Origin: Promethearchaeota archaeon
Lineage (GTDB): Archaea; Asgardarchaeota; Lokiarchaeia; Sigyniarchaeales; SOKP01
Direction of reading: 5' to 3'
Length of the DNA stretch: 64,000 nt
Assembly: GCA_016926735.1 (NCBI GenBank)
Contig: JAFGOA010000223.1
Span: forward strand, 1 to 64,000
The notes under the pieces were generated by a model. It searched no databases and was not told the DNA's origin. It worked only from the letters and a program-made list of their open reading frames with translations. Shown here in pieces: positions 1-64,000 of the stretch. A program made the position numbers and the translations under genes. How positions within the stretch are numbered: position 1 is the first letter of the stretch; every line of letters starts with the position of its first letter.

Positions 1-83
1 AAGATAAATGTCCAACATTGTCTTATTTTATAATATGCGTATAAACACTTCTTAATCCTTTTTTTTATTTTCGAATTTTATTT

Positions 84-518
84 CTAAAAATCTACTGGGG
101 GTAATTTTACAAATTTAAACCAAAAATCAGCGATTCCCTTGATAATTTTAATAAAATCATCCATATCAACAGGTTTTTTTATGAAACAATTTGCATATGC
201 TTCATAAGATTTTATAATATCCACTTCTGAAGCAGAAATGGTAAGGATTATTACAGGTATTCTTTTAAAATTTTGATCTTTTTTTATATCTCTTAGTACT
301 TCAAATCCATTTTTCTTAGGGAGATTCAGATCTAATATTATAAAATTAGGTGTAGGAACCATAATATATTTCTCTTTTTTATTTAAAAAAAGCATAGCTT
401 CAATACCATTTTCTACAAAATATAATTTATGCTCTATTTGGATTTCATAAAATGCCTCATTGATCAGACAAATATCTCCGGGATTATCTTCTATAATTAA
501 AATATTTAAAATAGTCAT
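84..518 (-). CDS. Single-domain response regulator (CheY-like, Rcp1 type)
   Basis: IIEDNPGD, ILDLNLPKKNGFEVL, FIKKP receiver motifs; downstream of a histidine kinase. Confidence 0.9.
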   Translation of the reverse strand: MTILNILIIEDNPGDICLINEAFYEIQIEHKLYFVENGIEAMLFLNKKEKYIMVPTPNFIILDLNLPKKNGFEVLRDIKKDQNFKRIPVIILTISASEVDIIKSYEAYANCFIKKPVDMDDFIKIIKGIADFWFKFVKLPPVDF

Positions 519-553
519 ATTAAAAATTCTTCAAGATTTCTCAGTTATGTAAT

Positions 554-985
554 TTAATTGATATCTTTAAATTTATTTGAAAGAAATAAAAACTGGAAAA
601 TGGATTGAACTCCAATTATAAATTGGTCTATACTATCTGGTTTTTTAAGAAAACAAACAACATCATTTTTATATTGTACTAAGTCTTCTTCTTTTGGATT
701 TGTAATTGTTAGAATTACAATAGGAATATTTTTTAATATTTTATTTTTCTTAATTTCATCTAATACTTCATAACCATTTTTTTTAGGAAGATTTATATCT
801 AAGAGGATAAGGTTAGGGGTAATAATATTCTTAAATTTACCTTCTTTCTTCAAAAATAATAATGCTGATTCACCATCTTCGACTATATTTAATTTATTCT
901 CAATATTAGATTCTTTAAATGCTTCTTTAAATAGCTGAATATCACCGGGATTATCCTCTACTAATAAAATTTCAATTGTTTTCAT
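554..985 (-). CDS. Single-domain response regulator (CheY-like, Rcp1 type)
   Basis: LVEDNPGD, LLDINLPKKNG, FLKKP motifs; paralogue of 84..518. Confidence 0.9.
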   Translation of the reverse strand: MKTIEILLVEDNPGDIQLFKEAFKESNIENKLNIVEDGESALLFLKKEGKFKNIITPNLILLDINLPKKNGYEVLDEIKKNKILKNIPIVILTITNPKEEDLVQYKNDVVCFLKKPDSIDQFIIGVQSIFQFLFLSNKFKDIN

Positions 986-1057
986 ATTAATTCTTTTTTT
1001 TTTAATTATATTGTAATCAGATCTATTATATGTCCAAAATTTTATATCTTTATTCCT

Positions 1058-2569
1058 TCATAAATTTTGTTTTTTTTCAGTTTTAGGTATTGAAAAATGA
1101 AAAATAGAACCTTTTCCTATATTGGATTCTATCCAAATTTCTCCTCCATGTCTTTTAATAATTTTTTTACATATAGAAAGCCCTATACCCGTTCCAGGAT
1201 AATCCTTCCTACTATGCAATCTCTTAAATATTTTAAAAATACTATCATGATATTTCTGGTCAATTCCAATACCATTATCCCGAATAGAAAAAATCCAGAA
1301 ATTATTTTCTGACTCAACAGAAATTTTTATTAAAGGATTTTCTTTATCATTAAATTTTATTCCATTTGATATTAAATTTTGAAATACTTGAGAAATCTGT
1401 GCTTTATCTCCTATTATTTTTGGAAGTTGATCATACATAAATAAAACATTAGATTCTTCGATAGAATATTTCAAATCTTTTAACACCTCTTGTAATATAG
1501 TATTCATGTCGAGTTCTGTAAATGGTTGACCATGGGTCTTCACTTTTGAATATGATAATAGATCATTAATTAATTGTTGCATTCTTTTTGCCCCATCAAC
1601 TGCAAAATTTATAAATTCTTGACCTTGCTTATCTAATTTATCTTCATAACGTCTGGCTAATAATTGAGTAAAACTTGCAACCATCCTTAATGGTTCTTGT
1701 AAATCATGGGAAGCAACATAGGCAAAATGCTCTAAATCTGCATTAGAACGCTTTAATTCATTCATCATATCCTTTAAATCTTTTTCTGCTTGTTTTCTTT
1801 CAGTTTCATCTCTTGAGATTAGTAAAGCTTTCGCTTCATTGTTATAATCATAAAAAACTTTCCCTCTGATAACTAACCAACGCCATGATTTATCTTTATG
1901 GCGAAATCTAACCTCTACTTCAGCTTCACCTTTCTTAAAACCACCTTTTAATGCTTTCATTGCATTAAGAAAATCATCAGCATGAACAAAATTAAGCGCT
2001 TTTTTTCCTATAAGATCCTTTTCTGAATAACCAATTGTTTTTTTATGTACCTCCTCATTTATATATTCAAATTCAGAATTTTTATTAATAATCGCAATCA
2101 AATCATTAGCATTTTCCGTAATAAAGCGATATTTTTCTTCAGATTCCTTTAATTTTTGTTCAGCATCCTTTCTTTTTGAAATCTCTCGGAGAATAATAAC
2201 ATATCGTAGATCATCACTCAATTCTAATATACGTTTACCTTTTATATTAAACCAAATCCAATCTCCAGCTTTATTTTTAAGTCTTCCCTCTCTTTCAGCT
2301 TCTCCTTCTTCTATTAGATTTTTTATAAAATTATGAGTATCTTTTTTTTCATCAGGGTGGGAAATATCTACTGATAAAAAATTGATTAAATCATAATCAA
2401 TATACCCTAATGCTCTCAAATGTGCTTGTATATTTATATATTCTATTTTTAGATCATTATTTAGGATTTGAATAAGATCATTTGTATTTTGAAATATAAA
2501 TTGGAATTTTTCGTTTGATTCCTTTAATAGAAAATCCAAATAATTGTTATCTTTTGAGTAATCGGACAT
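1058..2569 (-). CDS. PAS-PAS sensor histidine kinase (Cph1-like HisKA/HATPase)
   Basis: Two PAS/PAC repeats, H-box YVASHDLQEPLR, N-box NLISNGIKF, DNGIG, GTGIGL. Confidence 0.92.
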   Translation of the reverse strand: MSDYSKDNNYLDFLLKESNEKFQFIFQNTNDLIQILNNDLKIEYINIQAHLRALGYIDYDLINFLSVDISHPDEKKDTHNFIKNLIEEGEAEREGRLKNKAGDWIWFNIKGKRILELSDDLRYVIILREISKRKDAEQKLKESEEKYRFITENANDLIAIINKNSEFEYINEEVHKKTIGYSEKDLIGKKALNFVHADDFLNAMKALKGGFKKGEAEVEVRFRHKDKSWRWLVIRGKVFYDYNNEAKALLISRDETERKQAEKDLKDMMNELKRSNADLEHFAYVASHDLQEPLRMVASFTQLLARRYEDKLDKQGQEFINFAVDGAKRMQQLINDLLSYSKVKTHGQPFTELDMNTILQEVLKDLKYSIEESNVLFMYDQLPKIIGDKAQISQVFQNLISNGIKFNDKENPLIKISVESENNFWIFSIRDNGIGIDQKYHDSIFKIFKRLHSRKDYPGTGIGLSICKKIIKRHGGEIWIESNIGKGSIFHFSIPKTEKKQNL

Positions 2570-2896
2570 TTTAAAATATTACATCTATTTAGGTTATTAG
2601 TTCTTTACTGAAACAGATAAATCTAATAAAATAAGGAACTATTTACATTATATATCTTTATTATTAAGAACTAGGTTGTTTATTTATACTTTTTTTTTAA
2701 GAAAAATAAATAAATAAATAATCAAAAATTGTTTCAGAATCCCTTGAATTATTATATGTCAACTCGATTTTTTTTTACAAATTGTATTTTTTTTCTGAAT
2801 CAAATATAATTTATTAGATAATTGAATGCAGATAAAAATGATTTTTTAAATCTGATAATTCTAATAAAAAAACCAAGCAAAAAGGATCATAACTTT

Positions 2897-5077
2897 TTAT
2901 AAAAATATCTCTAATACTAAGTCATCAATTTTTTTGCTTAATTCTTCTGGAACGTTTAAATTTTTTTCAAAATTGATAGTTATACTATTAAAATTATCAG
3001 TAGTCTTATTTAGTTCATTAATAAATCTATTTAGCTTTAAAATTGCAAGATATGAATTTCCTTTATAGACATACGCAAATAAAAATTCCTTTCTTTTTTG
3101 AAGAATAGTTAAAAAATCTCCATGTTTAATTCTATTAATTGTTCCTGAAGAAGAAAAAGCTTCTTTTCCAAAAATATTAATTGCAGAGATGTATCCAGCA
3201 ATGAGACTACCATCATCAAATTTTATTTCTCCAAATGTTTTACTATAAATATATTCTTCATTGATATTATTTATAATAATTAGATAAATTGGAATATCAT
3301 TTTTATATTCATAATTATTGTGTATTGTATCCTTAGAAAATATAAAATCATCTTTTGTGTTTTGAATTATCTCTGATAGAGAATTTGACTCATTGATTCT
3401 CTTTTCCCATTCATCTAAATTCATTAATAAAAAATCATGTTCATTAGATATTTTCTTTGCTAATCTTTTAAGTCCATGATCAATAGCGATATTTTGTGCC
3501 TTTGTTAATAATAATCGAGCATTATCCGTATCAAGATTTAGTAATGACATTTTAGCTTTGAAAAAATATGTCTCCGCTAAGAGACCGAATAATGAGTTAC
3601 TTTCTCCCATTTTTACCATTTTTTCAGAAAGAGAATCTATTTCATTAAATATTTCTCTATCTCCCGATAATTCAAGCTCATTAAGCAAAATTTCACATAA
3701 ATGTTTCATAGCTTCAATTCTAATTTCATTATCTGATATTTGTTCATTTATTAATGATTTTAGAATTTCTCCTGCCATTATTTTATCCATTAACCGATTA
3801 CTTGATTTTAAAATAATTGCTTTATCAAGTCTATATATAAGATCAAATTGTTTAACATCTGGATACTCTTCTTTTAATTGATATAGTTTATCTAAATAAT
3901 TATTTATATTTGTAAAATCATTTGAGTTTATTAAAACTAATATTAAATTATGAAGGGTATATGTAATTGAAATTTTAAAATTTAAAAAAAGAAAAAGTGG
4001 AATATCTCTCTCTTCTAATAATTCTAATGCATTTAATAAGTATTTCTTTGCTTTTTTGAAATTATTTAATTCCCCATAAACTTTTCCAATTGAACTCATA
4101 TACAATGGTTTTGCCATTTCTCCAACTTCAACATCTAATTTTTCCAAAATTTTTTTATAATATCTCAAACTTTTACGAAGATCTCCTTTTTGATAATATA
4201 TTTCTCCTAAGTTAAAAAATGCCGCAGGCATTAGATGATTATATCCTTCTCGTTTTCTAATAATAAAACATTTTTTAAAATAATCTAATGCATTTTTTAA
4301 TTCTCCCTTTAATAAATAACAATGTCCAAGAATATCATAACATTGTTGAATTGGCATCATATATTTTTTTGGTTTACATATTGAAAGACACTCGTTTCCG
4401 ATTGAAATTGCTTTATCTAAATCTTTAAGTTGATATTTTACCCATCCAAAAAATATTAAATTCCAGATAATTCCTACTTCCGCATTTAATTCTTTTGCTA
4501 TAGCAAGACTCTTTTCTAAATGTTCATCTGCTTCTGCAAATTTTCCCATAAAGGTGATTGAAGTACTCCAATGTTGTAAACTCCATATCATGCCAAATTT
4601 ATCATTTATTTTTTCTCTTATTTCATAGCTTTTCTTAAAAAATTCTGTAGCCACAGATAATTGATGAGAATCTCGATATAATTTCCCTTTAAGAAATATT
4701 AAATATGCTTTTCTTTTTTTTAATTGTTCATCAGATTGTTCTTTAATTCTCTTTAAAATAATTTTGCCCTTATCATATAATTTAAAAGATTCTTTAACTA
4801 ATCCTAAACTTAAATTTAACTCGATCTTTGCTATTAATCCATCAATCTCTCTTAGTGCAGACTTATTAATTCTTGCTTGCTTTATTAATTGATTAGCAAT
4901 AGATATTCCTTCTTTATATTTTCCCTCATCAAGAAGGATATAGCATAAATTAAGTTTTTCAAATAAAAATTCTTCTGCAGTAAGATTTCTCTTTATTTTA
5001 ATTGAATTTAGTTCTTCTCTTACTTCCTTGTATTTTCCTGTTGAAAAATATTCTTCTAGTTTATATAAAATGTTCAT
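2897..5077 (-). CDS. TPR-repeat protein with C-terminal longin-like domain (paralogue 1 of 6)
   Basis: Repeated LG..Y...G....A..Y TPR pattern; C-terminal block LIAGYISAINIFGKEAFSSSGTINRIKHG shared with five paralogues; the longin fold is inferred. Confidence 0.8.
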   Translation of the reverse strand: MNILYKLEEYFSTGKYKEVREELNSIKIKRNLTAEEFLFEKLNLCYILLDEGKYKEGISIANQLIKQARINKSALREIDGLIAKIELNLSLGLVKESFKLYDKGKIILKRIKEQSDEQLKKRKAYLIFLKGKLYRDSHQLSVATEFFKKSYEIREKINDKFGMIWSLQHWSTSITFMGKFAEADEHLEKSLAIAKELNAEVGIIWNLIFFGWVKYQLKDLDKAISIGNECLSICKPKKYMMPIQQCYDILGHCYLLKGELKNALDYFKKCFIIRKREGYNHLMPAAFFNLGEIYYQKGDLRKSLRYYKKILEKLDVEVGEMAKPLYMSSIGKVYGELNNFKKAKKYLLNALELLEERDIPLFLFLNFKISITYTLHNLILVLINSNDFTNINNYLDKLYQLKEEYPDVKQFDLIYRLDKAIILKSSNRLMDKIMAGEILKSLINEQISDNEIRIEAMKHLCEILLNELELSGDREIFNEIDSLSEKMVKMGESNSLFGLLAETYFFKAKMSLLNLDTDNARLLLTKAQNIAIDHGLKRLAKKISNEHDFLLMNLDEWEKRINESNSLSEIIQNTKDDFIFSKDTIHNNYEYKNDIPIYLIIINNINEEYIYSKTFGEIKFDDGSLIAGYISAINIFGKEAFSSSGTINRIKHGDFLTILQKRKEFLFAYVYKGNSYLAILKLNRFINELNKTTDNFNSITINFEKNLNVPEELSKKIDDLVLEIFL

Positions 5078-5347
5078 TATTTTTTTTTAATAAGAGAATT
5101 AATTAAATATAACTTAAAGGGGACTACAATAAAGTTGATATTCTTTACCACTATATTATAATCAAAGATTTTAAATAAAAAAGTTTTGTTCTGGATAGAA
5201 TAATTACTTTGATAGCACAACAATTATCTTTCAAAAAACAAAGAATCCATAATTTTCTCAATTGAGTCATTGGTGCTAGATTTTTCAAGATAATCTACTT
5301 CATAGAGGACATAATTATTAAATATTAAGTAAATCTAATTACTATTT

Positions 5348-5805
5348 ATGAAATTATTGAGTAATGATATTAAAAATAATGAATTAATGGATAAAAAATT
5401 CTCATATAGAGCTGAAAATATATCACCTCACTTGAAATGGGAAGATATTCCTGACAAAACCAAAAGTTTTACTATGATATGTAGTGATCCTGATGCTCCT
5501 GGAGGAAATTGGACGCATTGGACTATTATTAACATTCCTAAAAACGTTAATGAGTTTCCTCAAGGAAAAACTATTGCAGGTATGGAGTTAGAAAATGATT
5601 TTGGAAAAAAAGGATATGGAGGACCTTCAATTTTTGAGATATCCTCAAAATAGGGACCCCTCCCAGTGGAACTCATAGATATATTTTCAAAATCTATGCT
5701 CTTGATGTAGAGAGATTGGAAGGTGTAACCAAAAGAAACTTGGATGAAAAAATAAAAGAACATTCCATAGAGACTGCACAATTGATAGGATTATATAAAA
5801 GATAA
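5348..5805 (+). CDS. YbhB/YbcL (PEBP/Raf kinase inhibitor-like) protein, join(5348..5628,5658..5805), 142 aa after splicing
   Basis: SPHLKW, DPDAP, WTHW, NDFG..GYGGP in exon 1; PPSGTHRYIFKIYALD continues in another frame after a 29-nt insert; removing it gives GYGGPSPPSGTHRY and a stop at 5803-5805. Confidence 0.85.
5629..5657 (+). other. 29-nt BHB-like mRNA intron in the PEBP gene
   Basis: Outer helix GGAGG/CCTCC, central ACCT/AGGG (one A.G mismatch), bulges TCA and ACC, inner stem TTTTGAG/CTCAAAA; contains the in-frame TAG. Confidence 0.75.
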
Positions 5806-5887
5806 GTGCCAAATCTTTGATATAATATTTAATGTTTTAACAGTATTTACAATTAAAAAATAAAAGTAAAAAAATACATTTTTCAGT

Positions 5888-6481
5888 TTATAATTCCAAA
5901 AAATTTTTTAAAATTTCCATTCCATAAGGTTTCATTTTTATTGATTCTGGATGAAATTGAACACCCTCAACCGGATATTGTTTATGTCGGACTGCCATGA
6001 TGGTTCCATCATCAGCAGTTGCAGTTATTTTAAGTTCCTGTGGAAGTATATCCCCTTTTGCTGCCAATGAATGATATCTTATAACCTCTAATGGATTTGG
6101 AATATCTTTAAAAATAGATTCTTGATCATGGAATATTTTTGATTGTTTCCCATGCATTGGACCCACTTTAGCTCTTCCCACATACTCAATATTTTTGTCT
6201 TCTCCAAAAGCTTCAATTATCGCTTGATGACCTAAGCACACACCTAATATTGGAATTTTATTAAAAAATTCCTTAATAATAGGTATAACTTTACCTGTAT
6301 CGTATTTAGGATGTCCGGGTCCTGGTGAAATTATAATTTTATTAATAAAGCTATCTTTTATTTTTTCTGGAGCAAAATTATTATCCTCTACAATAATATT
6401 AGCTTTGGGAGCAAGTTGACAGATATAATTAACCAAATTATATACAAAACTATCATAATTATTAATAAACAAAATATTCAT
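5888..6481 (-). CDS. trpG: Anthranilate synthase component II (glutamine amidotransferase)
   Basis: NYDSFVYNL, ISPGPG, GVCLGHQ, RYHSL, GVQFHPES. Confidence 0.95.
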   Translation of the reverse strand: MNILFINNYDSFVYNLVNYICQLAPKANIIVEDNNFAPEKIKDSFINKIIISPGPGHPKYDTGKVIPIIKEFFNKIPILGVCLGHQAIIEAFGEDKNIEYVGRAKVGPMHGKQSKIFHDQESIFKDIPNPLEVIRYHSLAAKGDILPQELKITATADDGTIMAVRHKQYPVEGVQFHPESIKMKPYGMEILKNFLEL

Positions 6482-7974
6482 TTTTCATCTGCCTCTACTA
6501 TTTTAATAGATTTAATAACACTATACAATTTGTTATAAGTTTCCATGTATTCATTTTCAGGTTGACTATCAGCAACTATACCTCCTCCAGCTTGAGCAAA
6601 ATATAATCCATTCTTTCCAAATAATGTTCGAATTGTTATGGCAAAAGCCATATCACCATTAAAGCTAAAATATCCAGTACCTCCCCCATATGGTCCCCTT
6701 GCTTCTGTCTCTAAGTTATTGATTATTTTCATTGCTTCTAGTTTAGGTGCCCCTGATAATGTTCCAGCAGGAAAAACACTTTTTAAAATTTCATATCCAT
6801 CAAGAGGGGATTTACTTCGGACCTTACTGACTATATGTTGAACCTTCTGATATTTTTGAATTGTCATAAAATTATAGGTTTCTACAGTACCTGGATATGA
6901 AACTTTAGCTAAATCATTACGAGCCAAATCAACCAACATTATATGCTCTGCTTGTTCTTTTGGATCATCCAGTAATAATCTCTCCAATTTAAAATCTTCT
7001 TCTGGATTTTTACTTCTTTTTATTGTTCCTGCTATTGGCATTGTTGTTAGAATATCTTTATTTTTTGTTATAAGTGCTTCAGGACTACTTCCAATTATTT
7101 TAAAGTTATTAAAATTAATATTATACATATACTGTGAAGGATTGAGTTCTCTCATAATTTCATAAATCTTCATAGGATCAACTTTAGTTTCTGTGTATAG
7201 CCTTCTGGAGATAACTGCTTGTACGATATCTCCTGCATAAATATGTTCTTTTGTTTTCTCTACCATTCGAGCATGAGCGCTCTTACTTGTATTGGATCTG
7301 AATGTACTTTCATCAATCTCATCAATGTCCAATGGGATCTCTTTTTGATTCTGCTGGATTGAATTTCTATTGAATAAACTTAATTGATATCTAATATCCC
7401 GATCTTTTGAATAGTCATTAATACTATTATCTATCATAAATAAGGCATTAGATTTATGAGAATATACAAGAACTTTTGTATAAAGACCCATTAAAATATC
7501 TGGAAAATCACTAGAAGATGTATATCCTACATATGGAGCAACTACATCATAACCGATATATCCAAGCATACCACCATAAAAGATATTTCTGGGAAATAAT
7601 TCTGTAAATGGTAAATTTGAATAAGGTGTAAGATGACTAAGAGTGTTCAATGCAATCATGTTATAATTTACATTATCTTTAAATGGCAAGGGATTATGTG
7701 GTCTTTCTTCAGCAGGATCCTTAGATTCTAAATATTCTTTAATATTTTCACCACGTGCCGATGTAATATCATAAATTTTAGATTTTCCTGCATTAATTTC
7801 AAGCATAAAATCAGGTTCTAAAGCAATAAAACTATAAAGCGTCTCGTTTTTATTTTCTGAGGAGGATTCTAAAAGAGCATGTTTTTTTAAATCATATTTA
7901 TCTACTAAATATTTATAAAAACCAAAAATATTATCTAATTCCCCAATTTTTTCAATATGTATATCAAATTCCAT
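6478..7974 (-). CDS. trpE: Anthranilate synthase component I
   Basis: LLES, GSSPE, PIAGT, EHIMLVDLARNDL, FPAGTLSGAPK, GGGIVADS. Confidence 0.95.
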   Translation of the reverse strand: MEFDIHIEKIGELDNIFGFYKYLVDKYDLKKHALLESSSENKNETLYSFIALEPDFMLEINAGKSKIYDITSARGENIKEYLESKDPAEERPHNPLPFKDNVNYNMIALNTLSHLTPYSNLPFTELFPRNIFYGGMLGYIGYDVVAPYVGYTSSSDFPDILMGLYTKVLVYSHKSNALFMIDNSINDYSKDRDIRYQLSLFNRNSIQQNQKEIPLDIDEIDESTFRSNTSKSAHARMVEKTKEHIYAGDIVQAVISRRLYTETKVDPMKIYEIMRELNPSQYMYNINFNNFKIIGSSPEALITKNKDILTTMPIAGTIKRSKNPEEDFKLERLLLDDPKEQAEHIMLVDLARNDLAKVSYPGTVETYNFMTIQKYQKVQHIVSKVRSKSPLDGYEILKSVFPAGTLSGAPKLEAMKIINNLETEARGPYGGGTGYFSFNGDMAFAITIRTLFGKNGLYFAQAGGGIVADSQPENEYMETYNKLYSVIKSIKIVEADEK

Positions 7975-7976
7975 AT

Positions 7977-8813
7977 TTACATCCTCTCTTTTATTGAGTT
8001 TCTGATTTTTAAATGAAAATCTACTAATTTATCTTTCATACTTGGAAAATTGTTTAGATTATTTTTAATTATGTCTACAATTGCAGAGCCAATTATTATC
8101 CCATCAGCTCCTGCATCTATAATTATTTTTACGTGCTCTGGTTTAGATATACCAAAACCGACAAAAACTGGAAGATCTTTATTCGTTTTTTTCTTTATTC
8201 GTGCAATATTATCTTTTGTTATTTGATCTACACTTTCTCTTGCTCCTGTTACTCCCATAACAGATATTAGATAGATAAATCCTCTTGCTTTTTTAATAAT
8301 TTTCTCAAGTCTTTCTTCGGTAGTAGAAGGAGCAACAAGAAATATAAGCGCTAAGTCATATTTTTCACATGCATTTAACACTAACTCTGCTTCTTCTATT
8401 GGAAGATCTGCAATAACCATTCCATCTATTCCACTATTTTTAAGATTTTCAAATGTTATATCTATTGATTGTTCTATTGTTTCAGAACCTTGAATAAGAA
8501 TATTATAATATGTAAGGATAATAAAAGGTTTTTCTGTGAATACTCTTAATTCCTTAATTGCCTCAAGAGCCTTTATAGTATTAATTCCCGCTTTGAATGC
8601 TCTTACATTTCCCTCTTGTATTGTAGGGCCATCTGCAATAGGATCGGAAAAAGGAATCCCTATTTCGATAATATCAGCATAAGGTTCAACAATTTTAACA
8701 ATTTCCTTGAAACTGTCCAGATTTGGATCTCCTGCTACAAAAAAAGGCATGAAGTATTTTTCTTCAGCTTTTCTGCTATTTAATAATTTAAATAATCTAT
8801 TTTGATAAGTCAT
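7977..8813 (-). CDS. trpA: Tryptophan synthase alpha chain
   Basis: EIGIPFSDPIADGPTIQ, GVTGAR, VGFGIS, IIGSA. Confidence 0.95.
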   Translation of the reverse strand: MTYQNRLFKLLNSRKAEEKYFMPFFVAGDPNLDSFKEIVKIVEPYADIIEIGIPFSDPIADGPTIQEGNVRAFKAGINTIKALEAIKELRVFTEKPFIILTYYNILIQGSETIEQSIDITFENLKNSGIDGMVIADLPIEEAELVLNACEKYDLALIFLVAPSTTEERLEKIIKKARGFIYLISVMGVTGARESVDQITKDNIARIKKKTNKDLPVFVGFGISKPEHVKIIIDAGADGIIIGSAIVDIIKNNLNNFPSMKDKLVDFHLKIRNSIKERM

Positions 8814-8833
8814 TTCTTATATTACACCTCTTA

Positions 8834-10051
8834 TTAAAGAATTTCTTTAGGATTAATTTTAAATTTTATATAATCTGATACTATCGATAAATCCTTTGAA
8901 CCAGATCCGGAGAGATTAATAACAATTATATCATCCTTCTCAAATGTATCTTTATTTTTAATTAAATATGCGATTGCGTGTGAACTCTCTAATGCTGGAA
9001 TTATTCCCTCTAGCTCTGATAATTTCTTAAAAGCATTTAATGTTTCATTATCTGTTGCATCTCCTACAATTAATCGATTAATTTTACTTAAATAACAATG
9101 TTCTGGACCTACTCCTGGATAGTCCAATCCTGCACTTATTGAATGGGTCTCTAATATATTTCCATATTCATTTTGTAAAAGATATTGCATTGCGCCATGT
9201 AAAACACCCCGTCGTCCTAAACCTAAAGCAATTGAATGTTTATTTGTATTTTTACCTTCACCGCCAGCTTCTACTCCTATTAATTTAACATTATCTTCAT
9301 TAATAAAATCATAAAATGCTCCTATGGCATTACTTCCGCCACCTATACATGCAATAATGGCATTTGGGAGTTTATTTTCCAATTCTAAAATTTGTTGCTT
9401 TATTTCTTTTCCTATGACTCTTTGGAATTCTCTAACTAACATAGGATATGGATGAGGTCCTACAACACTACCCATTAGATAATGCGTATCATGTACATTT
9501 GCAATCCAATACCTTAATCCTTCATTAATAGCATCTTTCAGGGTTTTTGATCCAGATTTTACAGGAATAACTTCTGCTCCCAAAAGCTGCATTCTATAAA
9601 CATTATATGATTGTCTTACAATATCTACTTCTCCCATAAAGACCTTGGTCTCCATTCCAAAATATGCTCCTGCAATAGCTGTTGCAAATCCATGCTGTCC
9701 TGCTCCTGTTTCAGCAATTAACTTTTTTTTTCCCATTTTTTTTGCCAATAATGCTTGTCCTATGACATTATTAATTTTATGAGCTCCTCCATGATTGAGA
9801 TCCTCTCTTTTTAAATAGACTTTACATCCAATATATTCACTTAATCTAGATGCAAAATATAATGGTGTAGGTCTTCCGCTATAATATTTAAGAATATTAT
9901 AGAATTCGTTTTGAAATTCAGGATCATTAATATATTTCTCATAGGCTTCATTTAGTTCATTTAAAGCAGGCATAAGAATTTCAGGTGCAAAAATACCCCC
10001 AAAATCCCCAAATCTTCCTAATTTATTCGGATATTTTCCAATATAATCCAT
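8834..10051 (-). CDS. trpB: Tryptophan synthase beta chain (TrpB1 type)
   Basis: [53 protein letters not shown]. Confidence 0.97.
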
Positions 10052-10064
10052 ATTTATCTCAATT

Positions 10065-10712
10065 TTAATTAGAATTTTTGATTAAATTTATTTTATGTAA
10101 AAAATCTTTTATTTTATTTTGATCTTTAACTCCTTTTTCTGATTCTAAAGAGCTACTCAAATCTATACCATAAGGATTTATATCCATTATGATCTTTTCT
10201 ATATTATCTATATTTACTCCTCCTGCGAGAATAATCCTTTTATTATTTGTATTTTCAATCACTTCTTTTATTATCGAAAAATTACATTGATTTCCATGAC
10301 CCTCACTATTATCTAAAAGATATGCAAAAAAATGTAGATGATTATTATTGATTTTGGAGATTATTGAATTTTTATTTAAATAATCTACTCTCAAAGCTAT
10401 AATTAGTTTCTTTTTTAATTCAATTGGTAGATTATTGAGTTTATTAATTTCTAAATTTGAATGTACTTGAATAAAATTTGAATTGAATTGATCATTATAT
10501 TTTTTTATTTCCTCTAAATTATTCGTTTTAATAACTAAAACCGTAATTATTTGTTTATTTATCATATTTAAAAGTGATAATAATTGTTTTTTTTCTAGAT
10601 TTCTAGGGGATTGTGGAACATTATATATAAACCCAATTGCATCAGCTCCGTAATCAATACATAGTCTAGCATCGCTATAATTCTTAATTCCACATATTTT
10701 TACGTATTCCAT
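10065..10712 (-). CDS. trpF: Phosphoribosylanthranilate isomerase
   Basis: [36 protein letters not shown]. Confidence 0.93.
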
Positions 10713-11515
10713 TAAATTTCACCCTTTAGTTGTAATATTTTTTTTATAATATCAGTTGATTGCATAATTGATGAGCCTATTAGAAAAGCATTTGCTCCAT
10801 AAGATAAAAGATGATTAATATCATTATGCGAATTAATTCCACTTTCGCTTATAATTTGAATATTTTCTCCAAATTCATTTCTTAAAATAGGAATTATTTC
10901 TTTAGATGTATTTAAATTAATTTCTAATGTATTTAGATTTCGATTATTTACTCCAATTAGTTTCGGAGAAAAACCTATATTAAATAAATATTTTAGATCT
11001 TCTATCTCTTTTCTATCATGTATTTCTATCAGAGGTTCTAGGTTGTATTTAATTGCTAACTCATAATATTCAGCTAAAATTTGATTTTCAATTGCATTGA
11101 TTAATAGAATATTAGTAGCTCCTAATTGATTAGCTATATAAAATTGAACAGGATCAACCACGAAATCTTTCATTAAACATGGTATATTAGTATTTTGTAC
11201 TGCAATTTTTAAATTTTCATAAGAACCACTAAAAAAATATGGTTCAGTCAATATACTTAGTCCAACAACATCTGAATTTTCCATTAATTTGACAGTTTCT
11301 TTTACATTGATATTCTTTTTAATATCTCCCAAGGTAGGTGAAGCTGGTTTTATTTCAGAAATAATCGAGATTCCTTTTTTTTTTTTAATTGCTTCGCTTA
11401 ATGGTATTTTATTTGGATTTCTAATTTCCTGATTAAAATTATTACTATACTCTTTATCAATTGATATTGATTCTTTTCTTCTGTATACTATTTCTCTAAT
11501 TTTATCAGCTACCAT
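10712..11515 (-). CDS. trpC: Indole-3-glycerol phosphate synthase
   Basis: ISEIKPASP, SILTEP, LMKDF, IGVNNRNL, ISESGI, FLIGSSIM. Confidence 0.95.
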   Translation of the reverse strand: MVADKIREIVYRRKESISIDKEYSNNFNQEIRNPNKIPLSEAIKKKKGISIISEIKPASPTLGDIKKNINVKETVKLMENSDVVGLSILTEPYFFSGSYENLKIAVQNTNIPCLMKDFVVDPVQFYIANQLGATNILLINAIENQILAEYYELAIKYNLEPLIEIHDRKEIEDLKYLFNIGFSPKLIGVNNRNLNTLEINLNTSKEIIPILRNEFGENIQIISESGINSHNDINHLLSYGANAFLIGSSIMQSTDIIKKILQLKGEI

Positions 11516-11532
11516 TATACCATTCTCTTTTT

Positions 11533-12591
11533 TTAAATTAAGTTATTTAGTTTTTGTGGATCCCCATTAGATATTTCTATAAGATTTTTTAATTTCTCAA
11601 AAGCATTTCCTGATTCAATTGATTCTTTAGCTATATTAACTCCTTCTTGTAAATCCTTAACTATATTTGCACTTTTCAATGCTAAAGCAGAATTCATTAG
11701 TATAGTATTATACTTTGCGTCTATTTTCTGGTTTTTAAGGATACTAACTGCTATTTGTAAATTCTCTTCTAAATTACCTGCTAATATATCATTAACATTA
11801 CAATCAGGGAGATTAAAATCTTTGTTTGTCATTGCATATGTTTCAATATTTCCATTATTTACTTCTGTAATATAATTAATCCCTTTAGGAACTAATTCAT
11901 CAATTCCTAGTGAATTATGTACTGTATAGATATGTTTCGCTCCTAATTCTTTTAAAACTCTGGCCATGATAGGTGCTAAATTTTTATCAAATACTCCTAG
12001 AACATGACATTTAGCATTTGCAGGATTTGTTAAAGGACCTAATATATTAAATATTGTTCGGATCTTCAATTCTCTTCTTGTTGGCATTGCATATTTCATT
12101 GCAGGATGAAAAAGTGGTGCAAACATAAATCCAATTCCTACTTGTTCAATACAATCTTTAACTATTTCAGGTTCTAAATTAATATTAACTCCTAATCCTT
12201 CAAGAAGATCTGCACTTCCACATTTACTGGTTATTGCCCTATTACCATGTTTAGCTACAGATACACCTGTACCAGCAATAACTAATGCTGTTATTGTACT
12301 GATGTTAAATGTTTTTATTTTGTCTCCACCAGTACCACATGTATCTAATAATTCTCCTGATACCTTTGGTTCAATTCTATTAGCAAATTCCCTCATAATT
12401 TTAGCAAATCCTGTTATTTCATCAATAGATTCACCTTTCATCATTAAAGCAATCAAAAAAGCTCCCAATTGTGCATTAGTTACATTTCCACTCATAATTT
12501 GACGCATACAACTTTCTGCTTCCTGAATAGATAAATCAATATTTTTTGTTACTTTTTTTAGTCCATCTAAAATTATATTTTCAGCAGACAT
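11533..12591 (-). CDS. trpD: Anthranilate phosphoribosyltransferase
   Basis: DTCGTGGD, TFNIST, KHGNRAITSKCGSAD, RTIFNILGPLTNP. Confidence 0.96.
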   Translation of the reverse strand: MSAENIILDGLKKVTKNIDLSIQEAESCMRQIMSGNVTNAQLGAFLIALMMKGESIDEITGFAKIMREFANRIEPKVSGELLDTCGTGGDKIKTFNISTITALVIAGTGVSVAKHGNRAITSKCGSADLLEGLGVNINLEPEIVKDCIEQVGIGFMFAPLFHPAMKYAMPTRRELKIRTIFNILGPLTNPANAKCHVLGVFDKNLAPIMARVLKELGAKHIYTVHNSLGIDELVPKGINYITEVNNGNIETYAMTNKDFNLPDCNVNDILAGNLEENLQIAVSILKNQKIDAKYNTILMNSALALKSANIVKDLQEGVNIAKESIESGNAFEKLKNLIEISNGDPQKLNNLI

Positions 12592-12592
12592 T

Positions 12593-12844
12593 TTAATCAG
12601 ATTTATTATTGTTATTATAATTCTTTAAAATTTTATACACATCTAAGTAATTTTTAGAAATGAATTTGGCAGTTTTACTTTTTTCAGGACCAAATATTAT
12701 TGATTTTCTCGAATTTATTAACTTTATAATTTGATTATAGATCTTCTCTTGAAAATCTTCCTTTTCTTCATTTTTTTTGAAATTTATTATTTCAAAATTA
12801 TTTCTATTATCACCTTTTCTCGATACTAATTTTTCTTCTATCAT
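12593..12844 (-). CDS. Small hypothetical protein at the head of the trp operon
   Basis: 83-aa ORF ending 1 nt before the trpD start, co-oriented; no family recognised. Confidence 0.5.
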   Translation of the reverse strand: MIEEKLVSRKGDNRNNFEIINFKKNEEKEDFQEKIYNQIIKLINSRKSIIFGPEKSKTAKFISKNYLDVYKILKNYNNNNKSD

Positions 12845-13009
12845 TTTTAATCATTTTTTTTATAATAGAACACCATAGATGTGTTACCTTGTCATATTGG
12901 AAATCAATAATGCAAAGCACATTTAGAATATATAGATTGTTAGTAAAAAATAACGTACTTCTAATAATAAGATAAGTTAAAATATGATTTTACCAATGAT
13001 AAAGTGTTT

Positions 13010-13060
13010 CTAATAACGCCATGGCATCTGCCAACCAAGAAAAAAATCATTTTCTATCAT
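13010..13060 (-). CDS. Candidate trp leader peptide MIENDFFLGWQMPWRY
   Basis: 16-codon uORF with two TGG codons upstream of the trp operon; TATA-like AATATAAATA about 50 nt upstream. Confidence 0.5.
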   Translation of the reverse strand: MIENDFFLGWQMPWRY

Positions 13061-13180
13061 TTTAATAAGTCATATTTTTAGTATTATGAAAAAATTAAGG
13101 TTAAGTGATATTTATATTTTATTAAAAAATGAAATAAGATTTAGTAATATGTCTATTTTTAACATTATATTTATATCATG

Positions 13181-15370
13181 TTAAAAAAAAATATCATCCA
13201 TTTTATTATCCATTTCCAACTTTATTATATCTGAAATCTTGTTATGATTATATATAGAATGATTTAAAGCATCTAAAACATTATTAGATGATGTCATAGA
13301 TTTAATTATTGTATCCATATTATTTACAGCTGAATAAGAACTTCCCCTAAATACATATACATAAATTAAATTATCGATAGATCTAAATATAATGGTATTA
13401 TCTCCATGTTTTATTCTATCAATCGATCCTGTGGAAGAAAATGCTTCTTTACCATAAATATTTATAGAATTAATTAAATTAGTTATGATATTACTCTCTT
13501 TTACTTGTTCTTCTTTAAAAATTCTCTCATATATACATTGCCCATCTATCTTATTTAAAATGACAAAATAAAATGGATTTTCTATTTCTATGGGTACTTC
13601 TTCCATTTTTGTTCTAATCATTTTTGAGAAAAGAAACTCATATCTTGAATCCGTTAATCTCTCCTTTAAAGGTATTTTTAGTTTTTTTTTATTCTCCCAA
13701 TCATCTAGATTCTTTAAAAGTGAGTCATGTTCTTGAGATATTTTGTTTGCTAATAATTGTAAACCATGTTGATTTGCTATTTTCTGCGCTTTTGTTAAAT
13801 ATGACCGTGTTTGATTTGTATCCAAATTTATCAATGATATTCTTGCTTTCATCAAATATGTTTCTGAAAGTAAAACATGTAAATATTGTCTTTGAGCAAT
13901 ATTTAATAGTTTATCTGAGAGCTCAGTCAATTCGTCTAATATATCGTCATTACCAGCAATCTTTAGTTCATGCAATAAAACTTCACATAAATTTAACATT
14001 GCTTCAATAGCAATTTCATGATCAAGGTCTTTTTCATCTATAAGTTCTTTTAAAATTTTTCCTGCACTCATAGTATCCATAAGACGATTATTAGATATTA
14101 GAAAGATAGCTTTATCAAGTCTATAGATGTGATTTATGTGTTTAACCTTAATAGTACTATTATTTAATTGTAAAATTTCTTCTAAATATTCTTCCACATT
14201 TTTTCGATCTTTGTTATTAATTGAGAGAACAATTAAATAATGATATGCTTGAGCTAGTGAATTGTGATATGGTAAAAAATGATAAAAAAGTGTATTTTTT
14301 TTTTTTTTTAGTAAGTTTAATCCTTTTAGTAATAATTCTTTAGCTTTTAAATATTCTCCAAGCTCTCCATATATTTTACCCATAGCGATTAAATATACAG
14401 GACTAATATTATTTTCTGCTTCTTGGAGTTTTAAACCTTTATTGAAATATTCTAAGCTTTCTCTTAATTCGCCTTTTTGACTATAGATATTTCCAATAGA
14501 ATAGTATGAATGAGGTAAAAGGCTATTATATTTTTCTTCTTGTTTCATAATTAAACTTTTCTGAGAATAATAAAGTGCTTTTTGTAAATTACCCTCCAAA
14601 TTATAACAATGAGCTAAAAGATCATAGGCATGAGGAGATACAAACTTAAATCCTTTTAATTCACTTATCGAAAGTACTTTATTAGCATTTTGAATAGCTA
14701 AATCTAAATTTCTTGAATGATAATTTATCCATCCTAAAGATATAGTATTCCAAATAATTCCTACTTCAACATATAATTTTTCTGAAATTTTAAGACTTCG
14801 TTCATGACAATTTTTAGCTTCTGTCGTATTTCCAAAATAATTTGTTAAAAAACCCCAATTTAGTAAAGCAAATATAATTCCATAATCATTTCCTATTTCT
14901 TCCCAAATCTTAATGCTTTCTTTAAATAAATCAATTGCTTTAGAAATTATACTTCTTTCTTGAAATATTCTAGCTTTTAAAAATCTTAAATATCCTTCTC
15001 TTTTTTTAATCTCTTTATCATGAACATCATTGTATTTCTCAATTAGAAGATTTATTTTATTAATTAATTTATCACAATTGTCTAATTCATCTAAATGCAA
15101 TGCACATTCAATCTTGCCTATGAATGCATCAATTAAACCCAATTTATTATTTTGGTCAGTTGATTCAATTATCATCTGATCTGCAAGGTCTGATCCTTTT
15201 TGAAACTCTCCTTTATCATTATATATAAATATTTGGGAATAATATTTTAGTAATTTTTCATTATTAGTTAGAGAACGTGTTTTTTCAATATCAGTAATCC
15301 GACTATAAGCCTCATTAAATCTTCCAATAGAGATCAAAGAATTTATAATATTTTCTTCTTGTTCTGACAT
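13181..15370 (-). CDS. TPR-repeat protein with longin-like C-terminus (paralogue 2)
   Basis: Same architecture and motifs as 2897..5077. Confidence 0.8.
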   Translation of the reverse strand: MSEQEENIINSLISIGRFNEAYSRITDIEKTRSLTNNEKLLKYYSQIFIYNDKGEFQKGSDLADQMIIESTDQNNKLGLIDAFIGKIECALHLDELDNCDKLINKINLLIEKYNDVHDKEIKKREGYLRFLKARIFQERSIISKAIDLFKESIKIWEEIGNDYGIIFALLNWGFLTNYFGNTTEAKNCHERSLKISEKLYVEVGIIWNTISLGWINYHSRNLDLAIQNANKVLSISELKGFKFVSPHAYDLLAHCYNLEGNLQKALYYSQKSLIMKQEEKYNSLLPHSYYSIGNIYSQKGELRESLEYFNKGLKLQEAENNISPVYLIAMGKIYGELGEYLKAKELLLKGLNLLKKKKNTLFYHFLPYHNSLAQAYHYLIVLSINNKDRKNVEEYLEEILQLNNSTIKVKHINHIYRLDKAIFLISNNRLMDTMSAGKILKELIDEKDLDHEIAIEAMLNLCEVLLHELKIAGNDDILDELTELSDKLLNIAQRQYLHVLLSETYLMKARISLINLDTNQTRSYLTKAQKIANQHGLQLLANKISQEHDSLLKNLDDWENKKKLKIPLKERLTDSRYEFLFSKMIRTKMEEVPIEIENPFYFVILNKIDGQCIYERIFKEEQVKESNIITNLINSINIYGKEAFSSTGSIDRIKHGDNTIIFRSIDNLIYVYVFRGSSYSAVNNMDTIIKSMTSSNNVLDALNHSIYNHNKISDIIKLEMDNKMDDIFF

Positions 15371-15495
15371 TTTTTTTTTAGAAATTTATTATTAGTATTT
15401 ACACTCTTAAAATAAAAGAATATAATTTATCATTCAACTATACTTAATTAAGTCATAAAAATATTCTATATATATAATTTAATAAACTCAATTAA

Positions 15496-17694
15496 TTATG
15501 CATTTAAAATAATTTCATTTACCAAATCTTCTATTAATAAGCGAGTTTTTTCAGGAATTTCGAGGTAATTTTCTACAGAACGATTTAAAACATTGAAAAT
15601 TTCCGCTGATTTTGATAATTTTTCTATAATATTATCCAATTTTATTTTAGCTGAATATGATTGGCCTTTAAATGCATAAGCAAATAAAAATCTTTCTTTT
15701 GGTTGTATATTAATTAAATATTCTCCATGTTTTATTCTATCAATAGATCCAGAAGAAGATAAAGCCTCTTTACCAAATAAATTAATTGCTGAAATAAAAC
15801 TTGAGATTAAATTTCCATCATTAATTGATATTTCTTCAAAAGCTTTACTATATAAACAACGACCATCAAAAGAATATAAAATCACAAAATAAACAGGGAT
15901 ATCTTTTAGATTTGTAATATTGTTTATTTTAGATCTAACCATTTTCGAGAATAAAAACTCATGTCTGGAATAATTAATTCTTTCTTTTAAAGGAATATTT
16001 TTTTTTGTAAGGAGTTCCCATTCATCAAGTTTTGCTAACAAAGTATCATGCTCATTCGAAATTTTTTTTGCTAATCTTTTAAGTCCGTGATCAATAGCAA
16101 TATTTTGTGCTTTTGTTAATAATAATCGAGCATTATCCGTATCAAGATTTAATAAAGATATTTTTGCTTTAAAAAAATAAGTCTCAACCATTACATTATA
16201 ACGATATTGAGATTTTGCAATATCTAATAATTTATTTGATAATTCTTCAATTTCATCAATAAGTGCTTTATTTCCAGTAATCTCTATTTCATAAATTAAC
16301 AATTCACATAAATTTGTCATTGCTTCAATTGAAATTTCAGGATCATTTACACTTTCTTCAGAAATTCCTTTAAATATAGTCCATGCTTCCATTTTATCCA
16401 TTAATCGTGTGCTTGATTTTAAGATTATTGCTTTATCAAGTCGATATAAATCTCTGATCTGTTTTAGGTTAGGAAAATCATCGCTTAATTTATGTAACTC
16501 TCCTAAATAAAAGTTGAGATCTTTAAATTCATTATGATTTACTAAAAGAATGATTAAATAATGTAAGGTTTTAGCAATAGAAATATCAAAATTTAGATAA
16601 TGATATACGGATATGTTTCTTTTTAGTAATAGATCATAAGCTTCCATTAAATAGTTTTTAGCTATTAAAAATTCTCCTAATTCACTATAAATTTTTCCTA
16701 TTGTGCTTAAATACGTTGGTTTTGAAATCAAATCTTCATCCGTCTCTGGAGTTTTTAATATTTTATTATAATATGCTAAACTTCTTTTTAATTCTCCTTT
16801 TTTACTATAGACATTACCTATACTAAAATAAGATTGAGTTACTAATTTTTTATATCCCATTTTTAGTCTTAATTCTAAATTTTCTTCAAAATAATATAAC
16901 GCATCTTTTAAATTGCCTTTATTTAGATAAGAATTTCCTAATAACTCATAACAATTTGTTATTGCATAATAATAATTTTTTACTTCACAAATTTTTAAAC
17001 ATTTTTCAGCAAAAGAAATTGCTTCATCTAATTCTCCCAAATGACACTTTATCCAACCGGTATAAACTAAACTCCATATAATTCCAACTTCGTTTTTTAT
17101 TTCTTTAGCTATTTTTAAACTCTTTTTAAGAAAATCCTCACCGGATTTAAAATCCCCATTTGATGTAATAGAAATGCCCCAATTAATTAATGTGAATAAC
17201 ATTCCAAACTGATCATTTATCTCTTTTCTAATGTTATAACTTTCTTCAAATAAGGTGATTGCTTTTGAGAATTTATACGAATTTTGCATAATCCGTGCCT
17301 GTAAAAATAATAGATATGCCTTTCTATATTTATAATCTCTTGATTCTTTATCTTTTATTTGTAGAAGATAATCCATTCCTTTTTGAACTTGATAAGAAGA
17401 CTCTTCAAATGAATCTAAGCAAATTGTATTTTCTGTTCTTCCAATATAAGCATCAATAGTTTTAAGAATATTATTATATTTTTTTGATAAATTAAGTAAT
17501 TCATCTGCAGTTTCACACCCCTTATGAAATTTTCCTCGATCAAGATAAATAAATATCTGAATATAATTTTTGAGTAAAATTTCTTCTTCTGTTATTTTTC
17601 TCTCTTTCTCTAAAGCTTCAAATAGTTTTATTGCTTCAGTATATTTTCCATAAGAAAGACATTCTTCTATTTGAGTTGTTTTATGATTATTCAT
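15496..17694 (-). CDS. TPR-repeat protein with longin-like C-terminus (paralogue 3)
   Basis: Same architecture and motifs. Confidence 0.8.
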   Translation of the reverse strand: MNNHKTTQIEECLSYGKYTEAIKLFEALEKERKITEEEILLKNYIQIFIYLDRGKFHKGCETADELLNLSKKYNNILKTIDAYIGRTENTICLDSFEESSYQVQKGMDYLLQIKDKESRDYKYRKAYLLFLQARIMQNSYKFSKAITLFEESYNIRKEINDQFGMLFTLINWGISITSNGDFKSGEDFLKKSLKIAKEIKNEVGIIWSLVYTGWIKCHLGELDEAISFAEKCLKICEVKNYYYAITNCYELLGNSYLNKGNLKDALYYFEENLELRLKMGYKKLVTQSYFSIGNVYSKKGELKRSLAYYNKILKTPETDEDLISKPTYLSTIGKIYSELGEFLIAKNYLMEAYDLLLKRNISVYHYLNFDISIAKTLHYLIILLVNHNEFKDLNFYLGELHKLSDDFPNLKQIRDLYRLDKAIILKSSTRLMDKMEAWTIFKGISEESVNDPEISIEAMTNLCELLIYEIEITGNKALIDEIEELSNKLLDIAKSQYRYNVMVETYFFKAKISLLNLDTDNARLLLTKAQNIAIDHGLKRLAKKISNEHDTLLAKLDEWELLTKKNIPLKERINYSRHEFLFSKMVRSKINNITNLKDIPVYFVILYSFDGRCLYSKAFEEISINDGNLISSFISAINLFGKEALSSSGSIDRIKHGEYLINIQPKERFLFAYAFKGQSYSAKIKLDNIIEKLSKSAEIFNVLNRSVENYLEIPEKTRLLIEDLVNEIILNA

Positions 17695-17915
17695 TATACC
17701 TTTTTTTTTCCGATGTGATTATATTATTATATATTTATAGACCTAAAACAAGAGATAAAAATCAGATTTTTTTCAAAGCTATTAATATTTTTTCTACTAA
17801 AATGATCAAAAAAAACCTATAAAAAATCTTGGATTTAGTAATTGATCCTTTAATTTAATCAAACTAATCTGAAAGAAAGATGAAAGGTAGTTAAAATAAA
17901 AAAAATCTCGTATTT

Positions 17916-20102
17916 TTATTTTATGTTGAATATATCATTCACTATTTTATTAATATTTGAATGTATTTGTTCTGATATTTGCTTATGTTTTTTAAGCGAA
18001 ATATTCATTTCTTCTCTAAATTTTTTATTATTCGATACTTTTTCTATAAATTGGTCTAATTTTGAAATAGCATTATATGATTTTCCTTTAAAGACATAAC
18101 CAAATAAAAAATTACCTTTAGATTGAAAAACAATCATATATTCTCCATGTCTTATCCTGTCTATAGACTCCGAAGTGGAAAATGCTTGTTTTCCAAAAAT
18201 ATTTATTGCTGAAATAAAACTTGAAAAAAGATGTCCATCTAGAAAATTATCCTCTTGAAATGTCTTATTATAGATACATCTCCCATTATAAGGACTAAGA
18301 ATGACTAAATAAATTGGATTTTCAGATTCATTGGATGTATCTCCATATTTAAATTGAATTAGTTTTGAGAACAAAAAGTCACTTTTTGAATCTTTCAACC
18401 TTTGTGATATTGTTATGTTTTGATCGGCTTTATCATTCTCTTTGGTTAGATAATTTAATAAATTATCGTGTTCGTTAGAAATTTTATTTGCTAATCTTAT
18501 AAGGCCATGATTATTTGCTATTTTTTGAGCTTTTGATAGTAATGATCGTGCTCTATTGAAATCTGAATTAAGCAGGTATATTTTAGCTTTAAATAAGTTC
18601 ATCTCTGCAAGTAATGAAAACAATTCTTGTTTTTCAGCTAAACTTTGCATTTTATTTATTAGTTCTTCTATTTCATAAAGAATATCATTATTTCCAGTTA
18701 ATTCTAATTCATACATTAAATTGTCTAAAAGTGTTGTTATTGTCTCAATAAGTATATCATAATCAATTATTTTTTCATTAATCAATCCCTTTAATATTGT
18801 TCCAGCTTCCATTTTTTCCATTAATCTTTGTTTTGTATTTAATATCAGTGCTTTATCCAATCTATAAATCTGGTTTATTTGTGTTAAATTTGGATATTTT
18901 TTACTCAGGAAATCCAACATATCTAGGTATTCATAAATTTTTTCTGAGTCATTTATATTTATTGAAAGAACAATTAGACAATGAAGCGTTGTGGCAATAG
19001 ATACGTTGTAGTTAAGGAATTGAAAAAGAAACATTTCTTTTTTTTTCAACATTTCAAGTGATTCGAGTAAATATTCTTTAGCTTTTTTAAAATCTCCTAA
19101 TTCACAATATATCTTACCCATTGCACTTAAATATGTAGGTTTTGACATTTGACGATCATCTAAAGGTGATATCTCTAATACTTTCTTGAAATAATTCAAA
19201 CTTCTTTTTAATTCACCTTTTTGTTTATAAACTCTTCCTATACTAAAATAGGATTGAGCAATATAGCTTTTATAACCAATTTCTACTCTAATTACCAAAC
19301 TTTTTTTGAAAAAAGATAAAGCTTTATTAACATCACCTTTAATAAGATAACAGTGCCCTATAAGATCATAGCATCGAGTACTCGAATATTTATAGTTTTT
19401 TGGTTCACATATTTTTAAGCATTCTTCAGCATAATTTATTGCTAATTTTAAATCTCTAATATGATACTTCAACCAACCCAGATAGATTAAATTCCATATA
19501 ACTCCCACTTCTACATTAAGGGTTTTTGCTATTTCAAGACTCTCATTAAAATATTTCTGTGCACTTTTAAAATTTCCTATAGCTGTAATAATCGATGCCC
19601 AATTTAATAATGACCACATCATTCCAAATTTATCGTCAATATTTTTTCGTAATTCATAGCTTTTCTTGAATAATTTTATGGCATCAAGAACATTATGAGA
19701 ATCTCGATGAATTCTTCCTTTTAAATAGTATAGATAGGCTTCTTTTTGCATTCTGATATTATCGGGGATTTTTTTTAGTTCTTTTAAAATTTGTTCCGCT
19801 TGTCTAATAAGTTCGAAGGACTCATCGAATAATCCTAAGCAATTACTATTCTCAGTTTTAGCTATCAATGCATCAATCTCTTTTAATTTATCTCCTTGTT
19901 TTTGAGCATCATTTATCATTTCATCTGCTAGAAGGCTCCCTTTCTGAAATTCACCTTTATCTAATAAAATAAAGATCTCTGAATACTTACGTAATAATTC
20001 TTCCTCATTAGTAAGTTCTCTCTCTCCCTCAATGGATTTTAAAAAAGCTAAAGCTTGTTCATATTGTCCAATTGAAATATATTTTTCTATATCAATTAAC
20101 AT
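17916..20102 (-). CDS. TPR-repeat protein with longin-like C-terminus (paralogue 4)
   Basis: Same architecture and motifs. Confidence 0.8.
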   Translation of the reverse strand: MLIDIEKYISIGQYEQALAFLKSIEGERELTNEEELLRKYSEIFILLDKGEFQKGSLLADEMINDAQKQGDKLKEIDALIAKTENSNCLGLFDESFELIRQAEQILKELKKIPDNIRMQKEAYLYYLKGRIHRDSHNVLDAIKLFKKSYELRKNIDDKFGMMWSLLNWASIITAIGNFKSAQKYFNESLEIAKTLNVEVGVIWNLIYLGWLKYHIRDLKLAINYAEECLKICEPKNYKYSSTRCYDLIGHCYLIKGDVNKALSFFKKSLVIRVEIGYKSYIAQSYFSIGRVYKQKGELKRSLNYFKKVLEISPLDDRQMSKPTYLSAMGKIYCELGDFKKAKEYLLESLEMLKKKEMFLFQFLNYNVSIATTLHCLIVLSININDSEKIYEYLDMLDFLSKKYPNLTQINQIYRLDKALILNTKQRLMEKMEAGTILKGLINEKIIDYDILIETITTLLDNLMYELELTGNNDILYEIEELINKMQSLAEKQELFSLLAEMNLFKAKIYLLNSDFNRARSLLSKAQKIANNHGLIRLANKISNEHDNLLNYLTKENDKADQNITISQRLKDSKSDFLFSKLIQFKYGDTSNESENPIYLVILSPYNGRCIYNKTFQEDNFLDGHLFSSFISAINIFGKQAFSTSESIDRIRHGEYMIVFQSKGNFLFGYVFKGKSYNAISKLDQFIEKVSNNKKFREEMNISLKKHKQISEQIHSNINKIVNDIFNIK

Positions 20103-20325
20103 AAAAGAACCTTATTCTTTCATAATAATTTTAAATAAATCATTTTCTTGTAAGATTTATTGAATAACTTATTAATTACACTACAATCAATTAATCTTTT
20201 GGAAATTATATAAAATTATGTATGATTTATAATTAGATTTAGTAGATCTTATCATTGAAATTCTCTTATATTATCAGAAATTTTATAAATGGTTCATAAA
20301 AAATTAATTAAAATTTGATTTTCTC

Positions 20326-22536
20326 TCAATTATCTTCCTTATTAATAAAAAAGATTTGATTAATAATTTGGTCAATTGTAAAAGCTGTATCATCCGGAAT
20401 TTCACTATGAGTTAATAATGAAAAAGAAAATCTTTCAAACAAATTTTCAAAAGTCGAAAGCATTCTAATAAAATTTTTTAATTTAGTAATTGCTGAATAA
20501 GACTGACCTTTAAATACATACCCAAATAAAAATTCTTCTTTTGATTCAAAAATAATAAAATAATTTCCATGTCTAATTCTATTAATCGTTCCATATGGAG
20601 AAAAAGCTTCTTTACCAAAAAGATTGATAGCAGATATAAAACCTGAAAATAAATCTCCGTCATTTAAATTTATTTCTTCAAAAGATTTACTATATAAACA
20701 ATGACCGTCATATGTACTTAAAATAACAAGATATACTGGGATATCTATAACCTCAGGTGATTTTTCAAATTTAAATCGAACCATTTTTGAGAAAAGTAGA
20801 TCCATTCTCTGTTTTTTTAATCTATCCTGTAAGGGTACTTTCTTTTGAATTATATCCTCCCAATATTCTAAATTTGCTAAAAAGCTATCATGTTTATTTG
20901 AAATTTTTGTTGCTAATCGTTTAAAACCATATTCATTAGCCGTTTTTTGGGCATCTGATAGATATTTTCTTGTATTTTGAAGATCCAAATTTAATAAAGA
21001 TATTTCTGCCTTAAAGAGAAATACTTCTGCTAATAAATCATTTAGATATTGAGATTGAGCTATTTCTAATAATTTATTGGAAAGATATTCTATCTCATTA
21101 AGGATTCTTTCATCTCCTGTTAGTTCTAATTCGTTTATAAGAATTTCACATAATATTTTCATAGCTTCGGTAGTTGTTTCATAATCTATCATTTCTTCTT
21201 CAATAATCTTTCTAAGTATATGGGCTGATCCCATAATATCCATCAATCTTTTACTTGTCATTTGAATTAAAGCTTTATCAAACCGGTATAATTGATCTAT
21301 TTGTCTTAGATTACTATATTTTTCACTAATTATTCTTAAATTTTCAATATATTTATCTAAAAAATCAAATTCCCCATGATTTATCGAAATAGTTATTAAA
21401 TAATGATAAATTTTAGCAATAGATACATTAAAATTTAAAAAATAATATATTTGAGAGTCTTGATTCTTTAGTAATTCTAAAGCTTCTAAAAGATAATTTT
21501 TCGCTTTTTGAAAATCCCCAATATCGCCATATAGCGTTCCTATAGTTGTTAAATATGCTGGTTTTGAAATCTTATCTTCATTAACTATAGGCATCTTTAA
21601 AATCCTTTTATAATAATCAAAACTTTTCTTAAGCTCTCCTTTTTGAGAATAAACATTTCCAATGCTATAATATGATTGAGCTATCAAATTTGTATATCCA
21701 ATTTCAGTTCTTATTTCTAAACTTTTTTCATAAAAAAATAATGATTTATTAAGTTCACCTTTAGTATTATAGCAATGTCCTTTGATATCATAACAAAAAG
21801 CATTAATCTTTTTATATCCTTTTGGTTCACTTATTTTCAAACACTCATCTGCATAAGATATTGCTCTTTCAAAATTACTCAAGTGATATTCAATTCCACC
21901 TAAATCAACTAAATTCCAGATAATACCCATTTCATTTTTTAATTCTTTTGCTAAAGATAGACTTTCTTTGAAATATCCTTTTGCTATCTCAAAATTGCCA
22001 ATACTACCCTGAGCTCGACCTAAATTTAGAAGAGAATACATTAAACCAGGAATATCATTGATCTCTCTTCTATTTTTAACGCTTTTCTCAAATAGAGATA
22101 TTGCTTTTTTTATGTGATATTGTTCTGCATAGACTCTACCACTAAGAAATATCAAATATGAAAGTTTTTTTTTTTTTTCTTCTAATGAGATATTCTTTAT
22201 TTTTTTTAAAATACTCTTTCCCTCCTTGATAAGAGAGAGACAGTTATCATATTGTCCTAAATTAAGAATATTTTCTATTTTACCAATTAATCCATTAATT
22301 TTTGCTTTAGGTCTATTTAAATTATTACTTATTTCTATTAATTGATCTGCTTCGGTATTTCCCTTTAAGAATTCACCTTTATCTAAGTAGTTATAAATAT
22401 TAAGATATTTTCTAATCAATCTTAAATTATCTAATTCTTGTTGTTCTTTTTCTATTGAATCTAAGATATCTAATGCTTTTTTAAATTGTCCACGAGAAAT
22501 ACAACCCTCAATTAGATTATAATAATCTTCAGACAT
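20326..22536 (-). CDS. TPR-repeat protein with longin-like C-terminus (paralogue 5)
   Basis: Same architecture and motifs. Confidence 0.8.
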   Translation of the reverse strand: MSEDYYNLIEGCISRGQFKKALDILDSIEKEQQELDNLRLIRKYLNIYNYLDKGEFLKGNTEADQLIEISNNLNRPKAKINGLIGKIENILNLGQYDNCLSLIKEGKSILKKIKNISLEEKKKKLSYLIFLSGRVYAEQYHIKKAISLFEKSVKNRREINDIPGLMYSLLNLGRAQGSIGNFEIAKGYFKESLSLAKELKNEMGIIWNLVDLGGIEYHLSNFERAISYADECLKISEPKGYKKINAFCYDIKGHCYNTKGELNKSLFFYEKSLEIRTEIGYTNLIAQSYYSIGNVYSQKGELKKSFDYYKRILKMPIVNEDKISKPAYLTTIGTLYGDIGDFQKAKNYLLEALELLKNQDSQIYYFLNFNVSIAKIYHYLITISINHGEFDFLDKYIENLRIISEKYSNLRQIDQLYRFDKALIQMTSKRLMDIMGSAHILRKIIEEEMIDYETTTEAMKILCEILINELELTGDERILNEIEYLSNKLLEIAQSQYLNDLLAEVFLFKAEISLLNLDLQNTRKYLSDAQKTANEYGFKRLATKISNKHDSFLANLEYWEDIIQKKVPLQDRLKKQRMDLLFSKMVRFKFEKSPEVIDIPVYLVILSTYDGHCLYSKSFEEINLNDGDLFSGFISAINLFGKEAFSPYGTINRIRHGNYFIIFESKEEFLFGYVFKGQSYSAITKLKNFIRMLSTFENLFERFSFSLLTHSEIPDDTAFTIDQIINQIFFINKEDN

Positions 22537-22704
22537 TATTTTTCAAAATTCTTGGAATTAAGTTAAACTGTGTTTTGTACCTTGGAATATATATTCTATA
22601 ATACTTTAAAATTTAAGAATTTAATCTCAAATAAATATATTAGTTCTATATATATAAGATCTAATTATTAAAAAAATCAAACCATTTAGTTTAAAAACAT
22701 TTAG

Positions 22705-24906
22705 TTATTTATTCTTCTCAATTAGAAAGATACGATCGATTAATTGATTAATTATAGAAATAACATCTTCTGAGAATTCCTTTTGGTTTTTAATTTCATC
22801 TAAAATTTTTTTAAAATTATTAGTTGAGATCGATAAGAAATCCGTAAAGCTGTTTAATTTTGAAATTGCTGAATAAGATTGACCTTTAAATACATAACCA
22901 AATAAAAGTTCCCCTTTTGATTGAAGGATGATTAAATGTTCTCCATGTTTAATTCTGTCTATTGAACCTGAGGAAGAAAAAGCTTCTTTACCAAATAAAT
23001 TAATTGCCGAAATAAATCCTGCTATAAGTCCACTATCGTCCAAATTTCCATTTTGAAATGATTTACTATATAGACATTCTCCATTATCCGCTTTAATTAT
23101 TAAAAGATAAACAGGCATATCTAATTCATCTATATAATCGTTAATATTTGATCTAACCATCTTTGAAAATAAAAATTCATGACTGACATTTTCAAATCTC
23201 TCTTGTAGAGGTATATTTTGTTTTATCTTTTTTTCCCACTCATCTAAATGGGTGAGTAAAGAATCATGTTCATTTGAGATTTTACTTGCTAAAGCCCATA
23301 AACCATATTTAATTGCTGTATCTTGAGCTTTCGTAAGCATTGAACGAGTTGTATCAATGTCTAAATGAAGTAATGAGATTTTTGCCTTAAAAAAATAAGT
23401 CTCTGCTAAAACATCATAAAGATATTGAGATTTTGCAATTTCAAGCAGTTTGTCTGATAATTGTTCTATTTCTTGAAGAATTCTTTTATCCCCTGTTAAT
23501 TCTAGTTCACTTATTAGTACATCACACAGATTAGTCATTGCTTCAATTGTAATTTCATGATCAATAATTTCTTCTTCAGCAATACCTTTAAAGACAGTCC
23601 CTGCTTCCATTTTATCCATTAAACGATCACTTGACTTTAGAATAATAGCTTTATTCAGACGATATAATTGTGTAATCTGTTTTAAATCGGGATATTCTTT
23701 ACTAATTTCATGTAATTCTTTTAGGTAATGATCTAAATTTTCAATTTCGTTATTATTAACTGATAAATCAATAAGGTAATGATAGATTTTAGCTAATGAT
23801 ACTTTAAAATTCAGAAAATAAAAAATATGTACTTTTATTCCTTTGAGTAAATCCAAAGCTTCTAATAAATATCTCTTTGCTGTATTAAAGTCGCCTAGTT
23901 CTCCATAAATCTTTCCAATAGATGTTAAATAAGCAGGTTTTGATCTAAGATCTTCTTGTACTTCTGGAATTTTTAAAATCTTATTATAATATTCTAAACT
24001 TCTTTTAAGTTCACCTTTTTGATTATAGACATTACCTATACTAAAATAAGATTGGGCAATAAGATTCATATATCCTGTTTCTAATCTGTAATTCAAACTC
24101 TTTTTAAAATATTGTAATGCTTTATCTAATTGTCCTTTTTCAAAAAGACTATGACCAATTATATCATAACACAATGTAGAAGAATGTTTATAATCATTTG
24201 GCTCACATATTGCGAGACATTCCTCTGCATAGGAGATTGCATCCTCTAAATTCCTTAGATGATATTCAATACCTCCAAGATTAATAAGATTCCATATAAC
24301 TCCTGTTTCTACATTAAGTTCTTTTGCAATAATTAAACTTTCTTTTGAATATTTCCTTGCGGCTTTAAAATTTCCAATACTACCATTTGAAACACCTAGA
24401 TTAAGCAATGAAAAAATTAAACCAAATTTATCGTTAGTTTCTTCTCTTAATTTAACACTATCTTTAAAATGTTCAATTGCAATATAGAACTCAAATTTTT
24501 CTGCAAAGACTCTTCCCTTTAGAAAGTGAAAATATGCTTTTTTTTGTTTTATAATATCAATATTTTGATCTTGAATTTTATCCAATAAAAGCTCTCCACT
24601 TTCTATTAATCTTAATGTTTCCTCAAATAAGCCTAAACATACACTGTTTTCTGCTTTTCCTATAATAGCATTAATCTCCCATAAATATTGGTGTTTTGCC
24701 CTACACTCTTTTATCATTGATTTAGCTAGTTCAAGACCCTTATGAAATTCTCCTTTATCTAAGCAAATAAAAATTTCCAAATATTGAAAATAGAGTGTTT
24801 CTTCTTCATCTAAAGATCTCTCTTTTTTATATGAATTAAGTAATTTTAATGCTTCTTGGTATTCTCCATGGGAAATATATTTATCAATAATATTATTATT
24901 CGACAT
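22705..24906 (-). CDS. TPR-repeat protein with longin-like C-terminus (paralogue 6)
   Basis: Same architecture and motifs. Confidence 0.8.
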   Translation of the reverse strand: MSNNNIIDKYISHGEYQEALKLLNSYKKERSLDEEETLYFQYLEIFICLDKGEFHKGLELAKSMIKECRAKHQYLWEINAIIGKAENSVCLGLFEETLRLIESGELLLDKIQDQNIDIIKQKKAYFHFLKGRVFAEKFEFYIAIEHFKDSVKLREETNDKFGLIFSLLNLGVSNGSIGNFKAARKYSKESLIIAKELNVETGVIWNLINLGGIEYHLRNLEDAISYAEECLAICEPNDYKHSSTLCYDIIGHSLFEKGQLDKALQYFKKSLNYRLETGYMNLIAQSYFSIGNVYNQKGELKRSLEYYNKILKIPEVQEDLRSKPAYLTSIGKIYGELGDFNTAKRYLLEALDLLKGIKVHIFYFLNFKVSLAKIYHYLIDLSVNNNEIENLDHYLKELHEISKEYPDLKQITQLYRLNKAIILKSSDRLMDKMEAGTVFKGIAEEEIIDHEITIEAMTNLCDVLISELELTGDKRILQEIEQLSDKLLEIAKSQYLYDVLAETYFFKAKISLLHLDIDTTRSMLTKAQDTAIKYGLWALASKISNEHDSLLTHLDEWEKKIKQNIPLQERFENVSHEFLFSKMVRSNINDYIDELDMPVYLLIIKADNGECLYSKSFQNGNLDDSGLIAGFISAINLFGKEAFSSSGSIDRIKHGEHLIILQSKGELLFGYVFKGQSYSAISKLNSFTDFLSISTNNFKKILDEIKNQKEFSEDVISIINQLIDRIFLIEKNK

Positions 24907-25080
24907 TATTTTTGGTTATTTTTCTTTATTTGATTGAATTTTATTATCAATAATAAATATTGATTGAAAGTAATTTTATTATTTTAATCAATAAATAAAG
25001 AATGTAGACCTAGTGATTAATCAACATTCATTATTCCAATAATCTTATATAAAATATAAAAAATTTTGGATATATTATTT

Positions 25081-25665
25081 TTAGGATTTTAAATTATAGT
25101 TTCTGAATAAATCATAATATAATAGGTATACAATTAAAAAGTGAATAATTACACAACAAAAAAAACCCAAATAGATGAGAATATAAGAATTTAAAAATCC
25201 TATAAAAAAGGAATAACCAATATACAATGCAAGTATTTTTAAATTCTTAAAATAAAAAAAGATATGAATATGATATAATGAAAAAATCAGGCTAGAAGTG
25301 GTCATCGCTATCAATAAATTCAAATTTATTATTAAAAATCCCAAAATATAAAATCTAAATATTAATTCTTCCATAATCATTGTCAAAAGAAAACTTATAG
25401 TTACTAATTTAATTGAATTACTCATAAATCCATTAATTATCTCATGCTTTTTCATTATTTCATAATCTCTTATAGTAAAAACATACCTCACAATTAAAAA
25501 TCCCAAAACTAATAAGAAAGTCAAAAGAATTCCAATAAAAAAAATTTGAAATGCTTGTATTTTATTAAAAAATAAGAATTTTATATTAAATCCAAAAAAT
25601 AATGGAATTAATAGAATTAAGATAATACCTAATTTTAAGAATAATCTTAGATTTACAGATTTCAT
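25081..25665 (-). CDS. CPBP (CAAX/Abi) family intramembrane glutamic protease
   Basis: MEELIFR, FSLYH and a later conserved His in a hydrophobic protein. Confidence 0.8.
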   Translation of the reverse strand: MKSVNLRLFLKLGIILILLIPLFFGFNIKFLFFNKIQAFQIFFIGILLTFLLVLGFLIVRYVFTIRDYEIMKKHEIINGFMSNSIKLVTISFLLTMIMEELIFRFYILGFLIINLNLLIAMTTSSLIFSLYHIHIFFYFKNLKILALYIGYSFFIGFLNSYILIYLGFFCCVIIHFLIVYLLYYDLFRNYNLKS

Positions 25666-25695
25666 TAATTTTAAAGATTCTCCCTTTAATTCTTA

Positions 25696-26667
25696 TCATA
25701 AATTAAAATATTTATTTGGAAGTCCTAAATCTTTCATATAAATCTTATATGATCCCAATCTTCCATTATAATTTCCTGAACTTATCTTTATTAATCCCTC
25801 CATATCAATAATAGATTCAATTATTTCTTTCATAGATTTTTTCATAGCATCCAAACTTAAAGCATTAAAAACTATTTCAGGAACGGATTTAACTTCCGGA
25901 GGTATTTTAGATACATCTTGTGCTAACCTACTTTTTAATGTAGGGCAATATTGATGATTTGTTGAAGGACCTATCTCTGGAAAATTTGTTTCAGGTTTAG
26001 ACCCTGCAGAACATACACCAAAAATTGAACTTACATCATCGATTTTCTCAATAACACTTACAGCTTTTCTCCCTATTTTAATACCTGCCTTAATAGAATC
26101 ACAAAATAACCATAAATTACCTCCCATAATACCTTCTCCATAAGAAACTTCCTGTTGTATCAAAAAATCATGCCCCATCATAATTGGTATAGATATAAAT
26201 TGTCTCTTATATTTTTTCATGATAATTTCATATCCATCACCACAATGACCAACATTATCCATCACATCAAATTTGGATTTTAAATTCTCGGGATATGCGT
26301 CAAAAACAGCTGTAGTTGGAACTACGAGAATACCTTGTCTTACTCTTCTCCCTAAATATTTGTATAATTTTGATTTTGCTATCTCATCTGTTCCAGTAAC
26401 CCATAATTGGGTTATTACACCTTTCCTTCCGTCAACTGTTTCTTTTTCTGATAACCATTTTACTATACCACCTTCAGCATGCCCAAATACTGTTGATGGT
26501 AAAGCTGTAAAATTACACATTGCTTTATTTAAAAATAAATCGTCTTCAGCAGTAATCATAATCTGAACAGTTAATCCCTTAAATGCTTCACAAAAAGTAT
26601 CATCTATCATATTCAACAATTTTATTATTAATTTTTTATTTATAAAAAAAATTATGACATCACTCAA
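25696..26667 (-). CDS. ftr: Formylmethanofuran:tetrahydromethanopterin formyltransferase (likely start near ATG 26610)
   Basis: IDDTFCEAF, RVRQGILVVPTTAVFDA, GDGYE, GIMGGN, SAGSK, STNHQYCPTL, ISSGNYNGRLG. Confidence 0.9.
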   Translation of the reverse strand: MSDVIIFFINKKLIIKLLNMIDDTFCEAFKGLTVQIMITAEDDLFLNKAMCNFTALPSTVFGHAEGGIVKWLSEKETVDGRKGVITQLWVTGTDEIAKSKLYKYLGRRVRQGILVVPTTAVFDAYPENLKSKFDVMDNVGHCGDGYEIIMKKYKRQFISIPIMMGHDFLIQQEVSYGEGIMGGNLWLFCDSIKAGIKIGRKAVSVIEKIDDVSSIFGVCSAGSKPETNFPEIGPSTNHQYCPTLKSRLAQDVSKIPPEVKSVPEIVFNALSLDAMKKSMKEIIESIIDMEGLIKISSGNYNGRLGSYKIYMKDLGLPNKYFNL

Positions 26668-26948
26668 TATTCTCTAAAAAAGAATTCATAAGGTCATAAT
26701 TTATAAAAATATATAGAAAATTTTTGAATAGTAAATAAAAATTTTTTTTTTTCCAATATTTTTCAAATAGTATTTAACTAAATATCAAAATATGGTAATA
26801 GTTAGAAAAGTACACCTCAAACCTTTTTATATAGAAGGAATTTTTTTAAATAGAAACGTGTTTAAGTTGAAATTAACAATAAAAGACCTATAAAATAATT
26901 TTAAATTATTTTATTTTGGTTTACAATACAGTAAAAAGGTGATTATAG

Positions 26949-27824
26949 ATGGAACAAGAAGAAATATCTAAACATGCTATTAAACAAACTATAAATATCA
27001 CAAGTCCTTTTGTTGCAGAATTATTAATTGAAGAGGATTTAAAAATTGATTTGCATGATCTTTTAGAAAGATTAAATACTAATGGTAGAATATTTTTCGG
27101 ATTTGAAAATAATGATGGGTTTACAATTGGAGTATATGGGTATAAAGTTGAACTAAAAGAAGGTGTTTTTCATCCAGGATATATAATAACTCCAATAATT
27201 AAACCTTTAGATATAGACGAATATGATTCTAATGATTTGTCTATTATAAATCATACAAAATTTTTATGGCCAGAAGTAAAAGAAATAATTAAAATCGCAA
27301 TTGGTAAGATAATAATATCTGATTTATTATTTAATTATCTTGATTATAAAATTCGGTTTAATCTATTTAGGGAAGTTCTTTTATCAATTACTGGTTTAAT
27401 ACCTTGTTTAGCAATTCATTGGAAAGGTTCTCAAAAATTAACAAATCCATATTTTGAAAAGATTATCTCTCCTTCAACAAAAAAGCAAAGATTAAATCTC
27501 TTAGATCTTGCAGTAAATGTTCGAATGTTTAAAAAAGAAAAAAATGGTGATATTATTATGGATACTGTCGGTTTATCTAATTTTGGATTGCCAGATTTAC
27601 AATGTCACTATAAGAACTTACCACCAAAGGATATTGCTCAAATTTTATACTCATCTGCAGAATATATTTATCTAAATGGTGATGTAATAAAGGATGGTGA
27701 TACAATTCAAGGTATATCTGAAAATGATCATTGGATATGTCAACATGAAATAGCAATAGTTAACCCTAATAGGATTGTATTAGATATTAATCCAGGAACA
27801 GAATTCTCAAGTAGAGAACGCTAA
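26949..27824 (+). CDS. DUF4261-like protein
   Basis: VNVRMF, MDTVGLSNFGLPDLQCHY, IKDGDTIQG, R.VLDINPG C-terminus. Confidence 0.7.
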   Translation: MEQEEISKHAIKQTINITSPFVAELLIEEDLKIDLHDLLERLNTNGRIFFGFENNDGFTIGVYGYKVELKEGVFHPGYIITPIIKPLDIDEYDSNDLSIINHTKFLWPEVKEIIKIAIGKIIISDLLFNYLDYKIRFNLFREVLLSITGLIPCLAIHWKGSQKLTNPYFEKIISPSTKKQRLNLLDLAVNVRMFKKEKNGDIIMDTVGLSNFGLPDLQCHYKNLPPKDIAQILYSSAEYIYLNGDVIKDGDTIQGISENDHWICQHEIAIVNPNRIVLDINPGTEFSSRER

Positions 27825-28223
27825 ATAAAAATTATCTTTTTTAGCAAAATTAAAGAACATAAAAAGATCTTAATATCAAATCTTATTAAATCAATTATTT
27901 ATTCTTAATTTGAGCTACATATGATCTTAAAACTATAGCTTGCTATAAGTAAACAATTTCTTATAGAATAGATCGACTTATTTATCATAGAAAATTATTC
28001 TATTATGATTGGAATGATAACTTATTATAAGTGGGATCATATGATATGAAAATGATTTTCTAGAAAATCAAATTTGATTTGTATTATAATAGATACTAAG
28101 AAGTTTAAAAAAAAGGAGTTTCTTATGGATTAATGAATTTCTATTAAAACACAATTCATCACCTTCATAAGTAAAGGTGTTTTCTTGAGTAATAATAATG
28201 ATAAAATAAAAGGAGAATAAAAT

Positions 28224-29153
28224 ATGCCCGTTGGATTATTTTTATTTGAAATAGATGAGTCATTTGGACCTAATCTCATAGCAGATTATTATTTAATAGA
28301 TATAAAATTAAGCTCGGATATTTTAGAAAAACTAAATGAAAAACACATAGAAAAGAAATTAAATGAAGCTATAATTAAAAAAGAAGATATTAAATATTAT
28401 TCCAGCAAGTTAAATACTAAAAATCTTGAAAAAGAAAACCTCTATTTAGGATGTATTTTACGGAATGATGAAAATCTACTATCATTTAAGAGTTTATTTG
28501 CAAATATTCAAAATCAAGTGATAGAACATTATAATCCAAAAGAAAAAAAAAAAATGCAGAATTTTTTAAAAGAGACAATTACTTCTATTTTAAACCTAAT
28601 TGAAAAGTTAAAAGAACCTAAGATTATAAAAGATACAATTAATGAAAAAACAAAAGTAATGCTTGATGAAGGAAAACTTCAAGAAGCAAAAGAATTAATC
28701 AATTTGGGTGAAGCTATTCCTAATGAATTATCTGAATTAGTAAAAGAAGCAGATAGATTATTTAATGAAGGAGAATATAAAAAATCAAAAAAAAAATTTT
28801 TAAAAGCTGCAGAACAAGCAGAATTAATCCAAGAAATTGAAATTGTATCTTTTTTAACAACAAAAGCACAAAATATTGGAAATTATCCAGATCTAATAAA
28901 AGAAAAAGAGAAAATCCATAAAGATATAAAAAAATTCATTATTGATAATGAAAATAAAGAATTTAGAGTTTATAAGTCATTAACACCGAACATAGAGAGA
29001 TTGATTGAAATTTCAAATTATTTTGAAGATCTTGAAAACTATGACTTTTTAATAAGCCTTTTAGAAAATATCGAAAATGCTATTACACTTTATGATAAAT
29101 TATTAGAAATCGATTATGATATTATTCAAAAAATAAATAAAATAAAAGAATAA
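28224..29153 (+). CDS. Hypothetical protein: N-terminal longin/uDENN-like region, helical C-terminus
   Basis: MPVGLFLFEIDESFGP start resembles the uDENN/longin N-terminal hairpin; SD AGGAG upstream; fold is inferred. Confidence 0.55.
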   Translation: MPVGLFLFEIDESFGPNLIADYYLIDIKLSSDILEKLNEKHIEKKLNEAIIKKEDIKYYSSKLNTKNLEKENLYLGCILRNDENLLSFKSLFANIQNQVIEHYNPKEKKKMQNFLKETITSILNLIEKLKEPKIIKDTINEKTKVMLDEGKLQEAKELINLGEAIPNELSELVKEADRLFNEGEYKKSKKKFLKAAEQAELIQEIEIVSFLTTKAQNIGNYPDLIKEKEKIHKDIKKFIIDNENKEFRVYKSLTPNIERLIEISNYFEDLENYDFLISLLENIENAITLYDKLLEIDYDIIQKINKIKE

Positions 29154-29180
29154 TAATAAAAAGATTAAAATATTGCTTTT

Positions 29181-30974
29181 TTATTCTTGAGGAGTATAGT
29201 CCCCTATATCAGGAAATACTATTTTTGCAATTTCCCATGCTTCTTTGGTTGGATATTTAAGGGCATTTGCAATATAATTCTCTCCTGATTCAACATTCAT
29301 TTCTATTTTTTTTATTTCGGGGTTATTTTCCAAAAGCATTTCATATTTTGTCCCACCGGTACCCTCAGGAACAATCAATATTCCCGCATCGATAACTTTA
29401 TCTGTTATTGCATCCTTTATCCTTTTTGCTGCATAATATCCCGCAACACCTGCACTTCTTTCAAATGATTTTATTGCAGGAATCTCTAATCCCCATTTTT
29501 TACCTCCAGTTTCAATTAAAGCAGCAATAGTTTGAGTTCTTTTTCCTTGTTTAAATTTATATTCCATTTGAGTTTTAAATTTCTTTTTATGATCATCTCC
29601 TATTTTAATAATGTATTTCAATGTGGCTCCTGCAACTGAAGCAGGATTTACATCAATCGCATATTCTTCTTCAGCTAAAATCTCGTCAATCGTTTTAGCA
29701 ATAGTTTCTCTTGGTTTGGAGAAATCAACTTGTTCATCAGCTGGTTCTGGAGGTTTAGCAGTTGCTACAATATCAACACCTGCTTTCATTAATTCTGTAA
29801 CACTCATTTCTTCCATAACTACTTTATCTATAAATCTTTTACAAAGTTTAATGGAATTACGTTGGTTACCATCCGTTTTATTATAAATCATCTCTAAAAG
29901 TTTTTCATTAAGAGGAAATAAAGGATAAAGAGGAGGACTAAGATTATTTTCGTCCCAAAACACTTCCATTGTTTTTGAATAATATATTTTTAGATCATTA
30001 AGACTAAATGGTTTTAATTCTTGTTCTGGTTCCATTCTTGATCTTAATGGAGGATCTGCAATTTCTAAAATACGAGGCCAGATTTCTTTTAAAACAGCAA
30101 TTATAATAACTAACCCTTTTACTTCATTATATAATCTTTTAAGAATCTCTAAGAATTTTCTTTCTGCTGTTTCTCCCAACATACGATATGGCGATTCTAA
30201 TTCATCAAAATATAATATTAATACACGATCTAAATTATCTGTGATTATTTTAATCATTGCAAGACAAATATCATCATCCTCTAATACTGAATTTATTCCA
30301 AGTTCAGCTAGTTCTTCAGGTTCCAAGTCTTCTCCCAATAACCAACGTTCAGCCAAAGCTTTTCTATTTTTATCTAATTGGTATGTTACTAATGCTTTAA
30401 CACAATCAGCAAATACACCTGGAAACTCTCTTAATCCTTTTTGAATTACTTCATCAAGATTAGCTTTTTGAAAAATGCCTCCTTTTTTTCCTCCCCATTT
30501 TTCTTTTACTAAATTTTCCGAAACAATATCAAGCATTTCAGGTCCAATTTCTTCAATTAAGCATGTATAAACATGAAGTAAGACTCGAATACTAGCTGGA
30601 GGGCTGGGTACATAAATAATTGACCAATCTACGGGTTCCAATTGATTTGCTTCAATCTCATCCGTTTCATCAGCTTCTTTTAATTTTTTTTTATTTTCCA
30701 ATTCTTTTTCTTTAAATGAATGGTAAGCATGAGTTTTTCCCGTTCCTGCTGATCCTAATATAGGTAATAAACGAGATGAACGATCCCTAAATGTCTGTCT
30801 GACAAGTCTGAATACTTCTCTATCAATATAGCTTCTTGGTCTTGCAACATCAACAGGATCTCGAATATCTCCTCTAGAAACATAACTACTAAATGGTATT
30901 ATAGGACTATCTCGTAAAACTTCGAGATACATTTCTTTCTCATCATCTGAAAGCTCTGAGTAAATATTACACAC
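29181..30974 (-). CDS. P-loop (AAA-like) ATPase of unknown function
   Basis: Walker A GSAGTGKT, Walker B LYFDELE, LRSR arginine-finger-like motif; start codon uncertain. Confidence 0.75.
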   Translation of the reverse strand: MCNIYSELSDDEKEMYLEVLRDSPIIPFSSYVSRGDIRDPVDVARPRSYIDREVFRLVRQTFRDRSSRLLPILGSAGTGKTHAYHSFKEKELENKKKLKEADETDEIEANQLEPVDWSIIYVPSPPASIRVLLHVYTCLIEEIGPEMLDIVSENLVKEKWGGKKGGIFQKANLDEVIQKGLREFPGVFADCVKALVTYQLDKNRKALAERWLLGEDLEPEELAELGINSVLEDDDICLAMIKIITDNLDRVLILYFDELESPYRMLGETAERKFLEILKRLYNEVKGLVIIIAVLKEIWPRILEIADPPLRSRMEPEQELKPFSLNDLKIYYSKTMEVFWDENNLSPPLYPLFPLNEKLLEMIYNKTDGNQRNSIKLCKRFIDKVVMEEMSVTELMKAGVDIVATAKPPEPADEQVDFSKPRETIAKTIDEILAEEEYAIDVNPASVAGATLKYIIKIGDDHKKKFKTQMEYKFKQGKRTQTIAALIETGGKKWGLEIPAIKSFERSAGVAGYYAAKRIKDAITDKVIDAGILIVPEGTGGTKYEMLLENNPEIKKIEMNVESGENYIANALKYPTKEAWEIAKIVFPDIGDYTPQE

Positions 30975-31192
30975 CTTTTTTTAATTTTTTAATATAGATC
31001 TTAAGTTATTTAGTTTATTAAATTTTTACATAGTTTTTTATCCTTATTTTTCCAAAATAAGATCTTAAAAAATGAGATGATATTTATAAACCTAAATAAT
31101 TTATTATAAATAGTAAACTCTATTAGCTTTCTGTTTCTTTATCATTATAGAGTTTTAATAAAACGAAATATAAAATATAGAGGTGTTTTAAA

Positions 31193-31831
31193 ATGCCTAA
31201 AGATGAAGATTATGAAGACGATGAAGATAAGGATGATAATGATGATGATTATCAAATGCCTTTTGATTTTATGAAATTTCTCCAAGACCCAAATAAAATG
31301 TTCCAATCAAAAGAATTTCAACATATGTTTAAAAAAGTATATGAAAAATTAATGGAAAATCTCCCTCCTGAATTTAAAAATATTTCTCCAGAAAATTTTC
31401 AAAAAGAATTTATGAAAAATAAAGGTAAGTTTAAGCGTGGACCTTTTATGTATGGATTCAATGTTAATTTTGATGCTGAGGGTAAACCAACTTTTGATTC
31501 TTTTGGAAATATAAAACCTGAAGTTCATGGACGTCCTAAAGTAGAAGATGTAAGAGAACCTCTTATTGAAATTACAGAAGAAGATGATATGATAATCGTT
31601 ATTGCAGAAATGCCAGGTGTCTTAAAAGAAGATATTGAATTAAAATCAAAAACGAAGAGCTTGACAATCTCAACAAAAAATCAGAATGTTACTGGTCATA
31701 GCTACTATAAGGAAATAGATTTACCATCATCTATCAATACCGATTATGCAAAAGCAAGATATCAAAATGGTATTTTAGAGATAAAATTAAAAAAAATAGA
31801 TGAAAAACATACAAATATTAAAATTGAATAA
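31193..31831 (+). CDS. hsp20: Archaeal small heat shock protein Hsp20
   Basis: GPFMYGF, REPLIEI, AEMPGV.KEDI, ARYQNGILEI. Confidence 0.92.
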   Translation: MPKDEDYEDDEDKDDNDDDYQMPFDFMKFLQDPNKMFQSKEFQHMFKKVYEKLMENLPPEFKNISPENFQKEFMKNKGKFKRGPFMYGFNVNFDAEGKPTFDSFGNIKPEVHGRPKVEDVREPLIEITEEDDMIIVIAEMPGVLKEDIELKSKTKSLTISTKNQNVTGHSYYKEIDLPSSINTDYAKARYQNGILEIKLKKIDEKHTNIKIE

Positions 31832-31849
31832 CTGAATTACTTATTACTT

Positions 31850-32272
31850 TTACCTATATAAATCTTTACTGCGATCCTCAGTAGATTTTTGGTTTTTCTC
31901 AATATTTTCTAATATTTTTGCTCCCTGATCCGATTTTCTTAAGACTATTTTAGCTAGTGCATTTTGACGTTCTCTTATCTCAGCTAAAGAGTTAGCTATA
32001 TGATTCATTACTTGAAATTGGAGATCACACATTAAAATTTTCTCTTCTTCTCCACATTCATCACAGTGTTCAGAACAATTCCTCCAATCTTCAAAAAGAA
32101 AGTCAATATTAACATCATGAGGATTAATCATACTCTTCTCACATTCCTCACAATTTTTTTCTGCTCGGATATTTAAATCTTCTATAATCTTATAGAGTGA
32201 TTTTACATAACTCCATTTGCTTGATTCTTTTAAAGTTTCAAATTCTTTTTCGGTTAAAAATTTTTGACTCAT
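31850..32272 (-). CDS. Hypothetical protein with Cys clusters
   Basis: 140-aa ORF, CEEC and CSEHCDEC motifs, SD-like GAGGG upstream. Confidence 0.65.
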   Translation of the reverse strand: MSQKFLTEKEFETLKESSKWSYVKSLYKIIEDLNIRAEKNCEECEKSMINPHDVNIDFLFEDWRNCSEHCDECGEEEKILMCDLQFQVMNHIANSLAEIRERQNALAKIVLRKSDQGAKILENIEKNQKSTEDRSKDLYR

Positions 32273-32442
32273 TTTTTACTACCCTCTAAATTAAAAAATT
32301 GATTTATATCAGTTAAAATATATTTCCTTATTTAAATATGACTTTTATAAGTGAATATTATTTTAAAATCTATCTTAATTAAATAGTTGTGAACGATTTA
32401 GATAGATTCCATAAGAATAGTAGATTAGATATTCATTCATAA

Positions 32443-32580
32443 TTAACTTTGGGTTAATGCTAATAACTCTATAAACAGAATTTGATTTATAATAAGTCTA
32501 TCCTGTTCTGTTATTTGGTCATTTGAGATAAGAATATCATTAATATAAATATCCTCTCTAGATTGATGTTCCTTTACCAT
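32443..32580 (-). CDS. Possible 45-aa small protein (MVKEHQSREDIYINDIL...)
   Basis: Open frame below the ORF-track cutoff, co-oriented with its neighbours; no homology recognised. Confidence 0.25.
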   Translation of the reverse strand: MVKEHQSREDIYINDILISNDQITEQDRLIINQILFIELLALTQS

Positions 32581-32794
32581 TTCTAACAAAGTAAGCTTTC
32601 ACTCTTTTTGAATTCTATATTTAATAATATTAGGGTGCTTTTTAAGATTTTCATTTTTATAACTCGATAAAAATGAAAATAATTTATAAGCAAAATTTTT
32701 TTCTTTGAAAGATCTTTATTTTTTTTATATATAAAAATTAATATTAACAGAGTAAGACCTAACAAAATTTTACAGATTTCTTCTATCTAAATTG

Positions 32795-33232
32795 CTAAAA
32801 AAGGTCTAATAATTCTTTTATCTTTTCATTTTCACTACTTTCCAGAAGTTTTTTTGAAAGTATTTTTTTATTTTCAAAATATAATTCTAGTCTTTCTGAC
32901 ATTGTTAAATTTGGATATAGGGTTTCTAATACGATATCTCTCTTTGAACATCCTCTACGCCTCATACAGCAATATGAAAGAGAACCAAAACATACTAAAT
33001 CTGAATTCCAATTATTTTGATTGGAAAATTCTTCCTTTATCATTATATATTTCTCTATTGATAAACAAATTTCCGCTAATCGTTCATCTCTTTTACATTT
33101 ATCTCCAGATGATAGGTAATAGCCTGGTTTACAACAAAATGTTAGCGCTCTATAATCTCCTCCGATACAAATAGGAACTGGTGCATCTTTTCCCCATCCC
33201 GGGATCTCTCTTACTTTTTTATTTATAATCAT
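32795..33232 (-). CDS. Methanogenesis marker 9 domain protein
   Basis: W.DAPVPICIGGDYRALTFCCKP, CFGSLSYCC, C..RD. Confidence 0.85.
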   Translation of the reverse strand: MIINKKVREIPGWGKDAPVPICIGGDYRALTFCCKPGYYLSSGDKCKRDERLAEICLSIEKYIMIKEEFSNQNNWNSDLVCFGSLSYCCMRRRGCSKRDIVLETLYPNLTMSERLELYFENKKILSKKLLESSENEKIKELLDLF

Positions 33233-33330
33233 TTTTTGAAAGTTTAAGATTTTTTTTTAGGTATTTTATTCTAATTTGATATAATTTAAAGAGGGAAAAA
33301 TAGGACCCGGAGCGGGAATTGAACCCGCGT

Positions 33331-33359
33331 TTCCTCAGCATAAGAATAATCTTAAACTT
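33331..33359 (-). other. tRNA-His intron 2 (variable loop, position 45/46), 29 nt
   Basis: Central CCTT/GAGG, bulges AGA and AAA, inner stem AGTTTAAGA/TCTTATGCT; gives variable loop AGAC. Confidence 0.85.
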
Positions 33360-33389
33360 CTAAGGATTCACAGTCCCCAATACTAACCA

Positions 33390-33419
33390 TTATACAAATT
33401 ACAGTAGAACTGGAATTTT
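33390..33419 (-). other. tRNA-His intron 1 (D-loop, about position 15/16), 30 nt
   Basis: Central GTAT/GTAT, bulges AGA and AAT, inner stem AAATTCCAGT/ACTGTAATTT; gives D-loop AGTGGTTA (a 28-nt register, 33391..33418, is also possible). Confidence 0.8.
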
Positions 33420-33681
33420 CTATACAATCCGGGTCATAAATAACAATAATATTATCTAATTTATATTTCTAAAAAAATTTTAGCTTTTAATAAGCAATTT
33501 GATCAATGATATTATGATTTTTGTTTTAAAATAATTTAAAAAGATATAAATAAGAATTTTAGAGATTTTAGAATGTATTTAAGCTCTTGAAAAAATTAAA
33601 ATTAAGGATAAGAAGTCTGGAAGATTTATTTCATTCTAAATACTAAACAATATGTTTTTAAGTTAATTATTTTAAATATTA

Positions 33682-33695
33682 TTAAGTCAAACTAA
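33682..33695. promoter_or_regulatory. Possible degenerate DtxR box (TTAAGTCAAACTAA) next to a TATA-like element upstream of the dtxR-like gene
   Basis: Resembles TTAGG-N4-CCTAA; lies 3 nt after TTTAAATA. Confidence 0.3.
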
Positions 33696-33754
33696 TAAAT
33701 TTTTAATTTTTATTCTGATTTAATCCTAATTAGAATATAGAAGATCTTGGAAAT

Positions 33755-34174
33755 TTGATTGATATGGCTGAAAAGAATAATCTAGATGATATCCCTGAAA
33801 GTTATCAAAGATATCTGGATGAGATATATACAATCGCAAGTAAAAAAAGAGGTGGTTGGGTGACAAATAAAGAAATTGCTTTAAGTTTAGGTGTTGAGCC
33901 CGCTAGTGTTTCTGGTATGTTAGAAAAATTAAAAGAAAATAATTTAATTAATTGGGAGCCAAGAAAAGCAATCCGTCTTTCAAAAAAAGGAAAAGAAATT
34001 GCTATGCAACTCAATGAAAATCATCAACTATTGCTACTCTTTTTTAAGAAAGTCTTAAAATTAAAAGATAATCTTACGATTGATGCCTTAGCTTGCCAAA
34101 TTGAGCATCATATTTCACAAGATGTTAAAGAATCATTAAAGATATTTTTGGATAAATATTTAAATCAAAATTAA
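33755..34174 (+). CDS. DtxR/MntR family metal-dependent regulator (likely ATG 33764)
   Basis: YLDEIY, IALSLGVEPASVSGMLEKL HTH, ACQIEHHIS. Confidence 0.9.
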   Translation: MIDMAEKNNLDDIPESYQRYLDEIYTIASKKRGGWVTNKEIALSLGVEPASVSGMLEKLKENNLINWEPRKAIRLSKKGKEIAMQLNENHQLLLLFFKKVLKLKDNLTIDALACQIEHHISQDVKESLKIFLDKYLNQN

Positions 34175-34223
34175 TTAATTGAATAAATTTTTAAAAAGAA
34201 ACCATTAGAATTCTGAGAAAAAC

Positions 34224-34982
34224 ATGTCAGATAATTTAAATAAAAAAATAATGTTAATCGAGACATATTTTAAAGATTTTTCCACTTTTATTGAATTAAA
34301 AAATTTTAGAGATTTCCTATTATTCACTCTTAACAGTCAAGCATCAGCGAATATACTTGCTCAATTAGGAATAGGTGGTTCTAAGGATATAATCAATATT
34401 CCATATAATCCTATTTCTGAAATTTATTATCAAAAAATCAGTTTGATTTCATCAGGCTCTCTAATCTTATATATAAAAAGCAAATCGTTATTTGATGAAT
34501 TTGTTATTAAAAAAGAAAATCCCCAATTTAAAGAATACTTAAGTTCAAATGAGATGGAATTGGCATTCAGAGGAAAAGAGAAATTTTTAATTCCTAAAGT
34601 ATGTGATTGCTCTAATTTAGAAAAAGAAAATGAATCACTTATACTAAAAATTGATGACCTCTACTACGATCTAGAAAGTTTTATGGCAGTTGTAGAACCT
34701 AACATTTTATTTGTATTAGATTCTAAAAAACAATCTGATCCTGATTTACTTTTCGCTTTTAATTTAATGCCAGAAATGCCCGGAAGATCCGATAAAAATA
34801 TTCTTAAAATAGATGTATATCTTGATCCTGAACATAAAACTAAAGATATAAACTATATTAAAAAAAAAGAAGATTTTAATCTTATTTTCTTAAAGAATAT
34901 CAAAGATATAAGTCATTCAGATATTTTTAAATCAGCATTTTCATTAGTTCTGCATATTAAATCATTTGATCGTCCCTATTAA
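34224..34982 (+). CDS. Hypothetical protein
   Basis: 252-aa ORF co-oriented with the regulator; no family recognised. Confidence 0.7.
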   Translation: MSDNLNKKIMLIETYFKDFSTFIELKNFRDFLLFTLNSQASANILAQLGIGGSKDIINIPYNPISEIYYQKISLISSGSLILYIKSKSLFDEFVIKKENPQFKEYLSSNEMELAFRGKEKFLIPKVCDCSNLEKENESLILKIDDLYYDLESFMAVVEPNILFVLDSKKQSDPDLLFAFNLMPEMPGRSDKNILKIDVYLDPEHKTKDINYIKKKEDFNLIFLKNIKDISHSDIFKSAFSLVLHIKSFDRPY

Positions 34983-35190
34983 CTATAAATTTCTCTTACT
35001 TTCTTTTTTATAATATTTAATTAAAATAATTATTATTCTTAGAAAAAATAGAGTTATTAATTATTAAATTCTCTTTTTAAATCTACTTATTCGTCTAACA
35101 TCAATGGATTAACAAATCAAAGGATTAATATCTTTGATTTAAATATAATCCGACAAAATATAATAAATATAAAGTGAATTAATTTCCTAA

Positions 35191-35415
35191 TTGAGAGTAA
35201 GAATGCAAATAATAACGATAAATTTACCTGAGAAATATTTGGAAGCCATCCAAATATTAAATGATTATAAAATCTATCCTTCAAGAAGTGAAGCTATTAG
35301 AATTGCTTTAGAAAGATTCTTAACAAATGAACTTAAAATGGATAAGGAACTTGAAGAAGATAATTTTAAAATGCTTACAAAAGGCAGAATTAATAAAAAA
35401 AAAATAAAAAGATAA
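35191..35415 (+). CDS. CopG/ribbon-helix-helix DNA-binding protein (likely ATG 35203)
   Basis: MQIITINLPEKYL...YPSRSEAIRIAL RHH signature. Confidence 0.85.
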   Translation: MRVRMQIITINLPEKYLEAIQILNDYKIYPSRSEAIRIALERFLTNELKMDKELEEDNFKMLTKGRINKKKIKR

Positions 35416-35552
35416 ATATTCTGCTTCTCTTGCTTTTTTTTTTTTCTAAAATACAAATTAAAAAAATACATGATTTTTATTTGATTAGAAGATTTTTTTA
35501 ATTTTTTTTGACACATACAATTATAAGAAGTTACTAAATTTGTGAAATTACA

Positions 35553-36602
35553 ATGAAAGTCGCAAAATACTATAATAATAAAGATGTAAGAATAGAGCAA
35601 ATTTCAAAACCTACTATTAATCCAGATGAATTTTTAGTAAAAATAAGAAAATCTGGTATTTGTGGTTCTGATATTCTTGAATATTATCGTTTTGCAAAAA
35701 TGAAGAAACTTGGTGTAGATAATCTTATATTAGGGCATGAAATAGCTGGGGATATTGTAGAAATTGGAAATAACGTAAAAGAATTTAAGATTGGAGATCG
35801 AGTATTCGTATCTCATCATGTACCATGTTTTAATTGTCATTTTTGTAAACAAGGTCATCATACAGCATGTCATTTATTGCATAATACAAACTTTGACCCT
35901 GGTGGATTCTCAGAGTATGTTAGAATTCCTTCTATTAATATTGAGAAAAAAGGTGTATATGTCTTTAATGAAAGTATGTCGTATGAAGATGGTGTTATGT
36001 TGGAACCATTAGCTTGTGTATGCAGAGCTCAGAGACTTGCAAATATAAAAGAGGGACAGACTATTTTGATTCTAGGAAGTGGTGTATCTGGTATACTGCA
36101 TCTTAAATTAGCAAAAATGAAAGGAGCAGCTAAAGTAATAATGACAGATATTAGTGAGAATCGATTAAAACAAGCTCAGAAATATGGCGCTAATGAAATA
36201 ATTAATGCTAATGAAGATATATTCTCTATTATAAAAAATCTTAATGAAGATCGAATGCCCGATTCTATAATAGTATGTACAGGAGCACTAACAGCCGCTA
36301 ATCAAGCGCTTAAATGTGTCGGAGCAGGATCCACCATCTTATTTTTTGCCGTACCAAAACCGGGTATAAACCTTGACATCCCAATTAATGATTATTGGAG
36401 AAATGAAGTGATCATTATGACCTCCTATGGTGCAGCGCCCCCAGATTTGGATGAAGCATATGAATTAATTTCAAATAAAAAAATAAATGTCAGTGATATT
36501 ATTTCACATCGTTTTCCTTTAAATAAAGTTCAAGAAGCATTTAATATGGTATGTAATGCCGATAATTCATTAAAAGTGATTATAGATTTTGATATGAAAT
36601 AA
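35553..36602 (+). CDS. Zn-dependent (MDR) alcohol/polyol dehydrogenase
   Basis: GICGSD, GHE, C..C..C..G....C, EPLAC, ILGSGVSG. Confidence 0.92.
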   Translation: MKVAKYYNNKDVRIEQISKPTINPDEFLVKIRKSGICGSDILEYYRFAKMKKLGVDNLILGHEIAGDIVEIGNNVKEFKIGDRVFVSHHVPCFNCHFCKQGHHTACHLLHNTNFDPGGFSEYVRIPSINIEKKGVYVFNESMSYEDGVMLEPLACVCRAQRLANIKEGQTILILGSGVSGILHLKLAKMKGAAKVIMTDISENRLKQAQKYGANEIINANEDIFSIIKNLNEDRMPDSIIVCTGALTAANQALKCVGAGSTILFFAVPKPGINLDIPINDYWRNEVIIMTSYGAAPPDLDEAYELISNKKINVSDIISHRFPLNKVQEAFNMVCNADNSLKVIIDFDMK

Positions 36603-36692
36603 TTGAAATTTTTATAGTTTTACCCTTTTTTATTTTTGAGAGAAATACTTCTTTTTCAAAAACTAATTAGGTTATCAAAATTACTAAAAGTG

Positions 36693-37970
36693 TTAAGAAA
36701 TACTAACCGATTCTAATAAAAATTGTTTATACGAAGTTTGGAACATGTCCCTTATTCGCACAGGCTGAAACCAGTAGCCTCTATCGGATAGATCTTGAAT
36801 AAAACCATCTCCGACTACTTTTCTGAGAATATTTAACGCTCCATTTACATCAGCATTAAGAATGTAATTCGAGCCTTTAAATATTCCCCGTTTTATCCTT
36901 TTACCAACATAATGTTGATGTTTCTGTATTGGTTCTAAATCTAATGAACTACATTTTGACGTGTAGGATTCATTGACATCATGAACTTTAATTCCTACAA
37001 GGCGAGCTTTATAAGTTATCATTTGTTTAAGCTTTTGAATGGGGATATTCAAAAAATTTTGGTTATTTCGTTTGCCCATTCGAATATTTTGTTTTATATT
37101 ATCTAATTTACCCAAACAAATGTGTCCTATCTGTTTTTCCAAACAATAACCGACAATGAATTGAGCTGTTTTATGCAAATAATCCTTTACAATTGAGTTT
37201 CTCCTTATTGTAATCTTATCGAGTCTATCAGTCCACTTTAGTTCTTGTTTATCCTTAATAGAAAAAAATCTTGCTTTCTGTTTATTCCATTGCCGATTAA
37301 TTGATTTTAGAATTCTCCCTGAAATAATAATTGGTTTAGTATTCATATTCTCTGCTGTAGTGATTAAATTATTCAATCCAAAATCGATTGATAAATATCT
37401 CGTGGTATCTAATTTTGACGTTTCTATTTCTTTTTTATATATTATTTCAATTTCATAAAATCCTTTTCGTGGCAAAATCCTTATCTGTTGATACTCTCCA
37501 AAACGCTTGTTTTTATACGTAGGAATTTTAATTTCAATAGGGTTTTCAAACTCAGGAAATAGTTCTTTAAAAAGGTGAGACATTGTAAGAACGATTTTAT
37601 CCTGTTTAATCTTGCTATTCTGGTTAGTAAATATCAAAATGTTGTTACAACCTTTCTTGTATTTAGGTGGTCTCGGTCTTCCATTGAATCTTTTCCTATC
37701 TTTTTTCCACTCCTTTATAGCATTGAAGAAACTTTTCCAGTTTTTATCCAAGACTTTAAGAATTTGTTGAGAGGTTTGAGCTTTTAACAATTTATATTGG
37801 CTATATTTTTTCATTATGAAATCTAAATCGTTATATCGAAGCCAATTCTCTAGATGAAAGAAATCCTGTCGAATATACCAATTAGCTTGATTATAAAGCT
37901 TCTTAGAAATTGAACAGAGCACATCTAAATGCTCAGTTCTCAGAGTCCTGAATTTATATACTAATTTCAT
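36693..37970 (-). CDS. tnpB: RNA-guided endonuclease TnpB with rearranged RuvC-II
   Basis: SKKLYNQAN, SIDFGLNN, DYLHKTA, ICLGK, VNESYTSKCS, LNADVNGALNI. Confidence 0.93.
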   Translation of the reverse strand: MKLVYKFRTLRTEHLDVLCSISKKLYNQANWYIRQDFFHLENWLRYNDLDFIMKKYSQYKLLKAQTSQQILKVLDKNWKSFFNAIKEWKKDRKRFNGRPRPPKYKKGCNNILIFTNQNSKIKQDKIVLTMSHLFKELFPEFENPIEIKIPTYKNKRFGEYQQIRILPRKGFYEIEIIYKKEIETSKLDTTRYLSIDFGLNNLITTAENMNTKPIIISGRILKSINRQWNKQKARFFSIKDKQELKWTDRLDKITIRRNSIVKDYLHKTAQFIVGYCLEKQIGHICLGKLDNIKQNIRMGKRNNQNFLNIPIQKLKQMITYKARLVGIKVHDVNESYTSKCSSLDLEPIQKHQHYVGKRIKRGIFKGSNYILNADVNGALNILRKVVGDGFIQDLSDRGYWFQPVRIRDMFQTSYKQFLLESVSIS

Positions 37971-38080
37971 CCTGAAATTCCTCTTTCTTTTTTGTTACAA
38001 ACTCTTTTCTTCTCCTTGAATTAATTGACATAGCATAACAATTAAACTCTTAACAGATTTAAGACTTCATAAGCTTTCAT
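37954..38080 (-). pseudogene. tnpA: Internally deleted IS607 tnpA remnant
   Basis: MKAYEVLNLLRV* (38080-38042) joined out of frame to CYAMSINSRRRKEFVTKKKEEFQDEISI* (38040-37954), which overlaps the tnpB start. Confidence 0.65.
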
Positions 38081-38778
38081 ATTATTAAATGAATAATTCT
38101 TAATAAAAAAGGTAAGTGAGTCTTATGATTTTTAATAAAAATGGGGATGATATTATCTCAACTACTTATTGGAATTTTATAAAAATCTATAATTATTTAT
38201 AATAGTTAAAAATTCATTACACTTTTGGGATTTAAATGGATATTTAGATAGAAATACTCAAGCATTTATCTTCCGTAACCCTAATTATTATACTGAAATA
38301 AAAGAAATTATGAATAGTGATTGGATACATAGATTATTCAATCAGGCTCTCGATAATTTATAACAATTTAAAAATTCTATTTCTTTTCTAAAAACACATA
38401 GTTTTGAAAAATTATTTTTATTTCAAAATACGATATATTTATCCAATTATATATGTATAGATTAACATAACTTGAAGATACTTCAAATAATTTAATATTT
38501 TTGTTTTCTTTAGGAAAAAAAAATTTTCCCTAATATTTTAGGATGGTAAATTTTCAAACGAGCTTTTTTTTGTTTTTTACTACATCCTAAGAGTATATGA
38601 TTTTATAAATACAAAATCTATAGAATAATCTCAAATAAAAAAAAAAAATTGAGAAAATAATGTAAGAAAATTGTACTATATAATGAAGGGATTTGATATC
38701 TATACAAAATAGATTTTAATGAAAAGGAGATTAATAAGAGAAAATTTTAGGTAAAATTTTAATATAAGGTGAATAAAA

Positions 38779-39870
38779 ATGAAAAAAATACGATATCCTA
38801 CTGAAAATGAAAAAGAAGGGATTACTAAGCTAGAAAATTTGATTAAAAATTATCCATTTCATTTTTTGAAGGTTTATAACGAATTTAAACAAGATCAAGA
38901 ATTCCCTATGCTTCAAATAATTATTTCTTGTAAGATGAAAGGATTTTCTATTCCCTCTTCAAATAATTATATGCGAAATATAATGCGATATAGAGGATTA
39001 AATACAGATGATATCAATCGATTTGAAAATTTAGTTATTAATCATCTAAATTCTTTAATAGAGGAAATAGGATATACAGAAACTAAAGAATATTTAGAAA
39101 TGAATAATTCATTTAAAGAACTTAATGTGTGGATTGAAGAAATGTATAAAAGATTAAGTTATTTTGATAATGATGGTGGGTGGAATAAAGTTGGAGTGGA
39201 TGACTACCAAAGAATCGAAGAAATTTTAAAAAGAGAAAAAATATATAGAGGGACAGAAAACGATGTAAAGGTTAAATTCAAACAAATTTTTGGTTTTCAA
39301 GATTTAGTTATAAGAGAAGAAACATACAAGAATCTTACTACTTCAGAAGAATTTGATGAGATTATTTCGAATATATTAATGTTACTCGGAAAGGGATCAT
39401 ATAAATGCAATGGTGGAAAGGTTAGATTAATTGGATCTTCAGTAGAAGATATCGAAGAAAGTTGCATCTATTCTTCCCTTCAAAAATATCCCAGAGTATT
39501 GAAAAATATGGATCAAGCATTGGAACATAAAATTAAGAAGAAATGGAATGAAGTAGCATTGTATTGCTGTAAAGCTATTGAATATTTTTATAAAATAATA
39601 TTAGGTAATAAAAAAAAATATGAAAAATTAACACTTAGATCATTAACAGAAGCAATAAGAAGAAATCAAAATAAATTATTAAAAATTGATGATACTGTGT
39701 GGCTGGGAGTTGATAAATTATTACAATCTTGTGTTAATTTAGTTGGGACAATAAGAAATTCCAGAGACTCAGGTCACGGAAATGATCGAGATGTTGAAAA
39801 ATGGGAAAGTCAAATGGTATACAATTATACAATCGTATTATTAAGAACTCTAATACAAATTATAAAATAA
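38779..39870 (+). CDS. Hypothetical protein with C-terminal HEPN/Abi_C-like domain
   Basis: A..CCKAIE helix and IRNSRDSGHG (Rx6H) motif; SD AGGTGA upstream. Confidence 0.6.
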   Translation: MKKIRYPTENEKEGITKLENLIKNYPFHFLKVYNEFKQDQEFPMLQIIISCKMKGFSIPSSNNYMRNIMRYRGLNTDDINRFENLVINHLNSLIEEIGYTETKEYLEMNNSFKELNVWIEEMYKRLSYFDNDGGWNKVGVDDYQRIEEILKREKIYRGTENDVKVKFKQIFGFQDLVIREETYKNLTTSEEFDEIISNILMLLGKGSYKCNGGKVRLIGSSVEDIEESCIYSSLQKYPRVLKNMDQALEHKIKKKWNEVALYCCKAIEYFYKIILGNKKKYEKLTLRSLTEAIRRNQNKLLKIDDTVWLGVDKLLQSCVNLVGTIRNSRDSGHGNDRDVEKWESQMVYNYTIVLLRTLIQIIK

Positions 39871-39987
39871 TTGAATTTCAACAATAAGTTTTGGAGTTTT
39901 ATAAAAAATTACCAATTTTTATAAATAATTTAAAGGTTATAAATAATTACTAATCTATAATTTTTTAAATCTTTAAAAAAGATAAAA

Positions 39988-40413
39988 ATGAGCGAACAAT
40001 GGAAACATGCTGATTTAGCCTCTCTTATTGGAAAATTAGCATGGATTATTGGTGTTATTTGTGGTGTGATTCAATTAATTATTGGAATTGCATATGGATC
40101 TTTCACCTTATTAGGTACTCTCTATATTGTTCCAATAAATATATTTTGGGCGATTGGCGGTGTGATTATTATAATAATATCCCTTTTAATTATTAAACCC
40201 CAATTTTCAGATAAATGTGCAAATAAGGAATGGGACGCACTATATGATTGGGCATTAGATCTTGGAGGAACTAAAATATGGTGGATGTTAATTTGGATTG
40301 TTGTATTTATTATTTTTGGCTGGGGATATAGTGCTGGTCCAATTATAATAGTCTTTCTTCTTCTTTTCCTTGCTGGTCCAGAGAATACTAAATGGGACAA
40401 AAATAAAAAATAA
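39988..40413 (+). CDS. Small membrane protein
   Basis: About four hydrophobic segments, Trp/Gly-rich. Confidence 0.75.
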   Translation: MSEQWKHADLASLIGKLAWIIGVICGVIQLIIGIAYGSFTLLGTLYIVPINIFWAIGGVIIIIISLLIIKPQFSDKCANKEWDALYDWALDLGGTKIWWMLIWIVVFIIFGWGYSAGPIIIVFLLLFLAGPENTKWDKNKK

Positions 40414-40558
40414 TTATTTTTTTTTCTTTTTCTGCTAATCTTGAAAATATGTTAAAAATAAAAATTATTTTATTAAATTATCTAAAAGTATTACCTATGA
40501 TTAAAAAAAAGCACGTATAATCATTAAAAATTAAAAAAGAAATTAAAAAAAAGAGATG

Positions 40559-40689
40559 TTATAGTCCTTTAGGGCCATTTTCATATATTTTATATGCTTC
40601 ATCAACAGATGTATTATCATGAACAATTGCTCTTACAGCTTTGATCATACCAATAGGACTATCACTTTGAAAAATATTTCTTTCCATAT
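40559..40689 (-). pseudogene. Displaced duplicate of the aldolase last exon ([42 protein letters not shown])
   Basis: 131 nt colinear with 42039..42169; 20 nt differences, 37/42 aa identical. Confidence 0.9.
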
Positions 40690-40705
40690 ATTCAATTACG
40701 ATATT

Positions 40706-41854
40706 TTATTTTAATTCTTCAAATTTCTTTCCTTTAAGTTGCTTATGCCAATAATGTGGTTTTGGTTTTTTAATATTCCATTTTAAACATATTTCATTAA
40801 CAATCCTTGGATATACATTATATATTTCACATATTTTTTTAATTGGCATTTTCCAAACTAATTTTATCAGTTCATCCTTTTGAATGGAGTCTTCAAAAAT
40901 ATTTTTAGATGCAACTCTAAAATATTTCCTCTTTCGCGATAAACTATCTGGAAAATTATCTAACATTTCATTAAATAGTTTTCCGCCCAAACTAAAATAA
41001 TAATTCCCTTTACCATCGGGATTGATTTTATGAGGAATATTAAATCTTTTTTTTATTTCTTCTAAAATTAATTTACTACCAATATGAAATTGATTAGTCC
41101 CTTCTTTTCCATCACCATCAAAAAAACCTAGTAAAAATGCCAGATCTAATTCTCTATTATCTAAATTAGGAAATCTTGTTCTTTTTTTACTACTTTTTAC
41201 ATAACCTAATGTGTATAGATCACTTTGAACATTAGAATTTTTAAAAGTAATCCTTACATATGTTCTTAGTTCATTTTTAGTCATTTTTGTTCGATATTTC
41301 TTGTATTTAGGATTTAAACCTATCGCTTTACAATACCTATCTATTAAAATTTCATCATTTTTGCTTAATTCAAGTTTTAATTCTCCTCTTTCTCCTAAAT
41401 AAACTTCAGCCCACAATATTCCAAGCCAATAAGCTTTATTTTTTGAATTAATTTTTTTAAAGTAATTTATATTTAAATCAAGATGATAGTTTAAAACTTT
41501 TAGACCTTTTTTTCTAGATATTGGTAATTCTTCATTTGATTCTTGGTATTTCTTAATAAATTTTAATGTATTCTTCCCACGTAAGCCAAAATAAGCTTTA
41601 ATATTATTACTCCATTCGTTTAATTCATCTAAAGCAATTTTAAATTGAGGATTCACTTTAATATTTCTTATAATTCTTTTTATACGTCTTTCATAATCAC
41701 ATAATATAAGACTTAATTTTTTATAAGATAAACTTCCATTATGAATTATTTTAACTTTAAAACCATTAATAAATAAGGTGGATGATACAATCTTAAAAAT
41801 CTCGTTTCTTAAATCTTTTATTAATTCTGATGCAGAATAAGTAAGTCTTCTCAT
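40706..41854 (-). CDS. Free-standing double-motif LAGLIDADG homing endonuclease
   Basis: KAYWLGILWAEV and LAFLLGFFDGDG motifs; basic protein with an HTH-like C-terminus; no intein splicing motifs. Confidence 0.85.
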   Translation of the reverse strand: MRRLTYSASELIKDLRNEIFKIVSSTLFINGFKVKIIHNGSLSYKKLSLILCDYERRIKRIIRNIKVNPQFKIALDELNEWSNNIKAYFGLRGKNTLKFIKKYQESNEELPISRKKGLKVLNYHLDLNINYFKKINSKNKAYWLGILWAEVYLGERGELKLELSKNDEILIDRYCKAIGLNPKYKKYRTKMTKNELRTYVRITFKNSNVQSDLYTLGYVKSSKKRTRFPNLDNRELDLAFLLGFFDGDGKEGTNQFHIGSKLILEEIKKRFNIPHKINPDGKGNYYFSLGGKLFNEMLDNFPDSLSRKRKYFRVASKNIFEDSIQKDELIKLVWKMPIKKICEIYNVYPRIVNEICLKWNIKKPKPHYWHKQLKGKKFEELK

Positions 41855-42038
41855 TCCTCAATTATTTTGTTGTGTTTATTTCTGGTCTTTTTTCTATTTT
41901 TATCTAATTGAATTACTTCTCTAGTTTAAAGAATCTTTATTGATTTATATGGTTTTTATTAATATATATTTTAATAGAGTCTGCAGATTTTTTTAAATAA
42001 AATATTTATATTATAACAAGAAAAAAAAAATAAAAAAA

Positions 42039-42883
42039 TTAAAGTCCTTTTGGACCGTTTTCATATATGCTATATGCTTCATCAATAGACTTATTCTCAT
42101 GAACTATAGCTCTTACTGCTTTAATCATGCCAATAGGGCTGTCACTTTGGAATATATTTCTTCCCATATTTGCGCCTATAATTATAAAAAATAGTTATAG
42201 TCTACGCCGACAGCTCCTTTATCAATAGCATTCCTTGCCATAATTAAAGCATCACGCTCCTCAATCTTCTTTCCACCAGCTATTACAACCGGTACTGGAG
42301 CGATAGAAGTGACTTCGTCGAAGTTCTCACAATAATATGTTTTTACAAAAGTGGCACCTATTTCTGCTGCCATTCTACTTGCCATACCCAAATATCTTGC
42401 ATCTCTAACCATTTCCCGTCCAACTGCTGTTACTGCTAAGACTGGAATACCATAATCTTGTCCCCAATTTACAATCTTAGTTAAATTCATTAAAGATTGT
42501 TTTTCAAATTCACCACCTACAAAGATGGAACAGGTAATTGCTGAAACATTTAATCTTATCGCATCTTCAATTGTAACATTTATTTCTTCATTTGAAAGTT
42601 CTTTTAACATACTTGCTCCGGCAGATACTCTTAGAACGATAGGTACATCAAAATCCGGTGAAACACAATTTCGAAGCATACCTCGTGTTAACATTAAAGC
42701 ATCAGCATATTCAAAAAGGGGTTCTAACTTCTTAAAAGATTTTAACATTCCTGGGATATTGCCAAAATATTCATGAGTATGTATTAATTATACATATTTT
42801 CCATGATCGACAGCAAGCATGACGCAATGCCCAGATTTAGGTTTAATTATTCGGGATAATCTATTTTGCATTCCCCAATCCAT
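42039..42883 (-). CDS. lsrF: LsrF-like / DhnA-type class I aldolase, join(42883..42800,42769..42202,42169..42039), 260 aa after splicing
   Basis: [21 protein letters not shown] (spliced), [42 protein letters not shown] (spliced); exon lengths 84+568+131=783 nt. Confidence 0.9.
42170..42201 (-). other. 32-nt BHB mRNA intron 2 of the aldolase
   Basis: Central GCGT/GCGC, bulges AGA and AAA, inner stem CTATAACTAT/ATAATTATAG; cleavage after the second bulge nt gives GTA GAT ATG GGA (VDMG). Confidence 0.88.
42770..42799 (-). other. 30-nt BHB mRNA intron 1 of the aldolase
   Basis: Central CATG/CATG, bulges GAA and AAT, inner stem TATGTAT/ATACATA, outer TTGCTG..GAT/ATT.TGGCAA; in-frame TAA inside; splicing gives CAT GGA TAT TTT (HGYF). 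Confidence 0.9.
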
Positions 42884-43008
42884 AGTTTTATCACTTATTT
42901 CTTATAATAATTTTATTTTGATATCGTAATAAGTAATGAAATTATTATAAATTTTAAGTTTAATAGCTAAAATAAGATATTTTAAAAATTTGTATTAAAT
43001 ATTGTTTT

Positions 43009-43272
43009 TTATTTCAATTCTGTTGTTTTGGTTGCCAAAATAAGATCTATTTTTTCATATCCTCTAATTATACCCTTTTGATCGATAAATACAACGAATT
43101 GATGATCAGAACAGACAATCCCTGCAGGAACATGTATTTTAACACAGCCAGATTCTTTTTTTGAAAAAATTTCTGTTGGAATTTTAACTATTTTATCAAT
43201 TCCGCAAGTTGGACAAGATATATTGAACTCTCTCATGATTGATTCTAATTTCTTATAATTAATATTTAACAT
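43009..43272 (-). CDS. Small Zn-ribbon-like protein
   Basis: CPTC ... CSDH motifs, FIDQKGIIRGYE. Confidence 0.7.
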   Translation of the reverse strand: MLNINYKKLESIMREFNISCPTCGIDKIVKIPTEIFSKKESGCVKIHVPAGIVCSDHQFVVFIDQKGIIRGYEKIDLILATKTTELK

Positions 43273-43362
43273 TTTTTCTTACTTAGATATATTAAATACT
43301 GAGAAGTCAAATAAAAATGTTCACTTTTCCTATGAAATAAAGGAAAAAAAATTAAAAAAAAA

Positions 43363-45996
43363 TTATTCTCTTTTTAGAATTTGTGAATTTTGAGTTGTGT
43401 ATACAAACAATATAATTAGTATCATTGGTATAATCCCAATAAAAATGATACTATATATTCCTTCTAAAAGGGTACTATCAAAAACTATTGGTATAAATAG
43501 AGTACCGAAAACATTGAAACAATAGTGAATAATAATACAAGGGATCAAGCTTCTTGTCTTAAAATAGGTATAAGATAGGGTAATACCCATAAATGAAGCA
43601 TATATTATTTGTTCAACTGTTGATAAAGGAGATTCACCAATAAGTGTTAGAAAATTGATTAGATGAGATAATCCAAATAGGAGTCCACACATTATAATGG
43701 TATTAATAGTATTATATTTTTCTTTAAATATTGATGTATTTATCCCTCGGAATGCTATCTCTTCCCAAATAGCTGGAATTAACATATATAGGAAAATAAA
43801 AGCTCCAAGTCCAAAATAGACCGTATCTAAAATATGGAAAATCCTATCAAAACTAAATGTATAGTTACCAAATATTAAACTTCCCATATATAATGAGAAT
43901 ACAATGATTAAAAAGGATATGATTCCAATTAAAATATTTTTTATATAGTTTTGTTTGTTAGTAATTTTGATATCCTTTAAATATTGGTTTAATTTTTTCG
44001 ATCCATATGGAAGTGACAACCATTTAGGAACTATTATAATAAAAATTAATGCTAAAACGCTAAATTCTGTAATTGGACCAACTATTCTCCTTATATTATT
44101 AAAACCTATTGGATCTATTATTGGATTTATGAATAATGATATTGTTAAATAGATTAAATTCAATACAATAAAGGGTAAACACCAATATAAAAGCAAAACA
44201 GCAATAGCTCCAAAAATAGGATTTTTTCTCAATGATCCTCCTGTTATATATGATTTATATCCTTTAAAAGAAGGAAACATCTTATCGAATGCAACAAATA
44301 ACACACATAAAATTATTCCACCAATAAGTAACATAGCAGATGCTAAGAACCAAACTTCCATATATATTGAAGCTAAAACCATTATTATCGTAAAATTCAA
44401 GAATACAAGTCCTAAATTCATAAGACCAATTAGAAGCCATTTTCTTATCTTCTTTTCTTTATAGATTTCTTCTGTAATATATTTATATTTCATTTTGCCA
44501 AAAAGCATTATTTTCATCATAAATGCGATAAAAAGAAATCCTAAGGATATAGGCAATGCACATAATCCTACTATCACAACCCAAAAGCTTTGTATGATTA
44601 TTGAAGCGAATATAGTAGACACAATAAATGAAATTGATTGTATTATGATCATTAGTATTAATTTTGCTTTTGCTTGATCTCTTGGAAGAATTGGTAAGGA
44701 AGAGGTAATTGCAAATCCTGATTCTTCCATATTCATCAATCCCATCACAAGCATAAGTGGATTCATAGTACTTATTATAAGTAAACTAACCATTAAAAAT
44801 GATAATAGTTGTATATTAAGATCTGATACTTCTGTTAATCCTGAAGAGAATGAAATGATCATAATAATGGTCATGATCATTGGCATGATTAATAACATAG
44901 CTGATTGAGGATCTCTTGCAGCTGTTGTCAAATCTTTTTTAATATATGCTTTTATTGGACCATATTTTGCTACCTCAATCTTTATTTCTTCAATATTTAG
45001 ATCTTCGATTTTTCTTTTATATTTCTTTTCTTTTCGCCCTCCAATAACAGCTGATAATGATTTTAATGCTTTTCTACTCATAAGATATGTTATTCCTAAA
45101 AATAATAGAAATCCAATAGTAGAAGTCGCCCATAATGATAATGATGTATTTGTTGGAGATATAAATAATGATATGAAATAAATTGGCGCGAAAGGATATG
45201 GAATTAAACTCAATATAAGGTTCCAAATATTTGTATATGGAGATAACGAAAAATAAGCAAGAGTACCTTCTAATGTAAAAAATACTAATTGTAATGTAAT
45301 ATTCATTCCAATAGAAAGACCAATAATCACACTAAATACTAAAATTTTCATTCTTGTAGATTTTTTTGAAGTGGTTTCAGGATTGAATATTACTCTGCTT
45401 ACTCTTTCTCCAATGAAAATTAAGAAACATAAACAAAAAATGGCATTTGGAATTGAAATTAAGAAACTTAAAAATGTTAATACTAAATTATGGGTAAATA
45501 TAAACATCATTATTGGTATAGCTAAGCATAATGAAATTAATTGGAGATCTATACTCCTAAATAAAGTCATGAAAGCATATTTTCTCAATTTTGGTTTTGA
45601 TATTGGCAATGTTCTTAACCAATAGAAAGATTCACCCGACATATATGCTCCCATTGTATATAATCCAAATAAAACTAGATATGATAAATAGGATGTCATT
45701 AGTATAGAAAAAATTATTCCATAAGTGATTACTGTTATTTCCATATTACTATTGGGAACCAATAAATCTAAAACATTAGGACCACTTACAAGATATATTA
45801 ATGGTAATAAAACTATCATAAAAGAACTAATTATTTTAAGGAGCACTACCATATTACCTATATATTTCTTATTTTTCTCACATTTTTCCAAAAAACTGGC
45901 TTGTCTTGAACCTGCTTGTTTCATTTGGGCTTCATAAAAAACCTCGTGAGAAATAAATTTCGCCATAGAATAATATTCTATAAATTTGTTTTTCAT
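43363..45996 (-). CDS. ABC exporter permease-like protein fused to a C-terminal CPBP protease domain
   Basis: Polytopic; LRTLPIS and KKDL...RDP permease motifs; C-terminal WEEIAFRG, FGLSH, HYCFN. Confidence 0.78.
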   Translation of the reverse strand: MKNKFIEYYSMAKFISHEVFYEAQMKQAGSRQASFLEKCEKNKKYIGNMVVLLKIISSFMIVLLPLIYLVSGPNVLDLLVPNSNMEITVITYGIIFSILMTSYLSYLVLFGLYTMGAYMSGESFYWLRTLPISKPKLRKYAFMTLFRSIDLQLISLCLAIPIMMFIFTHNLVLTFLSFLISIPNAIFCLCFLIFIGERVSRVIFNPETTSKKSTRMKILVFSVIIGLSIGMNITLQLVFFTLEGTLAYFSLSPYTNIWNLILSLIPYPFAPIYFISLFISPTNTSLSLWATSTIGFLLFLGITYLMSRKALKSLSAVIGGRKEKKYKRKIEDLNIEEIKIEVAKYGPIKAYIKKDLTTAARDPQSAMLLIMPMIMTIIMIISFSSGLTEVSDLNIQLLSFLMVSLLIISTMNPLMLVMGLMNMEESGFAITSSLPILPRDQAKAKLILMIIIQSISFIVSTIFASIIIQSFWVVIVGLCALPISLGFLFIAFMMKIMLFGKMKYKYITEEIYKEKKIRKWLLIGLMNLGLVFLNFTIIMVLASIYMEVWFLASAMLLIGGIILCVLFVAFDKMFPSFKGYKSYITGGSLRKNPIFGAIAVLLLYWCLPFIVLNLIYLTISLFINPIIDPIGFNNIRRIVGPITEFSVLALIFIIIVPKWLSLPYGSKKLNQYLKDIKITNKQNYIKNILIGIISFLIIVFSLYMGSLIFGNYTFSFDRIFHILDTVYFGLGAFIFLYMLIPAIWEEIAFRGINTSIFKEKYNTINTIIMCGLLFGLSHLINFLTLIGESPLSTVEQIIYASFMGITLSYTYFKTRSLIPCIIIHYCFNVFGTLFIPIVFDSTLLEGIYSIIFIGIIPMILIILFVYTTQNSQILKRE

Positions 45997-46011
45997 ATAG
46001 GTTTGCCTCTG

Positions 46012-46824
46012 TTATTTATTATTAAAAGATTCTCGTAATTTTTTTATAATTTCCATTACAGAGATATCTTGATCAGTTAATCTTAAAAACACATCTTCTA
46101 AACTTGCTCCTAATTTATTTGATTGTTTGCGTAATTCATCTATAGTGCCTATTCCTACCATTTTACCTTTACTAATGATTCCAATCCTATCACATAGTTC
46201 TTCAGCTATTTTCATAATATGGGTCGAAAATAAAACAGCTCCTCCATTCTCTATATGCATATCTAATATTTCCTTAAAGACTTTAACTGATTTTGCATCC
46301 AATCCTGCTAAAGGTTCATCTAAAATCAATATTTTTGGATTATGTATTATTGAAGCGATAATTTGCATTTTTTGCTTATTTCCATGAGATAATGTATCTA
46401 AAATTTGTTCATAATATTGAATTGCTTCAAAACTTTCTAAATATTCTCGTAACATCTTTTGTGTCTTGGAAGGATTTAATTTTCTTATTGAGGATATAAA
46501 ATTAAATAAATCCTTTGTAGTTAAAGATCTAAATATCAATGGTTCTTCAGCAACATATCCAATGTGCTCTTTTATTTTAACATCTTCTCTTTGAGGGTTC
46601 ATTCCAAAAATATTTATACTTCCTTCATTTGGTTCTAGAAGGCCTAGTAGTAATTTAATAGTTGTAGTTTTTCCTGCTCCATTTGGTCCTAATAAACCAA
46701 ATATTTCTCCTTTTTTAACATTAAATGAAATACCATCAACGGCTTTAGTTTGAACATGTTGATTATTTATATTTTGTTCAAAATATTTTTTCAAATCTTG
46801 AACTTGAATTAATGTTTCTGTCAT
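46012..46824 (-). CDS. ABC transporter ATP-binding protein (ABC-2 type)
   Basis: GPNGAGKTT, LSHGNKQK, ILDEP, STH. Confidence 0.93.
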   Translation of the reverse strand: MTETLIQVQDLKKYFEQNINNQHVQTKAVDGISFNVKKGEIFGLLGPNGAGKTTTIKLLLGLLEPNEGSINIFGMNPQREDVKIKEHIGYVAEEPLIFRSLTTKDLFNFISSIRKLNPSKTQKMLREYLESFEAIQYYEQILDTLSHGNKQKMQIIASIIHNPKILILDEPLAGLDAKSVKVFKEILDMHIENGGAVLFSTHIMKIAEELCDRIGIISKGKMVGIGTIDELRKQSNKLGASLEDVFLRLTDQDISVMEIIKKLRESFNNK

Positions 46825-47003
46825 TTTTTCTCAATTTAAATTAATATTAGTTAATATATGTCAATATATTACACTATATAAATATTATTATTCGTACGTA
46901 TATTACTCTTAGATGTCTTATATTATATATTTAATAATAAAATAATTGTAATAAGAAAGAAATATATTTATATATTTTCTATTAGGGGGAATTAGAATAA
47001 AAA

Positions 47004-47945
47004 TCATTTTTCTCTAATAATCATAATTATAGAGAGTACTATAATAATCGTACCAATTAAGTGATATATTGTAAATAATTCTCCTAAAATAATCATTGAA
47101 AAAATAGCTGTTACAATTGGGGTAGGTGCCATTATGATTGTTGCTTTAGAGACCTCTAGATAATTAAGTGATGAATACCAGCATAAAAGATCAATTCCAT
47201 AAGCTAATGCCATAGCAATGAAAATTAATTGATTATAGGGATTTAAAAACAATTTAAAATTTTCTATTGGAAAAAAGATTATATAAAGAATAATTATAAA
47301 AATTCCATTCATAAAATTTCGGAATAGAACCAATTGACTGGGTAAAATTTGAGAATTGTTTAATATTGGTTTAGTTATAGAATGAGCTAGCATCCATAAC
47401 ATTGATGTAATTATTATTAGAATTACTCCTAAATTAAAATTAAGAAGATTGAATTGACCTTGAGTTGTTGAAATAATCAGCCCTGTCATTAATATAAACG
47501 AGAAAAATATTTGTTTCCGAGTCACTTTTTCTTGATTAATTAAATATCCAAATAGCAATCCAAAAAGAATAGTAGTTTTTTGAGTGAGAGCTCCATTCAC
47601 AGCTCCTGCTATATCAAGCCCAGTAAAATATAGAATTTGTGAGATAGAAAAGCTTATTCCGATATATAGTAGAAAATTAGCATTTTTCTTTTTTTTCCAA
47701 CTATATAGAAGTGAATTATTCAAATGAAATTGATTTGGTTCTTTTAAAAGTTGATTTTTTAGTTTTCTTCTATGAATTAACGTTATAGGAATAAAAAGTA
47801 TTGCTTGATAGAGACACGTTATCCCTGTAAAAAAATAAGGATCTAAAGCCTCATCACGACCTAAAGCAATAATGGGTTGTAGTCCAACTAAAATCATAGC
47901 TATGAAGGCATATGATAAACCAATACTTAATTTTTTATTTTTCAC
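47004..47945 (-). CDS. DMT/EamA family transporter
   Basis: About ten TM segments in two repeats, PIVTAIFSMIILGE motif. Confidence 0.85.
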   Translation of the reverse strand: MKNKKLSIGLSYAFIAMILVGLQPIIALGRDEALDPYFFTGITCLYQAILFIPITLIHRRKLKNQLLKEPNQFHLNNSLLYSWKKKKNANFLLYIGISFSISQILYFTGLDIAGAVNGALTQKTTILFGLLFGYLINQEKVTRKQIFFSFILMTGLIISTTQGQFNLLNFNLGVILIIITSMLWMLAHSITKPILNNSQILPSQLVLFRNFMNGIFIIILYIIFFPIENFKLFLNPYNQLIFIAMALAYGIDLLCWYSSLNYLEVSKATIIMAPTPIVTAIFSMIILGELFTIYHLIGTIIIVLSIIMIIREK

Positions 47946-48151
47946 GCTACAATTTGAAATCTGGCAAGGTTAATGAATTTTTAGAAATTATTCACATCGA
48001 TAAAAGTAATAGTCTGTAATTATTTTTCTCTTGACGTCGATTTGTAAAAATTATCTTCGGTGATTTATTTGTTACAGTTATCTGAAATTTATAAAAGAAT
48101 ATAAATATAGGATTTTTATATATAACCAAATTTTGACATAAGTGAAAAGTT

Positions 48152-50338
48152 TTGATATTAGGAGAATTAAGATACAATCATCAAAATATGAAAAGAGGGT
48201 ATACAAACAGAACTCTTTATATTAATCTTACCAAAAAGGAAATTAAAATAAAATCTGTCTCTGATGAAATGAAAGAGAAATTTATTGGAGGAAGGGGTTT
48301 TGATATTTGGTTAATGTGGAATAGTTTACCAAAAGATCGAATAGTCAAGTGGAATGATCCTGAAAATGAAATATGTTTGGCAACTGGGCCTCTTGGTGCA
48401 TCTACGTATTATCCTGGAGGGGGAAAATCAATAGTTACTTCAATATCTCCTTTAACAGGTATAATTATCGATAGTAATGTAGGAGGTTATTTTGGGTCAT
48501 ATTCGAAATATTCTGGTTTCGATGCAATTGAGATTCAAGGTAAAGCAGAAAAAGAAGTTCTCATCTTTATAAATGGACAGGATCATATTATTCAATTAAT
48601 AGAAGCAAATGATTTTGAAGAATTATCCGATAATTCCCATTTGCTTACCCAACAATTAACAGAAAAATTTGCAAAAGAACCCTCAGAAAAAGAAAAACAA
48701 TTAGTTTCAGTTGTATCTACAGGACCAGGCGCTAAATATACAAGATGGGGATTGTTAAATTTCTCTTGGTATAATAGGAAAAGAAAATGGGCTTCATGTA
48801 AACAAGCAGGTCGAGGAGGGATTGGAACTGTTTTTGCAGATAAAAAAATTAAAGCGCTTATATGTAGGGCTCCTATTTATGATGTAAAAAGAAATAACCC
48901 AGCGAATCCAGAGAAATTAGCAGAGTTAGGTAAGAAACATAATAAAAATATCATAAAATTTGATCCTACAATGAATCAAATGAGATTTGTTGGAACTGGC
49001 TATCTACCTGATATTATGAATATAACCGACCTACTTCCAACTGAGAATTATCGTTTTGGACAACATAGAGAAATTAAGGATAAAAATATTCCATACAAAA
49101 GACAAGTATGGTTTGAATTATTTGGAGAGCATACCGGAAAAGGAGCGGATGGGTGTTGGCTTGGATGTTCTGTGAGCTGTTCACATTGGATTAGTGATTA
49201 TGAAGTTATGACAGGACCTTTTAAGGGTCAGAAAGTTATAGTTGATGGTCCTGAATATGAAACAATTGCAGGATGTGGTTCCAATTGGGGTGTGTGGGAT
49301 CCAAAATGGGTAGTAGAAGTAAATTTTTATTGTGATACCTATGGTCTAGATACAATTGGAGTTGGTACTGGTATAGCATTTGTAATGGAATGTTATGAAG
49401 AAGGGATAGTTAATAAAGATATTACTGGGGGTCTTGAATTAAATTTTGGGAATATTGAGGCTGCTATAGAATTAATACATCAAATGGCTCGAGGAGAAGG
49501 ATTTGGTGTTGTTGTTGGTCAAGGAATAAAGAAAATGAAAAAGAAATTTGCAGAAGAATACGGAGGAGATCCTCAATTTTTACAAGATATTGGAATGGAA
49601 CATAAAGGATTAGAATTTTCAGAATATATAACAAAAGAAAGTCTTACTCAGCAAGGAGGTTATGGTTTAACAAATAAAGGACCTCAACATGATGAAGCGT
49701 GGTTAATTTTTGAAGATATTGTACGACACTCAATACCTACTTTTGAAGATAAGGCAAAAGCACTCTATTGGTTTCCCCTTTGGAGAACATGGTTTGGGTT
49801 ATGTGGACTATGTAAATTACCTTGGAATGATGTTCCTCCTCCATCTAATTTTGAATTACCTATTAAAATGGCCGGTGAATTACTCCAAGCTAAAATCCCA
49901 CAACATGTTCAATGGTATGCTGATTATTTTTCAGCAGTAACAGGAATTCATACAGAACCAGATGATTTGATACAAATGTCTGAGAGAGTATATAATCTTC
50001 AGAGAATTTTTAATATAAGACAAGGTAAAGGACTAAAGGAGCATGATTCAAATTTACCATATCGAGCAATGGGACCGGTAACAAAAATGGAATATGAAAG
50101 TCGACAAGAAAGATATGATAATCAATTAAAAGAACTTGAAATAGATGTGAAAGACCTATCAACTGAGGAGAAAATGAAGATTCTAAGAAAAAATAGAGAA
50201 ATTCAATATTTTAAACTTCAAGAAGCAGTATACGAGAAAAGAGGATGGAATGCTTTTGGTTGCCCAACTATCGATCTTTTAAAAAGATTGGAAATAAATT
50301 ATGAAGATCTTATCCATGTAATTAAACCATATCAGTAA
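48152..50338 (+). CDS. aor: Tungsten-dependent aldehyde:ferredoxin oxidoreductase family (likely ATG 48188)
   Basis: FIGGRG, SPLTG, DSNVGG, AGRGGIG, C..GC...C, GPEYET, CDTYGLDTI, RGW. Confidence 0.93.
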   Translation: MILGELRYNHQNMKRGYTNRTLYINLTKKEIKIKSVSDEMKEKFIGGRGFDIWLMWNSLPKDRIVKWNDPENEICLATGPLGASTYYPGGGKSIVTSISPLTGIIIDSNVGGYFGSYSKYSGFDAIEIQGKAEKEVLIFINGQDHIIQLIEANDFEELSDNSHLLTQQLTEKFAKEPSEKEKQLVSVVSTGPGAKYTRWGLLNFSWYNRKRKWASCKQAGRGGIGTVFADKKIKALICRAPIYDVKRNNPANPEKLAELGKKHNKNIIKFDPTMNQMRFVGTGYLPDIMNITDLLPTENYRFGQHREIKDKNIPYKRQVWFELFGEHTGKGADGCWLGCSVSCSHWISDYEVMTGPFKGQKVIVDGPEYETIAGCGSNWGVWDPKWVVEVNFYCDTYGLDTIGVGTGIAFVMECYEEGIVNKDITGGLELNFGNIEAAIELIHQMARGEGFGVVVGQGIKKMKKKFAEEYGGDPQFLQDIGMEHKGLEFSEYITKESLTQQGGYGLTNKGPQHDEAWLIFEDIVRHSIPTFEDKAKALYWFPLWRTWFGLCGLCKLPWNDVPPPSNFELPIKMAGELLQAKIPQHVQWYADYFSAVTGIHTEPDDLIQMSERVYNLQRIFNIRQGKGLKEHDSNLPYRAMGPVTKMEYESRQERYDNQLKELEIDVKDLSTEEKMKILRKNREIQYFKLQEAVYEKRGWNAFGCPTIDLLKRLEINYEDLIHVIKPYQ

Positions 50339-50375
50339 AAATTGGGTTATAAAAATTTTAAATTTTCTTTTTCTT

Positions 50376-52511
50376 TTAAAAATTTACAATAAGGAAATAG
50401 CCCCAATTAACAATAGATCCAATTATAATTGCTATAGTTATTTCAAGTAGTGAAATTTGAAGTGCATATTTCCAATTGGTCTGTTTTGCAATTATAATAA
50501 TAGTTGCAAAACAAGGAATATATAACATCGTTACCAGACTAAAAACGAACATCTGAATTGGACTTAACAATAACGAAACCGAACCAACCCCAATTGAGAC
50601 AGCTAAAACTTCAAGTAATGCAAAAGTTAGCTCTTTCCTTAGTATACCGTAAATTAAAAATATGCCTGTTACTGCTGGGAGTCCCAAACAAAAGACAGTT
50701 ATTGGAGTAAGTATAATATTTACAGACTCTAATACGCTGAAGATATACATCACTTCTAATAAAATACCGATGAGTATAATTATCGGTAAAGATCTAAAAA
50801 CAAATTCTCTTGTGCGTACCCATGTTTGTTTTATTATAACTCTTGTATTTGGTTTTCGATATTCATGCATCTCCATGATTAATTCTGTACATTCACCCGG
50901 CATTGTCTTATTTAGTATCCGTCCAACAAAAATAATAACTATAAAATTAATTAGAAATAATAGTCCTACGAATCCTATTCCAAGATATTCTCCAACTAAT
51001 CCCATTACAACTACCATAGTTGCTGCACATGGAATTAATGAAGTTAAAGCAATAGAAATCTTTTTTTCTCTCTCTGTCTCCATAATCCTACATCCAGCAC
51101 ATGCAGGAACATTACATCCGAAACCTAATATCATAGTGATAATTGTTTTACCATGTACACCTAAAACATGCATAAATTTATCTAATAAAAAAGCAGCTCT
51201 AGGTAAATACCCTGAATCCTGTAAAATTTCAATCAATAAAAAGAAAGGAATAACATATACTAATACTCCGCCTACTGCCCCAAAAAATCCTCCTACAGCA
51301 CCTTCCCACAATATTTTTCCCGCAACTGTACTAGTATCTATATCTGTACTTAGATAAGTATATAATTGATCCACCAGTCCTCCCAGAAAATCCCCAATTA
51401 TAAATGTAAAATAATATATTCCAATCAATACCAATGCTAATATTACATATCCCAAAATTGAATGTGTAGTTAGATGATCTATAATATCCGTAATAGATTG
51501 TTTCTTTGTTTCTTTTCTTGTGTCTATTATTAGAATACTATCAATTATTTTGTTGATATTTTGATATATCTCTGAAGATATAATAGTAGAGATCTCTTCT
51601 CCATGGTATTCTTCCAAATTTTTTCTATAATCCTTTGAAGTTTTAATAATTTCTGAATTATGAATATCTTTTGATATTAATTTTTCTATTTCTCTATCAT
51701 TTTCTAAAAGTTTTAAAGCTATAAACCGAGAAGGATAATGATATTTTTCAGTATCTCCTATATTTTGCTCAATATTATCTTCTAGCAATTGGATTTTCTC
51801 TTCAACTTCCTTACCAAATGAAAGTAAAGGTGATAAATCTGGAAATTGAAATAATTCTCTGGATGATGTATTTAATTCTAATTTTGGATACATATGTTTG
51901 ATTTTAAAATGATGGTGATGAGTTCTTCTTTTTTTTCTATGTTCTTTTTTATGTGGGTTAAATTTATGCTCATATATTAATTCTATAGCTTCTTCAAGCA
52001 ATTGATATACTCCAACTCCATGAACAGCAACTACTGGAATAACAGGAACTTTAAATATTTGTTCAAACATTTCGAAATTAATGTCTTTATTTCTTTTTCT
52101 AAGTATATCCATTTGATTTACTGCGATTACAATTGGAATTTTTAATTCAAGTAATTGAAATGTAAAAAATAAATTTCTTTCTAAATTGGTTGCGTCTATT
52201 ACATTAATTATTAGATCTACCTCATCTGAGGCGATATATTCTCGACTTACAATTTCCTCTAAAGAATATGCTGATAATGAGTATATTCCAGGTAAATCAA
52301 CAATATTGATATTATGCCCCAAGAAATTAAGATGTCCTTCCATTTTTTCTACTGTCTTTCCTGGCCAATTTCCAATTGTCTGAGAAAGCCCTGTAAGTTG
52401 ATTAAATATAACACTTTTCCCCACATTTGGATTTCCAGCTAAAGCAATATTGATTTTATTTCCTATAAATTGATTTTTCTTTCTTTCTTTATGAGAACAA
52501 CAATCTTTCAT
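50376..52511 (-). CDS. feoB: Ferrous iron transporter B
   Basis: GNPNVGKS, NWPGKTVE, DLPGIYSL, DATNLERN, DSGYLPRAA, GFGCNVPA, LYIPC. Confidence 0.96.
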   Translation of the reverse strand: MKDCCSHKERKKNQFIGNKINIALAGNPNVGKSVIFNQLTGLSQTIGNWPGKTVEKMEGHLNFLGHNINIVDLPGIYSLSAYSLEEIVSREYIASDEVDLIINVIDATNLERNLFFTFQLLELKIPIVIAVNQMDILRKRNKDINFEMFEQIFKVPVIPVVAVHGVGVYQLLEEAIELIYEHKFNPHKKEHRKKRRTHHHHFKIKHMYPKLELNTSSRELFQFPDLSPLLSFGKEVEEKIQLLEDNIEQNIGDTEKYHYPSRFIALKLLENDREIEKLISKDIHNSEIIKTSKDYRKNLEEYHGEEISTIISSEIYQNINKIIDSILIIDTRKETKKQSITDIIDHLTTHSILGYVILALVLIGIYYFTFIIGDFLGGLVDQLYTYLSTDIDTSTVAGKILWEGAVGGFFGAVGGVLVYVIPFFLLIEILQDSGYLPRAAFLLDKFMHVLGVHGKTIITMILGFGCNVPACAGCRIMETEREKKISIALTSLIPCAATMVVVMGLVGEYLGIGFVGLLFLINFIVIIFVGRILNKTMPGECTELIMEMHEYRKPNTRVIIKQTWVRTREFVFRSLPIIILIGILLEVMYIFSVLESVNIILTPITVFCLGLPAVTGIFLIYGILRKELTFALLEVLAVSIGVGSVSLLLSPIQMFVFSLVTMLYIPCFATIIIIAKQTNWKYALQISLLEITIAIIIGSIVNWGYFLIVNF

Positions 52512-52636
52512 AAATATCAGATTTTTTTTAGTTTAATTAAGCTCTTTTTTTTAAAAATTTTAAGATTAAAAATATTTTGGAAGTGTTTTTAATGCAAAAT
52601 CTTACTTTCCATCTATATATAAAAAATTTGTATTTT

Positions 52637-52936
52637 TTAAATATTACATTCTTTATTACAATTTACTAATATTTTCGAAGCAATTCCTCTTCCAATGACA
52701 ATTTTTGATCCTTTAACTTCGATCTCCAATGGTCCTCTAAGTGGTGCTTCTTTTTTTTTCTTAATTATTGATCCAGGAACAATTCCTAAATTAGCTAAAT
52801 GATTTTTTGCTTTCATACCTGAGTTAACAGATAAAACTATAACATCCTCATTTTTCTGACATAATGTTAAGCATTTAATCAATGTTTTTCCTATCTTAGA
52901 TATTTGATCTGAATCATTGAATTTAATTTCATTCAT
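52637..52936 (-). CDS. feoA: FeoA family protein
   Basis: LANLGIVPG, APLRGPLEI, IGRGIASKI. Confidence 0.9.
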   Translation of the reverse strand: MNEIKFNDSDQISKIGKTLIKCLTLCQKNEDVIVLSVNSGMKAKNHLANLGIVPGSIIKKKKEAPLRGPLEIEVKGSKIVIGRGIASKILVNCNKECNI

Positions 52937-52992
52937 AACTAAACAGTTTTTTATTCTATAATATAAAAATAGTTTTTATTATATTTAAACTT

Positions 52993-53006
52993 TTAGGCAT
53001 GCCTAA
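52993..53006. promoter_or_regulatory. DtxR-type operator TTAGGCATGCCTAA
   Basis: Perfect 14-bp palindrome 3 nt upstream of a minus-strand TTTAAATA box ahead of feoA-feoB. Confidence 0.75.
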
Positions 53007-53189
53007 TAAACAATATAAAATATCTTAATTTAAGATATTTAAATAATTAAGAAATACTATTCTTATCAATAATATAAATATCTAATAAAATATTCACGGA
53101 AATCAAAAATTAATCGTATATTTTCCTAATTTCTCTTCTTTATTGTATTTAATAAAAAATAGTTTTTGTTTATATAATTAATAATATCA

Positions 53190-53486
53190 TTAACCCATAC
53201 AAATATTATTACAGCTTACAATAATTTTTGCTACCAAACCTCGTCCTAATACAATCTTAGTACCTTTGACAATTATTTCGACAGGACCATTAAATGGTGC
53301 TGATTTACTTTTTATAATCTTTACACCCGGAACAATTCCTAATGTTGCTAATCTTTGAGTTGCTGTACCTCCAGCATCCACTTTTATTACTTCTAGTTCA
53401 TCACCAATCTCACATTCACCTAAACATTTAATTAATGAACTGCCCCTTTCTTTATTTAATATTGATTTTCTGTTTTGAATATCCAT
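53190..53486 (-). CDS. feoA: FeoA family protein
   Basis: RLATLGIVPG, APFNGPVEI, LGRGLVAKI. Confidence 0.9.
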   Translation of the reverse strand: MDIQNRKSILNKERGSSLIKCLGECEIGDELEVIKVDAGGTATQRLATLGIVPGVKIIKSKSAPFNGPVEIIVKGTKIVLGRGLVAKIIVSCNNICMG

Positions 53487-53553
53487 TTTATTCTTATATA
53501 GAAAAAGTTTTTTCTTCTCTATGTATTGTTAATCATACTTGGTATTTAAATTA

Positions 53554-53567
53554 TTAGTGTTTCCTAA
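53554..53567. promoter_or_regulatory. Second DtxR-type operator (minus strand TTAGGAAACACTAA)
   Basis: Same 3-nt spacing to TTTAAATA as the 52993 site. Confidence 0.55.
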
Positions 53568-53728
53568 ATATAATATATTAATTCTTTTCCTTATAAAAGA
53601 TAAACTGAAATAAATAAATATATTTGATTTTTAAAAAGAAATAATAAAAATCTTAAGAATAATATTGTTATTTTATTTAATTTGATAATATTTTGAATAA
53701 TTATTTAAAAATTACTCCTTTTTTTCTC

Positions 53729-53748
53729 TTATGAATAATTATTCAGAA
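53729..53748. promoter_or_regulatory. Palindrome TTATGAATA-N2-TATTCATAA, copy 1 (one mismatch)
   Basis: TTATGAATAATTATTCAGAA. Confidence 0.45.
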
Positions 53749-53911
53749 AAATAAAATAATAATGTTCATAATCTTGGATTATTAAATTTATTAATTTTAA
53801 CACATAAAACTAGCAATAGCTATAAATAATTCTTAAATGATAAATTCAACATTGTATTCTTATCAATTTAATATCCGTATGAGGATATTTCATATTTTGA
53901 ATTCTTTTTTA

Positions 53912-53931
53912 TTATGAATATATATTCATAA
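53912..53931. promoter_or_regulatory. Palindrome copy 2, upstream of the DUF5320 gene
   Basis: TTATGAATATATATTCATAA, perfect. Confidence 0.65.
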
Positions 53932-53977
53932 AACTTAAATATCATTATATCTATTAATAACATAATAAATAAAAAAA

Positions 53978-54355
53978 GTGATTATAAAAATGCCAAGTGG
54001 AGATGGAACTGGTCCAAATGGTTTTGGACCAAGAACTGGAAGGGCGTTAGGATATTGTGCCGGATATAATGTACCTGGATATCTTAGGGGTCCTGGAAGA
54101 GGAGGTTTTAATAGAGGATTAGGCTTTGGAAGAAACTTTTATGGAAGGCGATTTGATTATCCCTTTCATAGAGGAGATCTATTAACTCCTATAAATCCAA
54201 TTAATAATATAGGACTTAATTCAGAGATCACTCCTGAATCTAAAATAGCTATTTTAAATAGAGAAAAAGAATATTTGGAGTCAGAAATGGAAAATCTTAA
54301 GACAATTATTGGTAATATTGAAAAAAATATCACTCAAATTAAAAAACAAGAATAA
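53978..54355 (+). CDS. DUF5320 family protein (likely ATG 53990)
   Basis: MPSGDGTGPNGFGPRTGRALGYCAG, Gly/Arg-rich middle, C-terminal coiled coil. Confidence 0.85.
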   Translation: MIIKMPSGDGTGPNGFGPRTGRALGYCAGYNVPGYLRGPGRGGFNRGLGFGRNFYGRRFDYPFHRGDLLTPINPINNIGLNSEITPESKIAILNREKEYLESEMENLKTIIGNIEKNITQIKKQE

Positions 54356-54384
54356 TTTATTTTATTTTTTATTTAATTTTAAAA

Positions 54385-54840
54385 TTAAAGAGAATTTACT
54401 TTAGATATATTTTTTTTATATTTTTTTATTGTATCTTTTAGAGCGTTTATAGCTAATTCTGCACAATGTTTATGATCTTTTGGTAAGCCTTTAAGTGATT
54501 GATCGATATGTATAGTTTTTAATGATTCTATATCTTCTAGTGGTTTTCCTCGAGCCATAATGGTTGTTTGACTTCCTGCTGCAACTAATGCACCACATCC
54601 ATCTGTAATAAAAGTTATGTCTTTAATTATGTTTTCTTCTATTTTTATAAAATATTTTATTGATTCTCCGCATTTTCCTTTATAATTATTTTTTACACTT
54701 AAATTATGCTCCTCCAATTTTCCCCAATTCTTGGGATTATGAAATAATTCTACGATATATTCATTAAATTCTTCAATTTCTTTTGCAATTATTTCTTTCT
54801 GAAGCTCCTCTATAAATCTATCAAATTCTTTATTTGACAT
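54385..54840 (-). CDS. IscU/NifU-N-like Fe-S scaffold protein
   Basis: HNPKNWG, CGE, TDGCG, GLP..HKHCAELA. Confidence 0.85.
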   Translation of the reverse strand: MSNKEFDRFIEELQKEIIAKEIEEFNEYIVELFHNPKNWGKLEEHNLSVKNNYKGKCGESIKYFIKIEENIIKDITFITDGCGALVAAGSQTTIMARGKPLEDIESLKTIHIDQSLKGLPKDHKHCAELAINALKDTIKKYKKNISKVNSL

Positions 54841-54868
54841 TTTATAAACTCTAAAGTGTTCTTAATAA

Positions 54869-55741
54869 CTACTTTTCCAATAAATTTTGAATTTTATCTA
54901 CTATTTGTTTAAATGATGTTGCACTTTCATTATCTGTGTTATTAATTACAAAAGGTAAGCCTTGATCTCCTTGAAGACTTACTTCAACCTCGAAAGGTAT
55001 TTTCCCTAAAAGAGGTATATTAAAATCCTTAGCTGCCTTTTCCGCACCACCTGGAGGATAAAGATTAATATATTCATTACAATGTGGACATTGAAATCCG
55101 GACATATTTTCAATAATTCCTAAAACATGTCTCTTCATAATCTGAGCCATCTTAATGGTTTTTCGAGCATCCATCAAAGCAACTTCTTGAGGTGTTGTAA
55201 CAATAATCACATTTTCATCCGGAATAAGTTGTAATATATCCAATGTTTCATCAGATGTACCTGGGGGTAGATCACATATAAGAAAGTCTAATTCTCCCCA
55301 TAAAGCATCTCCTAGAAATTGTCTTACAGCCCCCATTTTCATAGGACCTCTCCAAATTACTGGTGAATCAGAATTATCTATAAGAAAAGCCATACTCATT
55401 ACTTTGGTATTAAGTGGACCATCTATAGGATAAAATTTTTTTAATTCTTCATTTATTCTTGGTTTTTTACTAGAATCAATTCCTAGCATTTTATTTACAT
55501 TCGGACCAGTTATATCTACATCTAATAGTCCTACTCGAAGGCCTATACTTGCGAGACTCATTGCTAAATTTACGGATACTGTTGTTTTACCGACCCCTCC
55601 CTTACCTGAAATAACAACGATTTTATGTTTTATCTTTGCCATGTTATTTTTTATATTATCTGTCGTTTCATCCATTTTTTCTTTTTTAGCTTGTTTTATA
55701 GTATCTTTAAGATTAATATCTTCGATTTTTTCATCTTTCAT
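54869..55741 (-). CDS. Mrp/NBP35 family ATPase (Fe-S carrier)
   Basis: SGKGGVGKTT, VIWRGP, DLPPGTSDE, VTTPQ, IENMS..CPHC. Confidence 0.93.
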   Translation of the reverse strand: MKDEKIEDINLKDTIKQAKKEKMDETTDNIKNNMAKIKHKIVVISGKGGVGKTTVSVNLAMSLASIGLRVGLLDVDITGPNVNKMLGIDSSKKPRINEELKKFYPIDGPLNTKVMSMAFLIDNSDSPVIWRGPMKMGAVRQFLGDALWGELDFLICDLPPGTSDETLDILQLIPDENVIIVTTPQEVALMDARKTIKMAQIMKRHVLGIIENMSGFQCPHCNEYINLYPPGGAEKAAKDFNIPLLGKIPFEVEVSLQGDQGLPFVINNTDNESATSFKQIVDKIQNLLEK

Positions 55742-55830
55742 ATGGTTTCACTTTAATTCTAATTTTTTTCCTTTTTCAATCTTTTTTTTTATTATTTAGA
55801 TTAAATTTAAATATTTTAATAAGTTTATTA

Positions 55831-55850
55831 TTATGAATAAATATTCATAA
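55831..55850. promoter_or_regulatory. Palindrome copy 3, in the divergent mrp / nifX-like intergenic region
   Basis: TTATGAATAAATATTCATAA. Confidence 0.65.
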
Positions 55851-55892
55851 AAAAGAATAAAAAAAATACAAATAAAAATAGTTGATTAAGAA

Positions 55893-56300
55893 ATGGTTAT
55901 TATAGCAATACCTTCGATGAATGATGGTGGATTAAATGATTTTCTAAATCCACGATTTGGGAGATGTCCTTGTTTTACATTTATTGAACTAGAAAATAAA
56001 GAAGTTACAGCGGTGAAGATTATAAATAATGTTGCTACTAATTCAATGGGGGGCGCAGGAATACAAGCGGCACAAATTGTTGGAGAAAATAAAGCGGATA
56101 CAGTTATTATAAATTTCTTGGGTCCTAATGCAATCCAAGCACTTAAATCTTTTAATATTAAAATCTTTGAGCTTAGAAACGATAAAATTTCCATAAAAGA
56201 TGTTCTAGATCTATATAATAAGGGGGAATTAGCAGAGATAAATGCTTCAAATGTTAATTCTCATTTTGGAACTAATAAAAATATAACTAATCCGAATTAA
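55893..56300 (+). CDS. NifB/NifX (FeMo-cofactor-binding-like) family protein
   Basis: IAIPS, RFGRCPCF, GGAGIQAAQ, GPNA. Confidence 0.88.
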   Translation: MVIIAIPSMNDGGLNDFLNPRFGRCPCFTFIELENKEVTAVKIINNVATNSMGGAGIQAAQIVGENKADTVIINFLGPNAIQALKSFNIKIFELRNDKISIKDVLDLYNKGELAEINASNVNSHFGTNKNITNPN

Positions 56301-56346
56301 ATTATTAAAAAATTAATTTTATACATATTTTAATAAAAGCTTTAAA

Positions 56347-57261
56347 ATGTCAAAAAATCTTAAAATTATTTGTGTAACTGGAGGAAAAGGTGGTACTGGA
56401 AAAACTTTAGTCGCCGTTAATTTAGCAGTGATGTTAAAAAATCAAGGTAATAAAATACTGCTTATTGATGGAGATGTTGAAAATCCTAACACTCACTTAT
56501 TATTAAATAGGGAATTATTAAATGATAAACCCGTATATATGTTCAAACCAAAAATTTCAGAACATTTATGCTATAAATGTGGAACATGTGCTGAAAATTG
56601 CTCTGCTCATGCATTATTATACATAACAAATTCTGTTCCTATTCCAATGCTTACTGTGTGCTCTGGATGTAAATTATGTTATAAAATTTGTCCTTCAAAT
56701 GCTATTGAGGAAGATTATAAAATAATTGGATGGACTTATTACTCCACCAAGGATAATCTTTCTCTTATGGTTGGTGAATTAAAACCATCTGAGGCTCGTT
56801 CTGCTGCAATCATTGAAGCATTATTTAAACGAATGGAAGATATTCAACAAAACAATATAGAAGATTTTGATTTTATTATTTTTGATAGTGCTCCTGGAGC
56901 TCATTGTGATGTTGAATTATTAATAAATAAAGCCGATATCATCATTCCAGTTACTGAACCAACGAAATTCGGTGAATTAGATTTAATGCGAATAATAGAA
57001 TTAATTAATCTTTTGGAAAAAGAATACCAAATCATAATTAATCGATCAACTTTACCTGGGTATAAAGATGTATTTTTAAAGAAATTAAATGACAAAAATA
57101 TTAACATTCTTGGTGAAATACCTTTCGATGAAGATATTGTACTATCTTATTGTCAAGGTATCCCTCTAATGAGTGAAGAAAGCATATTTAATACAAAAAA
57201 TGAAGGATATTTATCATTTCAAACAATATTTAAAAATTTATTAAGTTGGATAAATAGTTAA
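56347..57261 (+). CDS. MinD-superfamily P-loop ATPase with inserted ferredoxin domain
   Basis: GGKGGTGKT, DGDVENPN, two CxxCxxCxxxC motifs, VTEPT. Confidence 0.9.
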   Translation: MSKNLKIICVTGGKGGTGKTLVAVNLAVMLKNQGNKILLIDGDVENPNTHLLLNRELLNDKPVYMFKPKISEHLCYKCGTCAENCSAHALLYITNSVPIPMLTVCSGCKLCYKICPSNAIEEDYKIIGWTYYSTKDNLSLMVGELKPSEARSAAIIEALFKRMEDIQQNNIEDFDFIIFDSAPGAHCDVELLINKADIIIPVTEPTKFGELDLMRIIELINLLEKEYQIIINRSTLPGYKDVFLKKLNDKNINILGEIPFDEDIVLSYCQGIPLMSEESIFNTKNEGYLSFQTIFKNLLSWINS

Positions 57262-57274
57262 CTGGGAATGAATA

Positions 57275-58201
57275 ATGAAAAACAAGAAAGTTGGAGTTAT
57301 TTCTGGTAAGGGAGGGGTCGGTAAAACCTCACTTGTAGCTTCATTAGCATATTTGACTGAGAATGATAGAGATATCAATTCTATTGTTATTGATTGTGAT
57401 GTCGATGCACCTAATTTAGCTCTGATTTTATCACCAAGTCCAAATAATAATCTAAAAAGAAAAGATGTATATTCAACCTTAAAGGCTTCATTTCAAAAAG
57501 AAAAATGCACACAATGTAAACGCTGTATTGATGATCATTTTTGTGAATTTAATGCTTTAAGTTGGGATTTTGATAACAACATCCCATTGATTGATTATCT
57601 TTCATGTGAAGGATGTGGTGCCTGCAAATTATTGTGTCAAGGATATGCTTTTGAAATAAATCCTGTTAAAAGTGGTGAAATTATTTACTATATTTCAGAT
57701 ATTGGTATACCTATTGTTTATGGTAAAACAAGATTAGGAAGTACAACCTCTGGAAAACTAGTTACAGAATGTAAATCTTACATTGAAAAATTAGATGGTT
57801 TAGAAAAAATAAATCTAATTATAATTGATGGTCCTCCTGGAATTGGCTGTCCTGTTATTGCAACTATATCAGGATTAGATTATCTAATTATTGTCACTGA
57901 ACCAACACCCTCAGGATTACACGACCTTAAGAGAACTATCGAACTAGTTCAAAATTTTAAAATTCCTTTTGGAATTGTGATAAATAAATTTAATATTGAT
58001 ACTCCTTTTCAAGTTGAGTTTAAAAAATATTTTAATGAAACAGGTTTTGATATTATTGGTAAAATTCCTTTTGATTTAACAATACCTGAAGCTATGTCAT
58101 ATGCAAAACCAGTTATTGAATTTAATCATGAATCTGAAGCAAGTAAAGCTATTAAAAATATATATACACAAATAAAGAATATTTTATGGAACGGAAAATA
58201 A
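57275..58201 (+). CDS. MinD-superfamily P-loop ATPase with inserted ferredoxin domain
   Basis: SGKGGVGKT, DCDVDAPN, CEGCGAC...C, DGPPGIGCPVIA, VTEPT. Confidence 0.9.
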   Translation: MKNKKVGVISGKGGVGKTSLVASLAYLTENDRDINSIVIDCDVDAPNLALILSPSPNNNLKRKDVYSTLKASFQKEKCTQCKRCIDDHFCEFNALSWDFDNNIPLIDYLSCEGCGACKLLCQGYAFEINPVKSGEIIYYISDIGIPIVYGKTRLGSTTSGKLVTECKSYIEKLDGLEKINLIIIDGPPGIGCPVIATISGLDYLIIVTEPTPSGLHDLKRTIELVQNFKIPFGIVINKFNIDTPFQVEFKKYFNETGFDIIGKIPFDLTIPEAMSYAKPVIEFNHESEASKAIKNIYTQIKNILWNGK

Positions 58202-58237
58202 TTAATTTATTTATTTTAAAAATCTCTATCTTTAAAA

Positions 58238-58657
58238 TTAAATTTGTTCTCTAACAAAGAAATATACATTTTTTGAATTGCAATTCACACAATTAATTTT
58301 CTTATCTTTTGAAGCAGAAACATCTTCCCATTCATGATTACAATCAATACAACCATAACCAATGAATTTTACTTTATAGTCGAAAGTACCTCCAAAAATT
58401 TTTATATTTTTTCCTTCAATGAGAGCTTGGGTTGTTTTCTGATGAGCACTTTCGAGAATACGTGAGAAGGTTGGTTGACTAATACCCATCTCGTCAGCAG
58501 CTGTTTTTTGATCTAAATTTAAATAATGTTTTAATCTCATAGATTCGAATTCTGAGATTGTCAAAATAATAGATTCTTCAAAAGAGGGATCTTCACTTGC
58601 AAAATAGAAATTATTGGGTGTTTCTCTTACCCATCTTCTTCTTTTTCTTCTCCCCAT
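58238..58657 (-). CDS. DUF134 family HTH protein with C-terminal Zn ribbon
   Basis: MGRRKRRRWV, EFESMRL, AADEMGISQPTFSRILESA, CIDC...CVNC. Confidence 0.88.
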   Translation of the reverse strand: MGRRKRRRWVRETPNNFYFASEDPSFEESIILTISEFESMRLKHYLNLDQKTAADEMGISQPTFSRILESAHQKTTQALIEGKNIKIFGGTFDYKVKFIGYGCIDCNHEWEDVSASKDKKINCVNCNSKNVYFFVREQI

Positions 58658-58771
58658 ATTTAATCAATTGAAATCTTGATGAATTAATTCTTTTAAAAAA
58701 ACTAATTATCTTTTAATTATTAAAACTAATTATAACAATAAATTTATTCCTATTTTTCTGATATCATAATT

Positions 58772-59131
58772 TTAGTGATGACAACTTGGTCCTTCTAATT
58801 TGTCCAATTTATCACTAAGAAGTAACTCTATATTTTCTTTTACAGTTTTCTCAGATATTCCTTGATAAAGATTAATTCCTACTTGAATAAATCCCATATA
58901 AGGTCTACCTCCAATCCCTCCAATAATCATATCAGTTACATCTCTATCTTTCATATTCAAAACAGGTTCCATACAACTTGAATGACCTTTATTTTGTAGT
59001 AAAAATGCAATCTCACCAATGTGATTATCATTGGTGTTGATCCCAATAAAAAAATTACAATGACCAAAATGATCAGACATAACATCATCTATTTTTGAAC
59101 CATCTGAAGGAATAGCTATTATTCTTTTCAT
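58772..59131 (-). CDS. NifB/NifX family protein
   Basis: IAIPS, DHFGHC, IIGGIGGRP. Confidence 0.85.
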   Translation of the reverse strand: MKRIIAIPSDGSKIDDVMSDHFGHCNFFIGINTNDNHIGEIAFLLQNKGHSSCMEPVLNMKDRDVTDMIIGGIGGRPYMGFIQVGINLYQGISEKTVKENIELLLSDKLDKLEGPSCHH

Positions 59132-59150
59132 TTTTACCTTACCTTTTTAT

Positions 59151-59170
59151 TTATGAATAATTATTCATTT
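59151..59170. promoter_or_regulatory. Palindrome copy 4, upstream of the nifX-like/DUF134 genes
   Basis: TTATGAATAATTATTCATTT. Confidence 0.6.
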
Positions 59171-59245
59171 TATATAAATTTACATATATACAAATCTTCC
59201 TGGTTAGAAAAATATATAATATTTAAAAAAAATTACATCATTATA

Positions 59246-59509
59246 ATGGATTTTTTACATGCTTTATTATTTTTATTTATAATTTTGTATTTTTCTTATG
59301 TTATAAAAGCTAACTACTTTTACCTTGTTTTTATAGCAGTTGTTTTCTTATTTTTTTTTATTTCTCTATTATTTTTAGAGCCAATGCAATTTATAAATGC
59401 TATAGTAAATCAGATAATTTTAACACCTTGGGGATTGATTATCTTAATTATTTTGGGTATTTTGTTGATATTCACTTCAAAACTAAAAAAAAAAGTTGAA
59501 TATAAGTAA
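59246..59509 (+). CDS. Small membrane protein (ORF track starts at 59153; ATG 59246 more plausible)
   Basis: Three hydrophobic segments and a basic tail. Confidence 0.5.
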   Translation: MDFLHALLFLFIILYFSYVIKANYFYLVFIAVVFLFFFISLLFLEPMQFINAIVNQIILTPWGLIILIILGILLIFTSKLKKKVEYK

Positions 59510-59534
59510 AATAATTAATTTATAAGAATAATTT

Positions 59535-61214
59535 TCAATAAAATCTATTTATTTTTCTTAATCCAAAAAATAATAGGAAAATAGTAGGGAATATAAGAAG
59601 AATCTGATGCAACAGAAAAATTAACTCAAGTAGATCAAGATTTATAGCAGAATTTGGCAAAAAATAAAGTATAATATTTAAAGAAATAAATAAGCAAATA
59701 AGTTGTAGTATTATAATATAGTATGTATTAATAAACACTATTTTTTTCTCGTATTTAAATAATGGATTATAGCATTGTAGTCCTACTCCCAAAAATAATA
59801 AAGTAATATTATTTGATAAAATAAGCAAAAAGAGAAATAAAATAAGCAAAATATCAAATAAGAATATTAACGAAATTAAACAGGTAATTAAAATATCTAC
59901 TATCAATATAATTAAGAATTGAGAATAAATATATGAAATTATAAGAGACTTCAAACCTCTTGGAGATTTTCGAAAATGAAAGATAAGTTCTTTTGAATCT
60001 AAAAATGAAGATGTACTATTAAAAATACTATAGAAAAATGAACCTGTCCATGTAATTAAGAAAATAACTAAAAATTTATATTGATCAAAATTAATAGTAA
60101 TTTCTATAGTTTCATTAAAAGGAGAATCTTCAAGAAATTGAATTAGATTTGGATAAGAAAAAAAGAATACGATTCCAGATAAAATTAATATTGCTACTGT
60201 AAAAAACAATTTCGCAATATTTTCTTTTTCTCGAAAGAATTCTTTTAATTGTGTTATTACTAAAATTTTCCATTTATTGAGAATTAACTTACTAAATATT
60301 TTAAAAATTTGATTATTATATGTAAGAAACTTTGATTTAGAGTTTTGATAAGTATTTTCTGAAATTATTGAACTATTGACACTTTTATAATATATAAATA
60401 AGGTAATAATTGGTAATAAAACAGATAAAATTATTGTTATCCATAATATTGTTTCAGATATAGTCAAGAAAGTAGGATCAATAACATAAGCAATTATATT
60501 TGAATACCAAAATGGAGGTAAGAAATTAAGATATATTTTATAATCTTGCGAAACTGAAAGAAAAAGCACAAGAAATTGAAGGCTGTATACTATTATTTTT
60601 ATCAAAAGAGTGAAAGTATAAATAAAATAGACTCGATTTCTCTGTAATTTATAAATTCTAAATGCATTATATTTAATGATATTCATTATTATCATTCCAA
60701 GAAGGAGGCTAAAAATAAGTAATAAAAACAAATTGAGATATATAAAAAAAAAATCGATTATTTGAATCTCTTTTATTAAACCTAAAATAGATATGAAAAA
60801 AGGACCAACAATTAACACAATCATTAAATAAAAGGGAATTCTCCATAAGAAATCTGCCATAACTACATCTCTAATCTTTATTGGTGATGATAAATAGATT
60901 TCTCTCATATCTATTTCTGCTTTTCTATTAAAATCGTAAATTGGAACTAAAAAATTAACTAAAAAAATTATAAAAAAGAAACTCCCTAAAATATTAAGGA
61001 AATAATCTCTTATATACTCAGAACCGAATACCTTAAAAATTGAAGGAATAATTGAATTCAAGACAATAGGTCCAAAATATATCCCCCAAAATATAAGAAA
61101 GCCTATAATAAAAATTAAGAATCTTTTTCTATTTTTTTGAAATCGAAATGTAAAAATACGAAATTCTTTTTTTGCTATTGTTAGCCAAATTCTTATATTT
61201 TTTTTTTCAAGCAT
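59535..61214 (-). CDS. ABC exporter permease-like membrane protein
   Basis: IAKKEFR, YLSSPIK, KEFFRE, KSPRG motifs; divergent from an ABC ATPase. Confidence 0.72.
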   Translation of the reverse strand: MLEKKNIRIWLTIAKKEFRIFTFRFQKNRKRFLIFIIGFLIFWGIYFGPIVLNSIIPSIFKVFGSEYIRDYFLNILGSFFFIIFLVNFLVPIYDFNRKAEIDMREIYLSSPIKIRDVVMADFLWRIPFYLMIVLIVGPFFISILGLIKEIQIIDFFFIYLNLFLLLIFSLLLGMIIMNIIKYNAFRIYKLQRNRVYFIYTFTLLIKIIVYSLQFLVLFLSVSQDYKIYLNFLPPFWYSNIIAYVIDPTFLTISETILWITIILSVLLPIITLFIYYKSVNSSIISENTYQNSKSKFLTYNNQIFKIFSKLILNKWKILVITQLKEFFREKENIAKLFFTVAILILSGIVFFFSYPNLIQFLEDSPFNETIEITINFDQYKFLVIFLITWTGSFFYSIFNSTSSFLDSKELIFHFRKSPRGLKSLIISYIYSQFLIILIVDILITCLISLIFLFDILLILFLFLLILSNNITLLFLGVGLQCYNPLFKYEKKIVFINTYYIIILQLICLFISLNIILYFLPNSAINLDLLELIFLLHQILLIFPTIFLLFFGLRKINRFY

Positions 61215-61437
61215 CTGAAGCAGGCTAAATTAGAATATGTATCATTTCCCAATTTATTTAATAATATAGTATACAAAATACCTTTGGAGTTTTAAATTTA
61301 TTTAGAAGATTTTTAAATATATTTTAAGAGAGATAAATTATTAAAATTTTAGCTATTCTATATTCTATTAACCTAATTTCATTTAAAATTTAATTATTTT
61401 ATTAATATATATATTTATATCAGTTAAAAAAGAGATC

Positions 61438-62205
61438 ATGGAAAATAATTTTGCAATTAACACAGAAAATTTATCTAAATCTTATAATAACAAAATAGCT
61501 GTTTCTAATCTAAGTCTAAAAGTTAATTATGGTAAGATTTATGGGTTATTAGGCCCAAATGGAGCTGGAAAGACAACAACTATCCAAATTTTAAATTGTA
61601 TAATAAAACCTGATTCAGGTAAAGCTCAAATTCATGGATTTGATATTATGAGCCAAAGTGATAATGTGAAAAAAAATACAGGATATCTACCAGAAACCCC
61701 TGCTTTATATGAAAAATTAACTCCAGAAGAATATCTTGAATTTATAGGAGAATTATATTTTATTCCAAAAATTGTATTAAAAAAGCGTATAATTGATTTA
61801 TTGGAACTTTTTGATTTAGACAATAGAAAAGATGATTTAATCGGGAATTATTCAAAAGGAATGAAACAAAAAGTTAACATATGTGCTGCATTAATTCCAG
61901 ATCCTCCAATTATTTTTTTAGATGAACCAACCTCGAATTTAGATCCTGCTTCGGCAAAGATTATTAAAGATTTGTTTAAATCATTGATTTTAAATGCTCA
62001 AAAAACCATTTTTCTCTGTACTCACCTTCTTGATGTTGCTAAAGAACTATGTGATAGAATTGGTATTATTAATAACGGTTGTTTATTAATTGAAGGAACT
62101 CCTAAAGAAATTGTAGATTCTGGAAATTATCTAAATTTAGAAGATGCTTATCTGAATATTTTAGATATTTCTCATAATAAAGATCTATTAAAATGGAGAA
62201 GTTAA
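61438..62205 (+). CDS. ABC transporter ATP-binding protein (ABC-2 type)
   Basis: GPNGAGKTT, YSKGMKQK, FLDEPT, CTH. Confidence 0.93.
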   Translation: MENNFAINTENLSKSYNNKIAVSNLSLKVNYGKIYGLLGPNGAGKTTTIQILNCIIKPDSGKAQIHGFDIMSQSDNVKKNTGYLPETPALYEKLTPEEYLEFIGELYFIPKIVLKKRIIDLLELFDLDNRKDDLIGNYSKGMKQKVNICAALIPDPPIIFLDEPTSNLDPASAKIIKDLFKSLILNAQKTIFLCTHLLDVAKELCDRIGIINNGCLLIEGTPKEIVDSGNYLNLEDAYLNILDISHNKDLLKWRS

Positions 62206-62394
62206 AAAAGATATTATATAAAAATAACAACCTATTGGGAGTATACATTTTATTTTCGAAAGCTATTTAAATATATTTTTTATGAAATAACATTATGATT
62301 TAAAAAAATATAATATTTAAAATAAGTCTAAAGATACTTAGCATAAGCCTAATTAAAGTTTAACTTTTAAATATATTGAATAATTTATAAAAGT

Positions 62395-64000
62395 ATGAGT
62401 AAAAATAAATACGAATTTAAAGCAGAAATTAAAAAACTATTAGATATCTTGAGTAAATCCCTTTATCAACATAAAGAAGTTTTCCTCAGAGAATTGATTA
62501 GTAATTCTGTAGATGCACTTAAAAAAATTCATTTTTTATCATTAACAGATAAAAATATAGAAGATATTGAAGATAATCTTAAAATTGAAATTATCATTGA
62601 TTCTGATTCTAAAACAATTACTGTTAAAGATACAGGAATTGGAATGAATAAAGAGGAGCTTATTAATAATTTAGGAACTATTGCTGGAAGTGGTTCTCAA
62701 AAGTTTCTAGAACAACTTAATAATACCCAAAAAATAGATAATAAAAATGTGGATTTAGATGTTATAGGTCAATTTGGTGTTGGGTTTTATTCGATTTTCA
62801 TGGTTGCTGATAAAGTTAAAGTAATTTCGAAATCATATATTAAAGAAGAGAACGCTTATGAATGGGAATCAGATGGAACTGGAGAATTTATTGTAAATAA
62901 TAATGATAAATCTACAAGAGGAACAGATGTAATATTATTTCTTAAAGAAGATGAGAAAGAATACCTTGATAAATTTAGGATTGAATCAATAATAAAAAAA
63001 TATTCTAATTATGTCTCTTTTCCAATTTACGTTTCTGAAATAAAAAAAGAAGCAGAAGAGGAAAAAGAGAAAAAAGTTGAGGAAGTGGAAGATAAAAAAA
63101 AACCTGAACCTATTAATGAATTAACTCCTTTATGGAAAAAAAATTCAAAAGATATTACTGAAGAGGAATATAAAAGCTTTTACCATTTTATTTCCAATAG
63201 ATATGATAATTATTCACATGTTATTAATTATAGTATAGATGGCACTGTTCAATTTCGTTCTATACTTTTCATACCTGAATCTGATATCAATCAATTTATA
63301 AGACCTGATGATGAATATGGCTTAACTCTTTATTCTAAAAATGTAATGATTATGAAAAATTGCAGTGATTTAATTCCAAAATGGATGAGATTTATAAAAG
63401 GAGTTGTTGATTCAAATGATATTCCATTAAATATCAGTAGAGATACCATTCAAACTAATCGGGTAATGATGAAGATAGAAAAATTACTAATTAAAAAAAT
63501 ATTAAGAGAACTTGATAATATCGCTGAAAATGAACCAGAGAAATATAAGAAATTATGGGAAAGTTTTTCTCCATATATAAAAGAGGGTATTCTTTCTGAC
63601 GCTTTTAGAACAGATAAACTTCTTACTTATCTTCGCTTTAATAGCTCAAAATCAAAAGAGGGCGAATATAGAAGTATTGAAGATTATATAAAAGATATGC
63701 CTGAAACTCAAAAAGAACTATATTATTTAATTGGCGAAAATCTAAATACTTTGAAGTTATCACCTCATTTAGGATATTATAATGAAAATAATATGGAAGT
63801 TATATTATTAGATGAACCTATTGATAATTTCTTAATGATGAATGTACGTGAATATAAAAAAACAATACTGGAAGGTGAAAATGAAGAAATTAAATCATAC
63901 ACCTTTACTCCCATAGATGTAACAGAACCTACTAAGGAAGATAAAGAAGCATCAGAGGATGAGGGTAAAAAAGATAAAACTGAAGAACTTATTCCTGAGA
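62395..64000 (+). CDS. htpG: Hsp90 chaperone HtpG (runs off the window end; missing from the ORF track)
   Basis: MSKNKYEFKAEIKKLLDILSKSLYQHKEVFLRELISNSVDAL, DTGIGM, NLGTIAGSG, IGQFGVGFYS.FMVA, PLNISRD. Confidence 0.95.
   Translation, partial: MSKNKYEFKAEIKKLLDILSKSLYQHKEVFLRELISNSVDALKKIHFLSLTDKNIEDIEDNLKIEIIIDSDSKTITVKDTGIGMNKEELINNLGTIAGSGSQKFLEQLNNTQKIDNKNVDLDVIGQFGVGFYSIFMVADKVKVISKSYIKEENAYEWESDGTGEFIVNNNDKSTRGTDVILFLKEDEKEYLDKFRIESIIKKYSNYVSFPIYVSEIKKEAEEEKEKKVEEVEDKKKPEPINELTPLWKKNSKDITEEEYKSFYHFISNRYDNYSHVINYSIDGTVQFRSILFIPESDINQFIRPDDEYGLTLYSKNVMIMKNCSDLIPKWMRFIKGVVDSNDIPLNISRDTIQTNRVMMKIEKLLIKKILRELDNIAENEPEKYKKLWESFSPYIKEGILSDAFRTDKLLTYLRFNSSKSKEGEYRSIEDYIKDMPETQKELYYLIGENLNTLKLSPHLGYYNENNMEVILLDEPIDNFLMMNVREYKKTILEGENEEIKSYTFTPIDVTEPTKEDKEASEDEGKKDKTEELIPE

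Follow-up and report, generated by a model that had tools for sequence, protein, structure and literature searches.

The lsrF-like gene in the window, the whole 64,000-nucleotide stretch of Lokiarchaeia DNA analysed here (source contig C50 of a near-complete metagenome-assembled genome with 4.8% contamination), probably carries a homing cassette: the end of exon 2, a bulge-helix-bulge (BHB) mini-intron, a replacement exon 3 with its terminator and a free-standing LAGLIDADG gene, whose product would cleave intron-less alleles and against which the intron would confer immunity. That a resident exon has been displaced and that the intron spreads horizontally is very probable from the comparative evidence; cleavage at the junction and immunity through the intron are likely, going by sequence. 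The cassette would thus offer a concrete and testable route by which BHB mini-introns spread between species, and the locus appears to show intron gain caught midway in a coding gene, where donor and recipient can be seen alongside the empty site, the conversion tract and the stages of decay. With an Asgard host, this would be intron gain in the closest prokaryotic relatives of eukaryotes.

Layout of the locus

The gene is read on the minus strand (Table 1), and a preliminary description of this stretch had its order right to the base: intron 2, exon 3, the LAGLIDADG open reading frame, 16 nt and a second exon 3. The gene and exon positions given there also stood, and only the label “aldolase” needed refinement, to LsrF-like (NCBIfam NF006081, DeoC/DhnA fold). 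With both introns removed, an open frame of 260 aa results with either exon 3. For the T-rich tract that follows exon 3, a terminator-like match was scored at 42056–42043.

Table 1. Features of the lsrF-like locus, in window positions
Feature	Position	Strand	Basis
Native downstream gene, 141 aa; marker of empty-site synteny	39988..40413	+	G002 alignment
Native exon 3, now displaced; acts as right homology arm; MERN in place of MGRN	40559..40689	-	131 nt; colinear with G002
Right cassette junction, 16 nt	40690..40705	-	
Putative free-standing two-motif LAGLIDADG endonuclease, 382 aa	40706..41854	-	Model fold, motifs
Putative T-rich terminator-like tract 3' of exon 3 and nuclease gene leader	41855..42038	-	Sequence; 184 nt
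Replacement exon 3, cassette-borne, functional, MGRN intact	42039..42169	-	131 nt
BHB mini-intron 2 at GVD/MGRN, 32 nt; predicted to disrupt the target	42170..42201	-	Fold, covariation
Left co-conversion tract, approximate (foreign exon 2 end)	42202..42289	-	Divergence vs G001/G002
lsrF exon 2, left homology arm	42202..42769	-	Spliced ORF; NF006081
BHB mini-intron 1, 30 nt, in-frame TAA; outside the cassette	42770..42799	-	Fold
lsrF-like exon 1, resident	42800..42883	-	Spliced ORF; nearest are same-genus G001/G002

The two exon 3 copies differ at 20 nt, distributed as originally claimed over 13 synonymous and 5 non-synonymous codons (dN/dS about 0.06), and their similarity runs from the first base of exon 3 (ATATGG), exactly at the splice junction as had been noticed, through the stop codon and some 30 nt of the T-rich tract beyond it (160 nt, 81%). 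Of the five amino-acid differences, four fall at positions that are variable or conservative. The change of MGRN to MERN in the distal copy, also pointed out earlier, is its single clear lesion, since the affected glycine is invariant: DMGRN is found in 116 of 116 functional alleles.

Downstream of the cassette, synteny with G001 is broken by an IS200/IS605 TnpB-like open reading frame (36693–37970) and by a 363-aa open reading frame with a weak Abi_C match (38779–39870). In another genome (G133, L177), an intact intron-less gene is preceded, at a distance of about 2 kb, by a partial second lsrF that consists of the 3' half.

The mini-introns

Intron 2 folds into a canonical BHB, with a 4-bp central helix (GCGU/GCGC), two 3-nt bulges (AGA and AAA) and an AT-rich hairpin, and the reading frame is restored when each bulge is cut behind its second base. 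In an alignment of 17 alleles, 93% of the cells pair and two-sided changes are found at 8 of the 14 pairs; none of 500 shuffles matches this, and slid registers give 27–42%. The host genome has two genes for tRNA-splicing endonuclease subunits (PF01974, above the cut-off), and we infer from the fold that intron 2 is removed from the mRNA by splicing. Its sequence is identical at 28 of 32 positions to the intron of G018, from another genus, versus 23 of 32 for the same-genus G002.

Intron 1 occurs in 6 of 110 alleles, spread over three genera, and on two contigs, independently of intron 2 and of the nuclease; no nuclease for it was found in the flanks examined. A third BHB-like insert, of 30–36 nt, is seen in lsrF at about codon 194 (IAGG/K) in G002, G035 and G005 (loci L003, L019/L209 and L028/L219), and an AT-rich hairpin is visible at 5618–5663 of the window.

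Alternative splicing onto the distal exon was considered and rejected: the 16-nt spacer preceding that exon makes no central helix with exon 2, and the region does not fold. A recent intron half was likewise rejected for the spacer, which overall resembles intron tails no more than by chance (P 0.16). A 7-mer within it pairs in register with the 5' arm of a G035-type intron (0.3–0.5% in background and shuffles; post hoc), which is probably a chance match.

The displaced exon and the position of the break

The proposal that a replacement 3' exon displaces the old one is borne out in relatives. In six of seven, the distal copy is closer than the proximal exon 3 to the intron-less sister allele (distal and proximal identities: G007, 97 and 73%; G122, 95 and 77%; M040, 95 and 89%; M043, 85 and 78%; G152, 87 and 76%; G077, 97 and 86%), and in the seventh, M034, the two tie at 92%. 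In most pairs, the synteny with the sister picks up again at the remnant and continues. This better match, coupled with the synteny resuming beyond, makes the distal exon the displaced resident. In the host genome the signal is weak but consistent: the stretch from the distal exon through the downstream 141-aa gene aligns colinearly to G002 (76%), and the diagnostic sites of the distal copy favour G002 by 10 to 6. Given this count, and since G002 itself has intron 2, we can only infer the recipient state at this locus.

All eight remnants start at or downstream of the junction, at 0, about 12, 36, 40, 47, 52, 69 and 70 nt into exon 3, with that of the window the sole untrimmed one, and exon 2 sequence was found in none of the eight; the left tracts, in turn, extend variable distances into exon 2. 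Because the remnants never reach exon 2 and the left tracts vary, these eight loci would bracket the break at the intron site.

Later stages are found as well. The remnant is lost in M033, M036 and M220, the nuclease is inverted in G116, and the intron-only alleles of G141 and G145 are those of G122 and G152 minus the nuclease. In G077, the nuclease is separated, with putative cargo: on contig C32 (L212/L039), the lsrF-clade nuclease has 613 aa with a long N-terminal extension and stands, ahead of the exon 3 remnant, amid several kb of other genes (a prenyltransferase-repeat gene, a trypsin gene and an AAA_15 ATPase pair). This cassette may have gathered cargo.

Linkage and horizontal spread

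Close homologues of the nuclease (53–65% identity) adjoin lsrF. In our unbiased survey set of 110 family alleles, intron 2 is present in 12. The nuclease clade is the direct neighbour of five of these; for a sixth (G077) it is found on a separate contig together with an exon 3 remnant, and six have no nuclease nearby. The clade is beside none of the 90 intron-less alleles with a flank of at least 1.5 kb. Counted from the nuclease, intron 2 is present at 15 of the 16 distinct loci with a known junction (G077 being split over two contigs), and at none of the 16 does the open reading frame lie inside the intron. The preliminary description had allowed that homologous endonucleases might prove unlinked to this gene; the close clade is tightly linked to it.

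The one exception, L224, has the nuclease and exon 3 tail of L223 (the nucleases are identical) behind an intron-less exon 2 of another lineage. The join to this exon 2 falls in the first 60 nt of exon 3, and natural resistance of the allele or a chimeric assembly could account for L224. Separately, a distant paralogue (29%) converges on the intron-less lsrF of G098 (L201:1551–2837).

On the tree of the 5' part of exon 2, the 17 intron alleles require 14 changes, at least 12 of them forced by strong branches, and a single clade of intron alleles is rejected by the AU test (p-AU 1e-53). A near-identical intron-less sister exists for most intron alleles, so that the empty alleles which the preliminary description had advised looking for are found in close sisters. 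Along the 5' gene, identity to the sister stays level, but it drops towards the close of exon 2 and within exon 3, beyond what is seen in control pairs (Mann-Whitney P 3e-4); this drop and the tree agree with the earlier proposal that mini-intron, exon and nuclease form a mobile block. In Mantel comparisons, intron sequence follows the nuclease (r 0.59) more closely than the host gene (0.23). The distances between nucleases and those between hosts are correlated too (r 0.38), so that transfer would be mostly among nearer kin; statistics across kin overstate, and the argument rests on the sister-pair comparisons.

In the left co-conversion tract, the host genome is the odd one out against G001 and G002 at 15 versus 2 sites, and upstream of it at 21 versus 47 (Fisher P 4e-5; boundary set post hoc). 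Compared with the two same-genus alleles, roughly the last 90 nt of exon 2 are foreign, with the best match to the nuclease-bearing M033. Past the junction, 15 of 17 intron alleles are uniform over the 14 nt that follow the D codon, versus 17 of 98 empty ones.

The LAGLIDADG protein

The putative nuclease has a helical N-domain (residues 1–106), a core (about 129–313, with E150 and D248) and a C-terminal helical, HTH-like part. It matches Pfam LAGLIDADG_3 weakly (E 0.011), and NCBIfam has no family for it. The AlphaFold model (pLDDT 78) predicts for the core a LAGLIDADG fold of two alpha-beta-beta-alpha-beta-beta-alpha domains with paired motif helices: residues ~129–313 superpose on PI-PfuI with a Z of 13.7 and on I-DmoI and I-Tsp061I with a Z of 12.6 (rmsd 2.6–3.5 Å over 150–170 residues). 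E150 is invariant, and the D248 position acidic, in 17 of 17 sequences, and both align with the catalytic acids of I-Tsp061I. In LAGLIDADG motifs a glycine usually follows the acid; motif 1 here reads WAEV, with a valine after the acid, for which reason the enzyme may be nicking or otherwise atypical. The 16 copies of the clade have no stops and a dN/dS of 0.15–0.29 (about 0.2), with synonymous sites near saturation among them, and the open reading frame is under purifying selection.

Proposed mechanism and alternatives

We propose four steps. When donor meets recipient DNA, the nuclease would cut the intron-less lsrF at or next to GVD/MGRN. In the second step, which the footprints show, repair transfers to the recipient a part of exon 2 that varies in length, together with the intron, the replacement exon 3 and the nuclease; the recipient's own exon 3 is left behind the nuclease and decays there. 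The intron would now split the recognition site and leave the carrier uncut, while the host tRNA-splicing endonuclease and a ligase would excise it from the mRNA. Finally, in a step that is partly shown, repair ending in the proximal exon 3, or recombination between the exon 3 copies, would lose the nuclease and give an intron-only allele, so that the mini-intron would spread both with and without its nuclease. One named enzyme and one target of about 25 bp make the model testable. A self-target was looked for and not found: even at 5 mismatches, the 23-nt intron-less junction does not occur in the host genome. A viral carrier was considered and set aside: the intron-less junction pattern is absent from IMG/VR, which has distant paralogues only (best-segment identity ≤37%).

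The most serious competitor, which we consider unlikely, retains the gene-end-replacement cassette and makes the intron a passenger: the cut would fall nearby, and immunity would come from the synonymous differences in the carried exon. Such immunity is a live alternative because the L224 nuclease sits behind an intron-less allele and because paralogues at SNF2 (including C95), acetoacetyl-CoA-synthetase-like and thiC-like genes replace gene ends without a boundary intron; the uniformity of the 14 nt past the D codon in intron alleles would also fit. Fungal atp6 cassettes and intronless homing in phage T4, to which this alternative can be likened, reportedly work through immunity by sequence differences. 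A passenger would, however, hardly be expected from the retention of the intron at 15 of 16 loci across long divergence or from remnants bounded exactly by the intron site, and L224 loses weight if it is a resistant allele or a chimera.

Far less probable than a passenger intron is the alternative named in the preliminary description, decay of a large endonuclease-containing BHB intron of the I-DmoI type, in which the nuclease would once have sat in the intron loop before the distal exon, with a mini-intron allele later recombined upstream. Introns of this kind are known in archaeal rRNA (PMC4496867), and the pairing of the spacer 7-mer with the G035-type 5' arm, post hoc as it is, would be in keeping with one. 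This origin is disfavoured because the open reading frame is never within the intron, at any of the 16 loci; furthermore, the distal copies are recent, recipient-derived and variably trimmed, the spacer has neither a central helix with this exon 2 nor more than chance likeness to intron tails, and the nuclease of G116 is inverted.

A domesticated protein, either a WhiA-like regulator or a splicing maturase, with the duplication incidental, is yet more improbable: the combination of LAGLIDADG with a C-terminal helical domain resembles the WhiA architecture, and the strong purifying selection and atypical motif 1 would suit such a role, but the patchy terminal distribution with conversion footprints, the six intron alleles without a nuclease nearby and the retention of both catalytic acids all speak against it. 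A strain-chimera misassembly, a concern already voiced in the preliminary description and conceivable in a metagenome-assembled genome with this contamination, is scarcely credible, since six other independent assemblies share the layout, on one contig each and with differing remnant lengths; the distal copy is, besides, lesioned at an invariant residue, and synteny resumes past it.

Relation to known systems

The homing cassette appears to be a new combination of known parts, those of I-PogI, phage collaborative homing and fungal gene-end replacement. The closest mechanism known would be that of I-PogI in the 16S rRNA gene of Pyrobaculum oguniense (Nakayama 2003, as summarised in PMC4496867), which, according to that summary, cleaves the point at which a hairpin BHB intron lacking an ORF is inserted next to it, and co-converts that intron. 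An archaeal LAGLIDADG enzyme and an adjacent ORF-less BHB intron are common to both; as far as the summary goes, however, I-PogI is encoded within an rRNA gene, by an intron of its own at a distance of 8 nt, whereas the lsrF nuclease is free-standing and outside a protein-coding gene, and the lsrF cassette, unlike I-PogI, displaces the native gene end with a replacement that it carries along.

In phage collaborative homing (PMC2988022, PMC10448857), a free-standing nuclease cleaves where an ORF-less intron inserts, and nuclease and intron are co-inherited. The lsrF locus likewise has its nuclease outside an ORF-less intron and inherited with it, but on an archaeal chromosome and with a 32-nt intron predicted to be protein-spliced instead of self-splicing group I introns in phage genomes, and it adds a LAGLIDADG enzyme and the gene-end duplication. 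The latter has its counterpart in fungal mitochondria, in Allomyces atp6 and Glomus atp6/atp9/cox2/nad3 (PMC3630166), where a foreign 3' end and an endonuclease are followed by a displaced native 3' end nearer to that of the sister species. The same order of foreign proximal end, nuclease and sister-like distal end is found here; the fungal cassettes are organellar and their boundary is not a BHB mini-intron, whereas that of lsrF is.

Short BHB introns in an archaeal protein-coding gene are known from crenarchaeotal cbf5 pre-mRNA (PMC2738675), where the intron is ancestral with losses, its splicing is shown experimentally and no nuclease is involved; the lsrF intron, in contrast, was gained repeatedly, and its splicing is predicted from sequence. 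From BHB introns of the I-DmoI type, with the endonuclease ORF in the loop, the locus differs in having the nuclease outside the intron at all 16 loci. A 2026 preprint on Asgard tRNA introns describes repeated gains, gives no general route for them and does not mention homing (10.64898/2026.10.13.758758). In the literature covered, which includes few subscription papers, cbf5 is the archaeal coding gene for which BHB introns are described; we found nothing there on Asgard mRNA introns or on Asgard free-standing LAGLIDADG cassettes, nor the combination of mini-intron, gene end and nuclease in an archaeal coding gene. As the locus also shows, split genes and foreign 3' ends affect Lokiarchaeal gene calls and gene trees.

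Paralogous cassettes

The search for other LAGLIDADG genes beside duplicated gene ends, suggested in the preliminary description, was productive. Paralogues with 35–45% identity are widespread in the family, and several flank duplicated gene ends without a boundary intron, at SNF2, acetoacetyl-CoA-synthetase-like, thiC-like and other genes, which shows that the nuclease family does not need introns. One lies in the same genome (G000 C95, ~24330–28860; L213:2830–7356), where a 36%-identical paralogue stands between an SNF2 helicase and a second helicase end, with no intron; a further SNF2 cassette, L057, has the same layout, and the remnants of both start at DRAYRIGQ. Paralogues with duplicated 3' ends of other genes, again with no intron seen at the boundary, are found at L064, L081, L088 and L072, where the genes look by eye to be acetoacetyl-CoA-synthetase-like, hotdog-fold-like, thiC-like and a small protein after a P-type ATPase.

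We tentatively suggest, as a possibility somewhat short of an even chance, that a family of free-standing LAGLIDADG nucleases in Lokiarchaeia uses gene-end replacement with BHB mini-introns as immunity, and could be a general engine of protein-spliced intron gain in Asgard mRNA (perhaps tRNA) genes, leaving nuclease-free introns after pop-out. tRNA genes are neighbours of a few distant paralogues only. L091 (~900–2120) is a possible tRNA-targeting cassette, in which a paralogue is flanked on one side by a tRNA-like gene that has an intron and a CAT anticodon, and on the other by a second copy of a similar tRNA 5' end.

Follow-up and report, generated by a model that had tools for sequence, protein, structure and literature searches.

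How could a lokiarchaeon make a complete enzyme from a gene whose coding sequence is broken twice, once by a stop codon in frame? The question is raised by a locus in a MAG of Promethearchaeota (Loki-type Asgard; 3.88 Mb, 238 contigs, 99.3% complete). Sources of MAGs from this lineage or its congeners include sediments of Guaymas type and of the White Oak River and the South China Sea. Within the 64,000-nucleotide stretch of DNA that was analysed, here called the window, a class I aldolase/thiolase gene of the LsrF (LsrF/DhnA-type) family lies in three pieces separated by two interruptions (Table 1). When the first interruption, referred to as intron 1, is read through, the frame meets a stop after 31 codons.

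The identity of the host gene is well defined by profile matches. NF006081, the NCBIfam equivalog for LsrF (3-hydroxy-5-phosphonooxypentane-2,4-dione thiolase), is matched colinearly by the three exons at positions 32-59, 62-250 (266.8 bits) and 252-288, with a rough summed score of ~353 bits against a cut-off of 297. Exon 2 also matches PF01791 (DeoC/LacD aldolase), and the profile position skipped after YF is a true one-residue deletion relative to E. coli LsrF in the alignment. A plain ORF listing gives only a 188-aa frame from an internal ATG, seven codons into exon 2, and a separate 42-aa frame. It misses exon 1, as the original prediction of a hidden 84-nt first exon had said; the translation of exon 1 and the N-terminus of P0006, an uninterrupted orthologue, are 100% identical, and P0006 itself matches E. 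coli LsrF at E = 2e-89. An 87-aa ORF lying upstream was considered as one cut down by rearrangement, a reading that was ruled out because congeners have the same short form.

Conceptual removal of both inserts yields a protein of 260 aa containing all the stretches that carry catalytic residues, DHG, FVKTYY and GVD-MGRN, which correspond to Asp57, Lys203 and Asp251 of E. coli LsrF. The roles of these residues were described for the E. coli enzyme, in which Asp57 is the proposed general acid/base (PMC2728841). The Asp of DHG aligns with Asp57, bearing out the claim that this is an active-site motif. A tblastn search with P0006 identified the interrupted gene as the only LsrF-type copy in the genome. 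Its exons show dN/dS values of 0.03-0.09 against relatives and, by this measure, the interrupted gene is functional and under strong purifying selection.

Table 1. Positions of the interrupted gene, its predicted intron elements and related inserts (window positions unless a contig or locus is named; a slash marks the point of insertion).
Feature	Position	Strand	Description
Whole gene	42883-42039	(-)	Three pieces, two interruptions
Exon 1	42800..42883	(-)	84 nt, 28 codons; ATG at 42883; ends LAVDHG
Intron 1	42770..42799	(-)	30 nt, in frame; TAA is the 4th codon; KYV*LIHTHE
Exon 2	42202..42769	(-)	189 codons and first base of an Asp codon; starts YFGNIPG
Intron 2	42170..42201	(-)	Bulge-helix-bulge (BHB) intron of 32 nt that shifts the frame; lies within the Asp codon of GVD/MGRN
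Exon 3	42039..42169	(-)	Last 2 bases of the Asp codon, 42 codons, stop
Whole hBHBh' motif of intron 1	42761..42811	(-)	From alignment pair counts, pattern scan and folds
Central helix	42805-42802 with 42775-42772		CAUG pairs with CAUG
Bulges	42801-42799 and 42771-42769		GAA and AAU
Inner hairpin	42798-42776		9 positions: A-U next to bulge, AxC mismatch, 7 contiguous bp
Inner hairpin loop	42789-42785		5 nt
Outer exon-exon helix	42811-42806 with 42768-42761		U-A, A-U, G.U and 3 weaker pairs beyond a UU bulge
LAGLIDADG-like ORF	40706..41854	(-)	382 aa; directly downstream of the gene, beyond intron 2; two motifs in translation
Displaced second exon 3 copy	40562..40687	(-)	74% identical to orthologue residues 219-260 (tblastn of P0006)
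Third aldolase site, G039	L056:4447-5253		30 nt
Third aldolase site, G025	L045		30 nt, without stop
Third aldolase site, G006	L055:989-1708		36 nt
aEF-2 insert	G000:C188:20431-20461	(+)	P-loop HIDHG-K-TT; profile 2-31 then 33-718
NadE insert	C143:3050-3079	(-)	KYGD/GG; profile 4-155 then 156-261
iorB insert	C4:54826-54855	(+)	GSE/MHG; colinear with NCBIfam profile
ThiF/E1-like candidate insert	C108:9843-9872	(-)	GxGxxG; short upstream exon, no profile match

On the minus strand, the surroundings of intron 1 read ...GAU CAU GGA, then the 30 nt, then UAU UUU GGC..., which places the insert between the DHG and YFG codons; its boundaries can be slid by 1 nt with the same product. The in-frame insert, the CATG/CATG central helix and the two 3-nt bulges were all found at the coordinates given in the original prediction. 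The 7-bp inner stem that it described is present as seven contiguous base pairs, followed by a mismatch and a closing A-U pair, and the outer helix between the exons comprises three base pairs together with the weaker ones beyond the UU bulge. By the established rule, the splicing endonuclease EndA cleaves each bulge behind its second nucleotide. Cuts at these canonical positions would give GGA/UAU, that is Gly28-Tyr29, and the predicted junction joins the end of exon 1, ...GAUCAUGGA, to the start of exon 2, UAUUUUGGC... Cleavage by EndA inside each bulge has been described (bioRxiv 10.64898/2026.10.13.758758).

A purpose-written BHB pattern scanner returned exactly 42799-42770, and the BHB pattern with a 30-nt intron has a frequency of 6.4e-5 per position in this genome. 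The earlier description of the motif as a textbook BHB holds for this pattern and fails for the energetics. Nearest-neighbour modelling disfavours the exact 3/4/3 register, which does not coincide with the minimum-energy fold: p(A29-U51) was 0.03 and p(U21-A59) ~0 in the window copy, and the BHB conformer lay 6-13 kcal/mol above the minimum in 9/9 copies. The reason is that G26 and A56 prefer to lengthen the central helix; for this helix and for the inner stem as such, the model gives p > 0.9. Compared with shuffled sequence, the fold energy indicated no significant stability (z = -1.55), and looser BHB-like hairpins are common in this AT-rich genome, at about 1 per 520 nt. The significance of the motif therefore comes from the coincidence of the cut site with the reading frame and from comparative data. 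No Rfam match was obtained in 42000-43100 at E <= 1, and no tRNA gene was found within the window. With its 30 nt and no Rfam match, the insert holds no self-splicing group I or group II ribozyme core, which would extend over hundreds of nucleotides.

Copies of the intron were sought as any 30-nt insertion at the exact site, with the sequence of the insert left unconstrained. Most orthologues in the 151 genomes of the order are 780 nt long and unbroken; the uninterrupted ones read DHGYFGN contiguously, and the predicted junction matches ~100 of them. Among 185,579 species genomes, five besides this one have an insertion at the site, and the metagenome collection contributed six contigs with a 30-nt insertion there. 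All named records with intron 1 are Promethearchaeota, and the reference genomes among them span three genera; within the order, 6 of ~110 orthologues carry the intron. Rather than a private mutation, intron 1 is a homologous element common to a few Promethearchaeota. The nine distinct copies are homologous and all 30 nt long. Each has an in-frame TAA or TGA, and no orthologue with a translated 10-aa insertion, the observation named beforehand as contrary to a BHB intron, was found.

Alignment of the nine distinct copies shows that 93.6% of the cells in the BHB structure are paired, against 21-51% in slid controls with the partner shifted by 1-3 columns; the copies are mutually related, so that shuffle statistics overstate their independence. 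The central helix is 100% paired. In the inner stem (h'), 95% of cells are paired and both-sided (compensatory) changes affect four of the nine pairs, and the outer helix (h) comprises three invariant base pairs and three distal pairs that are weakly kept, with C18-G64 paired in 4/9 copies. G.U or U.G combinations account for 28 of the paired cells. These make the fold specific to the sense strand and thus indicate an RNA structure rather than a DNA palindrome. On the exon side, Gly28 is encoded by GGA and Gly31 by GGC in 8/8 intron-bearing alleles of the coding set (the ninth distinct copy, from G006, was left out of this set and reads the same GGA/GGC), and the intron-bearing 18-mer occurs in none of the 36 intronless alleles. 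Such fixed exon codons would follow from constraint on the exonic half of the motif, or from their travelling with the intron.

We regard it as highly probable that the EndA pathway excises the 30 nt from the mRNA as a tRNA-type BHB intron. The alternative that survives best, and which we still consider very unlikely, takes the insert for an inactivating insertion, such as a small palindromic element, in a pseudogene from which nothing is spliced. It could appeal to the failure to find RtcB in the assembly, to the frequency of BHB-like hairpins in an AT-rich genome and to the unremarkable fold energy, but it conflicts with the constraint on the exons (dN/dS as above, and an exon 1 protein identical to that of an intact orthologue), with the gene being the sole LsrF copy and with the exactness of removal at the predicted bulge positions. 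Moreover, conservation of the insert extends to three reference-genome genera and to metagenome contigs and includes compensatory changes as well as sense-strand G.U pairs, and the same kind of insert occurs in essential genes such as aEF-2.

Translational hopping over the 30 nt is less probable again, and we would be surprised to find it. The known example, phage T4 gene 60, has GGA as its take-off codon, with a stop and a hairpin behind it. The aldolase gene resembles it in having GGA before the insert, a stop three codons later and a stable hairpin within the gap, but a matching landing codon is absent, the codon before UAU being GAA and not GGA. In the covarying helix, exon is paired with intron in just the way that EndA demands, and intron 2 and the inserts of aEF-2, NadE and iorB have BHB geometry without take-off and landing pairs. 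The least credible alternative, two assembling polypeptides made up of a 28-residue N-terminal peptide and a 225-residue remainder begun at an internal Met, would suit the internal ATG and the similarly shortened proteins that ORF callers predict in relatives (P0004, P0001), but it would cut the strand with the catalytic Asp off from the barrel, leaves the conserved RNA fold and the fixed exon codons unexplained, and still needs removal of intron 2 for the frame to be restored.

Under removal by the EndA pathway, the gene would be transcribed with the 30-nt insert included, and codons 24-31 would fold together with the insert into the hBHBh' structure. A heteromeric alpha-beta EndA would then cut behind the second nucleotide of either 3-nt bulge, at GGA^A and GAA^U, and an RtcB-type ligase would join the exons to restore GGA-UAU, with the excised intron released, probably in circular form. 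Intron 2 would be removed likewise, giving the mRNA for the 260-aa enzyme. Two splicing-endonuclease paralogues (PF01974/PF02778) were identified in the genome. One of them, EndA alpha (G000:C33), possesses the catalytic Tyr, His and Lys; the second (G000:C100) is without them and beta-like, a predicted pair that fits the alpha-beta EndA architecture. EndA of this type has been reported in Asgard archaea and linked to a broad substrate range (PMC5829648). ARAGORN called 19 of the 52 tRNA genes intron-bearing. RtcB (PF01139) was not detected in the 99.3%-complete assembly, either by a Pfam six-frame search or by tblastn with the RtcB of a relative. One copy each is present in 3/3 congeners, and RtcB was found in 19 of 21 genomes searched, a count that includes this genome; its presence in congeners and relatives makes an assembly gap the likely reason for its absence here.

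In the literature surveyed, BHB introns of archaeal mRNAs are on record in two places only, cbf5 of Crenarchaeota and the 5' UTR of HVO_1309 (PMC2738675, PMC7714728), and work that links BHB or splicing endonuclease with Asgard and protein-coding genes concerned tRNA introns alone; no paper describing such mRNA introns from Asgard archaea was found. The cbf5 pre-mRNA intron is found in Desulfurococcales and Sulfolobales (Watanabe 2002; Yoshinari 2006; Yokobori 2009, PMC2738675). Like the aldolase intron, it is a short BHB in coding sequence, removed in that case by the tRNA splicing endonuclease, its hosts likewise have a heteromeric EndA, and its presence among relatives is patchy, with gain and loss. 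By its predicted structure, the aldolase intron belongs to one kind with that of cbf5; the phylum and the gene are new. It differs in occurring in Asgard rather than Crenarchaeota, in the gene of a metabolic aldolase/thiolase, with two introns per gene here, a third site in relatives, other genes interrupted and signs of recombination-type spread. Splicing of cbf5 was shown experimentally; that of the aldolase intron is predicted.

The second case, HVO_1309 of Haloferax volcanii, has a 46-nt BHB intron in its 5' UTR (PMC7714728). There too, as is predicted here, the splicing endonuclease of archaea acts on an mRNA instead of a tRNA or rRNA, but the intron lies in an untranslated leader and leaves the codons intact, whereas the reading frame of the aldolase depends on removal. 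Asgard archaea are known for heavily interrupted tRNA genes with introns at non-canonical positions (PMC5829648; bioRxiv 10.64898/2026.10.13.758758). The aldolase intron shares with archaeal tRNA introns the two 3-nt bulges around a 4-bp helix that is half exon-built, the alpha-beta EndA and a similar size. Unlike them, it resides in an mRNA, so that codons have to supply the exonic half of the motif; of these, GGA for Gly28 and GGC for Gly31 are fixed in intron-bearing alleles.

In eukaryotes, the HAC1/XBP1 mRNAs are cleaved at stem-loops by Ire1 and joined by tRNA ligase or RtcB, in a regulatory, stress-induced reaction (reviewed in PMC3400036). The predicted splicing of the aldolase mRNA is similar in that proteins, and no spliceosome, would take a short intron out of a coding mRNA, with joining by a tRNA-type ligase; it differs in its nuclease, EndA and not Ire1, and regulation is a feature of HAC1/XBP1.

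Intron 1 is one of several such elements in the aldolase gene. Intron 2 splits the codon corresponding to Asp251 of E. coli LsrF, at a point where intronless orthologues read GVDMGRN. Its ten homologous copies in relatives, in which a 30-nt variant is represented in G041 and G027, show compensatory changes in the central helix (for example GCGU/GCGC, GUGU/GCAU and GUGU/ACAC), as read by eye. A third intron site was observed in relatives only, at AGG/KK, after Gly226-Gly227 of the LsrF phosphate-binding loop, and G006 has three introns in its aldolase gene. All three sites fall in stretches that are identical between the E. coli and Asgard proteins.

The history of intron 1 was approached through a gene tree of the spliced coding sequences, which calls for four or more events of intron gain or loss. 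The intron-bearing metagenome allele L068 and its intronless near-twin L004 differ at 41 of 759 sites, with the differences concentrated from about -150 to +100 nt around the site; this single clear pair suggests a conversion-tract signature and DNA-level mobility. Because intron 1 is patchy on the gene tree and exon divergence peaks locally around its site, it was probably gained or lost by DNA recombination, possibly in the form of homing assisted by a free-standing LAGLIDADG endonuclease. An endonuclease-like ORF is found next to exon 1 in one of the nine intron 1 loci: on metagenome contig WOR8_10014670 (L072:1430-2593, minus strand), a 387-aa LAGLIDADG-like ORF directly precedes exon 1, its end lying ~90 nt upstream. 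This ORF and the 382-aa ORF of the window are 25% identical, and for the L072 ORF a word-indexed protein search for its relatives returned only itself. Pfam LAGLIDADG_3 matches of these ORFs are sub-threshold (E = 0.011 for the ORF in the window). The PDB sequence search with the window ORF gave nothing meaningful, so that the LAGLIDADG label rests on the motifs and the sub-threshold Pfam matches.

A history of the opposite kind, with an ancestral intron inherited vertically and precisely lost many times, and no homing endonuclease, keeps considerable plausibility, and we lean only slightly against it. All copies are clearly homologous, at five of the six genome loci that contain intron 1 the surrounding ~4 kb is free of endonuclease genes, and no displaced copy of exon 1 was found in the genome, in the loci of six relatives or in L072. 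Ancestry and loss sit less well, however, with a distribution limited to 6 of ~110 orthologues of the order, with an intron-bearing allele nested among near-identical intronless ones and differing from them mainly around the site, with the endonuclease-like ORF that abuts exon 1 in L072, and with the finding that intron 2, in this very gene, is part of an endonuclease cassette that includes a displaced exon. For intron 1, endonuclease-assisted spread is thus plausible but thinly supported.

The cassette beside intron 2 occupies 40562-41854 of the window on the minus strand, where the endonuclease-like ORF is followed by the displaced exon 3 (MERNIFQSD...). This arrangement looks like the insertion of a cassette that brought intron 2 together with a replacement exon. 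Two other segments were noted elsewhere. At G000:C95:24332-27499 (-), a homologue of the ORF (36% identical) follows an uninterrupted SNF2-type helicase gene and precedes a displaced duplicate of the helicase 3' end, from RAYRIGQ; the cassette architecture is the same, with no intron. At L004:2315-3595 (G049), ~1.28 kb follows the aldolase stop that is absent from the near-identical metagenome contig L068.

Spread of this kind would recall collaborative homing, reportedly described by Bonocora and Shub and by Zeng et al. in 2009, in which phage group I introns that encode no endonuclease are said to be mobilized with free-standing endonucleases. The features in common would be an endonuclease-less intron at a highly conserved site, a free-standing endonuclease gene by the interrupted gene and co-conversion of the flanks; for intron 1, the likeness rests on the L072 contig and one conversion-tract-like pattern. 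Unlike the phage introns, which are self-splicing ribozymes, the aldolase intron is predicted to rely on the EndA of its host.

Other genes of the genome are interrupted in a comparable way. Among the scanner picks, aEF-2, NadE and iorB carry 30-31-nt BHB inserts and are exactly profile-colinear, which indicates that the aldolase intron belongs to a population. A genome scan for BHB motifs that fuse open frames returned 166 cases with true 3/3 bulges against 132-163 with decoy sizes; in view of this lack of enrichment, the scan is neither evidence for introns nor a count of them and served only for picking candidates. A broader proposal is that a genome-wide population of ~30-nt BHB mini-introns exists in Lokiarchaeia, spread at the DNA level with free-standing LAGLIDADG endonucleases that target conserved active-site DNA, the intron conferring immunity by interrupting that target and the host tRNA-splicing enzymes repairing the message. 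We put this forward tentatively, with distinctly more doubt than belief.

With removal of intron 1 by EndA, a lokiarchaeon would depend on BHB splicing for a metabolic enzyme and, by the sister cases, for aEF-2 too. Gene callers systematically shorten the interrupted genes, giving database proteins of 225-237 aa against a true length of 260 aa. The introns lie in active-site codons and differ between near-identical alleles. Their presence raises the questions of how ribosomes are kept off unspliced mRNA without a nucleus and how introns that depend on proteins come to invade coding genes in the lineage closest to eukaryotes. If the genome-wide population is real, the archaea most closely related to eukaryotes would splice coding sequences routinely, even those of essential genes such as aEF-2.

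Further candidates were encountered along with these genes. The scanner picks C212 and C50:45072-45102 look like false positives, and the ThiF/E1-like insert is kept as a candidate (Table 1). In G006, a Thg1-like gene (L055:1824-2582, minus strand), flanked by the aldolase and a small zinc-ribbon ORF, is broken into frames of 146 aa and 96 aa that lie 27 nt apart, and this break may be a further mini-intron.

Follow-up and report, generated by a model that had tools for sequence, protein, structure and literature searches.

Architecture of the aldolase locus

An LsrF/DhnA-type aldolase gene, the sole LsrF-type copy in a genome of 3.88 Mb in 238 contigs, occupies positions 42883..42039 on the minus strand of the window (the whole 64,000-nt stretch of DNA that was analysed, with a G+C content of about 25%). 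Read without splicing, the gene is interrupted twice: an in-frame TAA follows AVDHG, and the frame breaks after GAVGV, where the upstream reading runs out as GAVGV(D)YNYFL before a stop codon and the following frame opens with MGRNIFQ. Removal of the 30 and 32 nt that lie at these two places would join segments of 84, 568 and 131 nt into 260 codons plus a stop. E. coli LsrF can be aligned along the entire aldolase, with nine extra residues at the first break, and the Schiff-base lysine motif FVKTYY in exon 2 aligns with IIKTYY of LsrF. Further, exons 1 and 2 alone score 307.7 bits against the NCBIfam LsrF thiolase equivalog NF006081, above its cut-off of 297. The upstream part matches this profile to position 250, and the match of the 42-codon downstream ORF takes up at position 251; the two parts therefore abut, and no residue is missing or duplicated at the site of the second insert. 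The aldolase gene is followed by a gene for a predicted LAGLIDADG endonuclease, a second copy of the aldolase's third exon and a membrane protein gene (Table 1).

Table 1. Features of the aldolase locus in the window, in their order along the minus strand; exons and introns are those of the predicted spliced gene.
Feature	Position	Strand	Basis or content
Exon 1 (MDWGMQ...AVDHG)	42800..42883	minus	ORF and translation; matches LsrF residues 34 onward
Predicted intron 1, 30 nt	42770..42799	minus	In-frame TAA; CAUG/CAUG helix, GAA and AAU bulges, 9-bp hairpin
Exon 2 (YFGNIPG...GAVGV and first base of Asp codon)	42202..42769	minus	Translation, LsrF alignment
5' strand of 4-bp central helix, GCGU	42204..42207	minus	Exonic; pairs with 42172-42175
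Predicted intron 2, 32 nt	42170..42201	minus	Last bulge base, hairpin, GCGC strand, two bulge bases
Exon 3 in use, copy A ((D)MGRNIFQ...GPKGL and stop)	42039..42169	minus	Profile and alleles
AT-rich spacer, exon 3 to endonuclease gene	41855..42038	minus	
Predicted free-standing LAGLIDADG endonuclease gene, 382 aa	40706..41854	minus	Two motifs
Putative displaced native exon 3, copy B	40559..40689	minus	85% identity with copy A
Native downstream neighbour, 141-aa membrane protein	39988..40413	plus	Taken to mark the original locus end

Sequence and predicted structure of the 32-nt insert

The second insert (ACTATAACTATTTTTTATAATTATAGGCGCAA; 42201..42170, minus strand) lies between ..GGCGTAG and ATATGGG.., and without its 32 nt the GVDMGRN motif is restored with no loss of residues. 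Along the minus strand, the order of elements is G-GCGU-AGA-hairpin-GCGC-AAA-UAUGGG, in which the exonic GCGU pairs with the GCGC of the insert; the result is a 4-bp helix between two 3-nt bulges on opposite strands, as in a BHB motif. The hairpin contains 10 bp with one mismatch and a UUUUU loop. This geometry is the minimum-free-energy fold, and the RNAalifold consensus gives the same structure unaided. As read from the sequence, cleavage between the second and third bases of both bulges would produce the junction GTAG^ATATGG (carets mark junctions), which reads V-D-M-G, within a predicted spliced sequence of ..GAVGVDMGRNIFQ.. around it. A strict hBHBh' motif has helices closing both bulges; here the inner h' helix of 9-10 bp is present, and neither visual inspection nor RNAalifold reveals a convincing outer helix to close the 3' bulge (a G-U pair is followed by mismatches). 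The motif is therefore of the relaxed HBh', or bulge-helix-loop, form. The original prediction had placed a frameshifting insert at 42170-42201 inside the GVDMGRN motif, with a GCGT/GCGC helix and AGA/AAA bulges. Its position is exact to the nucleotide and falls at GVD^MGRN, and the helix and bulges appear in both the minimum-free-energy fold and the alignment-based fold, in the relaxed form.

Several other measurements describe the insert. The folding energy of the single sequence is not better than that of shuffles (z = -0.26), a measure that is uninformative for a short AU-rich stretch, and Rfam has no family in positions 40000-43500 of the window at E values up to 1. The 32-nt sequence is found in a single copy genome-wide at 3 or fewer mismatches and is thus not a MITE-like repeat. 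Among the Logan contigs from the source study's two metatranscriptome runs, none lies on the aldolase gene, which says nothing about its expression; the DNA contigs contain no usable bridge of the insert. A 6-bp hairpin in exon 3 (GGAAGA/UCUUCC) was considered as a further structural element and rejected, as it has no compensatory change and is also found in intron-less alleles.

Occupancy and covariation across orthologues

The window's gene was compared with 80 orthologous loci (82-91% protein identity), all from Promethearchaeota (Loki-type Asgard archaea), for a total of 81 alleles. The site is empty in 72 of the 81, which read GTNG^AYATGGG without a gap. In the other nine, exactly this site is filled by a homologous insert, with a length of 32 nt in the window, L004, L010, L017, L018, L038 and L057, and of 30 nt in L009 and L022. 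A kinship-based search added two further sequenced carriers (G012 and G022), giving 11 sequenced alleles, and G101 is a twelfth carrier by its matching insert length. An assembly or sequencing artefact might be suspected in a metagenome-assembled genome of 238 contigs, but diverged homologous inserts occupy the same site in 10 other assemblies with different isolate names and accession series, and the probability that the insert is an artefact is close to negligible.

Across the 11 sequenced alleles, 93.5% of the pair cells in the intron-2 structure hold standard pairs, compared to 27-44% with the partners offset by 1-3 columns. Both sides have changed in six of the pairs, and 0 of 500 shuffles reached the observed score. 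The structure is thus kept across these alleles, with controls and shuffles below it, to an extent that exceeds chance. In particular, the 4-bp helix is 100% paired in all 11, with compensatory changes from CG to UA or AU, and takes the forms GCGU/GCGC, GUGU/ACAC, GAGU/GCUU, GCGU/ACGU, GUGU/GCAU and GCGU/ACGC. At its second pair, the synonymous third position of an exonic Gly codon (C, U or A) covaries with the base in the intron (G, A or U). These compensatory changes indicate that the structure of the insert is probably maintained by selection. Moreover, exon 3 is intact, in frame and conserved, with the same stop, in all 11 sequenced carriers. Inserts of 32 nt shift the frame and those of 30 nt add an in-frame TAA, yet exon 3 stays open behind them; removal of the insert before translation would therefore be needed.

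The original prediction had proposed a presence/absence survey across orthologues, and its outcome is a patchy distribution across genera, as for mobile insertions. The patchiness extends to the level of single genera; for example, one genus has the insert in G000 and G007 and lacks it in G006, and another has it in G022 and lacks it in G010 and G029. By hand count on the printed alignment, the window's intron is identical at 28/32 positions to that of L018, at about 26/32 to that of G012 and at 23/32 to that of its congener L004. Its greater similarity to the introns of another genus than to that of the congener is a weak hint of horizontal arrival.

Additional inserts and a common cut rule

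The 30-nt insert at the first break reads CAUG-GA^A, a 9-bp hairpin and CAUG-AA^U (42799..42770, minus strand), and its excision restores DHG^YFG. Six alleles carry it (the window, L003, L004, L006, L007 and L036), with a stem that covaries among them, and the five other alleles aligned there lack it. A third insert of 36 nt is found in the congener L004 (G007) at AGG^KK, with the order AGGU-AA^U, hairpin, GCCU-AA^A. One cut rule fits the inserts of 30, 32 and 36 nt, all of which lie at conserved motifs, and the number of inserts per aldolase gene is two in the window and three in L004. Introns 1 and 2 are distributed independently and are found together only in these two genes. The three-exon gene of the original prediction is upheld in that the 30-nt insert at DHG^YFG is real and has the same geometry; its splicing is likewise predicted. 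In the spliced aldolase mRNA, a second junction, GATCATGGA^TATTTTGG, would be expected beside GGCGTAG^ATATGGG.

These inserts, together with the covariation, bear on two explanations that dispense with RNA splicing. According to the first, the gene is split: the enzyme would assemble from two products, a polypeptide of about 230 aa with GVDYNYFL at its end and a 42-aa peptide whose translation starts at the MGRN ATG. Exon 3 does open with an ATG, and its conserved open frame would also fit separate translation. However, the same Met belongs to the conserved DMGRN motif in intron-less alleles, no Shine-Dalgarno-like sequence precedes the exon 3 ATG, and the inserts at DHG^YFG and AGG^KK have no start codon behind them (YFGNVPGTLKC follows in L006 and KKTPEKE in L004). 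Separate translation also leaves the covarying exon-insert helix and the fixed 3-nt bulges unexplained, and we consider a split gene very unlikely. According to the second, ribosomes hop over the 32 nt by a bypass like that of gene 60, or shift frame, with no processing of the RNA. The take-off region of phage T4 gene 60 has a hairpin and a stop codon close behind it, and the aldolase insert has both. Yet there is no matched pair of take-off and landing codons (take-off would occur from GAC, and there is no GAY at the landing site), the conserved 4-bp helix flanked by 3-nt bulges is the signature of a splicing endonuclease, and three inserts of 30, 32 and 36 nt follow a single cut rule. Recoding is the more improbable of the two.

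Splicing machinery of the genome

The genome encodes two EndA paralogues. The alpha subunit keeps the Tyr/His/Lys residues and is best aligned with the catalytic subunit of Aeropyrum pernix, including the G-PL---KPR loop (crenarchaeal-type); the beta subunit lacks the catalytic residues. From these sequences, the splicing endonuclease is predicted to belong to the (alpha-beta)2 class, and the genome thereby has a candidate enzyme able to cut relaxed motifs. Asgard archaea are reported to have an (alpha-beta)2 EndA type with an L1 loop, and both (alpha-beta)2 and epsilon2 enzymes cleave non-canonical introns, with loop inserts that allow a broad substrate specificity (PMC5829648). Most Asgard genomes are also reported to contain two EndA paralogues, and Asgard tRNA genes to be very intron-rich (preprint 10.64898/2026.10.13.758758). 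The RtcB ligase was not found in the 238-contig assembly with a Pfam model and a congener's protein as queries; it is present in all three congeners searched, and its absence here is read as an assembly gap.

Overall, the insert at 42201..42170 is very probably a BHB-type mini-intron that is spliced from the aldolase pre-mRNA. This reading rests on the conserved and covarying structure, on the same architecture in the 30- and 36-nt inserts, and on the crenarchaeal-type (alpha-beta)2 EndA.

A predicted endonuclease gene and a displaced gene end

The 382-aa ORF downstream of the aldolase contains the motifs YWLGILWAEVY (Glu) and LLGFFDGDG (Asp), and all five orthologues have an acidic residue at both positions. 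Pfam PF14528 scores 16.4 bits on it, below the cut-off of 22.5, and has weak matches in four of the five orthologues; a profile search of PDB sequences returned nothing relevant. A structural model of residues 110-382, calculated with 12 homologues, has a pLDDT of 88 and a pTM of 0.79. The best 50 matches listed by Foldseek in the PDB have the LAGLIDADG fold and are nearly all homing or intein endonucleases (probability 0.98-1.00), including I-AniI, I-SceI, I-Tsp061I, I-DmoI and PI-PfuI, with PDB 1b24 and 2dch among them. The modelled fold supports the assignment of the ORF as a predicted LAGLIDADG homing endonuclease. A first structure prediction of the whole nuclease, made with five sequences, was poor (pLDDT 58).

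A genome search with the aldolase DNA detects a second copy of exon 3 beyond the nuclease gene, and its similarity begins at ATATGG, which is the predicted 3' splice junction. This copy B reads MERNIFQ; the Gly of GRN, invariant in all other alleles, is now Glu. The gene that lies beyond copy B is 78% identical to the gene directly after exon 3 in the congener L004, and copy B is thus the likely native end of the aldolase gene. The native exon 3 has apparently been displaced by a 1.5-kb block (42201..40690) that comprises intron 2, a replacement exon 3, the spacer and the nuclease gene. Hand counts could not name a donor of this cassette, as the exon-3 copies are all about 80-90% alike. A paralogous nuclease gene in the same genome is located between the new and old 3' ends of an SNF2 helicase gene and has no intron; this nuclease family thus appears able to replace gene ends without one, which makes a protective role of the intron hypothetical.

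Co-occurrence of the nuclease gene and intron 2

Orthologues of the nuclease (52-65% identity) are found in only 5 of the 121 genomes sampled from the family, across four genera, and L057 brings the number to six. The nuclease gene lies at an intron-2-bearing aldolase locus in six of six genomes (the window, G012, L038, which is G120, L022, which is probably G082, L057 and G101), and the nuclease motif is present in 0 of 72 intron-less aldolase loci; as the genomes are related, these counts overstate the independence of the co-occurrence. The nuclease gene is on the same strand as the aldolase in the window, G012, L038 and L022, and on the opposite strand in L057. In G101, the aldolase and the nuclease gene are on different contigs, the latter followed at 2.5 kb by a remnant of exon 3. 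The pattern fits collaborative homing, in which an intron that has no ORF adjoins a free-standing nuclease gene and this gene is confined to intron-bearing alleles. It would be expected if the intron interrupts the target of the nuclease and protects its carrier.

Remnants of the old exon 3 beyond the nuclease gene begin at the junction itself in the window, about 12 nt past it in G012, about 43 nt past it in G101, and roughly 60-70 nt past it in L022 and L038. Three of these remnants begin well inside exon 3, an observation that counts against the homing part of the interpretation. None of the remnants (in the window, G012, L038, L022 and G101) reaches upstream of the junction. That the exon-3 copies start at or after the junction, and never upstream of it, may be an indirect hint of where the nuclease cuts.

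In 6 of the 11 sequenced carriers (L009, L010, L018, G022, L004 and L017), the nuclease gene is absent from the downstream DNA examined, which extends for no more than about 0.8 kb in L004 and 0.4 kb in L017 before the contig ends; this too counts against the homing part. Intron 2 is present in the sister alleles L009 and L010, which have neither the nuclease gene nor a remnant; deletion of the nuclease gene through recombination of the repeated gene ends would lead to this state.

The presence of a cassette raises the alternative that the aldolase is a dead gene, in which the 32-nt insert is a scar of the cassette's arrival and one of two lesions in a pseudogene. There are indeed two disruptions within one gene, and one of them, the insert, borders a mobile cassette. 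However, the exons are otherwise intact, with about 90% protein identity to intron-less orthologues; 11 alleles retain an open, conserved exon 3 after the frameshift; and compensatory changes keep the insert base-paired, unlike a scar. Moreover, the six intron alleles just listed have no cassette in the downstream DNA examined, and the genome has no second LsrF-type gene. There is accordingly little chance that the gene is dead, about as little as that it is split, and a spliced mini-intron is the preferred reading.

The mobilisation of intron 2 together with an endonuclease cassette (the intron, the replacement exon 3 and the LAGLIDADG gene) is a separate claim, which the arrangement of the locus somewhat favours. 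The original prediction had suggested from the location of both introns in highly conserved motifs that the insertions derive from homing, and this suggestion is strengthened by a LAGLIDADG gene immediately downstream of the aldolase and a displaced exon 3 beyond it.

Proposed mechanism

In the proposed mechanism, the pre-mRNA would fold so that the GCGU of the exon pairs with the GCGC of the insert and forms an HBh' motif. The (alpha-beta)2 EndA would then cleave both bulges behind their second base, with the exons joined by an RNA ligase; two such splicing events, at introns 1 and 2, would yield the 260-aa aldolase. At the level of DNA, the LAGLIDADG enzyme may cut the empty GVDMGRN-coding sequence at the place of intron insertion or close to it. 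With a carrier allele as the template for repair, the intron would be copied in together with exon 3 and the nuclease gene, and the old exon 3 would be left downstream; the 32-bp insert would split the nuclease site, making carriers immune.

Comparison with known systems

The closest precedent for the intron is the BHB intron in the cbf5 pre-mRNA of Crenarchaeota (Watanabe 2002; Yoshinari 2006; Yokobori 2009, PMC2738675; as cited in PMC5829648). The cbf5 intron is likewise a short BHB intron without an ORF in a protein gene, is associated with a hetero-oligomeric EndA and is patchy among relatives. The aldolase case differs in its metabolic host gene, its Asgard (Loki-type) phylum and the location of its introns at catalytic motifs; further, the aldolase has two introns (three in the congener), one of them linked to a homing endonuclease cassette. 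The splicing of cbf5 has been demonstrated experimentally, whereas that of the aldolase is predicted by comparison. In the literature searched, cbf5 of Crenarchaeota was the only archaeal protein gene found cited for a BHB intron (through the references of PMC5829648), and nothing there links Asgard mRNA introns with LAGLIDADG genes.

Collaborative homing has been described in cyanophage S-PM2 for F-CphI and the ORF-less psbA group I intron (Zeng, Bonocora and Shub 2009, via PMC6083498), and mobE/I-TevIII offers a further comparison (PMC2790892). In the F-CphI system, as that account gives it, an intron without a nuclease adjoins a free-standing homing endonuclease gene, which occurs only beside intron-bearing alleles, as at the aldolase locus. 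In contrast, the aldolase intron would be of the protein-spliced BHB type and not a self-splicing group I ribozyme. F-CphI is Endo VII-like and belongs to a phage, whereas the aldolase-associated nuclease is a predicted LAGLIDADG enzyme of a cellular archaeon, its specificity is deduced from the locus, and its cassette duplicates a gene end.

The duplicated gene end has a counterpart in the WHO elements of yeast FBA1, in which a homing element with a LAGLIDADG-type nuclease in the 3' part of an aldolase gene supplies a new 3' end, with the former one left downstream (Coughlan et al. 2020, PMC7282813). The WHO elements differ in their fungal host and in their intein-zinc-finger fusion nuclease (PMC7282813), as the aldolase cassette is archaeal and has no such fusion; the aldolase locus also showed no cluster of successive remnants, and its replacement end starts with a mini-intron. 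The BHB introns of archaeal rRNA and tRNA genes that carry LAGLIDADG genes (I-DmoI and I-Tsp061I; PDB 1b24 and 2dch) show the same pairing of intron and nuclease, with a matching fold. There, however, the nuclease gene is within a long intron of a stable RNA, and at the aldolase locus it lies outside a 32-nt mRNA intron, with an exon between the two. The proposed mechanism would fit a combination of the collaborative homing of phages with the gene-end replacement of WHO elements. What is new is an intron at the head of a 1.5-kb cassette that appears to have pushed the native exon 3 downstream, with orthologous nucleases found only at intron-bearing aldolase loci.

Implications

One metabolic gene of an Asgard archaeon contains two predicted protein-spliced introns, and that of a congener contains three, with comparative evidence that they are maintained. 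Genes of this kind are called as truncated or split ORFs, and inventories of Asgard enzymes are distorted as a result. The archaeal relatives of eukaryotes would appear, from these sequences, to tolerate interrupted protein genes that are processed by the tRNA-splicing machinery. Moreover, the link to a homing cassette provides a concrete and testable way for such introns to arise and to spread between genomes; the spread of an intron with a free-standing nuclease has so far been described only for the self-splicing group I introns of phages. More broadly, there may be an even chance that, in Loki-type Asgard archaea, tRNA-type mini-introns enter protein genes by serving free-standing LAGLIDADG cassettes as their immunity element, and are left as orphan introns once the nuclease gene is lost. 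If true, this immunity-element route would be a general and ongoing source of intron gain into the mRNAs of the closest archaeal relatives of eukaryotes.

Probable mini-introns of the aldolase gene

The carriage of intron 1 extends beyond the original sample. In another sediment sample (run X2), a DNA contig spans this intron without gaps, covering window positions 42639-42861 and showing three base changes within or adjoining the intron; therefore, a related strain elsewhere carries intron 1 as well. In a congener of the window (G007), the aldolase gene contains a third, predicted mini-intron, whose helix-bulge-hairpin plan and cut rule match those of the two inserts in the window's aldolase, and which is missing from the window's own allele. 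Judging from the sequence, maturation of the G007 aldolase mRNA would need three splicing events.

Downstream of intron 2, all 11 of the intron-bearing alleles share the same exon 3 stretch after the junction, AUGGGAAG-AAUAU (window 42148-42163, minus strand), and the same wobble positions are variable among intron-less alleles. The uniformity of this stretch in carriers could reflect either a constraint or a co-conversion tract. Further, a 6-bp hairpin (GGAAGA/UCUUCC) is possible within exon 3 of several intron-bearing alleles.

Neither the family model nor the protein of a congener detected the RtcB ligase (PF01139) in the whole assembly of the window's genome, which is rated 99% complete. 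RtcB is present in 3/3 congeners searched, and its absence here is probably an assembly gap.

LAGLIDADG cassettes and their neighbouring genes

The window's genome contains a second gene-end-replacement cassette, in which a LAGLIDADG gene has the end of a gene for an SNF2-family helicase on one side and, on the other, a displaced duplicate of the last ~75 codons of that helicase gene (from RAYRIGQT). This cassette has no intron.

Features located outside the window
Feature	Location	Size	Remarks
Third mini-intron (predicted), aldolase gene	L004 3478-3513 (G007, window's genus)	36 nt	at AGG|KK
SNF2 gene-end cassette with paralogous LAGLIDADG gene	L086 1256-4162 (G000, the window's genome, contig C95)	415 aa (LAGLIDADG protein)	LAGLIDADG protein 40% identical

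Orthologues of the window's nuclease vary in their N-termini and surroundings. One (L022 1963-3693) has a lysine-rich, repetitive N-terminal extension of ~190 residues with repeats of KKRTFxPSL, a type of extension that the window's nuclease lacks. Another, in genome G101 (contig C32; loci L136 and L143), is an ORF of 613 aa whose N-terminus carries a long extension; the ORF is separated from the aldolase exon 3 remnant by an SMC/OLD-like ATPase gene and immediately preceded upstream by a secreted-protein gene. Because these two genes flank the nuclease, the inserted block in G101 may carry cargo genes.
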